Source: Podarcis liolepis
Lineage: Eukaryota
Strand: one strand, 5' to 3'
Assembly (NCBI GenBank): GCA_965112155.1
Contig: OZ218102.1
Length of the DNA: 64,000 bases
In this document: piece by piece, positions 1 to 64,000 of the stretch
Numbering within the stretch: position 1 is the first letter of the stretch
Layout of the letters: each line of letters starts with the position of its first letter
Made by a program: the position numbers and the translations under genes
Notes under the pieces: model-generated
What the model was told of the DNA's origin: nothing
The model's database searches: none
What the model saw: only the letters and a program-made list of their open reading frames with translations

Positions 1-162
1 ATAAAAATGTGAGTAATAAATGTTAATCAAGACCAAATAATGGCTTCTTTCATATTTAGTGGGAATGTTCAATAATGAAACTCTTTAGGAATAAGAGAAG
101 ACCCTCATCCCCATACACACAGGTAGACTTTCTGCTGCCAAAGTCTAGGTACATCACTCCAA

Positions 163-203
163 CCATTATTACTGATCATTATTACTGACCATTATTACTG
201 ATC
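163..203. repeat. 13-bp tandem repeat x3 (YCATTATTACTGA)
   Basis: Directly visible. Confidence 0.9.
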
Positions 204-875
204 AAATGCTCATGAGCATTTTTGTCTGCAGAATCATACTGCAGAGGCATGCAGAACATTACATTACAGCCTCAATGGGGAAATATATTCACAGCCTCTC
301 CCTTCCCCACATGAGTGGGGAGGATAAGACAGGAAAAAAAGTTAAACACCTGGATGCCACCACTCACTATTCTCACTCACTTACTCCCAAATGTATTGGG
401 CAATCCAGTTACTCATTATTCTTTATCTATGTCTCACTTTGTTCTCCGCAGGCCACTCTCATGGGAACAAAATTAATCTCATGCCTGGTTCTGTCCTGAC
501 CAAGAGGGAGGCCCACCCCATGACCAGCAGTAGTGAGTGGAATGCTTCTGGTTTTTCCTTCATAAATGTATTAGCTTCTTGTTCCAGACAGCCTTCCACA
601 CTTTTGCAAACTCTGTGACACATGGTTATGCAGCAGGTGAAGATGCTCCTAGTTCACTTGTATAACATTAGTTTCTGCCATTTTTTATATGAACCTACAC
701 GAAATCAAGTCATTTGCTCTCCTCCTCATCTATCCTTCCAACATACAACAGGTTCTTCTCCTGGGTGGCCTCTGTTCCCACATCAGGCTCCACAAAGTCC
801 CACCCCAATTCTACCAAGCTCAACCCCCAGATTTGCCAGGATCCACCCCTTCAGCTGCACCTTCGGGAGACCCTT

Positions 876-1008
876 CATAGAATCATAGAACTGTAATGTT
901 TGAAGAGACCACAAGGGTCATTGAGTCAACATGGGGCTTTTTGCTCAACATGGGGCTCAAATCCATCACCCTGAGATTAAGAGTCTCATGCTCTACTGAC
1001 TGAGCTAT
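876..1008 (-). mobile_element. tRNA-Lys-derived SINE with CR1-type tail
   Basis: Minus strand of 953-1008 reads TAGCTCAGTCAGTAGAGCATGAGACTCTTAATCTCAGGGT (tRNA-Lys CTT-like), followed by an (ATTCTATG) tail. Confidence 0.7.
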
Positions 1009-3551
1009 GCATTTCCTTACCAAATAATCTACCATGGTGCCCATATAGCTAAGAATTATTGTTCATGATCTGTAATTTTTGTTCTTATCAAATTCCATCT
1101 TCCAATTTTCTCTCACGATTCCCCAACTTTTCACTATAAAGTCATCTCCCGGCAAACAGTTCCTTCCTTCTTGTTCGTCCCATTTCTTGCATACAAACAT
1201 TATATATTTTTAAAAAATCCTTAGACAGCTTTTATTTATTTCACTTCTGTAAAAAAACCCCAGGCTCACCAGCCCTTATCTTGGCTGTGTGACCAAGAGC
1301 GCACACACTCTCTCACTCTTTTATGGTGGCTCAAAGGGTGGAGCTCTCAGAGGCAGACCAAGAGGAAGCCTCAGCATCAGGCAACCCCACTATTTGAATG
1401 GGAATGGCAGGAGCTCTTTGATGGGAGTAATCTATCTCCATCACTGTAATGACCATTCCCATTAATCGGCCATAAACTAATAAAGTAAGCACTTTCCCCT
1501 CTGCACCCCCCACCCTTCCAAACTTCATTAAGTCTTTAGTACATTAATATGTCTTACTTAGTGTCTGTTAAGCCTCTTTTTCTCTGCGTACCTGATGAAA
1601 CACCTCCCGTGGGACAGCTGAAGCCTTGACAGCTCAGGCCTCAAGTTAGAAGCCATCACTAGGCCTTGTTGTTACGGCAACACCACCCTTGCTACATGCA
1701 CAGCGGGTTGGGGAGGGGGGGATGATGATGAAGGGAAGGGGGAGAACAGTAAAAGAGCTGCTACACCTCCAAATTAAATTTGCGATGCCAGGCATCAGAT
1801 GGGCCCACAGCCAGAGATTAATTCGCCTGATCAAGTTATAAAGAGTGCTGAGGCTGGTAATCAATCTTGTAGCTGTCAGGGAGATAGGCAGTGGTATTAA
1901 CCTGGCAGGACTCACGAAAATGCAGGCCTCTTTCATTCTTTTCACAATGACTATTATTTCCCTGGCCTGTTTTGTCTGGTTGCGCTGGTGGTGTCAGGGT
2001 GGGATGGTGTGGGATTGATGGCTGTCCTCCCTCCCTCCCTCTGTCCAAGAAATAAATCTGCATTATTTAGATTTCGGTTCCAATTTAACTTGACTACTGG
2101 CTTCCACTCAAACATTTCCCTAGGAGTCAGGAAGGTGATGGTGGTGAAGCAGGGAATGGACATCAGGGCCTAATTTTTTCCCATGATTGTGAACAGGCAA
2201 CCTTTTGGTGGTGGGGGGGGGCGGGTTAAGGAACAATCACTTCATGTTAATTTGCTGCCCCATTAGTATGCTTTAGCCACCCTTTTAATTCTCAGAACCT
2301 TGGGGGTGATGACAGAGTAGCAAAGGGTGGCCTTTTTCTGCCCTTTCAATGGGTGAAGTGTGACCTGTGATTGTAAATATACAACAAGAGCATGGTATTC
2401 CAGGTTAATTACTCTGGTGTAAATGTGTGATTAATCCAGTGACAATGGTTTATTGCCAAAGTCTAGGTATGGATTGTTGTGATGATACAAAGGTTAATTA
2501 GGAATTAGAAATAATTAATGAGGTGGTGCTGACTCAGGCAGAGATATTGAATTGGAGTTAGCGGTGGGACTGAGCAGCAGTGATAACTGTTAGCTATACA
2601 TCTAGATTAGCTAAGGCTCCGAACATTGTAGAACTTCCCTTCTTGATCATCACTTTACACCCTTTCCTGCCTGACCTACCTTTCTTGATGCCATCTGCTT
2701 CTCAGCTTAGATAGTGAGCCTGAGTAAAAGCAAGAGTACACATTACGCTGAGTTTTAGGTAACATTCCCCTACTTGAAAAAGAAAAAGAAATTAAAGGAG
2801 GAGGAGTGATGGAGAGAGGTGTTTAACCTCAGGATGCTTTTCCTCTCAAAATTGTCCCCAGCTGCCTTCCTCCTTACAAGTTCTTGTATCTTTTCCTCTA
2901 CAGAGATAAAAGCAGTTTGAGTTAATCACCTTCTTCCACATGGGGGAAAGGATACATTGAATTTTGTGCTATATGTTGTGCAGGTGTGTGGCCTTCCATA
3001 TGTTGATGGACCCCAATTCATTCCAGCCAGCATGGGATTGTGGGAGCCGCAGTCCAGCAACATCTGGAAAGCCACAGGTTCCCCACTTTGGTTGTTGAGT
3101 TTTCTCCTTGTCCTTGCAAGCAAAAATCAGATTCATTTTCTAGTGGTAAGGTTGTGAAACCCTAATTCAGGCTGCAAATACTATTATCTGTTTTGACTGC
3201 CATTATTTCAGCTGGTCTGATGTCACAGAGGGCTCTGCCATAAGCATTTTCATGAAATCTTGAAGATGCATTTAAGCAGAAACAAGTATTTATGTTGCTT
3301 ATACATTACATGATTATAAATAGAAGTACTAAACTGTCCAGCTTTCCAAAAGTTTTTAGATAGAATGCTGTTATTCTAAGCCTAGTAGAAATCCTTGGAA
3401 ATTTAGTGTCCGTCTTTCCAGCTGCTGTTCCCCTTCTACACACACTTCTGCTGCTCACAAGCAGCAAGAAATGAAGGAAAGACAGGGGGTTATAGACACA
3501 ACAAGCAGGGGGAGTGAGGACTGCAATTAAATGTATGTGTAAACATCTATA

Positions 3552-3764
3552 CAGTGGTACCTTAGGTTACAGATGCTTCAGGTTAGACTCCGCTAACCCA
3601 GAAATAGTACCTCGGGTTAAGAACTTTGCTTCAGGATGAGAACAGAAATTGCACGCTGGCAGCGGGAGGTCCCATTAGCTAAAGTGGTACCTCAGGTTAA
3701 GAACAGTTTCAGGTTAAGAACGGACCTCTGGAATGAATTAAGTTATTAACCCGAGGTACCACTG
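3552..3764 (+). mobile_element. Tc1/mariner (Tigger-like) MITE
   Basis: TIR CAGTGGTACCT...AGGTACCACTG, TA duplication, six copies in window. Confidence 0.88.
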
Positions 3765-5452
3765 TAGATGCATCCCAACAGCACTGTAGATGCATCCCAA
3801 TAGAAGGTTCAGATATTCACATATAGCTTTAAAGCAACAAATGTACAAATGGTGTACAGAGAGCAATTTTGAGTTTCTCACAGCTCTTCTCGTAATACAG
3901 TTGCTAATTCTGCAATGGGGTCATTTGTCCAATACGCTTCTTTGGGCATGGGATTTCCAAACCTCTCCATACAAATCAATGGGTTGAATACTACTTCAAC
4001 AGTTTTTTGAGGGATAACTCTCCATTCCCTAGGGAGAGCACTCTATTCAGGAGCTGTAAGAGGGGAAGGGACACACTTATGGCCACAATTTACCTTGAAA
4101 GAGATCTTCATTTTCTGTATGGTTCCTGTTAACAGGAGGTTGATGTTTCTGGCAAATACAGAGGTTACTGCTCTGATCTTTTTTTTTTTTGCAACTATTA
4201 GGGTCAGGATGCTAACTGCTCTTTCAAGGTCACATGTGACAGGGGCTTGTACCAGGGTCATGAATAGCTCATGAGAGGTGTATTTTATATGAAAGTCATG
4301 CCAGCTGTTCTAATACCATGAATCACAGAAATAAGCCATGTAAAATGCCCAGACTAGCACCCATCATCATTACACCCTTAACATGGGTCTCAAGGTGATT
4401 TACAAGCAGACAAGAAAAAAATGTCAATAGTTGTTGAAACAGTACAGAAATAGTTTTAAAAACAATACACAATAAACAGATATGTTTTGTTTGGGGATAA
4501 TGTCTCCAACTGTTTCTAGAAAGTACAAATAGTGGTTCTCCCTCATCTTTCAACAGCATTGTTGTTCCACAAATTGGGGCAGCCACACTGAAAGCCCTGC
4601 TCCAAGTTGCCATGGAGAGAGCTTCTGATATTTAGGGACTTCAAGAAGAAATTCTTCTGCAGAGCACAGACCTACTGGGTACATAAGGCCATGTCAAGCT
4701 TTTTTCTAGCTGAATGCTTTTTGTTTCAAGTGGAGTCTTCCATAACAGGCATACTCTGTATGTGGGAGATGCCAAATCCTCTGGGAATTTCAGTGGGGGT
4801 GGAGGATGTGTGGGAGAGAGTAGCCACAGTTCCAAAGCTATGTCAAGTCTTTTAAAAGCTTCCCGTTTCCTACTTCCTTTCCCTTAAACCACATCTTATG
4901 AGCAGTCAGTCATGATATTACATCTTTTACACAAGCAGCTAAGTAAGATAAATGCTAGGATATGGGAACTTCCTGTTGAAGACTATAGCATGTGGGAAGC
5001 TTGCAGAGGTATCTGGCTGTTTGTTGTTGCAAATAGAACAGTAGACTAGATGAGCCTTGTCTTATGTCATGGCCCATTTTCTGTGATATTGTGGAAGGGC
5101 CCTTTAGGAACACAGGAGGTTGTCTTATACTGAGTCAGACCATTGGTCCATCCAGCACAGAATTGTCTATGCCGTCTTTCAGTTGCTGTCCAGAGATGCT
5201 GGGAACTGAACACAAGAACTTCTGCATGCAAAGCAGATGATCTGCTACTGAGCTGCAAACTTTCCTATGCTTCATTCAGTGGCCTAGCACATGGGAACAA
5301 TGATAAAAACACAAGTGCTCCTTATACACCTTTTCCATTTGAAACCCTGGCTGAGTGGGTATATTCTTTATTTAAAATATTTATTATCTGTTCTTCACTG
5401 CACAGCAATTTCAGAGTGGTTCACGGCTGAAGCAATTTCAGATTCAAACTAA

Positions 5453-5716
5453 GGCCACATCCACATCATATACTTAAAATGCTATTAGACCACTTTAACA
5501 GCCATGGTTCCCACCTCCCAGAGACTCTTGGGAGTTGTAGTTTGTTAAGGGTGTTGAGCATTGTTAGGAGGCCCCTATTCGCCTCACAGAACTACAATTC
5601 CCAGAGTGCCATACTGATTGTTAAACCACTCTGGAGGGAAAAGGGGTTTCCTATTCTCTGGTGAAACCCTTAACTGTTAAAATGGTTTAATAGTGCTTTA
5701 TTCTATGAATATGGCC
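5453..5716. mobile_element. MITE (PIF/Harbinger-like)
   Basis: Imperfect TIR GGCCACATCCACAT / ATGAATATGGCC; internal GGGAGTTGTAGT / ACTACAATTCCC inverted motif. Confidence 0.55.
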
Positions 5717-6386
5717 AAAGCAAGTACATGGGTAATCTGGTCACAGTCTCCTACGCTATGCGGAGCTGTATTGTACTTCTGTTTAAATTCTAGCAATTCT
5801 TTCAAAGTGCTTATTATCTCTAAATTGGAATCTATCAATATAAATCAGCATGGGTACATTTTATACAAATTTGTGTCCTTTCTGGGGTGTGATGTATAAG
5901 TGCCCCCTCCCTGACACAGCTTATCTGTCTTGTCCAGAAGCCATAGGGGCACCCAGGGGCACCTACGCCTCTCTCGATAGCTCAGCTGCTGTCAAAAGGC
6001 TCTGCATACACAGTGCCAGTGAGTCACCCTTAGCAGGTGCTGCTTGTATGGGAGCCAGGAAGCTCTTTGGCTTTGATTGGCACTAGATGGCAACCATGTT
6101 AAATTTGTGCAATGCCCACGAGCATCTGATACAGCTATACTGATGGGCACTTTGGGCAGCACAGTGGAAAATCTAACAGGGTGGCTGCTCAGTTTATGTG
6201 TGGCCTAGCACTACATCTGGGAAGTGTTCTGGGTTTGATCAAATAAGGTCTCCTAAAAGGAGATAAAACAATACTTTTCTTATACAGCCTTGCAACAGAA
6301 AAATAATATGGCCACAATCACAACTTGAGCAAGGGAGGCAGGAATGAGCCTAACTTGTAGTTGGCCTATAAAAACAACTACCAGAG

Positions 6387-6911
<525 letters not shown>

Positions 6912-7044
6912 AGGTAAGGGTACATCACTATCTATGAGTAATCTATTAACCACCACTAGAGGGGGCTTATGTGCTGTAACTGCTCTCTGAGCTCCCCCCC
7001 CCCCCCTTTTAGTGGGTAGGGAGAGGAATGGGTGGTTATTGCTT

Positions 7045-7344
7045 TTAAACAGAGCCTAGGGCTTGCCGATCAGAAGGTCGGTGGTTCAAATCCCCGCGAA
7101 GGGGTGAGCTCCCATTGCTCGGTCCCTGCTTCTGCCAACCTAGCAGTTTGAAAGCATGTCAACGTGCAAGTAGATACATAGGTACCGCTCTAGCGGGAAG
7201 GTAAACGGCGTTTCTGGTTCGCCAGAAGTGGCTTAGTCATGCTAGCCACATGACCAGCTCTCTCAGCCAGTAAAGTGAGATGAGCGCCGCAACCCCAGAG
7301 TCATCCATGACTGGACCTAATGGTCAGGGGACCCTTTACCTTTA
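7045..7344 (+). mobile_element. Sauria SINE (5'-truncated)
   Basis: B-box-like GGTTCAAATCCC, body shared with four other copies here, (TTTACC) tail. Confidence 0.85.
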
Positions 7345-8406
7345 ATCTAAAATAACCACCATGGTTCTGTAATCACAATCAGCAGCATTAATTACAATAC
7401 TGTTCCATAAGCATAAAATGAAAAGGATGGGGAAAGCCTTACCACTCTTAAACCGCCCTAGTGGGAAGTATGGCAGGGTGGTTAACTGTGCAGTCTAACT
7501 AATCCAACTTAAGGAATCTTGAGCCTACTGTACTCTGAGGCTCAAAGAGCATAAGGAAATTATCTAGGTTTACCCAGAACTATAGAACATGGAAATGAAT
7601 TATCTCCTGATTTCCAGTCCAAGCCATATCATCATCAGGATATGCTAATGATGCCATGGAGATAATTCTCAGCCAAAGAACACAGGAGAAGTCAACTGCT
7701 TCTTCCCATCTATCAGTTAAGTCCAATCTCTGATTAATAGCTGAACTTTTCTTCTTAACTACTCTGCAACCCATCAGACACCTGTTTTTCCCACATTGGC
7801 TGTATCTAGTACGCTACCACCATCCTCCAAAGCCAAAGGCTGCCATGGAATGTTGAGGCCAGCCGTGCTCCATCTCAAAGTGCCAAATGTGTACTGCTTG
7901 GACATGCTCCAGTGTATTTTGGAGCAGATTGTTGCCAGCGCATTTGCTGATTAATTCCTACCCTCCTCTCATTCCAGGATAGGCCCCATCTATCTTAGAA
8001 ATGTCCAATTGGGTATATATAGCAGAAGTAAAATATTTTCCCTTGTATCTTCTCCCCCTTTAGAAGACCAGAGGGTGTGGGTGTGTGGGGGGGTGTGGGG
8101 GGGTGTTGCGATATGATTATCAGAGAGGAAGATCCTGAGGCAATAATAAAATGAGCAGAAGCAGTTACATGCACCAAGCTGTGGAAAAGCTTGGGGATCC
8201 TACAACTTCCAGATTCCATGCATCTGACAAAGTAGGCTGTTGCCTATGGAAGTTTGTTGTGAAATGTATTTCTTAGCCTTTTTAAATTGTCAAAACCTGG
8301 TGTTTGAGGGGGGGGTGTCCAAATCAAACCTTCGCATTTGTGTGGTTGAAGCTGGATCATTGCTAGTTAGCCATTTCTTTTGTCCAACAGAAGACACAAA
8401 GACAAA

Positions 8407-8407
<1 letters not shown>

Positions 8408-8453
<46 letters not shown>
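8408..8453. repeat. (CA)n microsatellite
   Basis: Directly visible. Confidence 0.97.
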
Positions 8454-8454
<1 letters not shown>

Positions 8455-10939
8455 GTGTTTTCAGCAAAGAAAATCAGAGGACAGCTTTGCTCTTGTCTGC
8501 CTGTTTGCCAGGTCTGTGTTTTGGTTTTCTTAGGACTTATCCAAATTTTAAGTACCAATTCCAATCACAAATATGAACCTTACTGCGAAAAACTGTTCAG
8601 CACTATTTTAAATACCTTTGCATCACCTCTGCATATGTCAGCTAAGTTGCAGGGCAAATGGACCCTTGCTGCATGACTCACAAGGTAATCTCTCTCACTA
8701 AGGACCAGGAAAAAAATGCTCTGTAAACATAATTGTGGGAAGAAGGGGGAAGAAGCTACATTCTGAGGTCAAGGGTTAATGCTGATAGAGCTACTAGTAC
8801 AAGCAACTAAGAAAACAAGGATTTCAGCCGTTGATAAAAGAAACCACCAGGGAGCTGATCACAGCAAGGCAGGGGAAAGGGAGTCCCAGGAAGAGAGAGT
8901 GGCTGAGGAAACACATTGATCTGTCCAGCCTGGGCCATTCACCTAATGCCTGAATGTGGGCTCTGTCTGGTAGACTTGCAAAGAATGTGTTATCAATGGT
9001 TGCCACTTTTATTCCTGACAGAGGCTCTGGACCTTTAAAAGAGCTGCATGGCAAGCAGAAATTCAACAGGTGTAACTGCTCCCATAACTGTGTCTGTCTT
9101 ACTTAACAGACAGATGCCAACAACAATATGCTTCCTATAGATATTTTGCTACAAGTGGCAGTAGAAATCATCCTCACATCTGTTTGTCATTTGGGTCCGT
9201 TTCCTCCACTTTGTGTTGTGCCATCCCGGTTCTTGTAGGAAAGTCCATGTGGCTGTAGAACCTTCCATTGTTTCTGAACCCATAAAGACTTGCACACATT
9301 AAATTTGTTGCTTAACACCGCTTAGTAGCACTTTGCTATGAATCAGAGCATTCCTGCCTGGTGTTAAGAATGTAGCTCTAGGAGAAAACACACGAGGTAG
9401 GGAAAGTCACAGCATGTCAGCACCAAACAGGTAGGAAGTGGGCAAACAATGGAACACATCCAGCTTCCCCACTTGCCACAGATGCCATTATTAATCCTGG
9501 GGAGTGCTGAGCAGAAGCCTCAAAATGTAACAACCTGCCAATTATTCAGCCTGTAAGTCTGATGAGGCATGGGGTGCAGGGACAGGGTACAATCTTGCAA
9601 GGACCTTGAAGGCTTTGCAATGGAATTCAAAGTGATTTGCTAGTACAGGAGTCAGTGCCTGGACAAGCACCACTCAATACATTCCAAGGCATTAGCTAAC
9701 CAAACCAGTACCAAATGCTTTACCCACTCACCCACAATCTGTATCTAGCTTGCATTAGCACTGCATATCCCACTGCTTGGGGATATATATGTTATAGGCA
9801 AAGGACAGGATGGAGGGGGCTAACTTGTTTTGCTATTAGCCGGCTAATAGGGTTCCTTAATGGGGTTTGAAGGAGGTACGCTGGATAAACAAAACAAACA
9901 AGGAATTAAGGGGATGAGTAACTGCCCTGCTGTCTACAGCTCCTAATCCCTCCTGGGTTGGTCATGGGAGCCTGAGGTTACAGGATTTGCAACATTTACC
10001 TGGGACAGCAAACGAATCCATAGAGTTTGGGTCTGAGGTCTGTGCAGTTTTCCAGCAACTCTTATGGTATCAAGCTCCACTGGGCATTCTGCTTGGGTTC
10101 TGAAAGTCTATGTAGAAAAAGCAGCTGTGGGTGTTTCTTTGTTTCCCTCTGTAATGTGGGAATACAGGCTCTCAACAACAGAAAGAAAGAAAAAAACAGG
10201 ACATGAGTGAATGCATATCTACACTTTTTTGTTTTGCTTTGTTTAAGGCAGTGTGCTATAGTAGTTAGAGTTTTGAGCTAGGACTGGGAAAACCAAACAT
10301 TTGGTTCACAGACTAGGTCTGGCCTGCATGCACTGGGACTTTTCCAATCGTGCCAGATCTGCTGAGGTCATTCCCTGTATTCAGTACCATTCCACCCTGA
10401 CACATACCTGATGCCTCATCTTGTCAGATGGTAGAAAATTAACTACATTTCTCATTGCATAGTCACTTCTGACTCCTCTCTGCTTCAGCAGTATCCTTCT
10501 ACATGAATGAGAAGGCTACTTCATGCAGAAAGCTATCAATGGCTGCTAGTCATGGTAGCTGTATTTTACCACTATGAACAGAGGTGACATCTCTCTCAAC
10601 TCAAGTCCCTGGGGAACAACAGCAGATTTTGCGTTTTATCTACTTGTAATCATATAACTATATATGAAGTCTCCCAGACTTATCATGTCCTTACTATGCT
10701 GTTAAGGCTGCAACCCTGTGTTCACTTATCTGGGCGTAAACCCCACTGAAGTCAGGTAGACATTTGTAGATTTATGCTGTAAGACAGAGGTTTTCAACCT
10801 TTTTGAGTCCATATCTCCCTTGACCAACTACATTCTTTCTATGGCACCCCTGTGGGCCTCAGGAGCCCAGTTATGTCACCCCTTGCCTGCAGAGCTGGCA
10901 GCCTCTCATCCTTTTTCAAACACCCTCCCTTGTGGAGTG

Positions 10940-11030
10940 CATAGCTGTCAACTTTTTTCCTTTTCTTGCAAGGAATCCTATTCGGAATAAGGGAATTTCC
11001 CTTTAAAAAAGGGAAATGTTGACAGCTATG
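10940..11030. mobile_element. Small MITE with perfect 13-bp TIR, within a larger hAT-like relic (~10785-11090)
   Basis: CATAGCTGTCAAC / GTTGACAGCTATG; GAGTG repeated on both flanks. Confidence 0.65.
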
Positions 11031-13011
11031 GAGTGTTCCTTCAGCTTCCTCTCCTCTTCCCTCTCCTTGGGAGTCCTCTGGGCTGCTCAATAAAATTTGA
11101 GTTGCTCACACTTCCTTGGAAAGGTCATGTTGTGCTTCCAAATGTAGCATGTAAAACATTATCTTGGCATCAAACAGAATGACGAGGAAAACTTTATCAG
11201 CACAGTTCCTTTTTGTCATCCACCTGCTAAAGGTTTAAGAAGTCTGCTTTTGGACAGGATGAGTTAATCTATCTACATAGAACAGAGTATTCAAGAAAGC
11301 AGTGGTTCCGATACCAGGGTGCAAAGTGTCCTTTCTCCAAAGATACCCATCAGACTCTACTTCATGGTGTACACAACATGAGGCTAGTGTGCACCGTATC
11401 AGGATCTCATCATGGTCTTCCTTTGTGGAGTTTATATACATGTAGTGGTACATGACTGGGTGCTGAGTTTCACCATATCCCAGTAGTGAGGAACATGTGG
11501 CTCTCTAGCTGTTGTTGGACTCCAGCACCCATCAGCCCCAGCCAGCATGCCCAGTGGTCAAAGGTGATGGGAACTGGAGGGCCACAGGTTTTCCGCTCCT
11601 GACACATCCAGTGCCCTGTCACAGCAACAGCGTTGATGAGGGTTGGCTACTTTTCTTCTTTTAATCTCTTCCCACTGAAGTCCTTGGGAGGGACATTTTT
11701 TTGCACCAGGTCTGAGGCTGGTGTAAAGTTATGCGATCACTTGGGGTCTAGGGTTTGGCATAAGTGTGCCCCTATCCTGCCCATGTCCTTCTCCTCCTGG
11801 TTCAGCTGTTCCTCCACCATATATTTGCTAGTGAAATGGCTTCTCCAGCCTTGTGTTCTACTGTCAGCATAAGTAATCTGCCATCAGCATATCTGGCATT
11901 GTGTCTATGGTTTCTGCTAAATCCTAAAGCATGTCAGCCAGTGTAATTTCAACACAGTATTTAATTGTATGTTAGTACAATTAAAATCTTCTGACTTTAA
12001 GGTGAGATTTCTTTTCTACTTTAATGCTTACAAAGCCAAGTAAGAACAAATGTTCTCATTAAAAATACAAAAAGGCCTCGATAACTCTGTAAATGTGAAA
12101 TAATAATGAAATGAATTAATTGCAGTTGCTACTGATCAAATATAACCTATCAAAGTAAAGGAATACAAACTAAGACTGCAAACCTTACCCCCTTTACCTG
12201 GGAATAACCCCCAATGAATTAAACATGACTTACTTCTGGGCAGGCATGGTTAGGATTGCACTGTTAAATATTTATCAAGAAGCAACCATTTGTAGATGTT
12301 ATTTGCAAATTGCAAGAAGCCTATTCATCCTACCCCATTTGTGAATAATGATGATGATAAATAATAAAATATAAAAGTGATTGTTAGAGGGAGAGAGCAT
12401 TTCTTTAACCTGGAAACCTAACTGCTGTTCTAAAACAAGAACGACAACATGGCCCAGCTGTTCCTAGCATGCACAATGCGGGTTGTGTGAGAATAGTTCA
12501 GTGGTCCTTTGCTCCTTTGGCTTTTAGATGTCTCCATATGGAGATTGATTTCTATTTGTTGCCTCCCTTCAGCTCCAACAGTGCAGGGTTTGCGTTCTAT
12601 GGAAACTTGGGCACTTTGCTGACGTTGGGGGTATTTCTGTGGATTGAAGAGGGCTTGGGATACAACTTGGTTCTACTTAGTAAATGGCCATCTCTCTCCC
12701 TCTCCCACTCACACATACAGCTTCTTTTTCTAAAAGGAAGGGAGTTGATATTTAATTTTTCCTCCTACTGTTTCCTGTTATTCAAATAAATTCATCTTCT
12801 ACCCCAGTTAACCAGATGTTTTATGCCATTGCTCTCCTGACAGTGTGTCTTTTCTGCCCCTTAGTCCATGAACAACTTTCCCTGGTGAATCAATGACTGT
12901 TCTTTCCTCTAGCATCTAGGCAATCCAATCTGGGCACCCTCAGTTTCAATTTACCTTGGACAACCGCAGTCATCAAAAGCCAAATACTGAAGCATCACTT
13001 GTCCTATCCCA

Positions 13012-13134
13012 GCAAGGATGGGGAACTTGTGGCCCTCCAGATGTTTCTGGACTCCAACTCCCACCACCCCTGAGTATTGGCATGATGGGAACTGAAGCCC
13101 ACAACATCTGGAGGGCCACAGGTTTCCCATCTGT
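13012..13134. mobile_element. Palindromic ~120-bp MITE (related copies ~2980-3090, 11485-11600, 21615-21710, 48005-48110, 59185-59245)
   Basis: TGTGGCCCTCCAGATGT / ACATCTGGAGGGCCACA inverted arms, repeated through the window. Confidence 0.7.
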
Positions 13135-14119
13135 GCAACCCATTCTGAGCAAGACCATTTAAGAGCTTGTAGCTGTGCATCTGGCTCCTCTGTGCAGTGG
13201 AAACAGAATTGCAATAGATCTTCTTTGCTTGTAAAATTACTCATGCTAATTGTAGTCTCTGATTTATCGTTTCCTTAGTCTTTCTTGTACATAAATAATC
13301 CACGGCATTAGGGAGAATAAGTTGGAGCAGAGCAAATGAATGGAATGAAAAGTTCCATTTTTATTACTGTTGGATTATTTATTTCATTTATGCCTATGAG
13401 GCACCTCAAACCAATTTACAATGCAAGGAAAACAGATACAAAACAGTTGCATTTATAAAATCAATTTCAAATCCAATACAGATGCCAGCTGGGATAATAC
13501 TTTCCACACAGAAGGTTTGTTGAACGAGGGACGTTTTCAACAAGCACCTAAAAGGCATCAGAGATGATGTCTTCACTATTCTGCTCTGGGTGCAAATGTG
13601 GGGTCCACTTCCCAGTGACAGCAGAAGCTTGGTCAGGGAAGAAGGGGTTTGTCACCACCCCAAGACCCATGAGTTCAGCTGCATTGGCACATCTTCATTG
13701 CAATCCATGATATTTTGTTTCTTGCTCTTATTGTCACTGTAACAGCATGCTTTGCCATCGTAACAATTTGGTTGTTAACTGACCAGAACAAAAGTCACTC
13801 ACGTTATTCATTCTTACGCCTTTAGCTAAAGCTTGATATGCAGGAACCAGCAGATTAAGCTTTCTGTGGCTTGGAGCATAATGCATTTTAAAAGCAAACA
13901 CTTGGCTATACTCCTGTTTATAATGTAACACCCATCACAATGCTACATTTGGACCAACTGAAATTTCTGAACTACAGTATCTTAATGAGCCACTCCACAC
14001 ATATTGCATTACAATAGTCCAGTTGAAATTAGTTTGTATGCTCAACTTTACACCTCACTGAAACAGATGCAAAAGTAGCTGGGGCAACCCAGCCAGATGG
14101 GCAGGGTATTTATTAATTA

Positions 14120-14121
<2 letters not shown>

Positions 14122-14168
<47 letters not shown>
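14122..14168. repeat. (ATT)n microsatellite (likely retroposon tail)
   Basis: Directly visible; follows a GGGCAGGGTAT tail motif. Confidence 0.95.
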
Positions 14169-15018
14169 TCAGCAGTCTAGGGGCCCAAAGCCTTAAAACA
14201 GAAGAATAGCCAAGTGTATATTATTTTAAGAGCATCTCTTAAAATATTATTTTAGAGCATCTCAACCATATAGAATAAAAAAGAAAAGATGAGCCTTATT
14301 TCAGACCAACTATCTCATTGTTTATATCTTTGCTTATAGCTTCCCTTTCATACTCTACCTTTTCTATTATTATTTTCTGGTCCTGAGCTAGTTGGTTGAG
14401 CATAAGCATGGGGTTCTGTTATCAGAAGGACGCCTGGAAGGAAATAGCATGATGGCATCCTAAATTGCCAAGCTCTAGGCTGAGGAGTTCTTCCATCTCT
14501 TCAGACTCACCTGGCCAGATTAGTTTTGTAGCTGTGTATTTCTGAACAGGCTCTGTGTACATCCTTTCTTCAGGGATGTGTCCATCACTGCTGGGCCCCT
14601 TTCTCCCTCCCTAAAGAGTTGTTTTCCTTTGAGCCCCAATTAAGCTCAGACTCATACCAAAACAAACAAGTTACAGGTCTTTGAGGTGCATGCCAGGCTC
14701 AGACTGCCTGGTGCCTTGGCCAGTCCGGCCTCAGGGGGTGATAAAAGAGTTTGAGAAGCTCCTGACAAAGGAAGCTGGAGCTGCAAGCATATCACAAAGT
14801 TTCTCTTGACAATTAATCACAAGGGAACACGAAGCATCAATTCACTGAGAGAGGCAGGACTTTTTCCAAGCGGATTTCCTTTTGGTCATGAAAATGTCCT
14901 TAACTTCTTCCATCCTATATGCAATTTCTCAGAAAATTGGTGGGGTGGGCGTTGGAGAAATTTTGCACCAGCTCTGTCAAATTCCAGCTTTTCAAGGCAA
15001 CTGGCATAATCACATAGA

Positions 15019-15021
<3 letters not shown>

Positions 15022-15068
<47 letters not shown>
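15022..15068. repeat. (TG)n microsatellite
   Basis: Directly visible. Confidence 0.97.
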
Positions 15069-15070
<2 letters not shown>

Positions 15071-15803
15071 CAACAACTTGGGATAGTGGAAAGGCTGAAC
15101 AAATGAGAACCACAAGGGACTTCATCCTCACTCTGAAGTATCAAAAATGGTTGATCGTTAGCCATGACAAATGGAACACAGTACACAAACACACAAAATA
15201 TCATATTTCAGTGGATAGACTTAGGTTTGTGGAGAACTTCTGCTGGCATTTGTAGCCCTTTGGGTCAATATATTATCTGAATATGAACTGTAAAAAAAGT
15301 TAATTAATCTGCTATTTATTTGTTGGTGTGTGTGATTCCTTGTGTCTCTAAAATCACTTTAGAGAACTAAATAGAACAGAACCACATTGAACACTTTGCA
15401 ATCTAAAAGGCAAGATTCTAGGAAGACCTCCTTTAAGATTACAAGTTTGCACGTTCTCCTATTATTTCAGATTGTCTATGCTGGTTTATGCAGATCCAAA
15501 GGGGCAAGATGATCCAAAGGGAGGGAAATGTTGTGGTACAGGTGATACAGCTTCCATTGGAAGCAGGATGCCATGAAGGGGAAGAAGTGACCAGAAGGGA
15601 AAGACTTACACACTTGATACTACATCTGTTCATGCAGTATTCATATACATTCTGTAGCTGCATGGTGGAATCCCACCAAAGATAAATACCTCTTCCGTCA
15701 CATGGAAGTGTGAATGGATCCTTTCTCATGCTAAAATGTGGTGGTAAAATGTAGCTGAATGCTGGGAGTAAACATATATGATATACCTGTTTATGAAAGC
15801 AGC

Positions 15804-15934
15804 TACAGATAGGTAGCCGTGTTGGTCTGCCATAGTCAAAATAAAAAAATTCCTTCCAGTAGCACCTTAAAGACCAACTAAGTTAGTTCTTGGTATGAGC
15901 TTTCGTGTGCATGCACACTTCTTCAGATACACTC
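15804..15934 (-). mobile_element. Short Penelope-like (PLE) non-autonomous insertion, copy A, with hammerhead motif
   Basis: Near-identical to 16290-16480 and 33298-33423. Flanked by 8-bp direct repeat AAAGCAGC (15796-15803 / 15935-15942). Carries a CTGAAGA...GAAAGCTC core on the minus strand. Confidence 0.75.
15893..15930 (-). ncRNA. Minimal type-I hammerhead ribozyme motif
   Basis: Minus strand reads GUAU-CUGAAGA-A-GUGUGCAUGCACAC-GAA-AGCU-C-AUAC: stem I GUAU/AUAC, conserved core, palindromic stem II, loopless palindromic stem III. Confidence 0.75.
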
Positions 15935-16289
15935 AAAGCAGCAATATTTATACAGGGTAGGTACTCTCTGCAGAGGGCAATAGAGAAACAGCCCCTTTGA
16001 CAAGATGCCACCTAGTCTCACATACCGACTTGAATAAAGAGTAATATCCTACTGCAAGAGGGACGCGAGTGGCGCTGTGGGTTAAACCACAGAGCCTAGG
16101 ACTTGCCGATCAAAAGGTCGGTGGTTCGAATCCCTGCAATGGGGTGAGCTCCTGTTGCTTAGTCCCTGCTCCTGCCAACCTAGCAGTTCGAAAGCACGTC
16201 AAAGTGCAAGTAGATAAATAGGTACCGCTCCAGCGGGAAGGTAAACAGTGTTTCATGTGCTGCTCTGGTTTCACTAGAAGTGGCTTAGT

Positions 16290-16480
16290 AGTAGATAGGT
16301 AGCCGTGTTGGTCTGCCATAGTCAAAATAATTCCTTCCAGTAGCACCTTAAAGACCAACTAAGTTAGTTCTTGGTATGAGCTTTCGTGTGTATCTGAAGA
16401 AGTGTGCATGTACACGAAAGCTCATACCAAGAACTAACTTAGTTGGTCTTTAAGGTGCTACTGGAAGGAATTTTTTTATT
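16290..16480. mobile_element. Penelope-like insertion, copy B (inverted arms), nested in a Sauria SINE
   Basis: 15-bp TSD TAGAAGTGGCTTAGT (16275-16289 / 16481-16495). Perfect 61-bp inverted repeat 16329-16389 / 16412-16472. Confidence 0.8.
16390..16427 (+). ncRNA. Minimal type-I hammerhead ribozyme motif
   Basis: GUAU-CUGAAGA-A-GUGUGCAUGUACAC-GAA-AGCU-C-AUAC; predicted cleavage 3' of C16423. Confidence 0.72.
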
Positions 16481-19400
16481 TAGAAGTGGCTTAGTCATGC
16501 TGGCCACATGACCAAGAAAAACTGCCTGCGAACAAATGCCAGCTCCCTTGGCCAGTAAAGCGAGATGAGTGCCGCAACCCCAGAGTCGTTCGCAACTGGA
16601 CTTAACTGTCAGGGGTCCTTTACCTTTATCTTTTTTTATCCTACTGCAACAGGCTTGAATGATGTTCCACTTCACCATTATAAATCCAGCTGGAAACATT
16701 AGCATAGTAGTCATTATTCATGAAGACTTGATGAAAGAGTCAAGGCACTTGCTATCATAATATATTTTATTGGTCAACCATCTGTGAGGGTGCTAAGACT
16801 TTTAAATGTAATAGAATCTTTCTAAAGCTCCAGCCTTTGTTCTGCCTCTGTGCATTGTTGGCAGAAAATAGCTTACCTAGCTGCATTCAGCCATCAACTC
16901 TAAGAAATGGCAACTTTTTTTCCGAAGGGAAATGGAAAGGGTGGAGGAGTTGAGGGTACTATGGTGACACAGATTGTCAACATGCATCATCAGCTATTGT
17001 TTCCAACAATAACACTGGCCAATCAGTCTGTCACTCAACCATCCAGGGAATATTATTATTATTATTATCATCTCCTTAACTAGAACGTCACCCTCCTTTG
17101 TGCAAGGGCCATCTAAAGTTAGAGAGGACACACATTTCCAGGTTAACAATATTGTTCTCTAGGAAAGTTCTTAGCTCCTGGTTGCCTGAACAAACAATGA
17201 GCAGAGTGTGCGTGTGTTTTCAGAATGCAGGCTACAACCTGACTATTTTAATGTTAGTGTGCTATGTTTAGAAAAAAACATATTATATTAACCCTTCTGT
17301 CCCTTGCCCATTGTAAATCTAAAATTTGAAGGGGAAAAAGAAAAGAGCTATTTGTAGACGTGTTCATTGTTGAATGAGTATAGAACCCAGTAGGGACCAG
17401 CTACAGCAATTTTCTCTAATTTTCTTTGGCTCACTTACTTGTTAGGATATCAAAATAGCATATCCACAAAGGATAGAAAGCTAAAACTCTAAAAACAGAA
17501 CATATTGGAGGTTTAATGGTCGACATACATTACGTATTACTTTTCCTTGGCAGTAATGTCCAGCACTCTAACAGAGAGCAGGCTAAGCCACACATTTGAT
17601 AGAAAGTTGGGTGATGTGAGTTCCCCAGACTCCAATCTGAAAACTGTGTTAAAACTGTAAAGGACGATTTCCAAAATGTTTCTATCCTTGCATGCTATTT
17701 TAATTCACATAATAACTAATCATATTTCTTCCTTTGATACATTATTGCAGGAATACATTATCAAAGCAAGTAAGGAGATGGGTAAATATTAGTCTATATA
17801 CCTTGATTTTTGCAAGGATAGAAAAATATGCATATGATTTGGGGAACGTCACAGAACTAATTTTGAGGCAAAGTTTGGTATGTGAAACCATAGGCAGAAA
17901 CTTGTCTTTCATCACTGATGGCACTTTCTGTTTAGGGCTGGTGAAATTTAAATAAAACATAGGGTGGCATTTGAATAGAATGTATGAAGCCTAAGATTTT
18001 TGCAAGATGTTAATATACACTTTAAACACTATTTTAAAAAGAATATAATAAGGGCAATATTTGTGTTTAGATGCTTCCAAGCTGGGTCAGTGCTGCACCT
18101 GTGTTTTTTGGGAGCAGGAATATACCAACATTTTGCACTGGCACATTAATATTTGCAAGACAGCAAGTATAGAGTTAGTATTGTTCATATTACAAATGAG
18201 AATATTTCAGTACAGAATAAGGAAGTGAAGTTTGTGTTAGTTTTTCACAGATGATTAATACTTCAGTTAAGAGCAGAACTCAGACGCCACCTGTGCAACC
18301 AACCTGCCTTGATCATAGCTCCACCTTTCCTCTAAGGTTAATGTGACTACAGGGTTTTCAGATCAATAGAACCATTAGGCTGCACTGGCTCTGTCTTCTG
18401 CGTAAAGGTATTGCAAGTCTTCTGCTTTAGATCCTTGCCAAATCAAAACACACCAACATGGGATCATTTAACATGTGTCAAGCTTGCTGCAGAAGCTTGT
18501 CCAAAGAGGCTTATTGTACTTTAGTAGTGCTGCTCTGAGAGCATAGTGAAGTTTTTGGGGGGACAGCTGCTTCTTCTTAACAGGCGAAGAGGATCAGGTG
18601 TCGATTAGTTGCTGTGTTTTGAATGTGAAGTGATTTAGGCGGAGGGGAAAATTGTTTCCATTATGGCAAGATGTTGAAATGGACATGGATGAACAGGAGA
18701 CCCTGGGACCAAAGTAAATCAACAGTTGACCTTCCACCTTTGGAGGTCAAAGATCAAACACAAACTATGGCTGATGTGAGTTCAGAAGACTCCAGACGAC
18801 ACCACTCTATACTTGGTGGGGTGCATTTTCTCTGCCCCTGCATATGTAATCTATATGAATGCAAGGAGGACTCTTTGGCCTAGGGGAGTGTGGTCCAGTG
18901 ACTGCTCACTTGGATGGGGCCTTTAATTGGCTATCTGATGGGATTTGTTCTGCTTTCCTCAGCTCCACCAGGAAAAAGTTTGTTCAGTGACTAGCTCTGC
19001 CAAGGGCTGGTTTCCTTTCTTTCCCACAAGGCTGGCAGCATATCTTCATGGCTGGGGACTGGGCATTGTGGACCCTGACTCTGGGCAGACTTCAGGCCTC
19101 ATGTGGGTAACAGGTTCCTTGCTATGTTTTGCTCACAAGTTACATCACTACTTGTCTATTACCTTCATGGGTCTTCTCCTTCTTTCTATTGTCTTTGCCT
19201 CTTGCTGCTTTCAAGCCTTTGTTCTCCTTTTAGCACAGGCTTTCCAACTCCATTCTTTTTACAAAGGTGCAATAACAACCATCTGGTTTGCCCTTGCCTG
19301 TGATTCTTGCTTCTTTCTCTGCAGAACTTCTGCCAGCATAGCTCTGAGTCACCAATCCTACAAAAATTTTGCTCATTGAGCCTAATCTGGTAGGAAGAAG

Positions 19401-19493
19401 ACATTCTGTGTACCCATCCTAATCTAGCTGACATACAATATGTGGGCTGGGCTCCTTTATTGTAAGTGCTGGACTCCTAGTGTGATAGGTTAG

Positions 19494-19803
19494 GTCCAGT
19501 CGCGGATGACTCTGGGGTTGCGGTGCTCATCTCACTTTATTGGCTGAGGGAGCCGGCGTACAGCTTCTGGGTCATGTGGCCAGCATGACTAAGCGAACCA
19601 GAGCAGTGCACAGAAACGCCGTTTACCTTCCCGCCGGAGCGGTACCTATTTATCTACTTACACTTTGACGTGCTTTTGAACTGCTAGGTTGGCAGGAGCT
19701 GGGACTGAGCAACGGGAGCTCACCCCGTTGCGGGGATTTGAACCGCCGACCTTCTGATTGGCAAGCCCTAGGCTCTGTGGTTTAACCCACAGTGCCACCC
19801 GCA
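19494..19803 (-). mobile_element. Sauria SINE
   Basis: Reverse complement of the same family; flanking direct repeat TGATAGGTTAG (19483-19493 / 19804-19814). Confidence 0.88.
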
Positions 19804-21134
19804 TGATAGGTTAGTGATGTGTAAAAATAAAAGGCACCATAGCTTGATGCTTAGTCAAATATACTAGATAATTTAATTTCTCAGGTCACATCCATGCATG
19901 GAACAACATGCTGTCCTTCTGGCACTGGATATTTTTCAAGAGAGTCCAGCAGTTGCATCTCATTGTGTGAGTAAGAATAACACCTACAGAATTTTCTTTC
20001 CCCCGGTTCATCCTTAACACATATAATATGAAAGTCCAATTTTGGGGGTGGAGGAAATGCATTATCAAAGTAGGTGTGGACTAGCCTCTTATTTAAATCT
20101 AGACCATATGATTGGCCACCCTTAGCTACATTTATGATGATACATTGCTAAGATATTGGAAAAGGGCAGGAGAGGAAGGATACAAAGAAATATCATATAA
20201 GAGTAGTCCTCATAATCAAAATAAAAAGGAAGCTACATATGGTCTTTCTTCCCACTTAACCTTTTCATTTGTGGTTTTTTGGAGCTGGAAGACTGCACTG
20301 CACGGTGAACTTCTTAACGTGGACTATCTGAAGTCATGCAAATCTGCCAGTGTTTTAATGGGCAAGCTTCCTTTCCCTCTCTAGGTATTTAACAGCTACC
20401 ATGAAATCTCCAGCCTCCTCTTGCATCCTGCAAAACCTCAGCATCTCATTGAGCTGTTATTAATAGGGAGTTTGTCTTGTGTCAGAACACAGACATAAAA
20501 CACATTAACATTATCACATAATCTTATTTAGTAAACACTTGGTGCTGTTTCGCCTTTGGTAATTGCATTTGCTAGATGCAATATTTATGAAAGGGGAAGC
20601 GGAAATGTCACAGCTCATCTCCATGGAGCTGTAAAAGTCCTGGAACAAAATTGCATTAGGAAGGGTTTTATATGAGCCTGGGAAAGATACCATGGCTGCA
20701 ACTAGATAGCTATATTCTAGTAGAACATCTATCTGAATAACTTTTTGACCACTAGCTTTAATTTTCTGGAGTTTGGAGAATCTACAATACAGGATCCCAA
20801 GTACTACAGCAATAAGTTTTCTTTTCTCTCTCTGATGTTTATGTTTGTTTAATTTATTGTTTATTACTTTGCACAGACCTTAGAATTAGGAAAGGGCACA
20901 ACCTTAGCCAGTGTTGTGTAGTGGTCAGAATGTCAGGCTAGGACTGGGGAGACCCAAGTTCAAATTCCCTGTAGGCAATGGGCTTGGGCCAGTTACTATA
21001 TTTTAGCTACTCTACCTCACAGGGTTCTTGTGATGAGATTGTCTTATCCCTTATACACCCAGTAGATTGCTGTGGTATGTGGGAGTGTTTCTCCTGCAAG
21101 TTCCAAAGATCTCAGAAGCTTGCTCTGCTGTAGT

Positions 21135-21420
21135 TTGAAGCAGGGCTTTTAGTGTGGCTGCCCCTGTTCTGTGGAATACAATTCCTGTTGAGATATGGCA
21201 GTCATCCACTATCTGTACTTTCTGGAAACAACTGAAGACATTTTTGTTCTGACAGGCTTCCCAGCTGGGTTCAGTGGGTCCTTGCCATGAGTGCCTACTT
21301 GGTTAGGGCTTAAAATGTATTCACTCTTTTGTGTTTTTAACTTTTTAATAACCTTACATGCAAATTACCTTGACAGAGTTAAAAGGTAATTCATGATAAT
21401 GATAAACGTAATTATGTTTA
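21135..21420 (+). mobile_element. L2-clade LINE 3' fragment (related relics ~4350-4620 -, 37150-37400 -, 48805-49160 +)
   Basis: RAFSVAAP-LWN-like terminal ORF2 motif followed by a T-rich 3'UTR. Confidence 0.55.
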
Positions 21421-22769
21421 GCTCATTGGAGGTAAGATGGGATTTAAATGTAATAACAAAACCCCTAGGAGGAGAGCCTGGATACTCTTACATTTGATAA
21501 CAATGGCAATTCCTCTTTGTAAAATCAATTCAGTAATAGGTAAGTGGGAAAATACATTTAGCAGATGGAATATATATATATGCACCCATCAACTGGACTC
21601 TGGTGTTTAAATTGTACTTGTGGCCCTCCAACTTCTATCATCCAAAGCCAACATAGCTAATGGTCAGCGATGTTGTAAGTCAACATCTGGAAAACCAGTA
21701 GCTTCCCATCGCTGTTCACCAAGACCTTATACTGAATGCATCATTTCCACAGGCAGTGAGAGTAAGATCTGCAAGCATACCTGTGGTGACTTGGGAAGAC
21801 ACTCCCATTTTTTAAAAAAACCAAACAAAACACCACCACTGAATGTGAACAGAAAGCATTCTTAGAACCTGTTTTGAAAGAGAGCACAGAAAGAGCTGTG
21901 TGAGAACTTACAAAAGGCTACTGTTAGCAAGCTTAGAATTTACTTGTGTTTTCCCAGATCTTAGCCATTGCCATATCTGACCCATTTCTCATGGCCACCT
22001 GGCTAAGAGCTGCCATGGCTGCATAGAATGAGTGGAGATCTGGTTTTGCATGTGTTTGGATGCTCCTCCCAATACCTCTGGTCTCCAGAAGTTAATCTTA
22101 GATTTAGGTTCACCCCTTTAGTGCGCTTTTATTGTTTTGCATGCTAATTAACCTCCATAAAAATTAAAAGATTCACCGGTGAGAATTTATCATCCAGCTG
22201 TAAACTTGCAATAATTAAAACGATAGGCTTTGATTTGCTTGGCAATTAGGAAAAATGCTACCTTGACAGTAGCAGAAGCTCCAACAGCAGCAGCAGCAGT
22301 CTCTCACCAGCGGTGGTGTCGTCGTCCTCGTCCTCTTCCCTACCTGAATGAAATGAGTCTTTCCTTTGATCTCCTGGGTTGCTGTTTGGGGAGCAAAGTT
22401 CTGTTGGCAAAACAAGGGTCGGCTTGATTCGGGCCACAAACAAAGGCGGTCATCTGACTCCCCCGCCGATCCCCACGGGCTGCTGCAAAGACAAACAAAC
22501 AAGACTGTTCATAAGTCATCAGAAAGGCCCGTTGGACAGGGGCGCAGGCGCCTTCTCTTGAAGTCCTCGGCCCTGAAAGGTGTTCCATTTCAAGCCAGCC
22601 GAAAACCCGCAGAGAGCTTGAACAAGATTAACAGGTCTCCGGAGCCGGATTTAAATAAGGTTGCCAACTGCTCCAGTGCCTTGGCATAAGTCAACAGATC
22701 TGCAGGAAGGGAGCTTTTCGCGAGGTGGAGCTGTACAGCATCTCTTCTAGCTAGGGTGGCCAGATCTAC

Positions 22770-22880
22770 GGCGGGATAGCTCATTTGTTAACGAGCATGA
22801 GATTTTAAATTTCTGCATTGCAGAGGGTTTGACTAGATGCCCTTTGGGATCTCTTCCAACTCTATAATTCTGTGATTCTA
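22770..22880 (+). mobile_element. tRNA-Lys/CR1-tail SINE (internally deleted)
   Basis: GGATAGCTCA head; GACTAGATG...TTCCAACTCT...ATTCTGTGATTCTA tail. Confidence 0.6.
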
Positions 22881-23971
22881 CCCAAAGGTGGTTAGAGCTC
22901 CTACACTCTCATAGGTGAAGAGCAGCTGTTAGCAGGAGTCTTTTGCATGGAAGAGCAAGCTAGCCTTATTTCGGAGTCAGATCATTGGTCCACACACCTC
23001 AGTACACCAGCTGACAGCGGTTCTCCGAAATCTTAGACAGGGGACATTTCCAGTACTACCTGGAAGTGACGGGGACCCCCCCCACAGGCTAAGTTGATGC
23101 TCCGCCACTGAGCTACGACCCTTCCCCAAAGGTTCGCCTGCGGAACTCCCTGGTTTTGACACCTATTAAAAGTGCAAGAGCCCTGCTTCATTTTGCACCT
23201 GCCCTCCCGCTTCTAACCACAGCAGAGCAAACCGTTTTAAAAAGCGGGTAGGGATAGGGTGTTGCTTTCAAAGTAGGCAGCTGTGGTACAGTTTGGTAAT
23301 TTAGGCTCCAGGCTCAATGATCTTTCAGCAACAGTCCGAAATCTGCCCCAAAGTCCCGCCTTGTAGAATCACCACTGTCCGGTCAAACCCGAGTTCTAAG
23401 CCAGTCCATTTCCATCCTTTGTTGTTTCTTTTATATTATGATGGAGTGACGCAGTATGCTTCAAAAGGTATTTACGGTAGTTGCAGCTGCTGTGGTGCCC
23501 TGCCACTAGTGATTTTACTGTTTAAAAATGCTAACAGAAATAAGCCGGAGATATTTTCAGTTTGCTCCTGTTACAAGGGAAATTTCCCTTTTCGCTGAGC
23601 TGCTTCCTCTTTTAATGAAAGGTGTGTATAATATTCTAAATATTATGTTACTAGTGCGAGTCATAACGCAAAAGAGAAAATTGTTGTTGTTGAGCTAGTA
23701 AAAGCTACTAAAAGGACTTCCAAGCCTTAAAACTTGGCTCTGTCCTCTTTTCCCCAGTAACCAACTCTGTGGGATAATCAGTCAGACGTCCAATACGCCT
23801 TTTCGCAAGATGGTTTAGCAGTAGTTGTTCCTGGGCTGCTTTGAATGCACACCGGGATCTAAGCAGGTTCCTTTCCCTTCTGTTTTCTGTCTCCCATTAA
23901 GAGCATGTGGCCTTTCCACACATGCCTAAGTTTCCAGGGGCTTAAATCAACATCAAGATATTGGCAACCTC

Positions 23972-24107
23972 CATCGGCGTAGCCGATGGGGGGGGGACAG
24001 TGAGGGGCAGGTCCCCCCACCAATAAAATTCAATAAAAATACATAGGTTCTGCCCCCACCAACAAAAGGCCTCCCCCTCCCCCACAAAAATCCTGGCTAC
24101 GCCCATG
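23972..24107. mobile_element. hAT-like MITE
   Basis: TIR CATCGGCGTAGCC / GGCTACGCCCATG; 8-bp TSD GCAACCTC / GCCACCTC. Confidence 0.75.
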
Positions 24108-24850
24108 GCCACCTCAGCCTATCCCAATTTCCTTCCTTCACAAAGGAAGGCCGGCGCAGCAGCTGTTCAGGAAGAGCCATTCCCTCACCGTCTTGCATCG
24201 TCCTGAAGTTATGCACCAGCGTGCTAATAAAGCTCTTTTACACATTGCTGCGCTGCTTATGTAGGGCTATGCCTGCTTTTTACAGTCGCGTCTTTAATAA
24301 TCAAGTGTGAGTTCTCCAAACAGGTATTTGAAACACCTGAGTTCATAGGAGTCAACTTCTAGGGGCCGAGGGGTCTTCGCCTCCCCCATAAAATATCTGA
24401 AGCTGAGCGTACGTCTTCAATCTTTTCTCCCGGATCCATTAGCCTTAGCCCTTACTTGTGAATTAGTTTACATCACAAAGCAAAATACTTTTTGTTTGTT
24501 TCAGAACTCCTACATACTTATCTAGGACGAAAAAAAAGAGAGTCCCTTCATACCTCGAGAGAATATAAGGATGGTTCTTCTGGATCAGAACAAAGACCCA
24601 ACTAGGTCAGCCTCCTGCTTCTCACAGACAGTGGCCAACCAGGTGCCCATGGGAATCCCACACAAGCAGGGCATTTGTCCCTCTCCATCAGGAAGCTAAA
24701 CTTGCGGGGTTAGCCAAGTCTACTACCTAACAGCTTCCAGAAGAAGAGAGGAGGCGACTGCTGCTGGATGGCAGGGTCTTCTTTAGGAACACCTGAGAAA
24801 ACATGACATGGCAGCTGAACAGGGTCTTGACTGTGTCAATTTCACAATTA

Positions 24851-25059
24851 CAGTGGTACCTCGGGTTACATACGCTTCAGGTTACAGACTCCGCCAACCC
24901 AGAAATAGTACCTCGGGTTAAGAACTTTGCTTCAGGATGAGAACAGAAATCGGGCTCCGGCGGCGCGGCAGCAGCGGGAGGCCCCATTAGCTAAAGTGGT
25001 GCTTCAGGTTAAGAACGGACCTCCGGAACGAATTAAGTACTTAACCCGAGGTACCACTG
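24851..25059 (+). mobile_element. Tc1/mariner (Tigger-like) MITE
   Basis: TIR CAGTGGTACCTCGGGTTA, TA TSD. Confidence 0.9.
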
Positions 25060-28000
25060 TACACTGCTGCGTAAAAGCGTAGTTCACGTGCGCCGCTCCG
25101 CTTTGCATCCGGTCCTAGCTGGGATCGAGGAGGGAAGGAAGGCGGGGCTGCTTGATCTCGCACATCCGTTGGGGGGATGAGGAGGGGGCGATCTCAAACA
25201 GCTGTTGGTTCTAGAAGGTTTCTGGCTTTCTTTCTCTCTCCCCCCCCCCCTCGGTTCAGGCATCTATCCTGGGCGTTTGTCCTTGCGTCTGGTCTAGAGA
25301 AGCACTTCACGCAAAGCTTTCCCCAACATTTTCGGTTCAGCTTCCTTAGTATCAAATCCCTGCGGGGCGATCGCAAAATCCGGGCGGCCTTTCCCTTCAA
25401 CCCGAGCCCCAACACTGAAACTGTTGCTGGCTGCGCCTCCGTCTCGCGAGGGGCGTTGTGTGCCATGAGCTTTCTTCCCTCTCCCTTGCCTCCTGGGATT
25501 TAGCTTAGTTAGAAATCCCCAAAGGACACATGGCAAGAGATCCTGGCAGGATCGAGTCCTGTTGAGGGAATCTGACAGCGCAGACCTATGGCTGCCTTGC
25601 CTGTCTATTCCGAAATAAGACCCATTGAATCCAACGTGTTACTTACTCCAAGGTAAGTGTGCAGCGTATTGGGGCCTGAAAAGCAAGCAGTTAAGGAAAT
25701 AAATTGCCCTTTCGATGGTCGAAAAAGAGAGATAGGGTTTTTCATAAAGTACCTGGGGCCGTTTTTTTCTATCCTGCTAGGGAGGAGCGAGAAAATAGGG
25801 GATACTAAGCGCAGAGATTTCCTCGCATTATCCGATCGTTATTTATTAGATGTATAAAAACCACGTATGGTGCTCTAACAGTTTGTTCTTGCTATCAGTT
25901 GTCTTTCTGAAGCAAGCTTGTTTTGGGAAATTCTTTGTACAGTACATTTCACTTGGTTTCCACTGGGCTCCAGTCAACAGTTCCGCTCAGGCTGTTGCCG
26001 CGCGGCGAGAAATAGCAGAGAGAGATCGCCTCCGCTTTTCGGGCCGAGTCTTGGGCTGCAACTCTAAGCACACTTTCCTCTGAAGGAAAACCCATCCAAT
26101 AGTGGCAGGGTTCGCTCCCGAGTGAATAGCCTTCGACGTTCCTCCTCCTTCTCCGCTGCGCGTAATTTGGTTAGCCGTTTGGCTCTCGCCTGCTGAAAAA
26201 GGGATCGGGCAGATGTCATCTCCAAAAGTGTAAATCGCAAAGCAAAGCGGCTCCCAAGCGAAGGAGTGGCTCCTGTTAAACTCTTCACCCTCTCGCTAAA
26301 AGGATGCGGAGAAACGAGCTTGTTTGTTTTTCATGTACCAGCAGCATGTCTTGAAATAATGGGTTTCTCTGACATGACGTCCTTTCTTTACAAAAGCAGA
26401 GAAACGACAGCCATAACACAGAAGGGGATATAGACTTTTTCTTTTATTTTCAACTTGCGTTTTTCAAAGCCATGGTTTGACGGTTTGCTTGTTTATTAAA
26501 AATAGCTCCGGTATTATACTTCCGGTATTATCTAGGGTGGGGAGAGAAAGAGAAGTTTAAAAATGAGAGCTCTCAAAAAGCAAAGGTCGCCTTACAAGGA
26601 GCCTGCACGCTGTTTGAAACTTTGGTGTCGACCTAATAATGAGGCTATTGCCCTAATGAGGATTTTGGAATAACTTTCAAAACCCGCAGAAGTAGCTCGA
26701 TTGGTCTGTTGCAAACACACACACACACACACATACACGATTTGTTGCTCCTTCAAGACTCCTGAACGTAGTTTCTGATCTAGTAACTCTCAAAACATCG
26801 TCAGCCAGAGTTACAACTATTGAAAATGAAATTCTTTCTTGCTTCTTCCTGTTCGGCGTTTATCTATACAGTATTAGATGCCCAAGGCAGTGTATGGCCT
26901 TCCACTTCGCGTTAGTGCAGAAACTTTCATTCCGTTGTTCTGGGATTCATGATCGCTAAGACTGCTATCCTACATACAATGTAAGACGCATTGAAGTTAA
27001 TGGGACTCAATTGCGAGTTGACATGTATAGGATCGCACTGTGAAGATTGAATGCCATGCGCACTTGGGAATAAACCCCAGTGGGATTTCCTTTGAGTAAA
27101 CCTCGGTTGGCTTTCACAAGAAAGTAGGATCTCTGCAGTCACAGGCACCTTTACTTGAGAGTAGGTATCCTGCCTGGAATTCAACAGGACAGACATAGGC
27201 TTCACCCTCATGGGTGCTATTTTTTATTCCATTTATTTATTGAATTCGTGTACCATCCCTCATCCGAAGATCACAAGCTGTTAAAGAATGATTTGTTCTG
27301 TGATCAGAGATACTGAGTACCAACTTTTACTGGGAAATTGGAAATAACAAGGGTGGGATTCGAAACTTGTTTACTAGGGAACGAGTGGGACTTACTCACG
27401 AGTAAACATGCACATGCAGTCGAGCCAGTTACTTTAATGACGCTGACACCTAAGTGCGCGCACACAGTATGCCGCTGTTAAGGCTGCCAGGCTGCCATCC
27501 TATGTATACTTAATCGGGAGTATCCGCTCCTGCAATTCAGTGGGGTGGACTTCTGAGCAAACATGCACAGACTTGGGTAAACCCTACTGGTTTCCACGGA
27601 ATTTACTTCCACCCAAGCAGGATTGCTCCACATACAAGCTGCGGCTCGTGCTGCGGATTCGACCCTCTTCTTCCCACCGGCCATCAATTCAACGCGCAGC
27701 TCTCCGGCTGCTTCGGTCTCATCCATCTCCCTCGTTCTTAATAATGAGGAGGGCGCTGCGCCTATTCTTCATATAGCAATATTTAGAAGAGGGCATTTGC
27801 CGGGGAATATTAATATTCCAAGTCCTGGGTGCCAGCAGCCGGACAGTGTAACTTATGCAGTGGGAGGGAACGGGGCAGGAGGAGGGAGGAGGAGAGGAGG
27901 GGTAGCCTGGCGACGGTGTCTGCAAAACTTCTCCGGAGCCGCAGAAATGACGAATGGAAGGAAGCGTGTCTTCAATCAGCGGAGGCCGGCCGGCCTTGTT

Positions 28001-28320
28001 TAAGTAGGAAACGAGCGAGATTGTGATAAATGACTTAATATTCCTTCCACTGTGTGCCTGAAACACCGAAGGGCGGCTGGATCCAAGTCCTGCCGTCGTA
28101 TTTAATCCAGTGACCGGCTCGGTTTAGGAAGGACCTGTTTCCTTCTGTAAAAGTGCCAGGCAAAAACAGTCACCGCAGCAGAACTTCGCAAGGAGTTTTG
28201 CGAGTCCAGCGCCACAGAAATGAACCATGTAATGCCCCTTTCTCGTTATTTACAGCTTTTTGGGGGGGAGGTGCACTTCCAAGATCACTTACCTAGTGGG
28301 ATGACCTACATATGCGAGTA

Positions 28321-28562
28321 CAGTGGTACCTCGGGTTAAGTACTTAATTCGTTCTGGAGGTCCGTAATTAATCTGAAACTATTCTTAACCTGAAGCACCA
28401 CTTTAGCTAATGGGGCCTCCTGCTGCTGCCGCGCCGCCGGAGCACGATTTCTGTTCTCATCCTGAAGCAAAGTTCTTAACCTGAAGCACTATTTCTGGGT
28501 TAGCGGAGTCTGTAACCTGAAGTGTCTGTAACCTGAAGCGTCTGTATCCTGAGGTACCACTG
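28321..28562 (-). mobile_element. Tc1/mariner (Tigger-like) MITE
   Basis: Same TIRs, TA TSD, opposite orientation, extra subterminal 16-bp unit. Confidence 0.9.
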
Positions 28563-31199
28563 TACAGATCTACAACAGAGCTATTACAGAATAGGGATTT
28601 CTAACACAAAAACTGGCCCCGTGCAAAGGACTGGTTAGAAGCAATAAATAAAACTCTCATATTTTACCAGTATGGAACATTGGGAGATAAGCAAATGGCA
28701 ATAGTTCAGCCAAGTCACAGCATATATTAACTTAGAATTTTCCTTGCTGCTGTTAAAGGTGTGAGGTTAGAAGCCCTTTCTGATCTTCTGGGAATGACCT
28801 AGGTATCTAGCAGTAGATCTCCATCTACTTACTTTCCTCTGCAGGTCTAAAGCCAGGGTTTTAACTAGCATTAATGATAGTGATTATGAATATAAAGCCA
28901 GGGAGTGAGGCTTTCCCCAGACATTAATGTGAACTACAAAAGATGTGACCTTGAGTAAGAAATGCAAAACATCTACTGTTGCTGGTCCAGCTTGCCGGGT
29001 GTGTTAGGAGAATGCCAGGTTTCTGTTTACACAGAAATAAGGGTTTCTTCCTATTGTAAAATTATCTGTAATTTTGTTGTTCTGTAGCCTCTTGTAGGCT
29101 AATGCATGTGTGCCAGAGAGAAAAACGAAACACCAAAAGTTTTGGGAACAGGCCACTGTGCCGCTGAAGTCACTGGAAAAACAACTGCTTTGTTGCCAAA
29201 GAATCAGCTATTGTTCAGGTGGCCTGATGACAAGGTCTGTGCCATTTGAAGACTTAGTGGGTACTCCTACACTAACAAAGTGATTCCAGGATATAAGAGT
29301 GGTTCAACCAGTTTCTAGTGTTTTAGGACTATCTGTAATGTGCCAAGAACAAAAGGAATGACCAGCCTTTCCTCCAAGGAGCTCAAGGTGACTAGTGTAC
29401 ATAGTGTGGGATTTCCAGTCAAAATCACAAATTTGTGATGGCCAGACAGGCACATTGGGGGCTGACATGCATAGAGTTCCTGAATCAATATAGACTGGAC
29501 TTTATGTGGTCACTTCCTTAAAGCTTTGGTGGAAATTTATAATGAAGGCAATCATCCCATGTACTAACTTCCTGTCTGAGCTCTCGCTCTCTCTTTCTTT
29601 CAAGCCAATGATGTGAGCAGACATACCTGCTTGGGCTCTACTCAGAGCCCAGACTTCTTTTTGGAAAAGAATTTCATACTTTGTTAATAAGAAGCTTTCT
29701 TTCTTTTTTCTTTTAACCAGAATAAAAGTATTAGCTGCCTGCATTGGATACAAGTATATGTTTTTGTTTCTAGCAATGGGGACAAACAGGGGAAGGGTTA
29801 GCAAATCACAAATAAACAGAGATTAAATGGTATAATTGTGGGAATGTTCAGGGAGGCAGGAGAGGATATATTGTTTAATAATATCCTTCCTAACTTGCGT
29901 TAGCAAGTCCCTTTACTTATCAGAGTGCTTTCCCCTTTTAAACATACAGCAGTTAGCTTGTTGCAAGTTAGTTTTAGCCTCTCAATATAAGATTCCTGGT
30001 AATTCCCTTATATTCCTCTTAAAAAGAATAGACACGACACAGTCTTGTGAAAAAAGTATAAAAGTAGTTTACTCACATTCATTCAGTTCACAGATGGATC
30101 CCTGAAGGCAGACTTAGGTTACAAGATATATACACGTGGAACTACCCCATATGGGGGTTAGTCTCAGTGACTGCAGACTGGCAGTCACTGCTGCACACAC
30201 GTCGAAAGCAAGATGGAGAAGAGGAAGTGTGCTGTCTGCCTTGCAGCTTTTGTTACCTGGGCAGGTAAAGTCACGCCCACCTCTAGTCACATGTAGAGGA
30301 AGTTTGTCCCAGCTCAGGATGAAACAGGAAGTTCCGACTAGATGGAGCAAGCATCCCCTTTCATGTCCACTCTAGGAATGTTGTACTTGACTGCTATGTG
30401 TTTCACATCCCACAATAATTGCCTAATTCCTAGTTTCCAGTAAGCTGCAAAAACACATAGTTGCTTTTACTCTGCTAAAAGTGCTTCGCAGCCTTATTAC
30501 TCTCATATTTTCTCCCACACACATGGGACAGGAGGTTTACGGTAAATTTAATTTACAGATTTAATCCTTAATCCATTTCCATCATATAGTTCTCCCCCTC
30601 CCCATTTTAATCCTCACAGCAAGGTTAAGCTAAGAGCCCAATACTGGCTGCTTGATGACTAAGTGTGGATTTGAACCTTTCTCTGCCAGGCCCTAGTCTA
30701 CCCCCCCCCATCCCTGATCATTTCATTGACTTAGAAGTAAGTTCCATTGATGTAAATATAAGTTACTTCCATTTGATTATTCCTAGAGTCACAGAAAAAA
30801 GAAGCAGCAAGAAATGGTGTTCCTTCCAAGGTTGGGGAGACGCTTTGGTCTAGTGGGCCAGATCCCAAAGTGCTCTGCATGCCATTTTTGACAGGTTGTC
30901 ACATCACACCAGGTGGATCTGCTTGTTGGGCTTGCATTCCTCACTGAAGCCTTTCCCCCACTCTTTAGCTAAGCAAAGGTTTGTGGCAATCTGAGCATGA
31001 AATGGTGACTGTCCCTCCAAAACTTCCTAGAACAACTTAGGGCAGTTTCATACACTGCAGAGCAATAACCATGGGGGCCTCCAGACAGCAAATTTTGTGC
31101 AAGTGATTCAGTCGCATATCAGAACTTTGTGCATTTATAGTGGATTGAAGTGCTTCATCTTTTAGCACAATAAATCATCTTTAAAAGAAACACACACAG

Positions 31200-31800
31200 T
31201 ACAGAATTATCAGCATAGGAAAAATTATTGAAAAACACAATAAAATTCTCAGCATGTTATGCAGTTAGAGAAAACATCCAAAAAAAGGATCTTCAGATGG
31301 CATTTAATGCCCAGCAAACTGATTACAATGTATAAAAGAGGATCCAGCTTAGGTTGGAAATGTTTAGACAAGGAGGGCTCATTAATCCACATGTGGTGGC
31401 AATGCAAACTCGGGGGGGGGGAATATTGGGGAATGATTTATGAAGAACTAAAGAAGATGCTTTAATGTTCCTTTCTCAGTAAGCCAGAAGCATTCCTGTT
31501 AGCTATAATAGGACAGGAAATTCCAGATAAAGTAATAAAAACAAACAAACAACCCTCTTCCTTTACACAACAGCAGCAGCAAGGGTACCATACAGTAAAA
31601 CATGGAAGGAGAGGGAAATCCTGGCCAAAGACCACTGGTAGCTTAAACTAATAGAATGTGTGGAATTAGCCACAATGACGGCCACAATAAGAAATACAAA
31701 GAGAAAAACAGTTATAAGTGAGTGGGAACAACTAGAGGAGTATTTAAAAAGAAGTGGTATAAATATAAATTTACAAGTACAATAGGGTTAAACATATGAA
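31200..31800 (+). mobile_element. Degenerate L1-clade LINE ORF2 C-terminal fragment
   Basis: Translation RWHLMPSKL...WKCLDKEGSLIHMWWQCK...YWGMIYEELKKML resembles the CCHC knuckle region of L1/Tx1 ORF2; A-rich sense strand; stops and frameshifts. Confidence 0.7.
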
Positions 31801-31989
31801 CACCAGTAGACACAACAAGGAGTGGAAGATAGAGGAGGGAAGGATTGGAAAGCTTTAGGAGTTGCAGCAAACCAAAGTGACTGATGATGTCAAGGAAAGA
31901 TAGGTTAGGAAGTCTAGGCGAGAAGGGTTAGGAGATGATGTTTGCAACTGGAATAACTATAACCAGCTATAATTGAAAAATTCACAAGG

Positions 31990-31990
<1 letters not shown>

Positions 31991-32064
<74 letters not shown>
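31991..32064. repeat. (GAAA)n microsatellite
   Basis: Directly visible; just downstream of the L1 fragment. Confidence 0.97.
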
Positions 32065-33297
32065 CACCCCCCCCCAAACAGACTTGTTGCAGTTTGGAAA
32101 GTAATAGGGAAATTCCCTGCAAAGTGTGGATTAAACAAATGGCAGGATGAATGATGGAAGGATGAATGCAATCTCATATAATTGTCCTGCAAACAAATCA
32201 GAAGAATTGCTCAACAAAGGCCAGGTATATTCTAACCTCCATGTAAGTTTTGTAAGCTCAATAAACTGGTCCACCCACCCACCCACCTGCAGTTTGCTAT
32301 TAAGGCCACAATCCAAAATCATGATGAATTAGAAATCTGTCTCACTAAATTCAGTGGAACTTACTCCTAAACTGTGTTTAGGATTGGAGCCAGCGTGTAG
32401 ATAAAACAGGGAACCCCTACAAACCCTGGCTCACTGAGAAGTGTTAACTGTATGATGTGTGAGATTTTATCATGTATGCAATTTTCAAATACCTGCTTGT
32501 CATAGTCACACTTCATGTTTTTTAGGAATGTGGGACAGAGAGACTTTTGAGCTGGAGCAGTATGGCAGCTCTCAGAGGAGGAGCTAGCTGTGCACCTGGG
32601 GGCGGGGCAAACTGCCCGTGGGGGCGAGGTGAGCATCCCAGGGGGGCAGTGAGGTGATGTCACCCCCCTCAGGGATGACACTTGGGGCAGGCCACACCCA
32701 CCACACCCCCTTTCTCCCCCAGTGGCAGCTCTTACCTGTAAGAGAAACCAGTTCATTGAAAGAGACCATATTTGTCCCGAAAACCTGACAAGAAAATTAG
32801 ATAGGTGACATAAGATATTGGAATCAAAGAAAAACAATTGCCTCTGTTAACTGCTTCACACAGTCTAGATCTCTAAAACTTTTCAGTCCGCTGCTTGTCA
32901 AATGTACTGAATGCTATTGGGCATTTAAGCCTTAGTACCTTGACAGCTAGTTCTAAGGCTCCAACACTGCAGCACAGGACTCTGATTTTGGTGTTAGAGG
33001 ACCAGAGGACATTTTGCTGCTTGAAGTGAAGAAGAAGAGGGTACCCACAAGATTGGTAGTTGAGTCTTATTTGAATGCTGGCAGTAGGATGGTGTCCCTC
33101 ACATGCACAGGCAACCTGGTACTTCGCACCCTCAAGCACCTGCCACCTGAGGTGACTGCCTAATGATAATCACAGCCCCCTCTTTTACAACTTCAAAACA
33201 GTTGTGTGAATCAGTCTGGAAATGCCCAACATGCTCAGTGGAGATCAAATCAACCCACAGTTTTCCATGCTAAAAAGGTGAGGCAAATAATTACCCA

Positions 33298-33423
33298 AAA
33301 TAAAAAATTCCTTCCAGTAGCACCTTAAAGACCAACTAAGTTCTTAGTTGGTCTTTAAGGTGCTACTGGAAGGAATTTTTTATTTTGACTATGGCAGACC
33401 AACACGGCTACCTATCTGTAACT
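33298..33423. mobile_element. Penelope-like insertion, copy C (palindromic, hammerhead lost)
   Basis: 14-bp TSD CAAATAATTACCCA (33284-33297 / 33424-33437). Perfect 45-bp arms 33296-33340 / 33343-33387. Same sequence family as copies A and B. Confidence 0.8.
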
Positions 33424-34471
33424 CAAATAATTACCCATCATTCTTTGGCAAAGAGAAGAAGAACCACCCAGAAATGGTAACTTTCAGGTCTGAATTGTTG
33501 GGCCTTGCCTTGTTTTCTCGGAGTCACACATGGGAGTTAGGGTGGGTGGGAAGACAGTATGTGCAGCAACCAAAATGTCCCCTAGATTTGAAGAAACGGC
33601 CAGCAAAGTCCACAGTGACATGCAACCAAGGGGAGGCCATGGAGTAATTTAAGCAGGAAGTTAATATCAGGAGTCAGAGTAATCAATCTCTGTTTCCCTG
33701 AAATGGCGTGAAGGAGGCAAATAAAAGTTCGGCACCTGATGTAGGCCGGCAGCTGAGAGCTGCCTGGGCTTCCCCTCCCTTTCTTCTCTTTCTGTGTCAT
33801 TCTCCTCAGCGCCTCCATTCATCACACTGTCACTGTCCTGTTCGGGCTTCCCCTTGTGCCTAACTTGTCTTGGAGCTGATGGCACAAATTTAATTTGTTA
33901 CAGGCGAAGGAGGGGCGAGCAGAGCCTTGCCTGGGGCACCATTGCTGGAAGCCGTGTCAGGCAGACGTATTGTTCCTTAATGGTGACTGGCTGGTGCTGG
34001 AGGAGAGGTGGTGGCACAGGAACACTGCTGATTAAATTAAAGCAAGTTGCTTCTTTTTTCATGCTGGAAGTAGGTGGCTTTTTGGCCAGGAGACAATAAC
34101 TTTGGAGGCAGATGCTCTTTTGGAAGCCAACCAGCCATTAATATTTATTAGGTGGCTCAACAACTAGCGCTCTGGTGTTGTGTTAGCTTTGTGATCCTGA
34201 GCTGTCACTCTGCTTTTGGGATGTAAGAGGAGCTTTGCAATTACAGGCATTGCAAGCGGTGTGATCCCGTCTATGTTTGCTCAGAACTACCCAGAAACAA
34301 ACCCCTCTTTTCTGCAACAGGCTTACTCAGTAAAGAGTTTCTTTATTATTACCTTTTTATCCCACTTCCCTCCCAGGAGCTCATGGTGGCATACATGAAC
34401 CTCACCTTCTGCATCTTATCCTCACCACAACCCTCTGAGGTAGGTTAGTTAGATTAAGAGAGAGTGATGGG

Positions 34472-34598
34472 CAGTGCTATTTTTCTAGAAAAAGAGGTGC
34501 CGGAACTCACCTCCCTTGTTCTCTTATACTGGCAATGGCACCCACCTGAGAGGCAGCAGAACTGAGTTCCGGAGAATTCTGGCTGAAAGAAAGGCCTG
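34472..34598. mobile_element. hAT-like MITE inserted in an older SINE
   Basis: CAG...CTG ends; 8-bp flanks GTGATGGG / GCGATCGG; internal GGAACTCA/TGAGTTCC inverted motif. Confidence 0.55.
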
Positions 34599-34654
34599 GC
34601 GATCGGCCCAAGGTCATCCAGCGAGCTTCATGGCTGAGTGAGGATTCCCAAGTA

Positions 34655-34929
34655 CAGTGGTACCTCGGGTTACAAACACCTTGGGTTACAAACACCTTGG
34701 GTTACAAACACCTTGGGTTACAAACACTTTGGGTTACAGACTCTGCTAACCCAGAAGTAGTACCTCAGGTTAAGAACTTTACCTCAGGATAAGAACAGAA
34801 ATTGCATGCCAGCAGCACAGCGGCAGCAGGAAGCCCCATTAGCTACAAGTGGTACCTCAGGTTAAGAACAGTTTCGGGTTAAGAACAGACCTCCGGAACG
34901 AATTAAGTTTGTAACCAGAGGTACCACTG
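34655..34929 (+). mobile_element. Tc1/mariner (Tigger-like) MITE with internal 16-bp tandem expansion
   Basis: Same TIRs, TA TSD; (GGGTTACAAACACCTT)x4 at 34667-34730. Confidence 0.9.
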
Positions 34930-35269
34930 TACTAGTCCAACGCTCTTAAGTACTGCTCCACATTGACTCTCACAGGAGTTCGTAGGTTTGCAACCTAAAT
35001 CATCAGTCTTGAATTTTTAGCTCTTGAAAGTGCCCCTTATTACTAGATACTATGCCACACGCTACTCAGTGGCAACTTGAGTTTTGCTGCCGTTGAAAGT
35101 AGCTACATGTTAACTAGGCAAAATGGAGTGAGTAGGATGTATGCAAAAGGCATATTAGTAAAACAGAAACTGACATGGACAAAAATAAATGTACCGAGGG
35201 CTAACTCTAGAGGCCAGGAGCATATTTATCCCCCACCTCCATGAAATGCCTTACTTTCTCCCATAGAAC

Positions 35270-35430
35270 TGAATGGTTGCCACTCAGCTGGAAAAGCCTG
35301 AAACACTAATCTCAGGGTGTTGGGTTCAAGCCCCACGTTGGATGAAAAGATTCCTGCACTGCAGGGGGTTGGACTAGATGATCCTCATGGTCCATTCCAA
35401 CTCTACACTTCTATGGTTCTTTGATACTAT
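35270..35430 (+). mobile_element. tRNA-Lys/CR1-tail SINE
   Basis: TAATCTCAGGGTGTTGGGTTCAAGCCCCACGTTGG plus CR1-like 3' end. Confidence 0.7.
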
Positions 35431-37801
35431 GTCTAGGCGCTGGAAGTAAAATGCTGTATTTGTAGACACTTTTTAGTTGTGGTGAGCTGGAAATTTGCCT
35501 TCTCTCCTTGATGCAGGGTGGCCTGGCAGACTTTACTGACAACGAAGTCCCAGTGTTTTCCCTATGCTAAAAAGGGCTTTACAAACCTGTTTATTCTCAT
35601 ATTTATTCCACACATGTGGGACAGGAGGTTTAAATTTTAATTTACAGATTTAATCCTTGGTCTATTTCCAACATCCATCACAGTGAATTTGGTGTTTCTG
35701 GCATCAGGAATGGAATATTCAGCATGAAAACTCAGACAGCAATGTGAGGGTGCAGAAGAATATTTCTACTTGAGGCTGTTTTTCGACCTGCCTGGTCTAG
35801 GCAACTTTGCTCAGGGTCCTTGGGAAAGTTAGATTTGAGTAAGCTGCCAACTGAACTTTAGATTTTTGACACCTTGTCAAGTTGCGTTTCAACTTTGGAA
35901 TCAAAGCATGGCATCTCCCTTTGAAGACTTTCCACTAAAGTTCCTTTTGCTAAGGTAGCATCATGTGATAAGAATGAGGGGTATGTGTCTGGACCTGGGC
36001 TCAGACCACTCTCTGCTTTGCATTGCACTCCCAATCTCTTGGTCATGTTGAAGTGTGACCAAGAGTCACCCAGATTTTTATCTTTCTGAAAAGTAGTCCT
36101 AGGTAATATAATCAGACCACACGTACATAGTAATGTATTCAGATTTCTTCCCTACGAAGTCTTGATCATTTAGTAGTCTGCATAACTGCTTAACAATTTA
36201 TAACAATAACTAGGGAAAAATGGTGCTTGGTCAAGTTCTTAAAACCTTGCAGTTTTCTCCCCTCCCTTGTGCACAGGGCTCTTTATACTCATTAAGGGCA
36301 CCAGAGTGCTAAGTCATTATTGTAATAAGGATATATGCTGAATAAAAAGAGCCATGCTTCAGGCCCCATAAATTACAACTGTCAGGGAGATCGTTCAAGG
36401 GATCCACAGGGCTGGGAATAATTATTTACAGCGTGCTTTATAGAGCAATTAAAAATTCCCCAAATGGTGTTAATTGCTTTTAATGTGCAGAAAGTGCTGT
36501 CTGGATTTCAAGTGAGTGCTTAGCAAAAATGTTACTCTTTAACTATTTCCTTAATGTTTGCTTTATACTCCTCCCTCAACAATTTCTGTCCCTATTCTGT
36601 AAGTCAGATCTTTAAAAATGTATTAAACATGATGCCACTCTGAGGCCGTGTTCAGATAGATTGTTGCATTCATCGGAGTACTTTGCTATTAAAAGCGAAA
36701 CAATCTAGAAGTCCAATTGGCATTACAAATGATGGGACTACAACAGGACTGGAAGGGGTGTGTGTGTGTTTAATCCCGTGGTCTAAAGTGCAAGAAGATC
36801 CACTTCACACAATTTGCAGAAGACAAGAGTTACTTTGACATCACCTACCCAGCCTCCCCCACAATCTAGGGAAGGAAATGACGTTGCATGCAAATCTGAG
36901 ATGTGACAATGTATGAAGCATTTCAGTTCTTGGGCTTCTTTTGGAAGGATGGGATATAAATCTAATAAATAAATAAATTTAAGAATTTGTGGCCAGGTCA
37001 AGTTTTAACAAGGGAAGGTAAGAGATGTCATCATGTCCATAATCTGGAATTTGCAAGAGAGCAAGCAGAACTCAGCAAAGCAATGGAAGAAATGTTATAA
37101 ATTTAATGGCCTGGGAGATTAAAAATGACTTCACCTAATATCCAAAGGACCATAATGTGGGCAACAAGCAAGCCTCTCTCTGGAGGGCATTTCATAAACA
37201 GGGCACCACCACTTAAAAGGCCCTCTCCTTTGTCACCACCCACTTCATAGCATTAGATGGAGAAAGGCCTCTGATAACAATCAAATGCCTGGGCAGGTAC
37301 AAACAGGAGAAGGCAATCCTTCAGTCAGCCTGGGCCTGAATTCTGCAGGACTTTGAAAGTTAAAACCAGCATATTGAACTGGGCGTGGAAACAGACTGGA
37401 AGCTGCATGACAAATTGCAGTAATGCATGTGGGAGGCTACGAGAGCATAGATAAACTGTAACAAGGCTGTCTCTATCCAGGTATGGTCATAGTTAGTAGG
37501 TACACAGTTCTCCAAGCCACGGAAGTCACCTGAGTTTCAAGTACCAATGCTGGATCAAGGTCTGTTGACTGTTTATGTAACATTCGAAGCCAGAAAAGAA
37601 CGTCTGAGAAAAACAGTGCACAATTTGTTAGACTGCCGAGTATTACAACTGGACAAATTAACATATCAAACTCTGTAATTTTGAACTTTAGTGACATCAC
37701 TAGAACACAGGAGAATAATGAAGAGGAGAGCATTCATATACACATGCTCCCCCCCCCCAATCATGTAAATAAAGAAAAATACTTAACTAACAGTAGAAAT
37801 A

Positions 37802-38026
37802 CAGTGGTACCTCGGGTAAAGTACTTAATTTGTTCCGGAGGTCCGTTCTTAACCTGAAACTGTTCTTAACCTGAAGCACCACTTTAGCTAATGGGGCCTC
37901 CTGCTGCTGCCGTGCTGCCGGAACACAATTTCTGTTCTCTTAACCCGAGGTACTATTTCTGGGTTAGCGGAGTCTGTAACCTGAAGTGTATGTAACCTGA
38001 AGCGTATGTAACCCGAGGTACCACTG
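37802..38026 (-). mobile_element. Tc1/mariner (Tigger-like) MITE
   Basis: Same TIRs, TA TSD, small internal deletion. Confidence 0.9.
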
Positions 38027-39548
38027 TAATCAGAATATTTGAAATTGAAATGCTCGTTGACGTCACTTGGATAAAGTTGTGGCATAATTGGCAACCCAAC
38101 TGAACAATAGGCATGGCTTCCTTGAACTGACCAATGGTGTCGCAGGTAGCTCAGTTCTGGAACAGAATCCTGACTATGCCCATGTTGATACAGGAGAAGG
38201 AATCTGAAGGAGAATCCATACATTTTCTTGAAGTGTTGTGCCAAACGCTATGACACCCAAGGGACCTCTAGTGCAGAATCCTGTTCTCACAGTGGTGAAC
38301 CGGATGCCTCTGGGAAGGCCGTAAACAGGACCTGACTACAACAGCACTCCCCCCCCCCCACTTGGGATCCAAATAAAATGTTGCTTTCTTGGGACAATCA
38401 CTTCCATGAGATTTATTTTAAAGTCAATACATTTTAATTCAAGATGATTGCAGGGTTAGAGCCCTTTCAACCTTTTCACCAATACCCCTCCAAAATAACC
38501 CCCCCCCCCAAGTTTTCTCCTCTGACTTCTGATCCATGAGGTTTTGGTTCAGGTTCCATTTTTCCTCTTCAAGATGTTCTGATGAAGACATAAACTCACA
38601 AAAATTGACTCCTCGGTTTATTGGGTGGCAGGGAGAATCCAGCACAAAGGAAAGGTCCCTGAGATGGATGAAACAGAAAACCTGTAGAGAGGGGTGTTTG
38701 GAATTATTACTATTGCTTTGCCTACGTAGGGGAAGCCATGTGATATGGAAGGATGTTTCCTGGGTTCCTGTTTAACAGATTTAAACTAAAGAGACAACTC
38801 TGCTGTGTATTGCAGGAGGTGATTCTTGAAACATGCTTATCCAGTCTTTTGCAGGAGGACAGGTAGGGTTTGTGTAGGCCTTCATGACAGGCACCTTTTA
38901 TCTTCCATTGTTAAAGAAATGTTTATAGTTTGTTCATTACAGTTTGTTCTTCAGAATCTCTTTGTCGCTCTTTGTTTCTGCTGTCAATACTGGTGTGCTG
39001 AAAGGATGGATGAAACAAATTGCACATATTCAGACCTCCAAACTAAATCCACGCATGCATCTCTCCCAAAACACAATTCTCCTTCCAGGTTCTTTATTAG
39101 ATTAGGAACAATTCAGTATTGGTATTAGCAAAAAATCCTACATTCCGTTGTGCCCAAATCTGGGGATTAAATGCTTATAAACCCAGGAATTAAGAGAGGG
39201 GGAAACTTTCTATTTGCTGAGGAACCGGCAGAGACCCAGTGTAGGCTGGTATGCTGGCTCTGGTGCCTCCTAGACAGAGGTGCCCTGGCCACAGTTCTCT
39301 CTGCCCTGGTAACGTAACATCCAGATTGGGTTGAGACATGTTGCACATGCGGCAAGCCTTTAAAAGCTACCCAGAAGCAGCAATTGATACAGATTTGGTA
39401 GCAGCATTATTGACTAACTAGCCATGTATAGCAGTATCAAAAGACACCACTGGCTTCCTGTGTTTTCCACAAGACCTGAAGGGTAGAAATACAAACAGAA
39501 CTACTAAATCAGTCAGATTGACTGAATCACTGTCTAGTATGGGATCTA

Positions 39549-39766
39549 CAGTAGTACCTTGGGTTACAGACACTTCAGGTTACAGACTCCGCTAACCCAG
39601 AAATAGTACCTTGGGTTAAGAACTTTGCTTCAGGATGAGAACAGAAATCGTGCTGCGGAGGCAGTGGGAGGCCCCATTAGCTAAAGTGGTGCTTCAGGTT
39701 AAGAACAGTTTCAGGTTAAGAATGGACCTCCAGAACAAATTAAGTTCTTAACCCGAGGTACCACTG
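39549..39766 (+). mobile_element. Tc1/mariner (Tigger-like) MITE
   Basis: Same TIRs (slightly decayed), TA TSD. Confidence 0.88.
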
Positions 39767-39861
39767 TAATATTGTGTGTGTTCTGAAGCTGCATTGAACT
39801 CGGACTCCCTAGCTTTCTGCCACTTATAGCCTTGGTGCAGTGGTGAAGCTACCTGCTCTGG

Positions 39862-40093
39862 CACTGGGAGCGGGTTACATCCGGGGGCATGGCTGGCACG
39901 TGTCCTTGGGGGCCTAGTGCACAGCCCAAGTATGTGTGTGGGGTGCCGTGTGTCGGGGGATCATGCCAAGTGGTGCACATCCCAGGGTGTGTGCGCTGAG
40001 CATCCCAGGGGCAGGGGCAACTGCGGTGTCACACACACACCCCGGGATGCCACCCAGGATGGACCGCTCCGCCCCCACTTTCATCCGCCAGTG
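39862..40093. mobile_element. GC-rich hAT-like MITE
   Basis: Ends CACTGGGAGCGG / CCGCCAGTG; internal repeated CATCCCAGGG motifs. Confidence 0.45.
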
Positions 40094-43000
40094 CCTTGAT
40101 GAGTATATTTGCTTTATGGCACTCCTTTTCTGCATAATGCTTTATAATGTGGAAACAATTAGCTCATCTCACACTACAGCATGTGAGAAAGGGAGGCAGT
40201 GGAGGAGAGGAAGCACAGAGGGAAGGGAAGAGTGAGTCTCCTACTTGGGATCTAATATATGGTCTTTTATAAAACCCAGGTCCTGACTGGAATATGCTAA
40301 TTGTATACAGGAAGTGGGAGCAATATGTCTGGGAGTTGGGTGATGAATGGACTTAGCAGGCAATTGTCTTATGTGCAGGGGTGCCATACTTCCAGTTTCC
40401 CCCCAGATACATCTGGGAATTGGGCTGCAAAAATGGCATCTGGGAGCCCTTTAGCTCAATTGGCAAAATGTCTGGGGAAACCGGATGTATGGCAAGTAGG
40501 GTGGGATTGTTGTTTTTTAATGCTTTGAATGCTTTATTTTTGGGGGGAGATGTTCCCCCCAAAAGCTCAATAACTTTGCCCAAGGAAAAGGTAAAGCTCA
40601 ACAAGTTTGTTTTCACTTTGGGGGATATGGCAAAATGAAAACATTTTAAAAGGCTCTTTGGATGCCTTCAGGCAGAGAGGTGATCCATAAATATCATTCA
40701 AAATACACCAATGATTTTGTGGAATGAGCTGTTGAATGGGATCCTGGGACCCAGTAAAAGTTGCAAAAGCATAAATCACTTTTCAGTCTCCTTTATTTTA
40801 CTGGATGATATCTGCATATGTTTCATTTTCTCTCATGGGACATAATAGGACTTCACTTTGAGCAAGCTGTCCTGTGTATGATTACTGAAAATTCAAATAC
40901 TGGGTTGTAACAAACTTCGTTAGGCTCATTAATTTAAATGGGTCTCCTCTGAGTAGAACATTTGATTTAAGCCACAGGGAATAAAAAGAAACATGCACCC
41001 CCCCAACCCCAAACCAACCTTGCAACAGTGACTATAAAGCAGAGAAGCAATAATTCACAATTAAAGTTGGGGAATTCAGGCATTGTCTCCCCACAACCAG
41101 CCCATGGGGGTGATGTTAGGATAGCTTTCCTTTTCTGTATGGCAGCCCTGTGGTCCAGAACAGCTCCTGTAAAACAATCACTGGCTGATTTTGAATATGG
41201 CTGCACTTTCCACATATCTCCTCCCACCCACCTTATATATTAAGTATGTATGTATGTGCATGAGTGTGGTACTAGCAGTTCAAGGAGACTTGTTTGCCTG
41301 TGGCTTCATTAGCATTTTTTGGAAATAAATTGTCCCTACTTTGCAACGTTCTTCGTCTGTAATGGATAAGTCATGGAGAGGCCTTTCAGGGCTGCCTTAA
41401 TCAAACTGACAGATTTCTCTCCAGTGACTTTATTAATCCAGATTGAAGGAGGGACTCTAAACACCCCCTCAGGAGCTCAAGGGTGGGGGCTGGGAAAGAA
41501 ACGAGGTTCTTGTCGGTTGATGGACTTCCGAGAGAGCTTGGTAGGAACTAATAAATAAACAGGAGCATTGAAAATGGATGGCTTGCTGTTTGCAACAGGC
41601 GCACTCTCAAGGAAGGCAAACTGCTGACGTGAGGCTCCGCCAACCCAACCCAATGCCTTCTCATTTAATAAAAGCAACAAGGCACAGTAATTACTAGAGT
41701 TTCAAATATCTGCCACATTCTGGAAGGCCTTATTGGCCTTTGGCTTTCTTATGCTCAAATCCCCAATTATTGCAGATTTCTCCTTGCTCAAAATTTAATG
41801 GAAATAGAGTATTGGTTGGTGGTTTGTAATCTAATGCTGGGTGGAATTGACCCACTTGCCAGAGGGAGTGGATGTAATTCGTATTTCCCAGCGGCAGATT
41901 ACTTGCTGCTGCTAATGTTTCCCATCTATTTGAAAATCTGAGCTGCCCCTATATGTACATAGCTGCCATTAAAGGCGTCAAAGGGAGCCTACATTACGAC
42001 TTAATACATGCTAAAAAGTTTTTTCCCCCCCAGAGTAAACTTGTGTCTGATAAGCACACTCCAATTTTACTATAGGAAATGAAGAGCTAATGACCTCCAC
42101 TGCAGAGTAGGCCTATCCAATTAAAGAATGGAACATTTGTCCTTGTTCTGGCCATGCAACTGCTGTTGTTTAGCTAATTGCTGGAGATGCTTGTTAAGAG
42201 CATCCCCATCACCTCCCTTGCCTTTATTTTGCCAGGTCCAAGGAAAGTTGGAAATGTTAGGTGATCACAGTGAGAGCTCCGCTGGCTGTACATCAGTCTA
42301 AAGAGAAAGGCAAGGAAGTGGTATGGCTTGGTTGTTTCAACCCAAGGAAAATGGTAGTATCTACAGAACGTTATTTGGCAGCTTTTTGTGTGCTATACAC
42401 ATCTAGAGAACTTTTATGGGCACTCCTGATCAAATGGTTGCTGTGACGGAGCCTATTCTTATTCATGGTCCCAGAATTATGCCAACTGGCTTTGTTGCAC
42501 ATTTTGAATTCACAGATGATTAGCTCTCTTGACAATTGTGTGGTGTCACTCTAAGGTTGAATATGATGTAGACATCACCGGATCAATATGGTACTGTGTT
42601 TGCTTGACTGGCCCTAGATTTAGGGACATGCAAAGGCAGTAATTAAGATGGGAAAATCAAACTATATAGTGTATATAATGTTGTGTTTCAGACTTAGTCA
42701 AAATCTACACAGACAAGAGTTTGTTTTTTTGGCTATGCTAGCCAACAAGGCCAACCTTCCCACTCATTTTTGTTGACTGCTTACACTGAGGGTTTACCAC
42801 TTGACAAGGGTTTCATATTGGCAGCGGACTTGATGGAAATATAGAACACTAAGTGATATAGACCTTGCACAAAGATCTAACCATTTACGCAAGAATATCA
42901 AGATGGATGTATCAGAGGGAAGGGATGGGGTAGGCCAAGCTGGAGGTAAGGGAAGTGGAAATATTTGCTGTAAATAAGTGAAAGCAGAGGATAAGCTGAA

Positions 43001-43168
43001 ATGAGGGAGTGGAAACAACTTAATAAATAGGGTGAGTGGCAGAGGAATGGGAGTCAGATGTTAGAGAGGGATGACGGGCTATCAGTAAGCTGCCACACAG
43101 GGGAGCAACTTGTGAAGTGGGGAAGCCAAGGGGGGCTATTCAAAGCTAGAGAGGTGGAGAGTTTTAAA

Positions 43169-43517
43169 GGTAAAGGTAAAGGGACCCCTGACCCCCACCA
43201 GCCGTGACCGACTCTGGGGTTGCGGAGTCATCTCGCTTTACTGGCTGAGGGAGCCGGCGTACAGCTTCTGGGTCATGTGGCCAGCATGACTAAGCCGCTT
43301 TTGGCAAACCAGAGCAGCGCACGGAAACGCCGTTTACCTTCCCATTGGAGCGGTACCTATTTATCTACTTGCACTTTGACGTGCTTTCAAACTGCTAGGT
43401 TAGCAGGAGCAGGGACCGAGCAACGGGAGCTCACCCCTTTGCAGGATTCAAACCGCCGACCTTCTGATCGGCAAGTCCTAGGCTCTGTGGTTTAACCCAC
43501 AGTGCCACCCGCGTCCC
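43169..43517 (-). mobile_element. Sauria SINE, full length
   Basis: (GGTAAA)n tail on + strand; 14-bp TSD TGGAGAGTTTTAAA (43155-43168 / 43518-43531). Confidence 0.9.
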
Positions 43518-46500
43518 TGGAGAGTTTTAAAAGCAATGGTTAAAAGCTAGAAGTCGATGGATGCAGAGCACGATAGGGAGCTACAGTAAAATCTTAGGAT
43601 GAGGTGGAAGGCTGAGTACTTAAGACGAGTGCAGGTGGATAAGATCATCTAATCCAGCATCCTGTTATCCCAGTGGCCAGCTGGAGAACAGGGTGTTGGA
43701 CCTTTGGTCTGATCTAACAGGGCCCTTCTTAACCTCACTCCTCTTCCCATTCCTCTGCTGTGCTGCCTTCTATCCGTATTCAAAGACATTTTCAATTGAC
43801 TGGGAAAGGAATAAGTGGTAGTAGTAGGGAAAGCCAACAAGAAGTAATAATCAGGATGATGTTTAATGCATATTAATCCCCTTGTATAGCTATATTTATA
43901 TTGTGCTGTTAAATCTCCTTGAAGTTAATGGGGACTCTGCTCACTGGTTGGATCACCTCCAGATTAAGCAAGTTAAACAAGACTTAATTTAACATATATA
44001 TTTTTAATGTTGAATGGTGCAAAATCAACTGTGTGATTAATCTCATGGGAAGTTGTAATGGCAAGAACAAAGACAATGTAATCTATGTCAAGGGGAAGAT
44101 TGGTCACAACAGCGCATGCAGGCAAAACCAATTGGAGCTCATCCACACAACTAGCCCAAACTGGTTTAATAGTCATTCCCTCTGCCAGGAAGTCCTGGGA
44201 ATTGTAGATCTTTGTGCAGCTGAGCCAAAAGTACTCCCTGTGTTTAGTGAACATTGTTAGAAAAATCAAGAAGATCCCCTCCCTTTATGGTTTCTTTTTC
44301 TGGCTGTTCCAGAATGATCGCCTCTTGGATGGAATTAACTTCATTTGCCTTTAGTGATGTAATAATGTAGCTGAATCTGATTGGAAGCATAGTATAATGC
44401 TACCACTATATTAACTTTGTTAGGATCAACATGTGTCTAAACCAGAAAACATTGCCTTCTCCCTGAATTATATTTACTTCATTATACAAGTATTTATAAA
44501 TTGCCTTTGGAAGGTTGTATATATTTAGTTGGTGGACTGCGTTAAACCTGCCTTTTATATGGATTAATGTGGTGTGTGTTGTTTTTTTTTTTAAATGATT
44601 TGGTTTTCATATTTGTACTACTGTACTTTGTAAGTCACTTTTGATTACCTTTTGTAAAGAAAAACTACTAATAAGTGCAATTAATAACAATTATAATAAT
44701 CTCATTAACATATTTTGATGTGGAGCAATAAAATAATTAAAACATCATAAAACTGTGAAATACAGAGAAAATGACCACCACTAAATCAAATCAAATTGAA
44801 TTGAATTTACTCATTTGTTTGTTTGTTTGTTTGTATATTTATTACAAATATTTATAACTCTGCAAGGCAATTCAGAATCAATCTGCAATGAGCTTTTGCT
44901 TTTTGAAATGTAACCAGTTTCTCAAGAAGCACTTTACAGGAGTAAAACATATGCAATAGATCTAGACTGTGTGTGGACTACATGGGGGGGGGGAGAGAGA
45001 ACTCAGTCTCCATTGATTTCAAAATAAAATGTCGTGTGTACAGTCCCTGGTTGCTTTGCTCAGCTGTTCAGGGCACTGCCTAATGTTAGTCCCCTTGGCT
45101 ATTAACTTGGACCTGCATTTCTGTAATAATATCTTTTTTCCAAAAGAGTTAACCTAGACCATCCTGCTAGGCCTTGGAATGGTCACAAGGCACTCATAAG
45201 AAGAATCACAAATCCCCATCTCAGCCATAATAGCTCTCAAGTTATGCTGGGCTTGTATTTGTACCAGTGATCTGCCAGCGTGAAGCTTTACATAGTATTC
45301 CCCAGCCTACTGCCAGAGAAATCCAGTTATCCATCACAGCTATTTTTATGGACAGGCAGAGGGGAACTTTGACAACCACTCACTGCTGTTATCAACAGGT
45401 GTATATGGTTATTAAAGAGACTTCAGATACAGCCAGGCTTAGCAGGGTGGGAATGGACGAGGCTTTGGAGATGAACTTCAGCAAGCATTGTGCCAGCATC
45501 AATTTGCACAGATAGAGCCATAGCTGGACTTTTAATGGTTGCTTAAATCCCCTCTTCCCATGTCGCCTGCTAAAAATAAACAGCTTAGCCATGAAACACC
45601 AGCAGAACAGTTGGAATAAATACTTAATTCTACAATCCTAAGCATTCAGACTTGGGAATGTCCCATTAAACTCAGGGGGGCTGACTTCTGACTGAAGCAA
45701 ACATTGATAGGATCACACAGTTAGTTCTCCTTAAATTTTTTGATGTGTGAATTACACAAGTGCAGCACTGTAAACAAAACCCAGAAGGAAGCTCAAAGGA
45801 CTGTATAGTATTTTTAAAAATCATGCAGTGTCCCTTTCCCTTACTTACAAAGTTAGACAGACACACACCATATCATATCTGTATTATTTCAGGAGGCCTT
45901 TTCACCTTGAATGCTTCTCAAATGCCCTCCATTTTGTAAATACATATATTTATATAGATAGGATTTTAAATTCTTGAAGAAAAAAATAAAAAAATGGAAA
46001 CATAAATAATGTTTTTCTTGTATATTTTATTCTAAGCAGCTTTGGGACTTACATGGCAAAAAGTGGGATATAAATTTTTAAATAAATATAAACAAACAAA
46101 CAAACAGTGTATTACAGTGACCTTATTTGCACTGACAGGATTTGCCGTGGCAGCTTGTGACACTTAAGTCAATTTTCTACCTCCTCAGTAGTATGATACA
46201 TGTTAGATATTACTGCTATTCTGTTTTTGTTTGTTTCATTGCAATTACGATTATTTGATTTCTTTGTTCTCCATTATGATTCATGGGTGAAACAATAACC
46301 ACCAATCAGCACAAGCAGGGCAACTTATACAACAGGTATATTTTGTATACATAAAACATAATACATGCTGTCTTGAGCTCCTATGAGGAAAGGCAACTTA
46401 TAAGCAGAGTCTTATTTTTATTGGGCAGCAAAGCAGCCTCTGGAGGCTGAGGTTTTCAGTGGTGGAGCATCTGGGGAGGGGCTACTTAACCCTTTCCCTT

Positions 46501-49203
46501 CCAGATACTTTTCTATTTAAAAATGCTCCCTCCCTAAGCTGCTTTTCCTTGTTTGTGGTGTGGGAGCGGGGGGGGGGGGAGAGAGATGTGGTGCATTCAG
46601 CTGTATCGTTTTCTTTGTGTGGTGATCAGCAGCTTTGAGGTGGGGTTTCGAGTTTTAAGACAATGTTTTGGGTTAAAGGGTTAAATAATCCTCCATAGGC
46701 TATTTTTATTGTTCTTTTTTAATTTAATGGTGCTGCATGGAACATCTATTTTGGCCCTAAGAAACATTGTAAACAACATCCTCTTCCTGTACCCCAAATC
46801 CGAAGATACAGTATAAATAATAATACGTAAATGATCTGCTGGAAGTGTAGCCATTATAAACCAATCAGTATGCTGTTTGGTTCTGAGCCAATCTAAAGAG
46901 CTCTGTACTCAAAACGAAACAATTGTGTTATTAGGGCAGGTCAATCACATTGGCATAAAGTTGTCAACAATCATGTTAGTTTTCCTTCCATGATCGGAGT
47001 GACTGAATCCCAAGCCCTCATTCCAAAAGCGCACTCAATGGGTTTCGGAGTTCCACCGTCAGCTGATCTCTAGTTATATAGTGGGCCTAAAGAATTATAT
47101 TCAGCTTAACAATACAAAAGCAGAAGGGGGAAGGAAAAGATACGAGGATCTCTGTATAAACACCTTAATGCAGATGTGAACTTGCAACCTTCACATGTTT
47201 GTCATGTACAAGAGTTTCAAGTCTGCCCAAATCTGGTCAGATCCAGGGCCAGCTCAAGAGCCAGGAAGCCAATAAGCTGGCAGATGCTCCGATGCCAACC
47301 TTTTATCCCACTTTTCCTCCCATTTGGAGATCACAAGTGGTTGACAAACTCAGGAATGGTGATGATGCATCAGAGGGAGAAAAGGGAAGCTGGTCTATTC
47401 CTCCCGCTTTGCTGAGACCAGCTGCTCATGGTTTTTCTCCTTCATCTGTCAGCCAACAGCATCGATTCCATCAGGCTACCTGAGCTCTTTCCATCCCAGC
47501 TGGCCATTGTAAAAACTGATGCTGAAGTTTGCTCTTTTCCACCCCCACCCCTCAGCTGAATCTCTTTAACCTTTTGTAATTTTCAAATGAAGGCCTTTAT
47601 ACAATTTTAATAAATAAAACAAATAATAAACCTGAGGACAGGGACTGCCTTTTTTATTGATTAGTAAGTTGTTCTGGGACACTTTTTGCCAAAGAGTGGG
47701 GTTCTTAAAATGCTTTAAATAACAAACTGAGCATTGAAACCATGTTGAGCAGAGCAACCTAAACCAGGGTTTACTCAGAGGTTAGTTCCCTTGTGTTCAA
47801 TGGATCTTACTCTTGAGTAAACATGTTTGCAGCCATGTAGGATGTTTCTAAGCATGCTAAATGGAACTTACCCCCAGGTAAGTGTGCATGGGATTGTTAA
47901 GCATGTTATAATAATACTTACCATTGGTACAATGCTTTCAGATATTTAAAGTGTTTCACATGCATTATTCATTGTAATCTTCATAAGAACCCTGCAAAGC
48001 AGTATTTGCCAACGTGATGCCCTCTAGATGTTTTGGACTACAACTCCCATCAGCCTCCATCAGCATGGCTAATGATAAGAGATGGTTCAAACTGTAGTCC
48101 AAAACTTATAGAGTTGGAGAAATAAGTCAATGCTACTATCACCTTATACTGCAATCTATGAAGCGCTAAGCCTACTTGTGAGCATTATGCCTTTGTACAG
48201 TAATAACAGGTAGGAGACACCAAGTACAACTCAGGAGGTTGAATTCTGCATCTTCCATGAACCATAGGCAAGCTGCTTCTCTCTCTGCCTCAGACCCATC
48301 TGCAATATAGGAGATAATAAACACTATAATCTTACAGGGTTGTTGTAAGGATTGCAACTAAATAATGGATGTGAAGTGCTCTGAACACTTGAAAGCAACA
48401 CATCTGTATTAAGTAATACTATTATTAGCTCTCCATGAAATGTACTTCCATTTCCTGGTTTGTTTGTTTGTTTTTTGTACCTAAGAAACTGTTCACAAGG
48501 CGGATGGATATCAGAGAGAAGAGGGACGGCATCTGCATTGTTCCGGCAAGTCTCTTCACCCACCCCCTGGTCCAGATGCATACAATTGACTAGGTGGAGA
48601 AGAAGGGGAATGCACATCCCATTGAAAGTAAGCTGGACTTGCCTTTGAATTTGGATGCAGTCCCTCCTCACATACTTTGAAGTGGAATCTTATTCAGATA
48701 TGCATCTTGCATGTACCCACCCCAGTGATAACATAACTACAGGGGACCAGAAATGGATCGAGGCTCTTTTACACTGCTGGGATGGCACACACTATACAAT
48801 GACACAGAAAGGGGCCTTCTGTACAAAGGAGGGACCTTGCTTGTGGCATGCTCTCCCTTTGGAAACACACTTGGTTGCTGACACTTCTGTCATTTCAGCA
48901 GCATGTAAAGACCCACCTGCTGCTCAGGCATCTAGAGTATCTTAGAGTATGACCGAGAGTGAGTAGGCCACCTTGCACCTTTAAGCAGCATTTTTCATTT
49001 CAATGAGTTCTTTCAAGGTTCCCTTACATTGATTTATACTTTATTGTTTTCAGCTGATTTCATTTATTCAGTGTATTTTTAATGTGTGTGCTGCACCTTG
49101 ACCTGAGATCTATTATGACGATGAAGGGTGGGCTAAAAAATATCCTTAAAAAATAAATAAGACTCAAAAATTGTCCTGCAGGGGTCCCTGGCCACTAACT
49201 AAC

Positions 49204-49450
49204 CAGCCAGCATGGTGTAGTGGCTAAGAGTGGTAGTCTTGTAATCTGGTGAACCGGGTTCGCGTCTCTGCTCCTCCACATGCAGCTGCTGGGTGACCTT
49301 GGGCTAGTCACACTTCTTTGAAGTCTCTCAGCCCCACTCACCTCACAGAGTGTTTATTGTGGGGGAGGAAGGGAAAGGAGATTGTTAGCAGCTTTGAGAT
49401 TCCTTAGGGTAGTGATTAAGTGGGATATCAAATCCAAACTACTCCTCCTC
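49204..49450 (+). mobile_element. tRNA-derived SINE (Squam3-like)
   Basis: A box TGGTGTAGTGG, B box GGTTCGCGTCT, CORE-like GTGACCTTGGGCTAGTCAC, (CTC)n tail. Confidence 0.75.
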
Positions 49451-49715
49451 CATGGCTAGACAAAGCAAGTACACCTGTCCTTGCCTGGGCAAGTGGGAAT
49501 GGAGGTCTTTGTTTGCCCAGCATATCAGGGTTATGAATAGACATTAATTCAAAATGCAGTGTATCCATTTCTTTAGTATGTTGATACTCTAGGCTTTCCA
49601 TAAAAATGCCCAAAACAAAAAAATCCACATGAAAAAAGTGACCAATGGAAACCCATTTCAAAGTGCACCAGAAACTGAACTTCACTAAAGTGCCTCGCAT
49701 GAGAACATGCACACA

Positions 49716-50604
49716 CAGTGCCGGATTTACGTATAAGCTAGACAAGATATAGCTTAGAGCCCCACTCTCTTGGGGGCCCCCAAAAAAATTAAAGGAAAGA
49801 AACCTGGATGTACATTTCCAAAATATAAGATAAAAAACAAATAAAATAAAGCCTACATACAGCAACAGTGTTTTGTGTTGTGTAGGCTCCTATGATGTAA
49901 GTAATGATGCAAGCCTGCTAGCCTGCTCCCTAAAATATCACTGGTTTGCTCATTTCTATATACAGGGTGCCTACATTCTGCATGGACTGTTATGTGCAAT
50001 TGGCTTTAAAAGGTAAAGGGACCCCTGACCATTAGGCCCAGTCGTGACCAACTCTGGGGTTGTGGCGCTCATCTCGCTTTATTGGCCGAGGGAGCCGGTG
50101 TACAGCTTTGGGTCATGTGGCCAGCATGACTAAGCCGCTTCTGGCGAACCAGAGCAGCGCACGGAAACGCCGTTTACCTTCCCAATGGAGCAGTACCTAC
50201 TTATCTACTTGCCTTTTTATCTACTTGCTTTGACATGCTTTCGAACTGCTAGGTGGGCAGGAGCAGGGACCGAGCAACAGGAGCTCACCCCGTCATGGGG
50301 ATTCAAACCGTCGACCTTCTGATCGGCAAGTCCTAGGCTCTGTGGTTTAACCCGCAGCGCCACCCATGTCCCTTTATATGCAGGCACCCTGTATATATTC
50401 TATATACAGGGTACCTACATTCTGCATGGACTGTTATGTGCAATTGGCTTTAGGTACCTATAATTAGGTCCATAAATTACCATATAGTATATATTCAACA
50501 CACAAAAACAGCAACAAATTGTTGTTGACAAAGGAGAGCTGGACATATAAAGGACCCATTACCTTCAATAGCTTAGGGCCTCATCAAACCTAAATCCAGC
50601 CCTG
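49716..50604. mobile_element. hAT-like non-autonomous DNA transposon
   Basis: TIR CAGTGCCGGATTTA / TAAATCCAGCCCTG; 8-bp flanks TGCACACA / TGCACAGG. Confidence 0.7.
50009..50372 (-). mobile_element. Sauria SINE nested in a hAT-like element
   Basis: Same family; flanked by a 55-bp duplication (49954-50008 / 50398-50452). Confidence 0.9.
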
Positions 50605-52639
50605 TGCACAGGAACCAATATCAAGGGAGAAAGTATGAGAGGACTAGCCTGAACCAACCTCCCATCCAAGGGAAACTAAGCTTTGAAGCAGGCTGCCTAT
50701 TGGATGCTTCCTTGTCACTGGGTTGCACTTTTTTGAGGGAGGTGAAGTGTATATTTATCCACCTTTCTAGGGATCAGCCTCCCATTACACAACAAGGGGG
50801 GGGGGGAGCCAGATTCCCCACCAGTAGCCTCCGGGAGTGCAATTAAACCCTTGGGGGAGGGAGGGAGGGACCCCCTTGAAGCAGTCATCAGCTCCTTCCT
50901 CCCTAACCCCCGAATGCTTCAGCTCTCCCAAACCACAAGGACTTTGGATGATGGAGCTGGCGCCAGCAGGTTCCCTAAAGAGTTCAGAAGTCAAGAACTT
51001 GAGGCAGGTAGGGCGGGTGCGGCGGGGGAAACCCGATCGCCTTCAGACAAGGCGCTGCAGGAAGGAAGGGAAGGGGAAGATCCTGCTGGCCAGAAGAGGG
51101 GGGATCAGGGCCCTTTCTCTTGGGAGGGGAAGGAACAACAGGATATAGCCTGTGAGAGGCGCGGGGAGGGAGAGAGCTACGTGCCAGCCTGTCTGGTTTG
51201 GCGCGAGGAGGTCGCGTTTTCGCATTGCTTCAAATAGAAACGAGTGGCACTTTTCTCAAGTAGAAGTTCAGCAGTCTCAGCTTTGAATGCTGGAATGGGC
51301 CTCTGGCAGGGCTCTTCTTCGGTTATTATGTCAGATACGTAGGGTTGCCATATTTCAAAGAGCAAAAAGGAGGACACGTTTGCCGACTTCTGCTTTTAGC
51401 TATGGATCGCTTTGACGACCCCACCCATGAAAAGGAGGACGCGTCCTGGAAAAAGAGTCCTGACTAATTCGAGGAGTTCCTAAGGATTAGCTCCAAGTAC
51501 AGAGGCATTCGGATGTTCGGTTTTCATTAATGAGAAAGTCCTCGAAGGTCTCTCTCATTCTCACACACGTGTTTGCTGACAATCCCGGGATAAACAAGGC
51601 TTGTGGCCCTGCGTGTGGATGACTGTGTGCCAGCGAGTAGAAATTGAATGGCTGTAAATGAATGCGAAATACAGATTTCTGTGCAAACAATAAAAAGAAG
51701 GCTTGGTTTGGGCCAGGCTTTACCCTCAAATTCTCGCAGCTTTTGAAAGCACCTGCCTTTCAGCATATACACCTGGCCCCTAAGAATTCAGCAGTGGACG
51801 CTTTTGCATTTGAGGTGTGCATGGGTGCGCGTGCCCACTCGTGTACATTTCCCCGTGTATTCCAACGGCTGTTGTTTTATTCCATTTCCTACTTTGAAAA
51901 ACACAGCTGGCCAAAATGCAGAACGTTCAAAGGCAAAGTAAAACGTGAGTGGAGGGTGGGAGTAGGGGAAAGAAAATAAAATTATTTTTAGATCCACGCC
52001 TGTTTTCTTACTCGTCGCCAGTGGAGAAATCTAGCCCTTGGGTGACTTGGAGTGGGAAAGGTCAGCAAGGAGCGGCTGCGGTTGTGGGGACGCTTCTTAT
52101 AAATTGGAAGTGACACGGAACGAAAACGTCCTCGCAAATATTTATTTGGCACTTGGGAAGCCCGGGCTGGGGTTTCCTCGGGATACTTGAGAGCGCTCAG
52201 AGGAGAGCTCCGGCTCCGCGCGAGAGGCGAGGCCACGTTTCCCAAGTGAGGGGCAGGGGAGGGTGTGTGCCTGAACAGATGCTCTTTTCCCAATAATATC
52301 GTCTCTCCATCACTTAGCATCGGGAAAGCAAGAGACCATCTGGTGAAGGCCTGTTATTCTATATAGCCTGGGGGACAAAATTTGGGGGTCCCGCAAGCAA
52401 CTGGGAATCGAAGCACTATTACAAACTGAAGAGTTTGGTTTATTTATTTATTTTCCTTTTTTTTAAAAAAAAGACCTGCACAGATCTACCAGGACAAATA
52501 ATTTCAATTTCCAGTATTTTCTAGTTCTTCCCAAATAGACGACACCATAATGGGTCGTGGGTCTTTTTTGAACATATTTGGAATTCCCTTTCAGCTTAAA
52601 AATAAAAATACAATTTTCTGCCTAGGCGGTTGAGTCAAA

Positions 52640-54090
52640 GTAAAGATCTGACTAACTGTAAATTTTTGATTTACTCCGCTTCTGCTATGACTAATCAGAG
52701 CTGTCAGTTAATTTAAAATTTAGTCACTGCATTAAAGTTGCTTTAAATCGGTGCAGTTAATACACCGAGAATATTTTGATAAAGAATACGGTGTGGAGAA
52801 GTGGAGAAACACACACACACCAAAGGATAAACAATTATAAAGGCTTTGTTTAAATGAAGAGACGGGTGGTGTTCGTTCTCTAAGATGCGCTCAGTAGGCT
52901 TTCGCGGAGCACGACTGGTACTTATTAAAATCTGATTTAGAGTCCACATTCTATAAGATCAACGTGTGACTCGATTACTCTAATGATTAATCGATTAATT
53001 CCATCAGACCCATTAACAACTCTGCAGTGGCAGTTTTTAAAAAAACAACAACTGTGCTTATCAATGTAATAGCAACACATCTCATCACCCAGCGAAGAAT
53101 TCGACCTGCCCTTTAAGGTCCATTGCCTACCACCTTTTAAACTCCTTTGATTCCTACGAATTAAGTTCAACGGGACCTAGCGTCCAAGGATGTTGCTTCA
53201 GAATCTGGATCATACATTATTACCTTTAGCTATTTATGTAACAGAACTACTAAACAGATCCATAAATGCAAATTCGAACGTATATATAAAATCCAGCCAT
53301 ATTTTTCCCCATTTCTTTCATTCTCCAACAGAAACACAAACGTTCCCTTTCCCACATTTGCCGATTGCGTCTCAGGATCTTCCAGCAAATAGATAATCGT
53401 AATAATAATTGGAGGCTGACAGCGCGATATAAACGTGACTCTTGGAACTAATTGTTGTTTCCGCTACCTGCTGTTAAGGGAGGAGGTGGGAGGAAGAGCT
53501 ATGGCTTTGCGTGTTCTGGCATTCTGCAGGCACTCGGAATTAATTCCTGTCTGCTGAGCTTCCCCAAACAAACCTCGCTCCAAGACGCGGCTCTGCCGTT
53601 AAGTTTGCGCGCCTGCGTAAGCGCGTTTCTGCGCGTCTATTTCTACCTCGACGCGCACGCCCCACCCCGAGAGTTGCATTTTGTGCCTGCGTGATAATGG
53701 CTCCCGGCTCTAAATAATCCCCCTGACCTGGTAGGCTAGCATTTCTTTTTAATTATTTACCTGTTAGTGGAAGTGCTACCGCTCCCCTCCCCATTATTAT
53801 TTTTTGCGTGCTAATGGTCCCTGTTCCTTTGGGCTGACAAGCCTTCTAAATCTGGCCAGCAGATCATTTCATTAAAGTTTAATGTCCGTCAATTGCCCGA
53901 CATAAAAAATATAGACTCGGATCCCATCTAAAATATTAATACTTTAATGCTTGCTGTTAAATAAGCCAGGCCCCCGAGCGCCCCAAATCAATTCGCCATA
54001 ATGCACTCCTCATTTGGCCACCGGCTCGGAGACATTTTTCTTGCGCTGTTATTAACTTCTGTCAATTGCTCACCCAATTAGTGCTCGCGA
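52640..54090. promoter_or_regulatory. Candidate conserved enhancer cluster upstream of TLX1
   Basis: Repeat-free, dense in TAAT/ATTA, TGACAG/CTGTCA and CATAAA motifs. Conservation not tested. Confidence 0.5.
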
Positions 54091-55380
54091 GAGGAGGAGG
54101 AGGAGAAGGCTTTGGAAAGAGAAAGCCTCTCTCGGTTCCTTTGAAAGCCAACACCGAAAGCGAGGAATGCTGTGAACTCTCCGGGCCGCAGGACTGGAAC
54201 AGGCTAGGAGGCACTGGCATCAATCTAAGGATGGATGGATGATGGATGGATAGGAGAGCCAGGAAAAGACTAGCTCCTGGATAGAGGTGCTGACTTTTGT
54301 TTTGTTCCAATCCCATGTCTTCATTAAAACACCCTAACAGTGCAATCCTGTCTGTTGAGTCCAAAGAGGTTTCCTCGCTTGGGAGCAGCTATAGGACTGG
54401 ACCTTAAGTCGTTATCTACAGCTGCTGCAGAATGAGAATGGTAGGGAGAGTCTAAGCGCAGGCGATTTGGGAACAGGGGGTGTGCTGTGGTAAGCGAGCA
54501 AGCCAGCCCTCCTCCTACTGTTTTTCATTCAGGGGGTTGTTTAAGAAGTGTGACTCCCCGACCCCCCATACTAAAATGGCACAGTGCGTTTTGGCACACC
54601 AGTGCGTTTTGACTACCTCCCCACCTCATTCTGCTAGATGTGTAGACCCGGAGGAAGCGAGGTGTAGAGAGAGAGAGCCGGTATCATCCTTGTCAAAAGC
54701 TTAGCCTGATCCTAAATACTGCTCTGAAGTAAATCACACTAAGTTCGACGTTGCTGTTTCCGAAGCCATTTCGAGCACTGGCCTGGTGAACAGATTCCAC
54801 TATGTTCAGTAAGTACCTTTAGAATGGCAGCCTCTAACTTCAGTCTGGATCCCTCCCCTCCTTTGCTGGGTCGACTCCTTGTGGGGCCTTGGACAAACCT
54901 CTACTTTTGCCGGGTTGCTGTAAATCCCTTGGCAAATTTGTAAGAGCTGCGGGAATGACACCCTGCGGGAGCAGGAAATATTAGCGAAATATTTGACCTT
55001 GAAAATGAATTGCGGAGAATTTAGGCTGGTCTGCGAGTTTATAGACCGGAAAGATGAACAATAAATCACTTTCGAGAAGCTCAAAGATAATTGCCACAAA
55101 GCTTTGTATCCAAAATTAAGAAACAAATATACAAACAAACAAACCCCTCTGCCTTAAATAAAGATGGTGATGGATTGTGAGACACTGGACCAAAATAATA
55201 ACAACAGCAACAAAGTTGAAATGTTCTGAAAATATTAGCGAATTGGAAGCACGGTTGTGGAACGACACGTGATGTGGTGGGTGACAAAAATGCTTTTTAT
55301 ATGCCAGTCGCTTATGCGATGGGTTGCTGGGATCTCCGTCTGCCACTTACTCTCTCGTTCTTGATCCTGAGAATATAAAC

Positions 55381-55406
55381 CTCTCTCTCTCTCCCCCCCC
55401 CTCCCG

Positions 55407-55444
<38 letters not shown>
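55381..55444. repeat. Compound (CT)n/(CA)n microsatellite
   Basis: Directly visible. Confidence 0.9.
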
Positions 55445-56629
55445 ATCCATCTCACCAACTGCGATCAGATGCGCTCTGATTTGGTATCGTGGAGCTAAAC
55501 CTTTCCTTTTTAGCTATTTTATCTTCCCAGGCATATATGCCTGTTGACACACCAATTTAGCAGACGTAACAGTCCGTTTCATTCAGCTTAAAAACAATCA
55601 TTTCAAACAGAAATACTTTAGCTTCTTGAAGCTGCCACAGAGTCTGGTCAATTTCAAACAGCCAAACGGACTCTAGAAGAAGACGGAGTGGGGGGGGGGG
55701 GAGCAAAGGAAACGCCACGTGTTGATTTACAGAGGTGAAGTTTCCGCCGATACCCCCCGTGACACAACCTCCATAGTGAACACATCTTTTAAATAAAGTG
55801 TAAGCAAATCTGAACAAATGGACAATTGACTCGAGTTGTCTTCTAAGCCCATGAAAATTGCTTGGCTGTGTTTTATATTATACAGAAGTTTATCCAGGCT
55901 ATTAATTTCGGGGGGGAAAGAGCTGCTAACTTGCTTCATTGTTCCGAAATGGATAATAGCTGTACTTATCCAATAATAAGGGTCACTTTCAAAGCACATT
56001 CTCAATAAAAAAGTTTGCATTTTTGTCACCATGGTTTTGGTTTAAAATTATGCTGATTTATGCCTTTGACTTTCACGAGAAATCGGCTTACATCTAATAA
56101 AATGATTGCACTGAGGTCTTTGTTAAATGGTTTGAGCGAAATAGGAAAGAAATGGTTGCATGTGTGTTTATACAGGCTACAGCCCTTGTGCACTTTCCTG
56201 AGAACAAACCCCTGTTTAAACACAATTGGATGTACGTCGGGTGACGAATACAGTTTGGTCCCAAATTAATTTCAGTTCAACTATAACTGAATCAAATTGA
56301 GTAGTAAGCGAATCCCTTGAGTCCAGATAAAAACCTGCTCTCTCCGTCTGCTCTCATTGGAGAGATGGGAGGGGAAGAGAGGAAGTTCCACTTGAGAACT
56401 GGAGCAAACAAGGTTCCATCTATGGCAGAGTTGACCAAGTTAACAGCAGGACTAAGAACGGAATCTGCATTCTTTGGGAATGTTTTCAAACGGGCTGTGC
56501 TGCCTTGCGTACTTGTAGCGAGGTGTATGTGTGCGCAAATAATAATGGCAGTAGCAAAAGCAAATGTTGAAGTGGTGTAGTCACATAAACATCACTGGGT
56601 GGCATTCAGCTTCCTTGAATAATAAGAAA

Positions 56630-56760
56630 GTGAGAAGAGCCCTGCAGGATCAGACCAAAGACTCATCTAGTCCAGCATCCTGTTCTCACAGTGGCCAACC
56701 CGATGCTTATTCTGGGATGGCCGCAAGCAGGACCTGAGGGCAACAGAACTCTCCTCTATG
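56630..56760 (-). mobile_element. CR1-type 3' fragment (related relics ~24565-24690, 38260-38360, 43645-43735, 22935-23130, 5100-5260)
   Basis: Recurrent AGAAGAGCCCTGC-GGATCAGACCAAAG-CATCTAGTCCAGCATCCTG motif. Confidence 0.55.
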
Positions 56761-57524
56761 TGCCTTTCAAATATTTGGGTTTCAAATTGCGCCGACGTGA
56801 CATTGACTACCCTGAGACTTAAATCCCCCTGAAACCAATAAAATAAATTTAATTCGAGATGATTGTAAGATTAGTGTCTTTGTTCTCTAACTCTCAGTCA
56901 ATGAGGTTTTGGTTCAAGTCCCACCCACCCCTTCCTCTGTTATTTTCTTTTGTTCGTTTCAGATTGTAAGCCCCTCGGGGCAAGGGACCTGTCTAACCTG
57001 TTTTTCTAAAGCGCCATGTCCATAGATGGCGCTATATTAAGAATAACAACATTAGCCTGATCCTGCTTGGGAAGAACTGGCCCGTCCATCGGTAGCCGCA
57101 GCAATTAGTAAATGTCGAAAACTTTCTGGCTTATAAATTTAGAAAATATGCAAACCATTTCCTCTGTGAAAGTAATTCTAAACTGATGTGAAAGGGGAGG
57201 GCTGCAATCTGAGGCAATAAGAAGGGAAACAAGGGGGAACGGAGATGATTCTAGGTCCTGGGAAATGGGGCTCCCAATTTCACTCAGCTCTGAAGGGACC
57301 CAGCAAAGCACAGAAACAGGTGTAGTGGAATCATCTGGAATCAGGAAAAGCTCTATAAGCAAGTGTCCCCCCCCCCTTCACCAGCGTAGGAAAATGTGAT
57401 ATTTCCTCTAATATATGTATCCTATTCAGCATGAATAAATCCGCGCTGGTTTTGAAAATGTCTGGGAAACTCCCCTCCCTTCTAAAACAGTATTTCATGG
57501 ACACAATCCCTCGAATGGATGGTC

Positions 57525-57735
57525 AGTGTGGTTTAGTGGTTAGAGTGCTGGACGGGGCCACGGGAGCTCAAATCCCCACGTAGCCCAGAGTAACCTTGGG
57601 CCCAGCACTACCTCTCAGCCTAACCTACCTTCCAGGGTTATTGTTGTGAGGATGAAAACAGAGAGAAAGAAAACCATGTGTGCCACCTTGAGCTGCTTGG
57701 GGGAAAGGTGGGGTATAAATGTAATTAATTAATTA
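57525..57735 (+). mobile_element. Old tRNA-derived CORE/MIR-like SINE (related relics ~20906-21040 +, 34340-34965 -, 30590-30700 -)
   Basis: GTGGTTTAGTGGTTAGAGTG head, CTCAGCCTAACCTACCT body, AT-rich tail. Confidence 0.6.
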
Positions 57736-59899
57736 AGTCCTGCGCTTTCTGACCTGACCTGGAAGCAAGCGCCCTTGCCCTCAGTGAGACAGCGCCTGGA
57801 TCAATGTGGATAAAATTGGGGTTCACACGCAAGAGACTCGTTTCGTTAGTTCTGAAATCGTCAGTGCTGCTCAAAACAATCTTCCGTAGAAATATTGGGG
57901 TATTGGGGGTGGGGCTTTTTTATAGGAAAGTTCAAAAGTGCCATTCTCAACCCTTTCCTGTGGTTTTCATTAGCAGCAGCAGCAGAACTAGCAAAAAGTT
58001 TTCCATCACAGCTGCGTAGACGCGATCCTGAACTTTAACGAGTCTCCTTCTTTGCTAGGGGTTGCTATTGTATCTGTAAACGCGGTTTAAAAATGAAATG
58101 ATAGCTCCAGTCCTCTACACACTTGAACTCAATGGGACTTAATTCTGCGTAGACGTGCATAGGGCTGCTCCATAAACTTCTTAAAAGTTTGTGTTGTTGG
58201 CGCATTCCTTTTAGAGGACGCAAACTGCTTGGTGGAAGCGGGGATTGAACTGGGGGGGGGGGCGACATATAGAATCCAGAGGAATGATAATTGTCACGTC
58301 ATTACCTTACCGGTTTTCAGAAGCTCAATACGAGAGCTACTTTTTGAGTCATTATTGTACAGTGGGGAACGCTGGAAGATTTGGGTTGGGGTTGAAGTCC
58401 TGTCTCTATATCCACCTTGGCCCGTGGAGGGAATGGGAAGGTGGAGCACATAACATAGTATCCAACTAAATTTTACCCACTGAAATTAATGAGCACGACT
58501 CATTATTTAAGTGGGTCTATTTAATGGACTTGCCACCCCACGACTATAACCTCTAAGGTTTAGCGGATTCGACTTTCTTAGTTCTGAGATCTTCGTGGTC
58601 CAACCTGAGTTAACGCTACGGGGGTTACCCTGCCTTTCCTACCAAAGCTCCAGGGACCCCAGCTCCTTGAGATCTCAATCACAAGCCTATCTTATTAAGA
58701 AGATTGTCGTATTAATAGACTAGGGGGGGGGGGATGCTTCGGTTTAGGCCCAGGTAGGACAACCTCGAGAACTGAAGTAGGTCTTGCAGAATTATGAGGG
58801 CACAGTGGAAAGATGGGTAGTTGAGGGCATTCCTTGAAGCTGCGGTTCCATGAGGCTGGTAGAAGCCGGAGTGGCCTTGTCTCGAGGGAACCCTAAGACG
58901 GAGTTCAGCTGGCTCGGAATCCACTTGTTCGACGCACGGACGGTCTGGACTCCTTAAATTTTCTGCGCCTGCCTGCCCACATGGACAGACCAAACCTTGC
59001 ACTGGAAACTGAGTCAGCAGCCAGAGCAGTTCAGGCCACACTCTGAAATACATTATGCGGGTATAAGTCTTGTTGAAGCACCTTACTTCTGAATTTTGAA
59101 AAACAGCTTCTAAAAAATTGCCCTTGGGACTGTTGAGCTGAAGGGAAAGAAATCCTGCGTGGTCGCTGGTGTCCACTCTTCACCAGCTCCATTGGCCAGA
59201 GTTAGACTCCAACAACACCTGGAGAGCCACATGCTCCCTATCCCTGGCATAAAGTGGGTGGGGTGTGTATGTCACTTGTGCATATCAGATGATAGTTCAG
59301 AGATTATATAATTTCAGAAGTTGGTACCTGAGTTCCCCTTCCCTCCCCAGTTGTCCATTACATTTTGGTGTGAAGATCTGATGAACTCCAATATGTTCAT
59401 TTTTCTTCTTCCAGCTGATCATGAACAAAAAAAATATGTATACAAAAAGCAGTAGCTGGGCTCTCAGTTTTGTGGTTTTTAAGAGGTATGGAAGCGAAAT
59501 TAAAATGAAAGACTCAGGCCTTTAAAAAACTAAACCCAAACCCACTAAATCATAGTCAGAGTAGACCCTACTCTAAACGGTCTTTAGTTCATTTATTTTA
59601 ATGGGTCTGCTGTGAGGACGACTAACAGTTTCACGCATTGTGTGGAGAAGTATGAATGGCCTTGGAGGACATGTTCCGCTTAGGTGGGGTGTGTGTAGCA
59701 TGAACCTGGGGATCGGGACCACGAAGTGGCCCATTGGAAAGCCGTCGCCGACCCATCAACTTGACCCTCAATGCTTCATCTTCATCTCGTCCTCCGTCTT
59801 GCCCGCTAATTACATTAGCCCAGGCAAGTCCATGAACTGTGCGCAACTTAGCAGACTCGGGTGCCCAGCCTCTGCGTGGTGGGCCTGCAGTTGACGAGG

Positions 59900-60585
59900 A
59901 TCTCAAGAAGAAGGAAAGGGCCTCTTCCTTTCCTTTCCCCTCCGCGGCTTTTAACATTCCCTGTCCCGCCACCGGCTGGGTCTGGGACGCACGCGGTGCT
60001 AAAAAATAACGGGGCGCAGAATTGCGGCCGCGCGGATAATACGCTGACTCAGGCGGGAGGTTGCGCGGGTGCTTCGCTGTCTCCCCAAGCGCCAGCGCTC
60101 TGACTCTGCTGCGCAGACGAATGGTCTTGCTAGGGTCCATGGGTGCCTGGCGGGGCTCCCCGCTTGGGTTTGGCTGGGAAAGAAACTCCTTTTCTTCTCC
60201 CTCCCTCCCTCCCTCTTTCTCCTCGGCTGTCATTCATCCAGCTTCTCCGTGCTCCAGCCAATGGCGGAGCAGGGCCTAGCAGCACCAGGCTTTTGGCTAA
60301 CATGATTGATGCCCTCGCAGCTAGGCGAGAGAGGGAGCCCACGGGCGCGCACATCCCCCCACACCCTCCCCCTCCCCCTTCCCCCAGCTTTTCCTTCCTC
60401 CGCTTCCATCCTCCTTTTTTTTACCTCTTTGGGATCAAGTGAAGCGCGACCAGGAAAGCTGCGCGTATTTTGAAAAAACCTCTCGCCTGGAAGAAGAAGA
60501 AGGGAGGAGGAGGTGGAGGTGGTGGTGGAGGTGGTGGAGGGGGGAGGGTAAAAGTCGCCCTCTTTGGGGTGGCTGTGGGCCCAGC
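59900..60585 (+). promoter_or_regulatory. TLX1: TLX1 CpG-island promoter / 5'UTR
   Basis: CpG-dense. Has a CCAAT box (~60258), MEIS/PREP site CTGTCA (60227-60232), PBX consensus TGATTGAT (60303-60310), and pyrimidine/purine tracts immediately upstream of the ATG. Confidence 0.75.
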
Positions 60586-61105
60586 ATGGATCACTTAGGG
60601 GCGCACCACCTCCACCAGAGCCACGCCGAGCCCATCAGCTTCGGCATCGACCAGATCCTCAACAACCCGGACCAAGGCAGCTGCATGATCTCCAACGCGC
60701 GCCTGCAGGACGTGGCGGACTACGGCCTGGGAGGATGCGTGGTGAGCAGCGCGTACAACCCCATGGCCGGCCACTACGGCTCGGCCACCGGCGGCGGAGG
60801 CGGCGGCGGAGGAGCAGGAGGAGGAGGGTCGTCCTCCGCCGGAGGTTACAGCAACGGCGGGGCTTGCAGCATGGCTTCTCTGGCGGGGTCTTACAACATG
60901 AACCTGGGGGTCGGGACCATGAACGGAAATAACCTCAACGCGGCCGGGGGCGTGATCCGGGTTCCGGCGCACAGACCCCTGACCGGAGGCGTCCACCAGC
61001 CTCTCTCCACGGCCGTGCCCACCGTCCCGTCCGTGAACAATCTCACGGGGCTGACTTTCCCCTGGATGGAGAGCAACAGGCGCTACACCAAGGACAGGTT
61101 CACAG
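60586..61105 (+). CDS. TLX1: T-cell leukemia homeobox 1 (HOX11), coding exon 1 (partial CDS; homeodomain exons beyond window)
   Basis: ATG in strong Kozak context (ccagcATGG). Translation MDHLGAHHLHQSHAEPISFGIDQILNNPDQG...GVIRVPAHRPL...NNLTGLTFPWMESNRRYTKDRFT matches the TLX1 N-terminus as recalled. Contains the eh1 motif FGIDQIL (60640-60660), a Gly-rich tract and the PBX-interaction motif FPWM (61057-61068). Ends at a phase-1 donor ACAG|GTGAGT. Confidence 0.96.
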
Positions 61106-64000
61106 GTGAGTGGGTCTCTTTCCCTCCTGCTGCACACCTGCACTGGTCTCCCCCGTCGCTCGCTCACTCGCTCACTCGCTCTCCTCTCTCTTCTCTCGCA
61201 TCCGAAAAACAAAACAAAAATAAGCTTACTGGCTCGGAGATGGAGCGTCCCTTCTCTGCCCCTAAGCAACAAATTTACCGGGCAGGCCTTAGGCACGATT
61301 TGTAACTAGTTTAAAGGCATCGATTGGCGTGATTTATAAATAGCTTTGATGGATTGATCTTAGATTTATGGCCCACTAGAGCGCTCATATATATGCCTGG
61401 GATTTGGCGGTAAAAAAAAGAGAGGCCTCCGTAGTAGAGAAGTTTAATCACATTGATTATCATTATTAAATTGGCTGTATTTGACAGCACTGTTATCCCG
61501 AGGTTCTAATGTTGTTGAATCTACAAGGGAAGAAGTAGGCTTTCAACCTCTCGAGCTATTCAAGTATTTCTCCCAGAAATGGAATTGGCATGCTAATAAT
61601 CCGTAGTTTATCCATACTTTGTTCAATGACATTCATAGGAGCTGAGGTCTCCTTCATTTTTATTTTTAAATTGGTGGGGTGATCCAGCCCCAGTACTCAC
61701 GCGAACGAATTTATAAATGATGCATTCCTACTGTAGCTGAATTCCCCCTCCCCCTCACATGGCTATATCTCTCTATATCTCTTAAAACTGTCACAGATAT
61801 ATTTATTTGAAAGGCTATACTAAATGCTACCACTAATAGCAATAATCACCACCACCACCACAATAGTAACTTATAATGTGGTCAGGCGAATAGTGTGTGT
61901 GTGTGTAAAATATAACATTTTGGCCAAATAATTATGTTTATAAAAAGTAATAATAATTCATCTACTACCGAAAGAACAGCCTATTCCAATGTTCAGGTAA
62001 CATTTTAATAACCTCCCCGACTGTTTTCAATAGAATATACAGCACACGTGCGCGTGCCTTTATAAAATAATTTATATACAAATACACATACACATATGCA
62101 TGTTTCCCAGCCCTAGACAGACGGCATTACGTGATACTGATCTGTAACATAAATAATGAAAAGGGGCAGGATCCAGATGCGAATGGCAGGGGAGAGAGTG
62201 GCCGATCAATAATCTGGTCTTGGAAACTACGTCTTCCTTTTGCGCCTCCTTTCGGATCCAGTCTTTTCTCGAATCTCTGGCCTGTAAATGGAGAGATCTG
62301 CGCTGCTATTATACACGAAACAGAATATGTGAGCCGATCAAAACGTATATTAGTTCAGAGGCAGATCCGTTCGAAGGAGAACCGTCACATAAACCGGTGG
62401 CTTTCGGAACATCTCGGGGATTTCCTGCCCCGCTCCCCTCCCACTGCAAACAATGACGGCCATAATATTTCAGTTTTAATTTAAAGAGTGAAACCCGAGC
62501 TTCATCAATAAAATCCCCATTATCTTTCGCTTGGAGAAGGATAGGATTACCCCAAGGGCTGGCAACTTACCTATCTCCCGGGGGGTTGTAAAGTTCAAAC
62601 CAATGACTGTTTGGAGAGCCCCAAACAAGACAGATGGGCAGATAAACACCCGCGCAGTCGGGGTCTTTCCACCGAATAGAGCGCGCCCACCGCGCCGAGG
62701 CCTGCGATCCGCGTTGGGTTTGAGCCTCCAACCCTCCGCCCCGCTTCGGTTTCAGGAGGGTTTCCAGGATGTTGTTATTCCACAGCAGGGAAAACGCCCC
62801 AAGGTGGGGAGGAACCGGGGGTTTCGTTGGAGGAGCGAGGAGAATTCCAGGAGCAAGACCCGTAAGAACTAGTCTTTTATTACAGATGACCCAATAAAAT
62901 ATAGAAATGTAGATGTTATCTTGCATTCCCTCTGCAGCCTTTATTTTATTTTATTACGTATCGCAGCCATGATTTCCAGGCTTCAGTGAGATGGCTGCAG
63001 CACGCGTGGCTCTGTGCCGCTTGCTTTTAGAGCACGATTTTTAAAAAGGTTTTTTTAAAAAGCGCAGTCTGATTTATTCATTTATTTCAAGAGAGCACCT
63101 TGGACTCCTAGGTTTGTTCTTCCGACGAGGCTCCTGCAGCAAGTTAGAGGCCTACCTCTTCCTCTCTCCCCTTGCCTTCCGCTGAAAGCATTCGGGCAAA
63201 ATAGGAAAATTGTTGGCGCTAAACTTGAGGGAAACACGTGTGTGTGGATTGGGAACTGTGCGATAAAATATACGGAGCGTTTGGTGGAATTTATTTTCCT
63301 CGCTTTGCTGTGGAACGCTTCTTTAATATTCATAAGCAGCGCAATAGCATGCACGTTTACTCGGAAGTAAGGCCCGTTATGTACAGTTTCACTAACTGTT
63401 AGGTAAAAAGTGCATAGGATTGCAATCGAATCTAGCCATAAATAAAGATATTTTGAAAGTCTCTTAAAGTCTTCGGATTTGCCACTAAATTATAAATCAG
63501 CGTTCAGATATCCTAGGACGGGGGGGGGGTTACAAACACTAAAATAATCTCATTTCATATTTTTCACCTACCACCTTCCCCTTACTTCCAACTTATTTCC
63601 AGTTCTCCCAATTCAAGCTTACAGTATGTATTTCGCTCCATGCTGCCCCTATAAATGCCTGGAGTATTTTTGTTTGTTTGTAAATTAAAGGAGAAAAAAG
63701 TACATTAGGCCTGAATAGAGAGGTGTTGGAGGATCGCGCTGTTAAGTGTCCTATTTAACAGAATAATTCCCAGTCAAACTTGGAACCAGAGGCAACACTC
63801 CAAAAGGTCCCCGTCCTCAACCCCCAAGTGACTTTTAAATCCTTTTGTTTTCCGCGTCGGAAAGTTTAATGTAAAAATCTTGCCACAGTGGCTTTTGGAA
63901 AACATCTTCCATAGGAAAGACTAATCACAAGGGAGAGGAAAAGTTGAGAAAGCAATCTAAATAGTATTTTGGGGGCTTGCTTGTTTTTGCTCTGTTTTGC
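61106..64000 (+). other. TLX1: TLX1 intron 1 (continues to or past window end)
   Basis: Canonical GTGAGT donor at 61106. No GHPYQNRTPP or homeodomain coding sequence seen before 64000. Confidence 0.85.
61305..61480. promoter_or_regulatory. Candidate intronic HOX/PBX element
   Basis: Clustered TGATTTAT, TGATGGAT, GATTTATGG, ATCGATTGG and TGACAG within ~180 bp. Confidence 0.5.

Follow-up and report, generated by a model that had tools for sequence, protein, structure and literature searches.

A window of 64,000 nucleotides, one strand of contig OZ218102.1 in the genome assembly of the lizard Podarcis liolepis (GenBank GCA_965112155.1), holds two copies of a 38-nt motif that resembles a hammerhead ribozyme, each of which is embedded in a short insertion. 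The question raised by this locus is which kind of mobile element produced these insertions, and whether the ribozyme takes any part in their spread. A sequence-only reading of the same DNA had assigned the two motifs to minimal type-I hammerheads of the Penelope-like kind, carried by a young non-autonomous family that is mobilised by a Penelope-like element (PLE). According to the analysis presented here, the two insertions, together with a third copy that the earlier reading did not include, are very young and probably represent dead-end insertions that derive from the 5' leader of a Penelope/Poseidon-type retroelement, which would have been made by PLE-type target-primed reverse transcription with the hammerhead carried along passively.

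Both motifs were recovered exactly at the two sites of the sequence-only reading (Table 1). In the sense orientation, the motif of copy A reads GUAU-CUGAAGA-A-GUGUGCAUGCACAC-GAA-AGCU-C-AUAC, and the consensus of the two copies is GUAU-CUGAAGA-A-GUGUGCAUG(C/U)ACAC-GAA-AGCU-C-AUAC, where copy B differs from copy A by a single C>U in helix II that retains a G-U pair. The catalytic core, composed of C3-U4-G5-A6-N7-G8-A9 and G12-A13-A14 with H17 placed after U16.1, is exact in both copies. Helix I is an open stem of 4 bp (GUAU/AUAC), an A is bulged after A9, and helix II (GUGUG-CAUG-CACAC) has the at least 5 bp expected of it and is closed by the G10.1-C11.1 pair. The positions 15.1-16.1 are occupied by AGCU, a loopless palindrome by which helix III can be formed only in a dimer. 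From this layout, the cut in copy A is predicted to fall between 15897 and 15896, and the nucleotide C16423, after which cleavage had been placed in the sequence-only reading, is indeed C17 of copy B.

A strict descriptor of the motif demanded that helix I have 4 bp and be followed by CUGANGA and, optionally, a bulge; that helix II comprise at least 4 bp with a closing G-C pair; and that GAA, a palindromic A-NN-U and H17 come next. This descriptor matched two sites in the 64-kb window, namely those of copies A and B, and none in 300 dinucleotide-preserving shuffles, on the basis of which a chance origin of the motif was rejected; a rough analytic estimate gives less than one chance match per 2-Gb genome. 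The two hammerheads count as one evolutionary event, because they belong to one repeat family. None of the Rfam hammerhead families was matched, either at the gathering threshold or at E values up to 10, which is to be expected from a motif without a helix III hairpin, and the Rfam output on copy B consisted only of spurious microRNA-hairpin matches that were caused by its inverted arms.

The minimal hammerheads of metazoan PLEs have been described as possessing a short helix I, a long helix II, a G10.1-C11.1 pair, an unpaired nucleotide after A9, and a palindromic helix III (15.2-16.2) that has no loop and requires a dimer; most of the motifs occur singly, or in pairs on opposite strands at a distance of 100-700 bp, within truncated copies, and the class has been reported in reptiles including turtle and snakes (Cervera & de la Pena 2014, PMC4209133). 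Copies A and B display all of these features, although the sequence family is its own, and the identification of the motif as a minimal type-I hammerhead of the PLE kind is thereby supported, as the earlier reading had proposed. Since hammerhead-bearing truncated PLE insertions are an established class, the ribozyme call alone adds little.

Table 1. Coordinates of the three insertions and their parts in the 64-kb window.
Feature	Position	Strand or orientation	Basis or remark
Copy A, 131-bp insertion	15804-15934	-	alignment, empty-site contig
Copy A left TSD, 8 bp, AAAGCAGC	15796-15803		sequence
Copy A right TSD, 8 bp	15935-15942		sequence
Copy A tail, PLE-type, 34 nt	15804-15837	-	loose ends, about half depth, arm alignment
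Minimal type-I hammerhead, copy A	15893-15930	-	descriptor search, folding
Hammerhead positions, copy A (first part)	G2.4 = 15930, C3 = 15926, G8 = 15921, bulged A = 15919		
Hammerhead positions, copy A (second part)	G10.1 = 15918, C11.1 = 15905, G12 = 15904, A15.1-U16.1 = 15901-15898, C17 = 15897		
Copy B, 191-bp insertion	16290-16480	inverted head-to-head arms	TSD, host SINE comparison
Copy B left TSD, 15 bp, TAGAAGTGGCTTAGT	16275-16289		within tRNA-derived SINE
Copy B right TSD, 15 bp	16481-16495		sequence, SINE comparison
Copy B minus-strand arm	16290-16389	-	5'-truncated within hammerhead (start ACACGAAAGCUC); tail 16290-16323
Copy B plus-strand arm	16390-16480	+	complete hammerhead; ends in T-run without tail
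Minimal type-I hammerhead, copy B	16390-16427	+	C17 = 16423; descriptor search
Copy C, 126-bp insertion	33298-33423	inverted arms	same family, without hammerhead
Copy C inverted arm	33298-33342	-	no tail; ends in T-run; 5'-truncated downstream of hammerhead
Copy C sense arm	33343-33423	+	tail 33387-33423; no hammerhead
Copy C TSDs, 14 bp, CAAATAATTACCCA	33284-33297 and 33424-33437		sequence

Copy A represents one complete sense unit without an inverted arm, in which 5' GAGU is followed by the hammerhead, a 54-nt spacer, a T-run and a 34-nt tail at the 3' end. In a 904-nt contig from another sequencing run (DNA run X1), position 15795 is followed directly by 15935, with 8 letters of ambiguous placement, and 15796-15934 is skipped; this is a precise empty site, which reveals copy A as a presence/absence polymorphism. 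The 5' boundary of this copy lies 4-7 nt upstream of stem I, in agreement with the earlier estimate of about 4 nt. The first three letters of its right TSD (AAA) also match longer family members, indicating a 3-nt microhomology at the 5' junction.

Copy B turned out to be composed of two inverted arms placed head to head, a structure that had escaped the sequence-only reading. The break between the arms falls inside the hammerhead, and the plus-strand arm begins at stem I with 2-4 nt of microhomology to the minus-strand arm. The insertion interrupts a tRNA-derived SINE, which runs uninterrupted across the site in four other copies of the window (...AGAAGTGGCTTAGT|CATGCTGG...). The SINE copies, located at 16058-16620, 43166-43518, 19489-19802, 50009-50373 and 7049-7344, are 78-84% alike. 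The claim that the motifs reside in TSD-flanked insertions devoid of an ORF is thus confirmed by the empty-site contig for copy A, the continuous SINE for copy B and TSDs of 8 and 15 bp, and no ORF was detected in these two TSD-flanked copies. In copy C, which belongs to the same family, the arms break at a small internal palindrome.

Alignment of the five arms (one from A and two each from B and C) revealed a common order of a few-nt leader, the hammerhead, the 54-nt spacer, a T-run of the form T7-A-T4 and a terminal stretch of 34-37 nt. In both copies B and C, the tail is present on one arm, while the other arm ends in the T-run. The constant 3' ends combined with variable inner ends mark these arms as products of reverse transcription, of which the hammerhead-bearing strand is the sense strand. 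The three copies share 94-100% identity with one another, and this likeness, together with the polymorphism of copy A, supports the view that the insertions are very young. The T-run itself differs in length, being T7 in copy A and the plus-strand arm of copy B, T2 in the minus-strand arm of copy B and T6 in copy C, and insertions of +1 and +3 were seen in the reads at 15842 and 15843-15849; the copies therefore do not share a common reading frame across the T-run. In addition, the stretch at 14651-14689 matches the unit spacer weakly, with 80% identity over 41 nt and an E value of 0.006, and may be either an old relative or a chance similarity.

The near-palindromic, TSD-flanked form of copies B and C could also recall a MITE, that is, a DNA transposon with terminal inverted repeats in which the hammerhead-like motif is accidental. 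It is hardly conceivable that such an element is responsible, considering that copy A has no inverted arm, that the arms of B and C are unequal with different internal breakpoints, that only the 3' side has constant ends, and that the motif is far beyond chance. Mapping to a DNA transposon would, according to the sequence-only reading, have refuted its proposal; the termini do not point to such an element, as copy A lacks terminal inverted repeats and the TSD length varies (8, 14 and 15 bp).

For a view of the whole family, 15700-16040 was compared with DNA contigs of one set, with the contigs of a second set that is probably RNA, and with the raw reads of two stranded RNA runs. The region of copy A was matched by 6,773 DNA contigs, and the summed word depth reached about 1.6-1.8 million over the unit, whereas it was 12.2 in the flanks, which are single-copy. 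This summed depth is not equal to the copy number, yet combined with the presence of three copies in 64 kb it points to a family of roughly 10^4-10^5 copies. The depth is flat over 15856-15915 and then falls sharply, which shows that the unit is discrete rather than randomly truncated.

Two classes of 3' ends were found among the best-supported loose ends, one at 15804 that includes the tail and one at 15837/15838/15843 that does not, so that the two sites lie 34-40 nt apart and the tail of copy A corresponds to the stretch between them; the depth over the tail is about half of that over the unit. Among the same loose ends, one class of 5' ends is located at 15930/15932/15933 with unrelated flanks, and the own 5' end of copy A (15934-15937) lies 1-4 nt beyond this cluster. 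A second class continues past 15937 into a conserved 30-mer, the agreement being 0.91-0.94 among RNA reads and 0.57-0.72 among contigs. Read in the sense orientation, this 30-mer contains TATATAG, the first T of which stands 30-31 nt upstream of 15933/15932, while the box is about 33 nt upstream of stem I. To judge from the end positions and this single 30-nt loose-end consensus, the 5' ends of the short units at 15930-15933 sit where a start site directed by TATATAG would fall, and hence would represent the transcription start. The TATATAG-bearing 30-mer is absent from the 64-kb window, and no further or longer family copies were matched in metagenome, viral and prokaryote-genome collections.

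Inverted joints between opposite strands are numerous in other copies of the family, and one partner often lies at 15930-15937, which fits a structure like that of copy B with one arm reaching the RNA 5' end and the other cut short. A joint that goes back by 63 nt occurs in a few contigs and reads, and suggests occasional partial tandems.

These ends can be compared with the known behaviour of PLEs, whose insertions are hallmarked by strong 5' truncation, an abutting inverted and 5'-truncated copy, and a tail of 30-40 bp that is often restricted to one end (Craig et al. 2021, PMC8557442). Copies B and C share this architecture of 5' truncation, inverted arm and one-end tail (Evgen'ev & Arkhipova 2005; Craig et al. 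2021, PMC8557442), and the departure from a typical PLE consists in the small size of the window copies (126-191 bp) and their lack of both a pLTR tandem and an ORF. The presence of the published end signature, namely two 3' ends 34-40 nt apart, an adjoining inverted arm and a tail at one end only, argues that PLE machinery made the insertions, although the argument relies on signatures and not on sequence shared with an autonomous PLE.

A closer parallel is provided by Poseidon_Ac (PAc) of the anole Anolis carolinensis, where reverse transcription was found to begin inside the RNA at two sites that bound the tail, 111-118 nt from the start of the ORF, and where cutting and extension affect both strands of the DNA; the hammerhead of PAc overlaps the start codon, its cleavage requires protein, and no RNA-seq reads end at the ribozyme cut site (Frangieh et al. 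2024, PMC11167929). The supplement record of PAc reads CCU-CUGAGGA-U-(helix II)-GAA-ACGU-C-AGG and has a TATA-like box about 45 nt upstream (PMC11167929). The family described here resembles PAc in the succession of a TATA-like box, a hammerhead with an AUG in or at helix II, and about 60-120 nt leading to two reverse-transcription sites that bound a tail of 30-40 nt. In the lizard family, the AUG occupies the loop of helix II (15912-15910), and the tail end lies 109-113 nt downstream of it, to be compared with the 111-118 nt of PAc. The two systems also agree in the priming of both DNA strands, which is deduced here from the arms, and in the lack of RNA reads ending at the cut site. On the other hand, helix III is AGCU rather than ACGU, the bulged nucleotide is A rather than U, and the AUG stands within the helix II loop with its frame closed by a TAA in the window copies. 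No similarity between the unit and the PAc record was apparent by eye, and short string searches were blank but unreliable owing to the 10-letter block spacing of the record. The value of this locus lies in its anatomy: three clean and very young insertions, one of them still polymorphic, display in a natural genome what the in vitro experiments of 2024 on the Poseidon element of the anole had led one to expect, namely two alternative 3' ends separated by a tail, and arms joined head to head through priming on both strands.

On this comparison, the following course of events may be proposed. A reverse transcriptase/endonuclease encoded by a PLE would nick the target, and reverse transcription would begin inside the RNA, either in the U-run or 34-40 nt further on, the tail being the stretch between the two starts. 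The cDNA would then run through the hammerhead to the RNA 5' end, a few nucleotides upstream of stem I. Where both cut DNA strands prime, two cDNAs would meet head to head and be joined by microhomology, which would generate the inverted arms of copies B and C and leave the tail on one arm only. In a multi-unit transcript of the parent element, the hammerhead may cut after C17, either as a dimer or with the assistance of a protein.

Whether the short units sustain themselves is a separate matter, and it was on this point that the sequence-only reading held up only in part. Its description of the insertions as young and ORF-less agrees with the data, one insertion being polymorphic and the window copies 94-100% alike, and so does its attribution to a PLE. 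A separate family with a life of its own is not supported as stated, in view of the promoterless units and the longer TATA-bearing copies. The short units are devoid of the TATA box, which is located upstream of their 5' ends and occurs in longer copies only, and this position implies that they should be dead on arrival and that their sources would be the longer copies. They are more simply read as dead-end cDNAs of the 5' leader of a longer parent than as a self-sustaining family. Within the window, no reverse transcriptase or GIY-YIG domain was found in ORFs of at least 130 aa, no YxDD or GIY..YIG motif in any of the six frames, and no pLTR-type tandem repeat at 15500-16800.

A self-sustaining non-autonomous lineage, SINE-like or retrozyme-like, which has non-coding masters of its own and is mobilised in trans by a PLE, would offer another account of a unit that is discrete, extremely abundant and without an ORF. 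In line with it, a recent preprint argues that the ribozyme-bearing repeats of vertebrates derive from PLEs, are not autonomous and have a relationship to pLTRs (Li et al. 2026 preprint). The reading frame speaks to the same point: the frame that starts from the AUG of stem II is the only long one, and it is open to the unit end except for a TAA at 15885-15883 in copies A and B. Position 15885 carries the stop letter in about 55% of the family depth and a non-stop letter in about 45%, and the share with the TAA leaves room for a non-coding master, of which there may be at least one. Against such a lineage stand the promoterless state of the short units, the lack of tandem arrays at 15500-16800, and the Rfam result, which recognised no tRNA, 7SL or 5S head in the unit; on the whole, we regard it as rather unlikely. 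A Pol III SINE was considered as well and rejected, as the unit has no head derived from tRNA, 7SL or 5S and holds a T7 run.

The possible activity of the hammerhead was assessed by folding and by the reads. The 38-nt segment alone folds into helices I and II at -6.8 kcal/mol. In the folding model, a nested double hammerhead is feasible but weak (-11.1 kcal/mol), and it is outcompeted by the MFE dimer (-30.6 kcal/mol), where the palindromic helices II of two molecules pair as a 14-bp intermolecular duplex, though thermodynamic folding is not decisive for hammerhead activity. A transcript of copy B would form a hairpin of about 66 bp (-115 to -124 kcal/mol), in which the motif would be buried.

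Neither a pile of read starts or ends at 15897|15896 nor a step of depth at this place was seen in the two raw RNA runs. Of the RNA reads, 97-98% continue beyond the unit into flanking sequence that is unrelated, with about equal coverage of the two strands, which indicates that the RNA is mostly read-through from host or longer transcripts. In the DNA contigs, the hammerhead sites that vary at 5% or more are the two of the CpG pair (G12>A, 13%, and C11.1>U, 11%) and C17>U (11%). Sites variable at this level amount to 3 of 38 in the hammerhead and 7 of 89 outside the motif, which is the same density, and the family is too young to show constraint. The hammerhead is probably carried passively and is most likely inert in these solitary or fold-back copies.

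An active role would be expected from a non-LTR retrozyme, in which RNA transcribed from tandem units would be cleaved at both hammerheads and closed into circles, from which new DNA copies would be made. In metazoan non-LTR retrozymes, the units form head-to-tail arrays, carry canonical hammerheads and give rise to circular RNAs (Cervera & de la Pena 2020, PMC7229834). The present units share with them the small non-coding form, the type-I hammerhead and a presumed dependence on PLE enzymes (PMC7229834; Li et al. 2026 preprint), and both the dimer-requiring helix III and the few joints that go back by 63 nt could be taken in the same sense. Nevertheless, the copies are dispersed as singles or fold-backs with no tandem array around A and B at 15500-16800, the hammerhead is the minimal PLE type and not the canonical one with interacting loops, and the insertions end at the reverse-transcription start sites rather than at the cleavage site, where no read ends. 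A retrozyme cycle is therefore considered very improbable, and the derivation from the leader of a Penelope/Poseidon-type parent remains the preferred one.

It is possible, though we would not yet call it probable, that this derivation can be stated in a more definite form, in which the units of about 95 bp and about 131 bp are leader-only cDNAs. The PLE enzyme would bind the 5' region of its own TATA-driven mRNA, start reverse transcription about 70-113 nt from the AUG of stem II and run off the capped end after about 100-130 nt, thus producing, with no need of a separate master, a SINE-like cloud of stubs that lack a promoter and number about 10^5; the stubs, which are often fold-backs, would then become a major substrate of A-to-I editing in the transcripts of the lizard. 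If this is true, the locus would provide confirmation from a natural genome of the two start sites of reverse transcription and of two-strand priming, which were seen only in vitro in 2024. Moreover, if the sharp 5' end is the transcription start, PLEs would mostly yield tiny leader copies, and such a preference would account for the large number of PLE hammerheads in the genomes of animals and for the solitary state of most of them.

A strand-specific A>G signature, present in RNA only, was noticed family-wide at 15867-15895 when the reads were compared with copy A. T>C changes occur only with the first mate on the plus strand (15867, 15868, 15879, 15883, 15887 and 15894), and A>G changes only with the first mate on the minus strand (15869, 15880, 15881, 15885 and 15895). 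They reach 8-29% of the RNA reads compared with about 0.1% of the DNA contig depth, and every putatively edited A has U or A, never G, as its 5' neighbour. This pattern fits ADAR A-to-I editing of double-stranded RNA that arises from inverted copies. Alu pairs are known for their role in the RNA editing of primates, and the signature suggests that the stubs take a similar role in this lizard.

Two further features of the window were recorded. A tRNA-like match of 57 nt at 958-1014 on the minus strand scores 34.3 bits against the Rfam tRNA family with the T-arm region reduced to 3 nt, and is probably a SINE head or a tRNA pseudogene. An uninterrupted ORF of 148 aa at 6422-6868 on the plus strand matches Pfam Ribosomal_S9/S16 with an E value of 4.9e-22, and probably arose from a ribosomal protein gene as a processed retrocopy.
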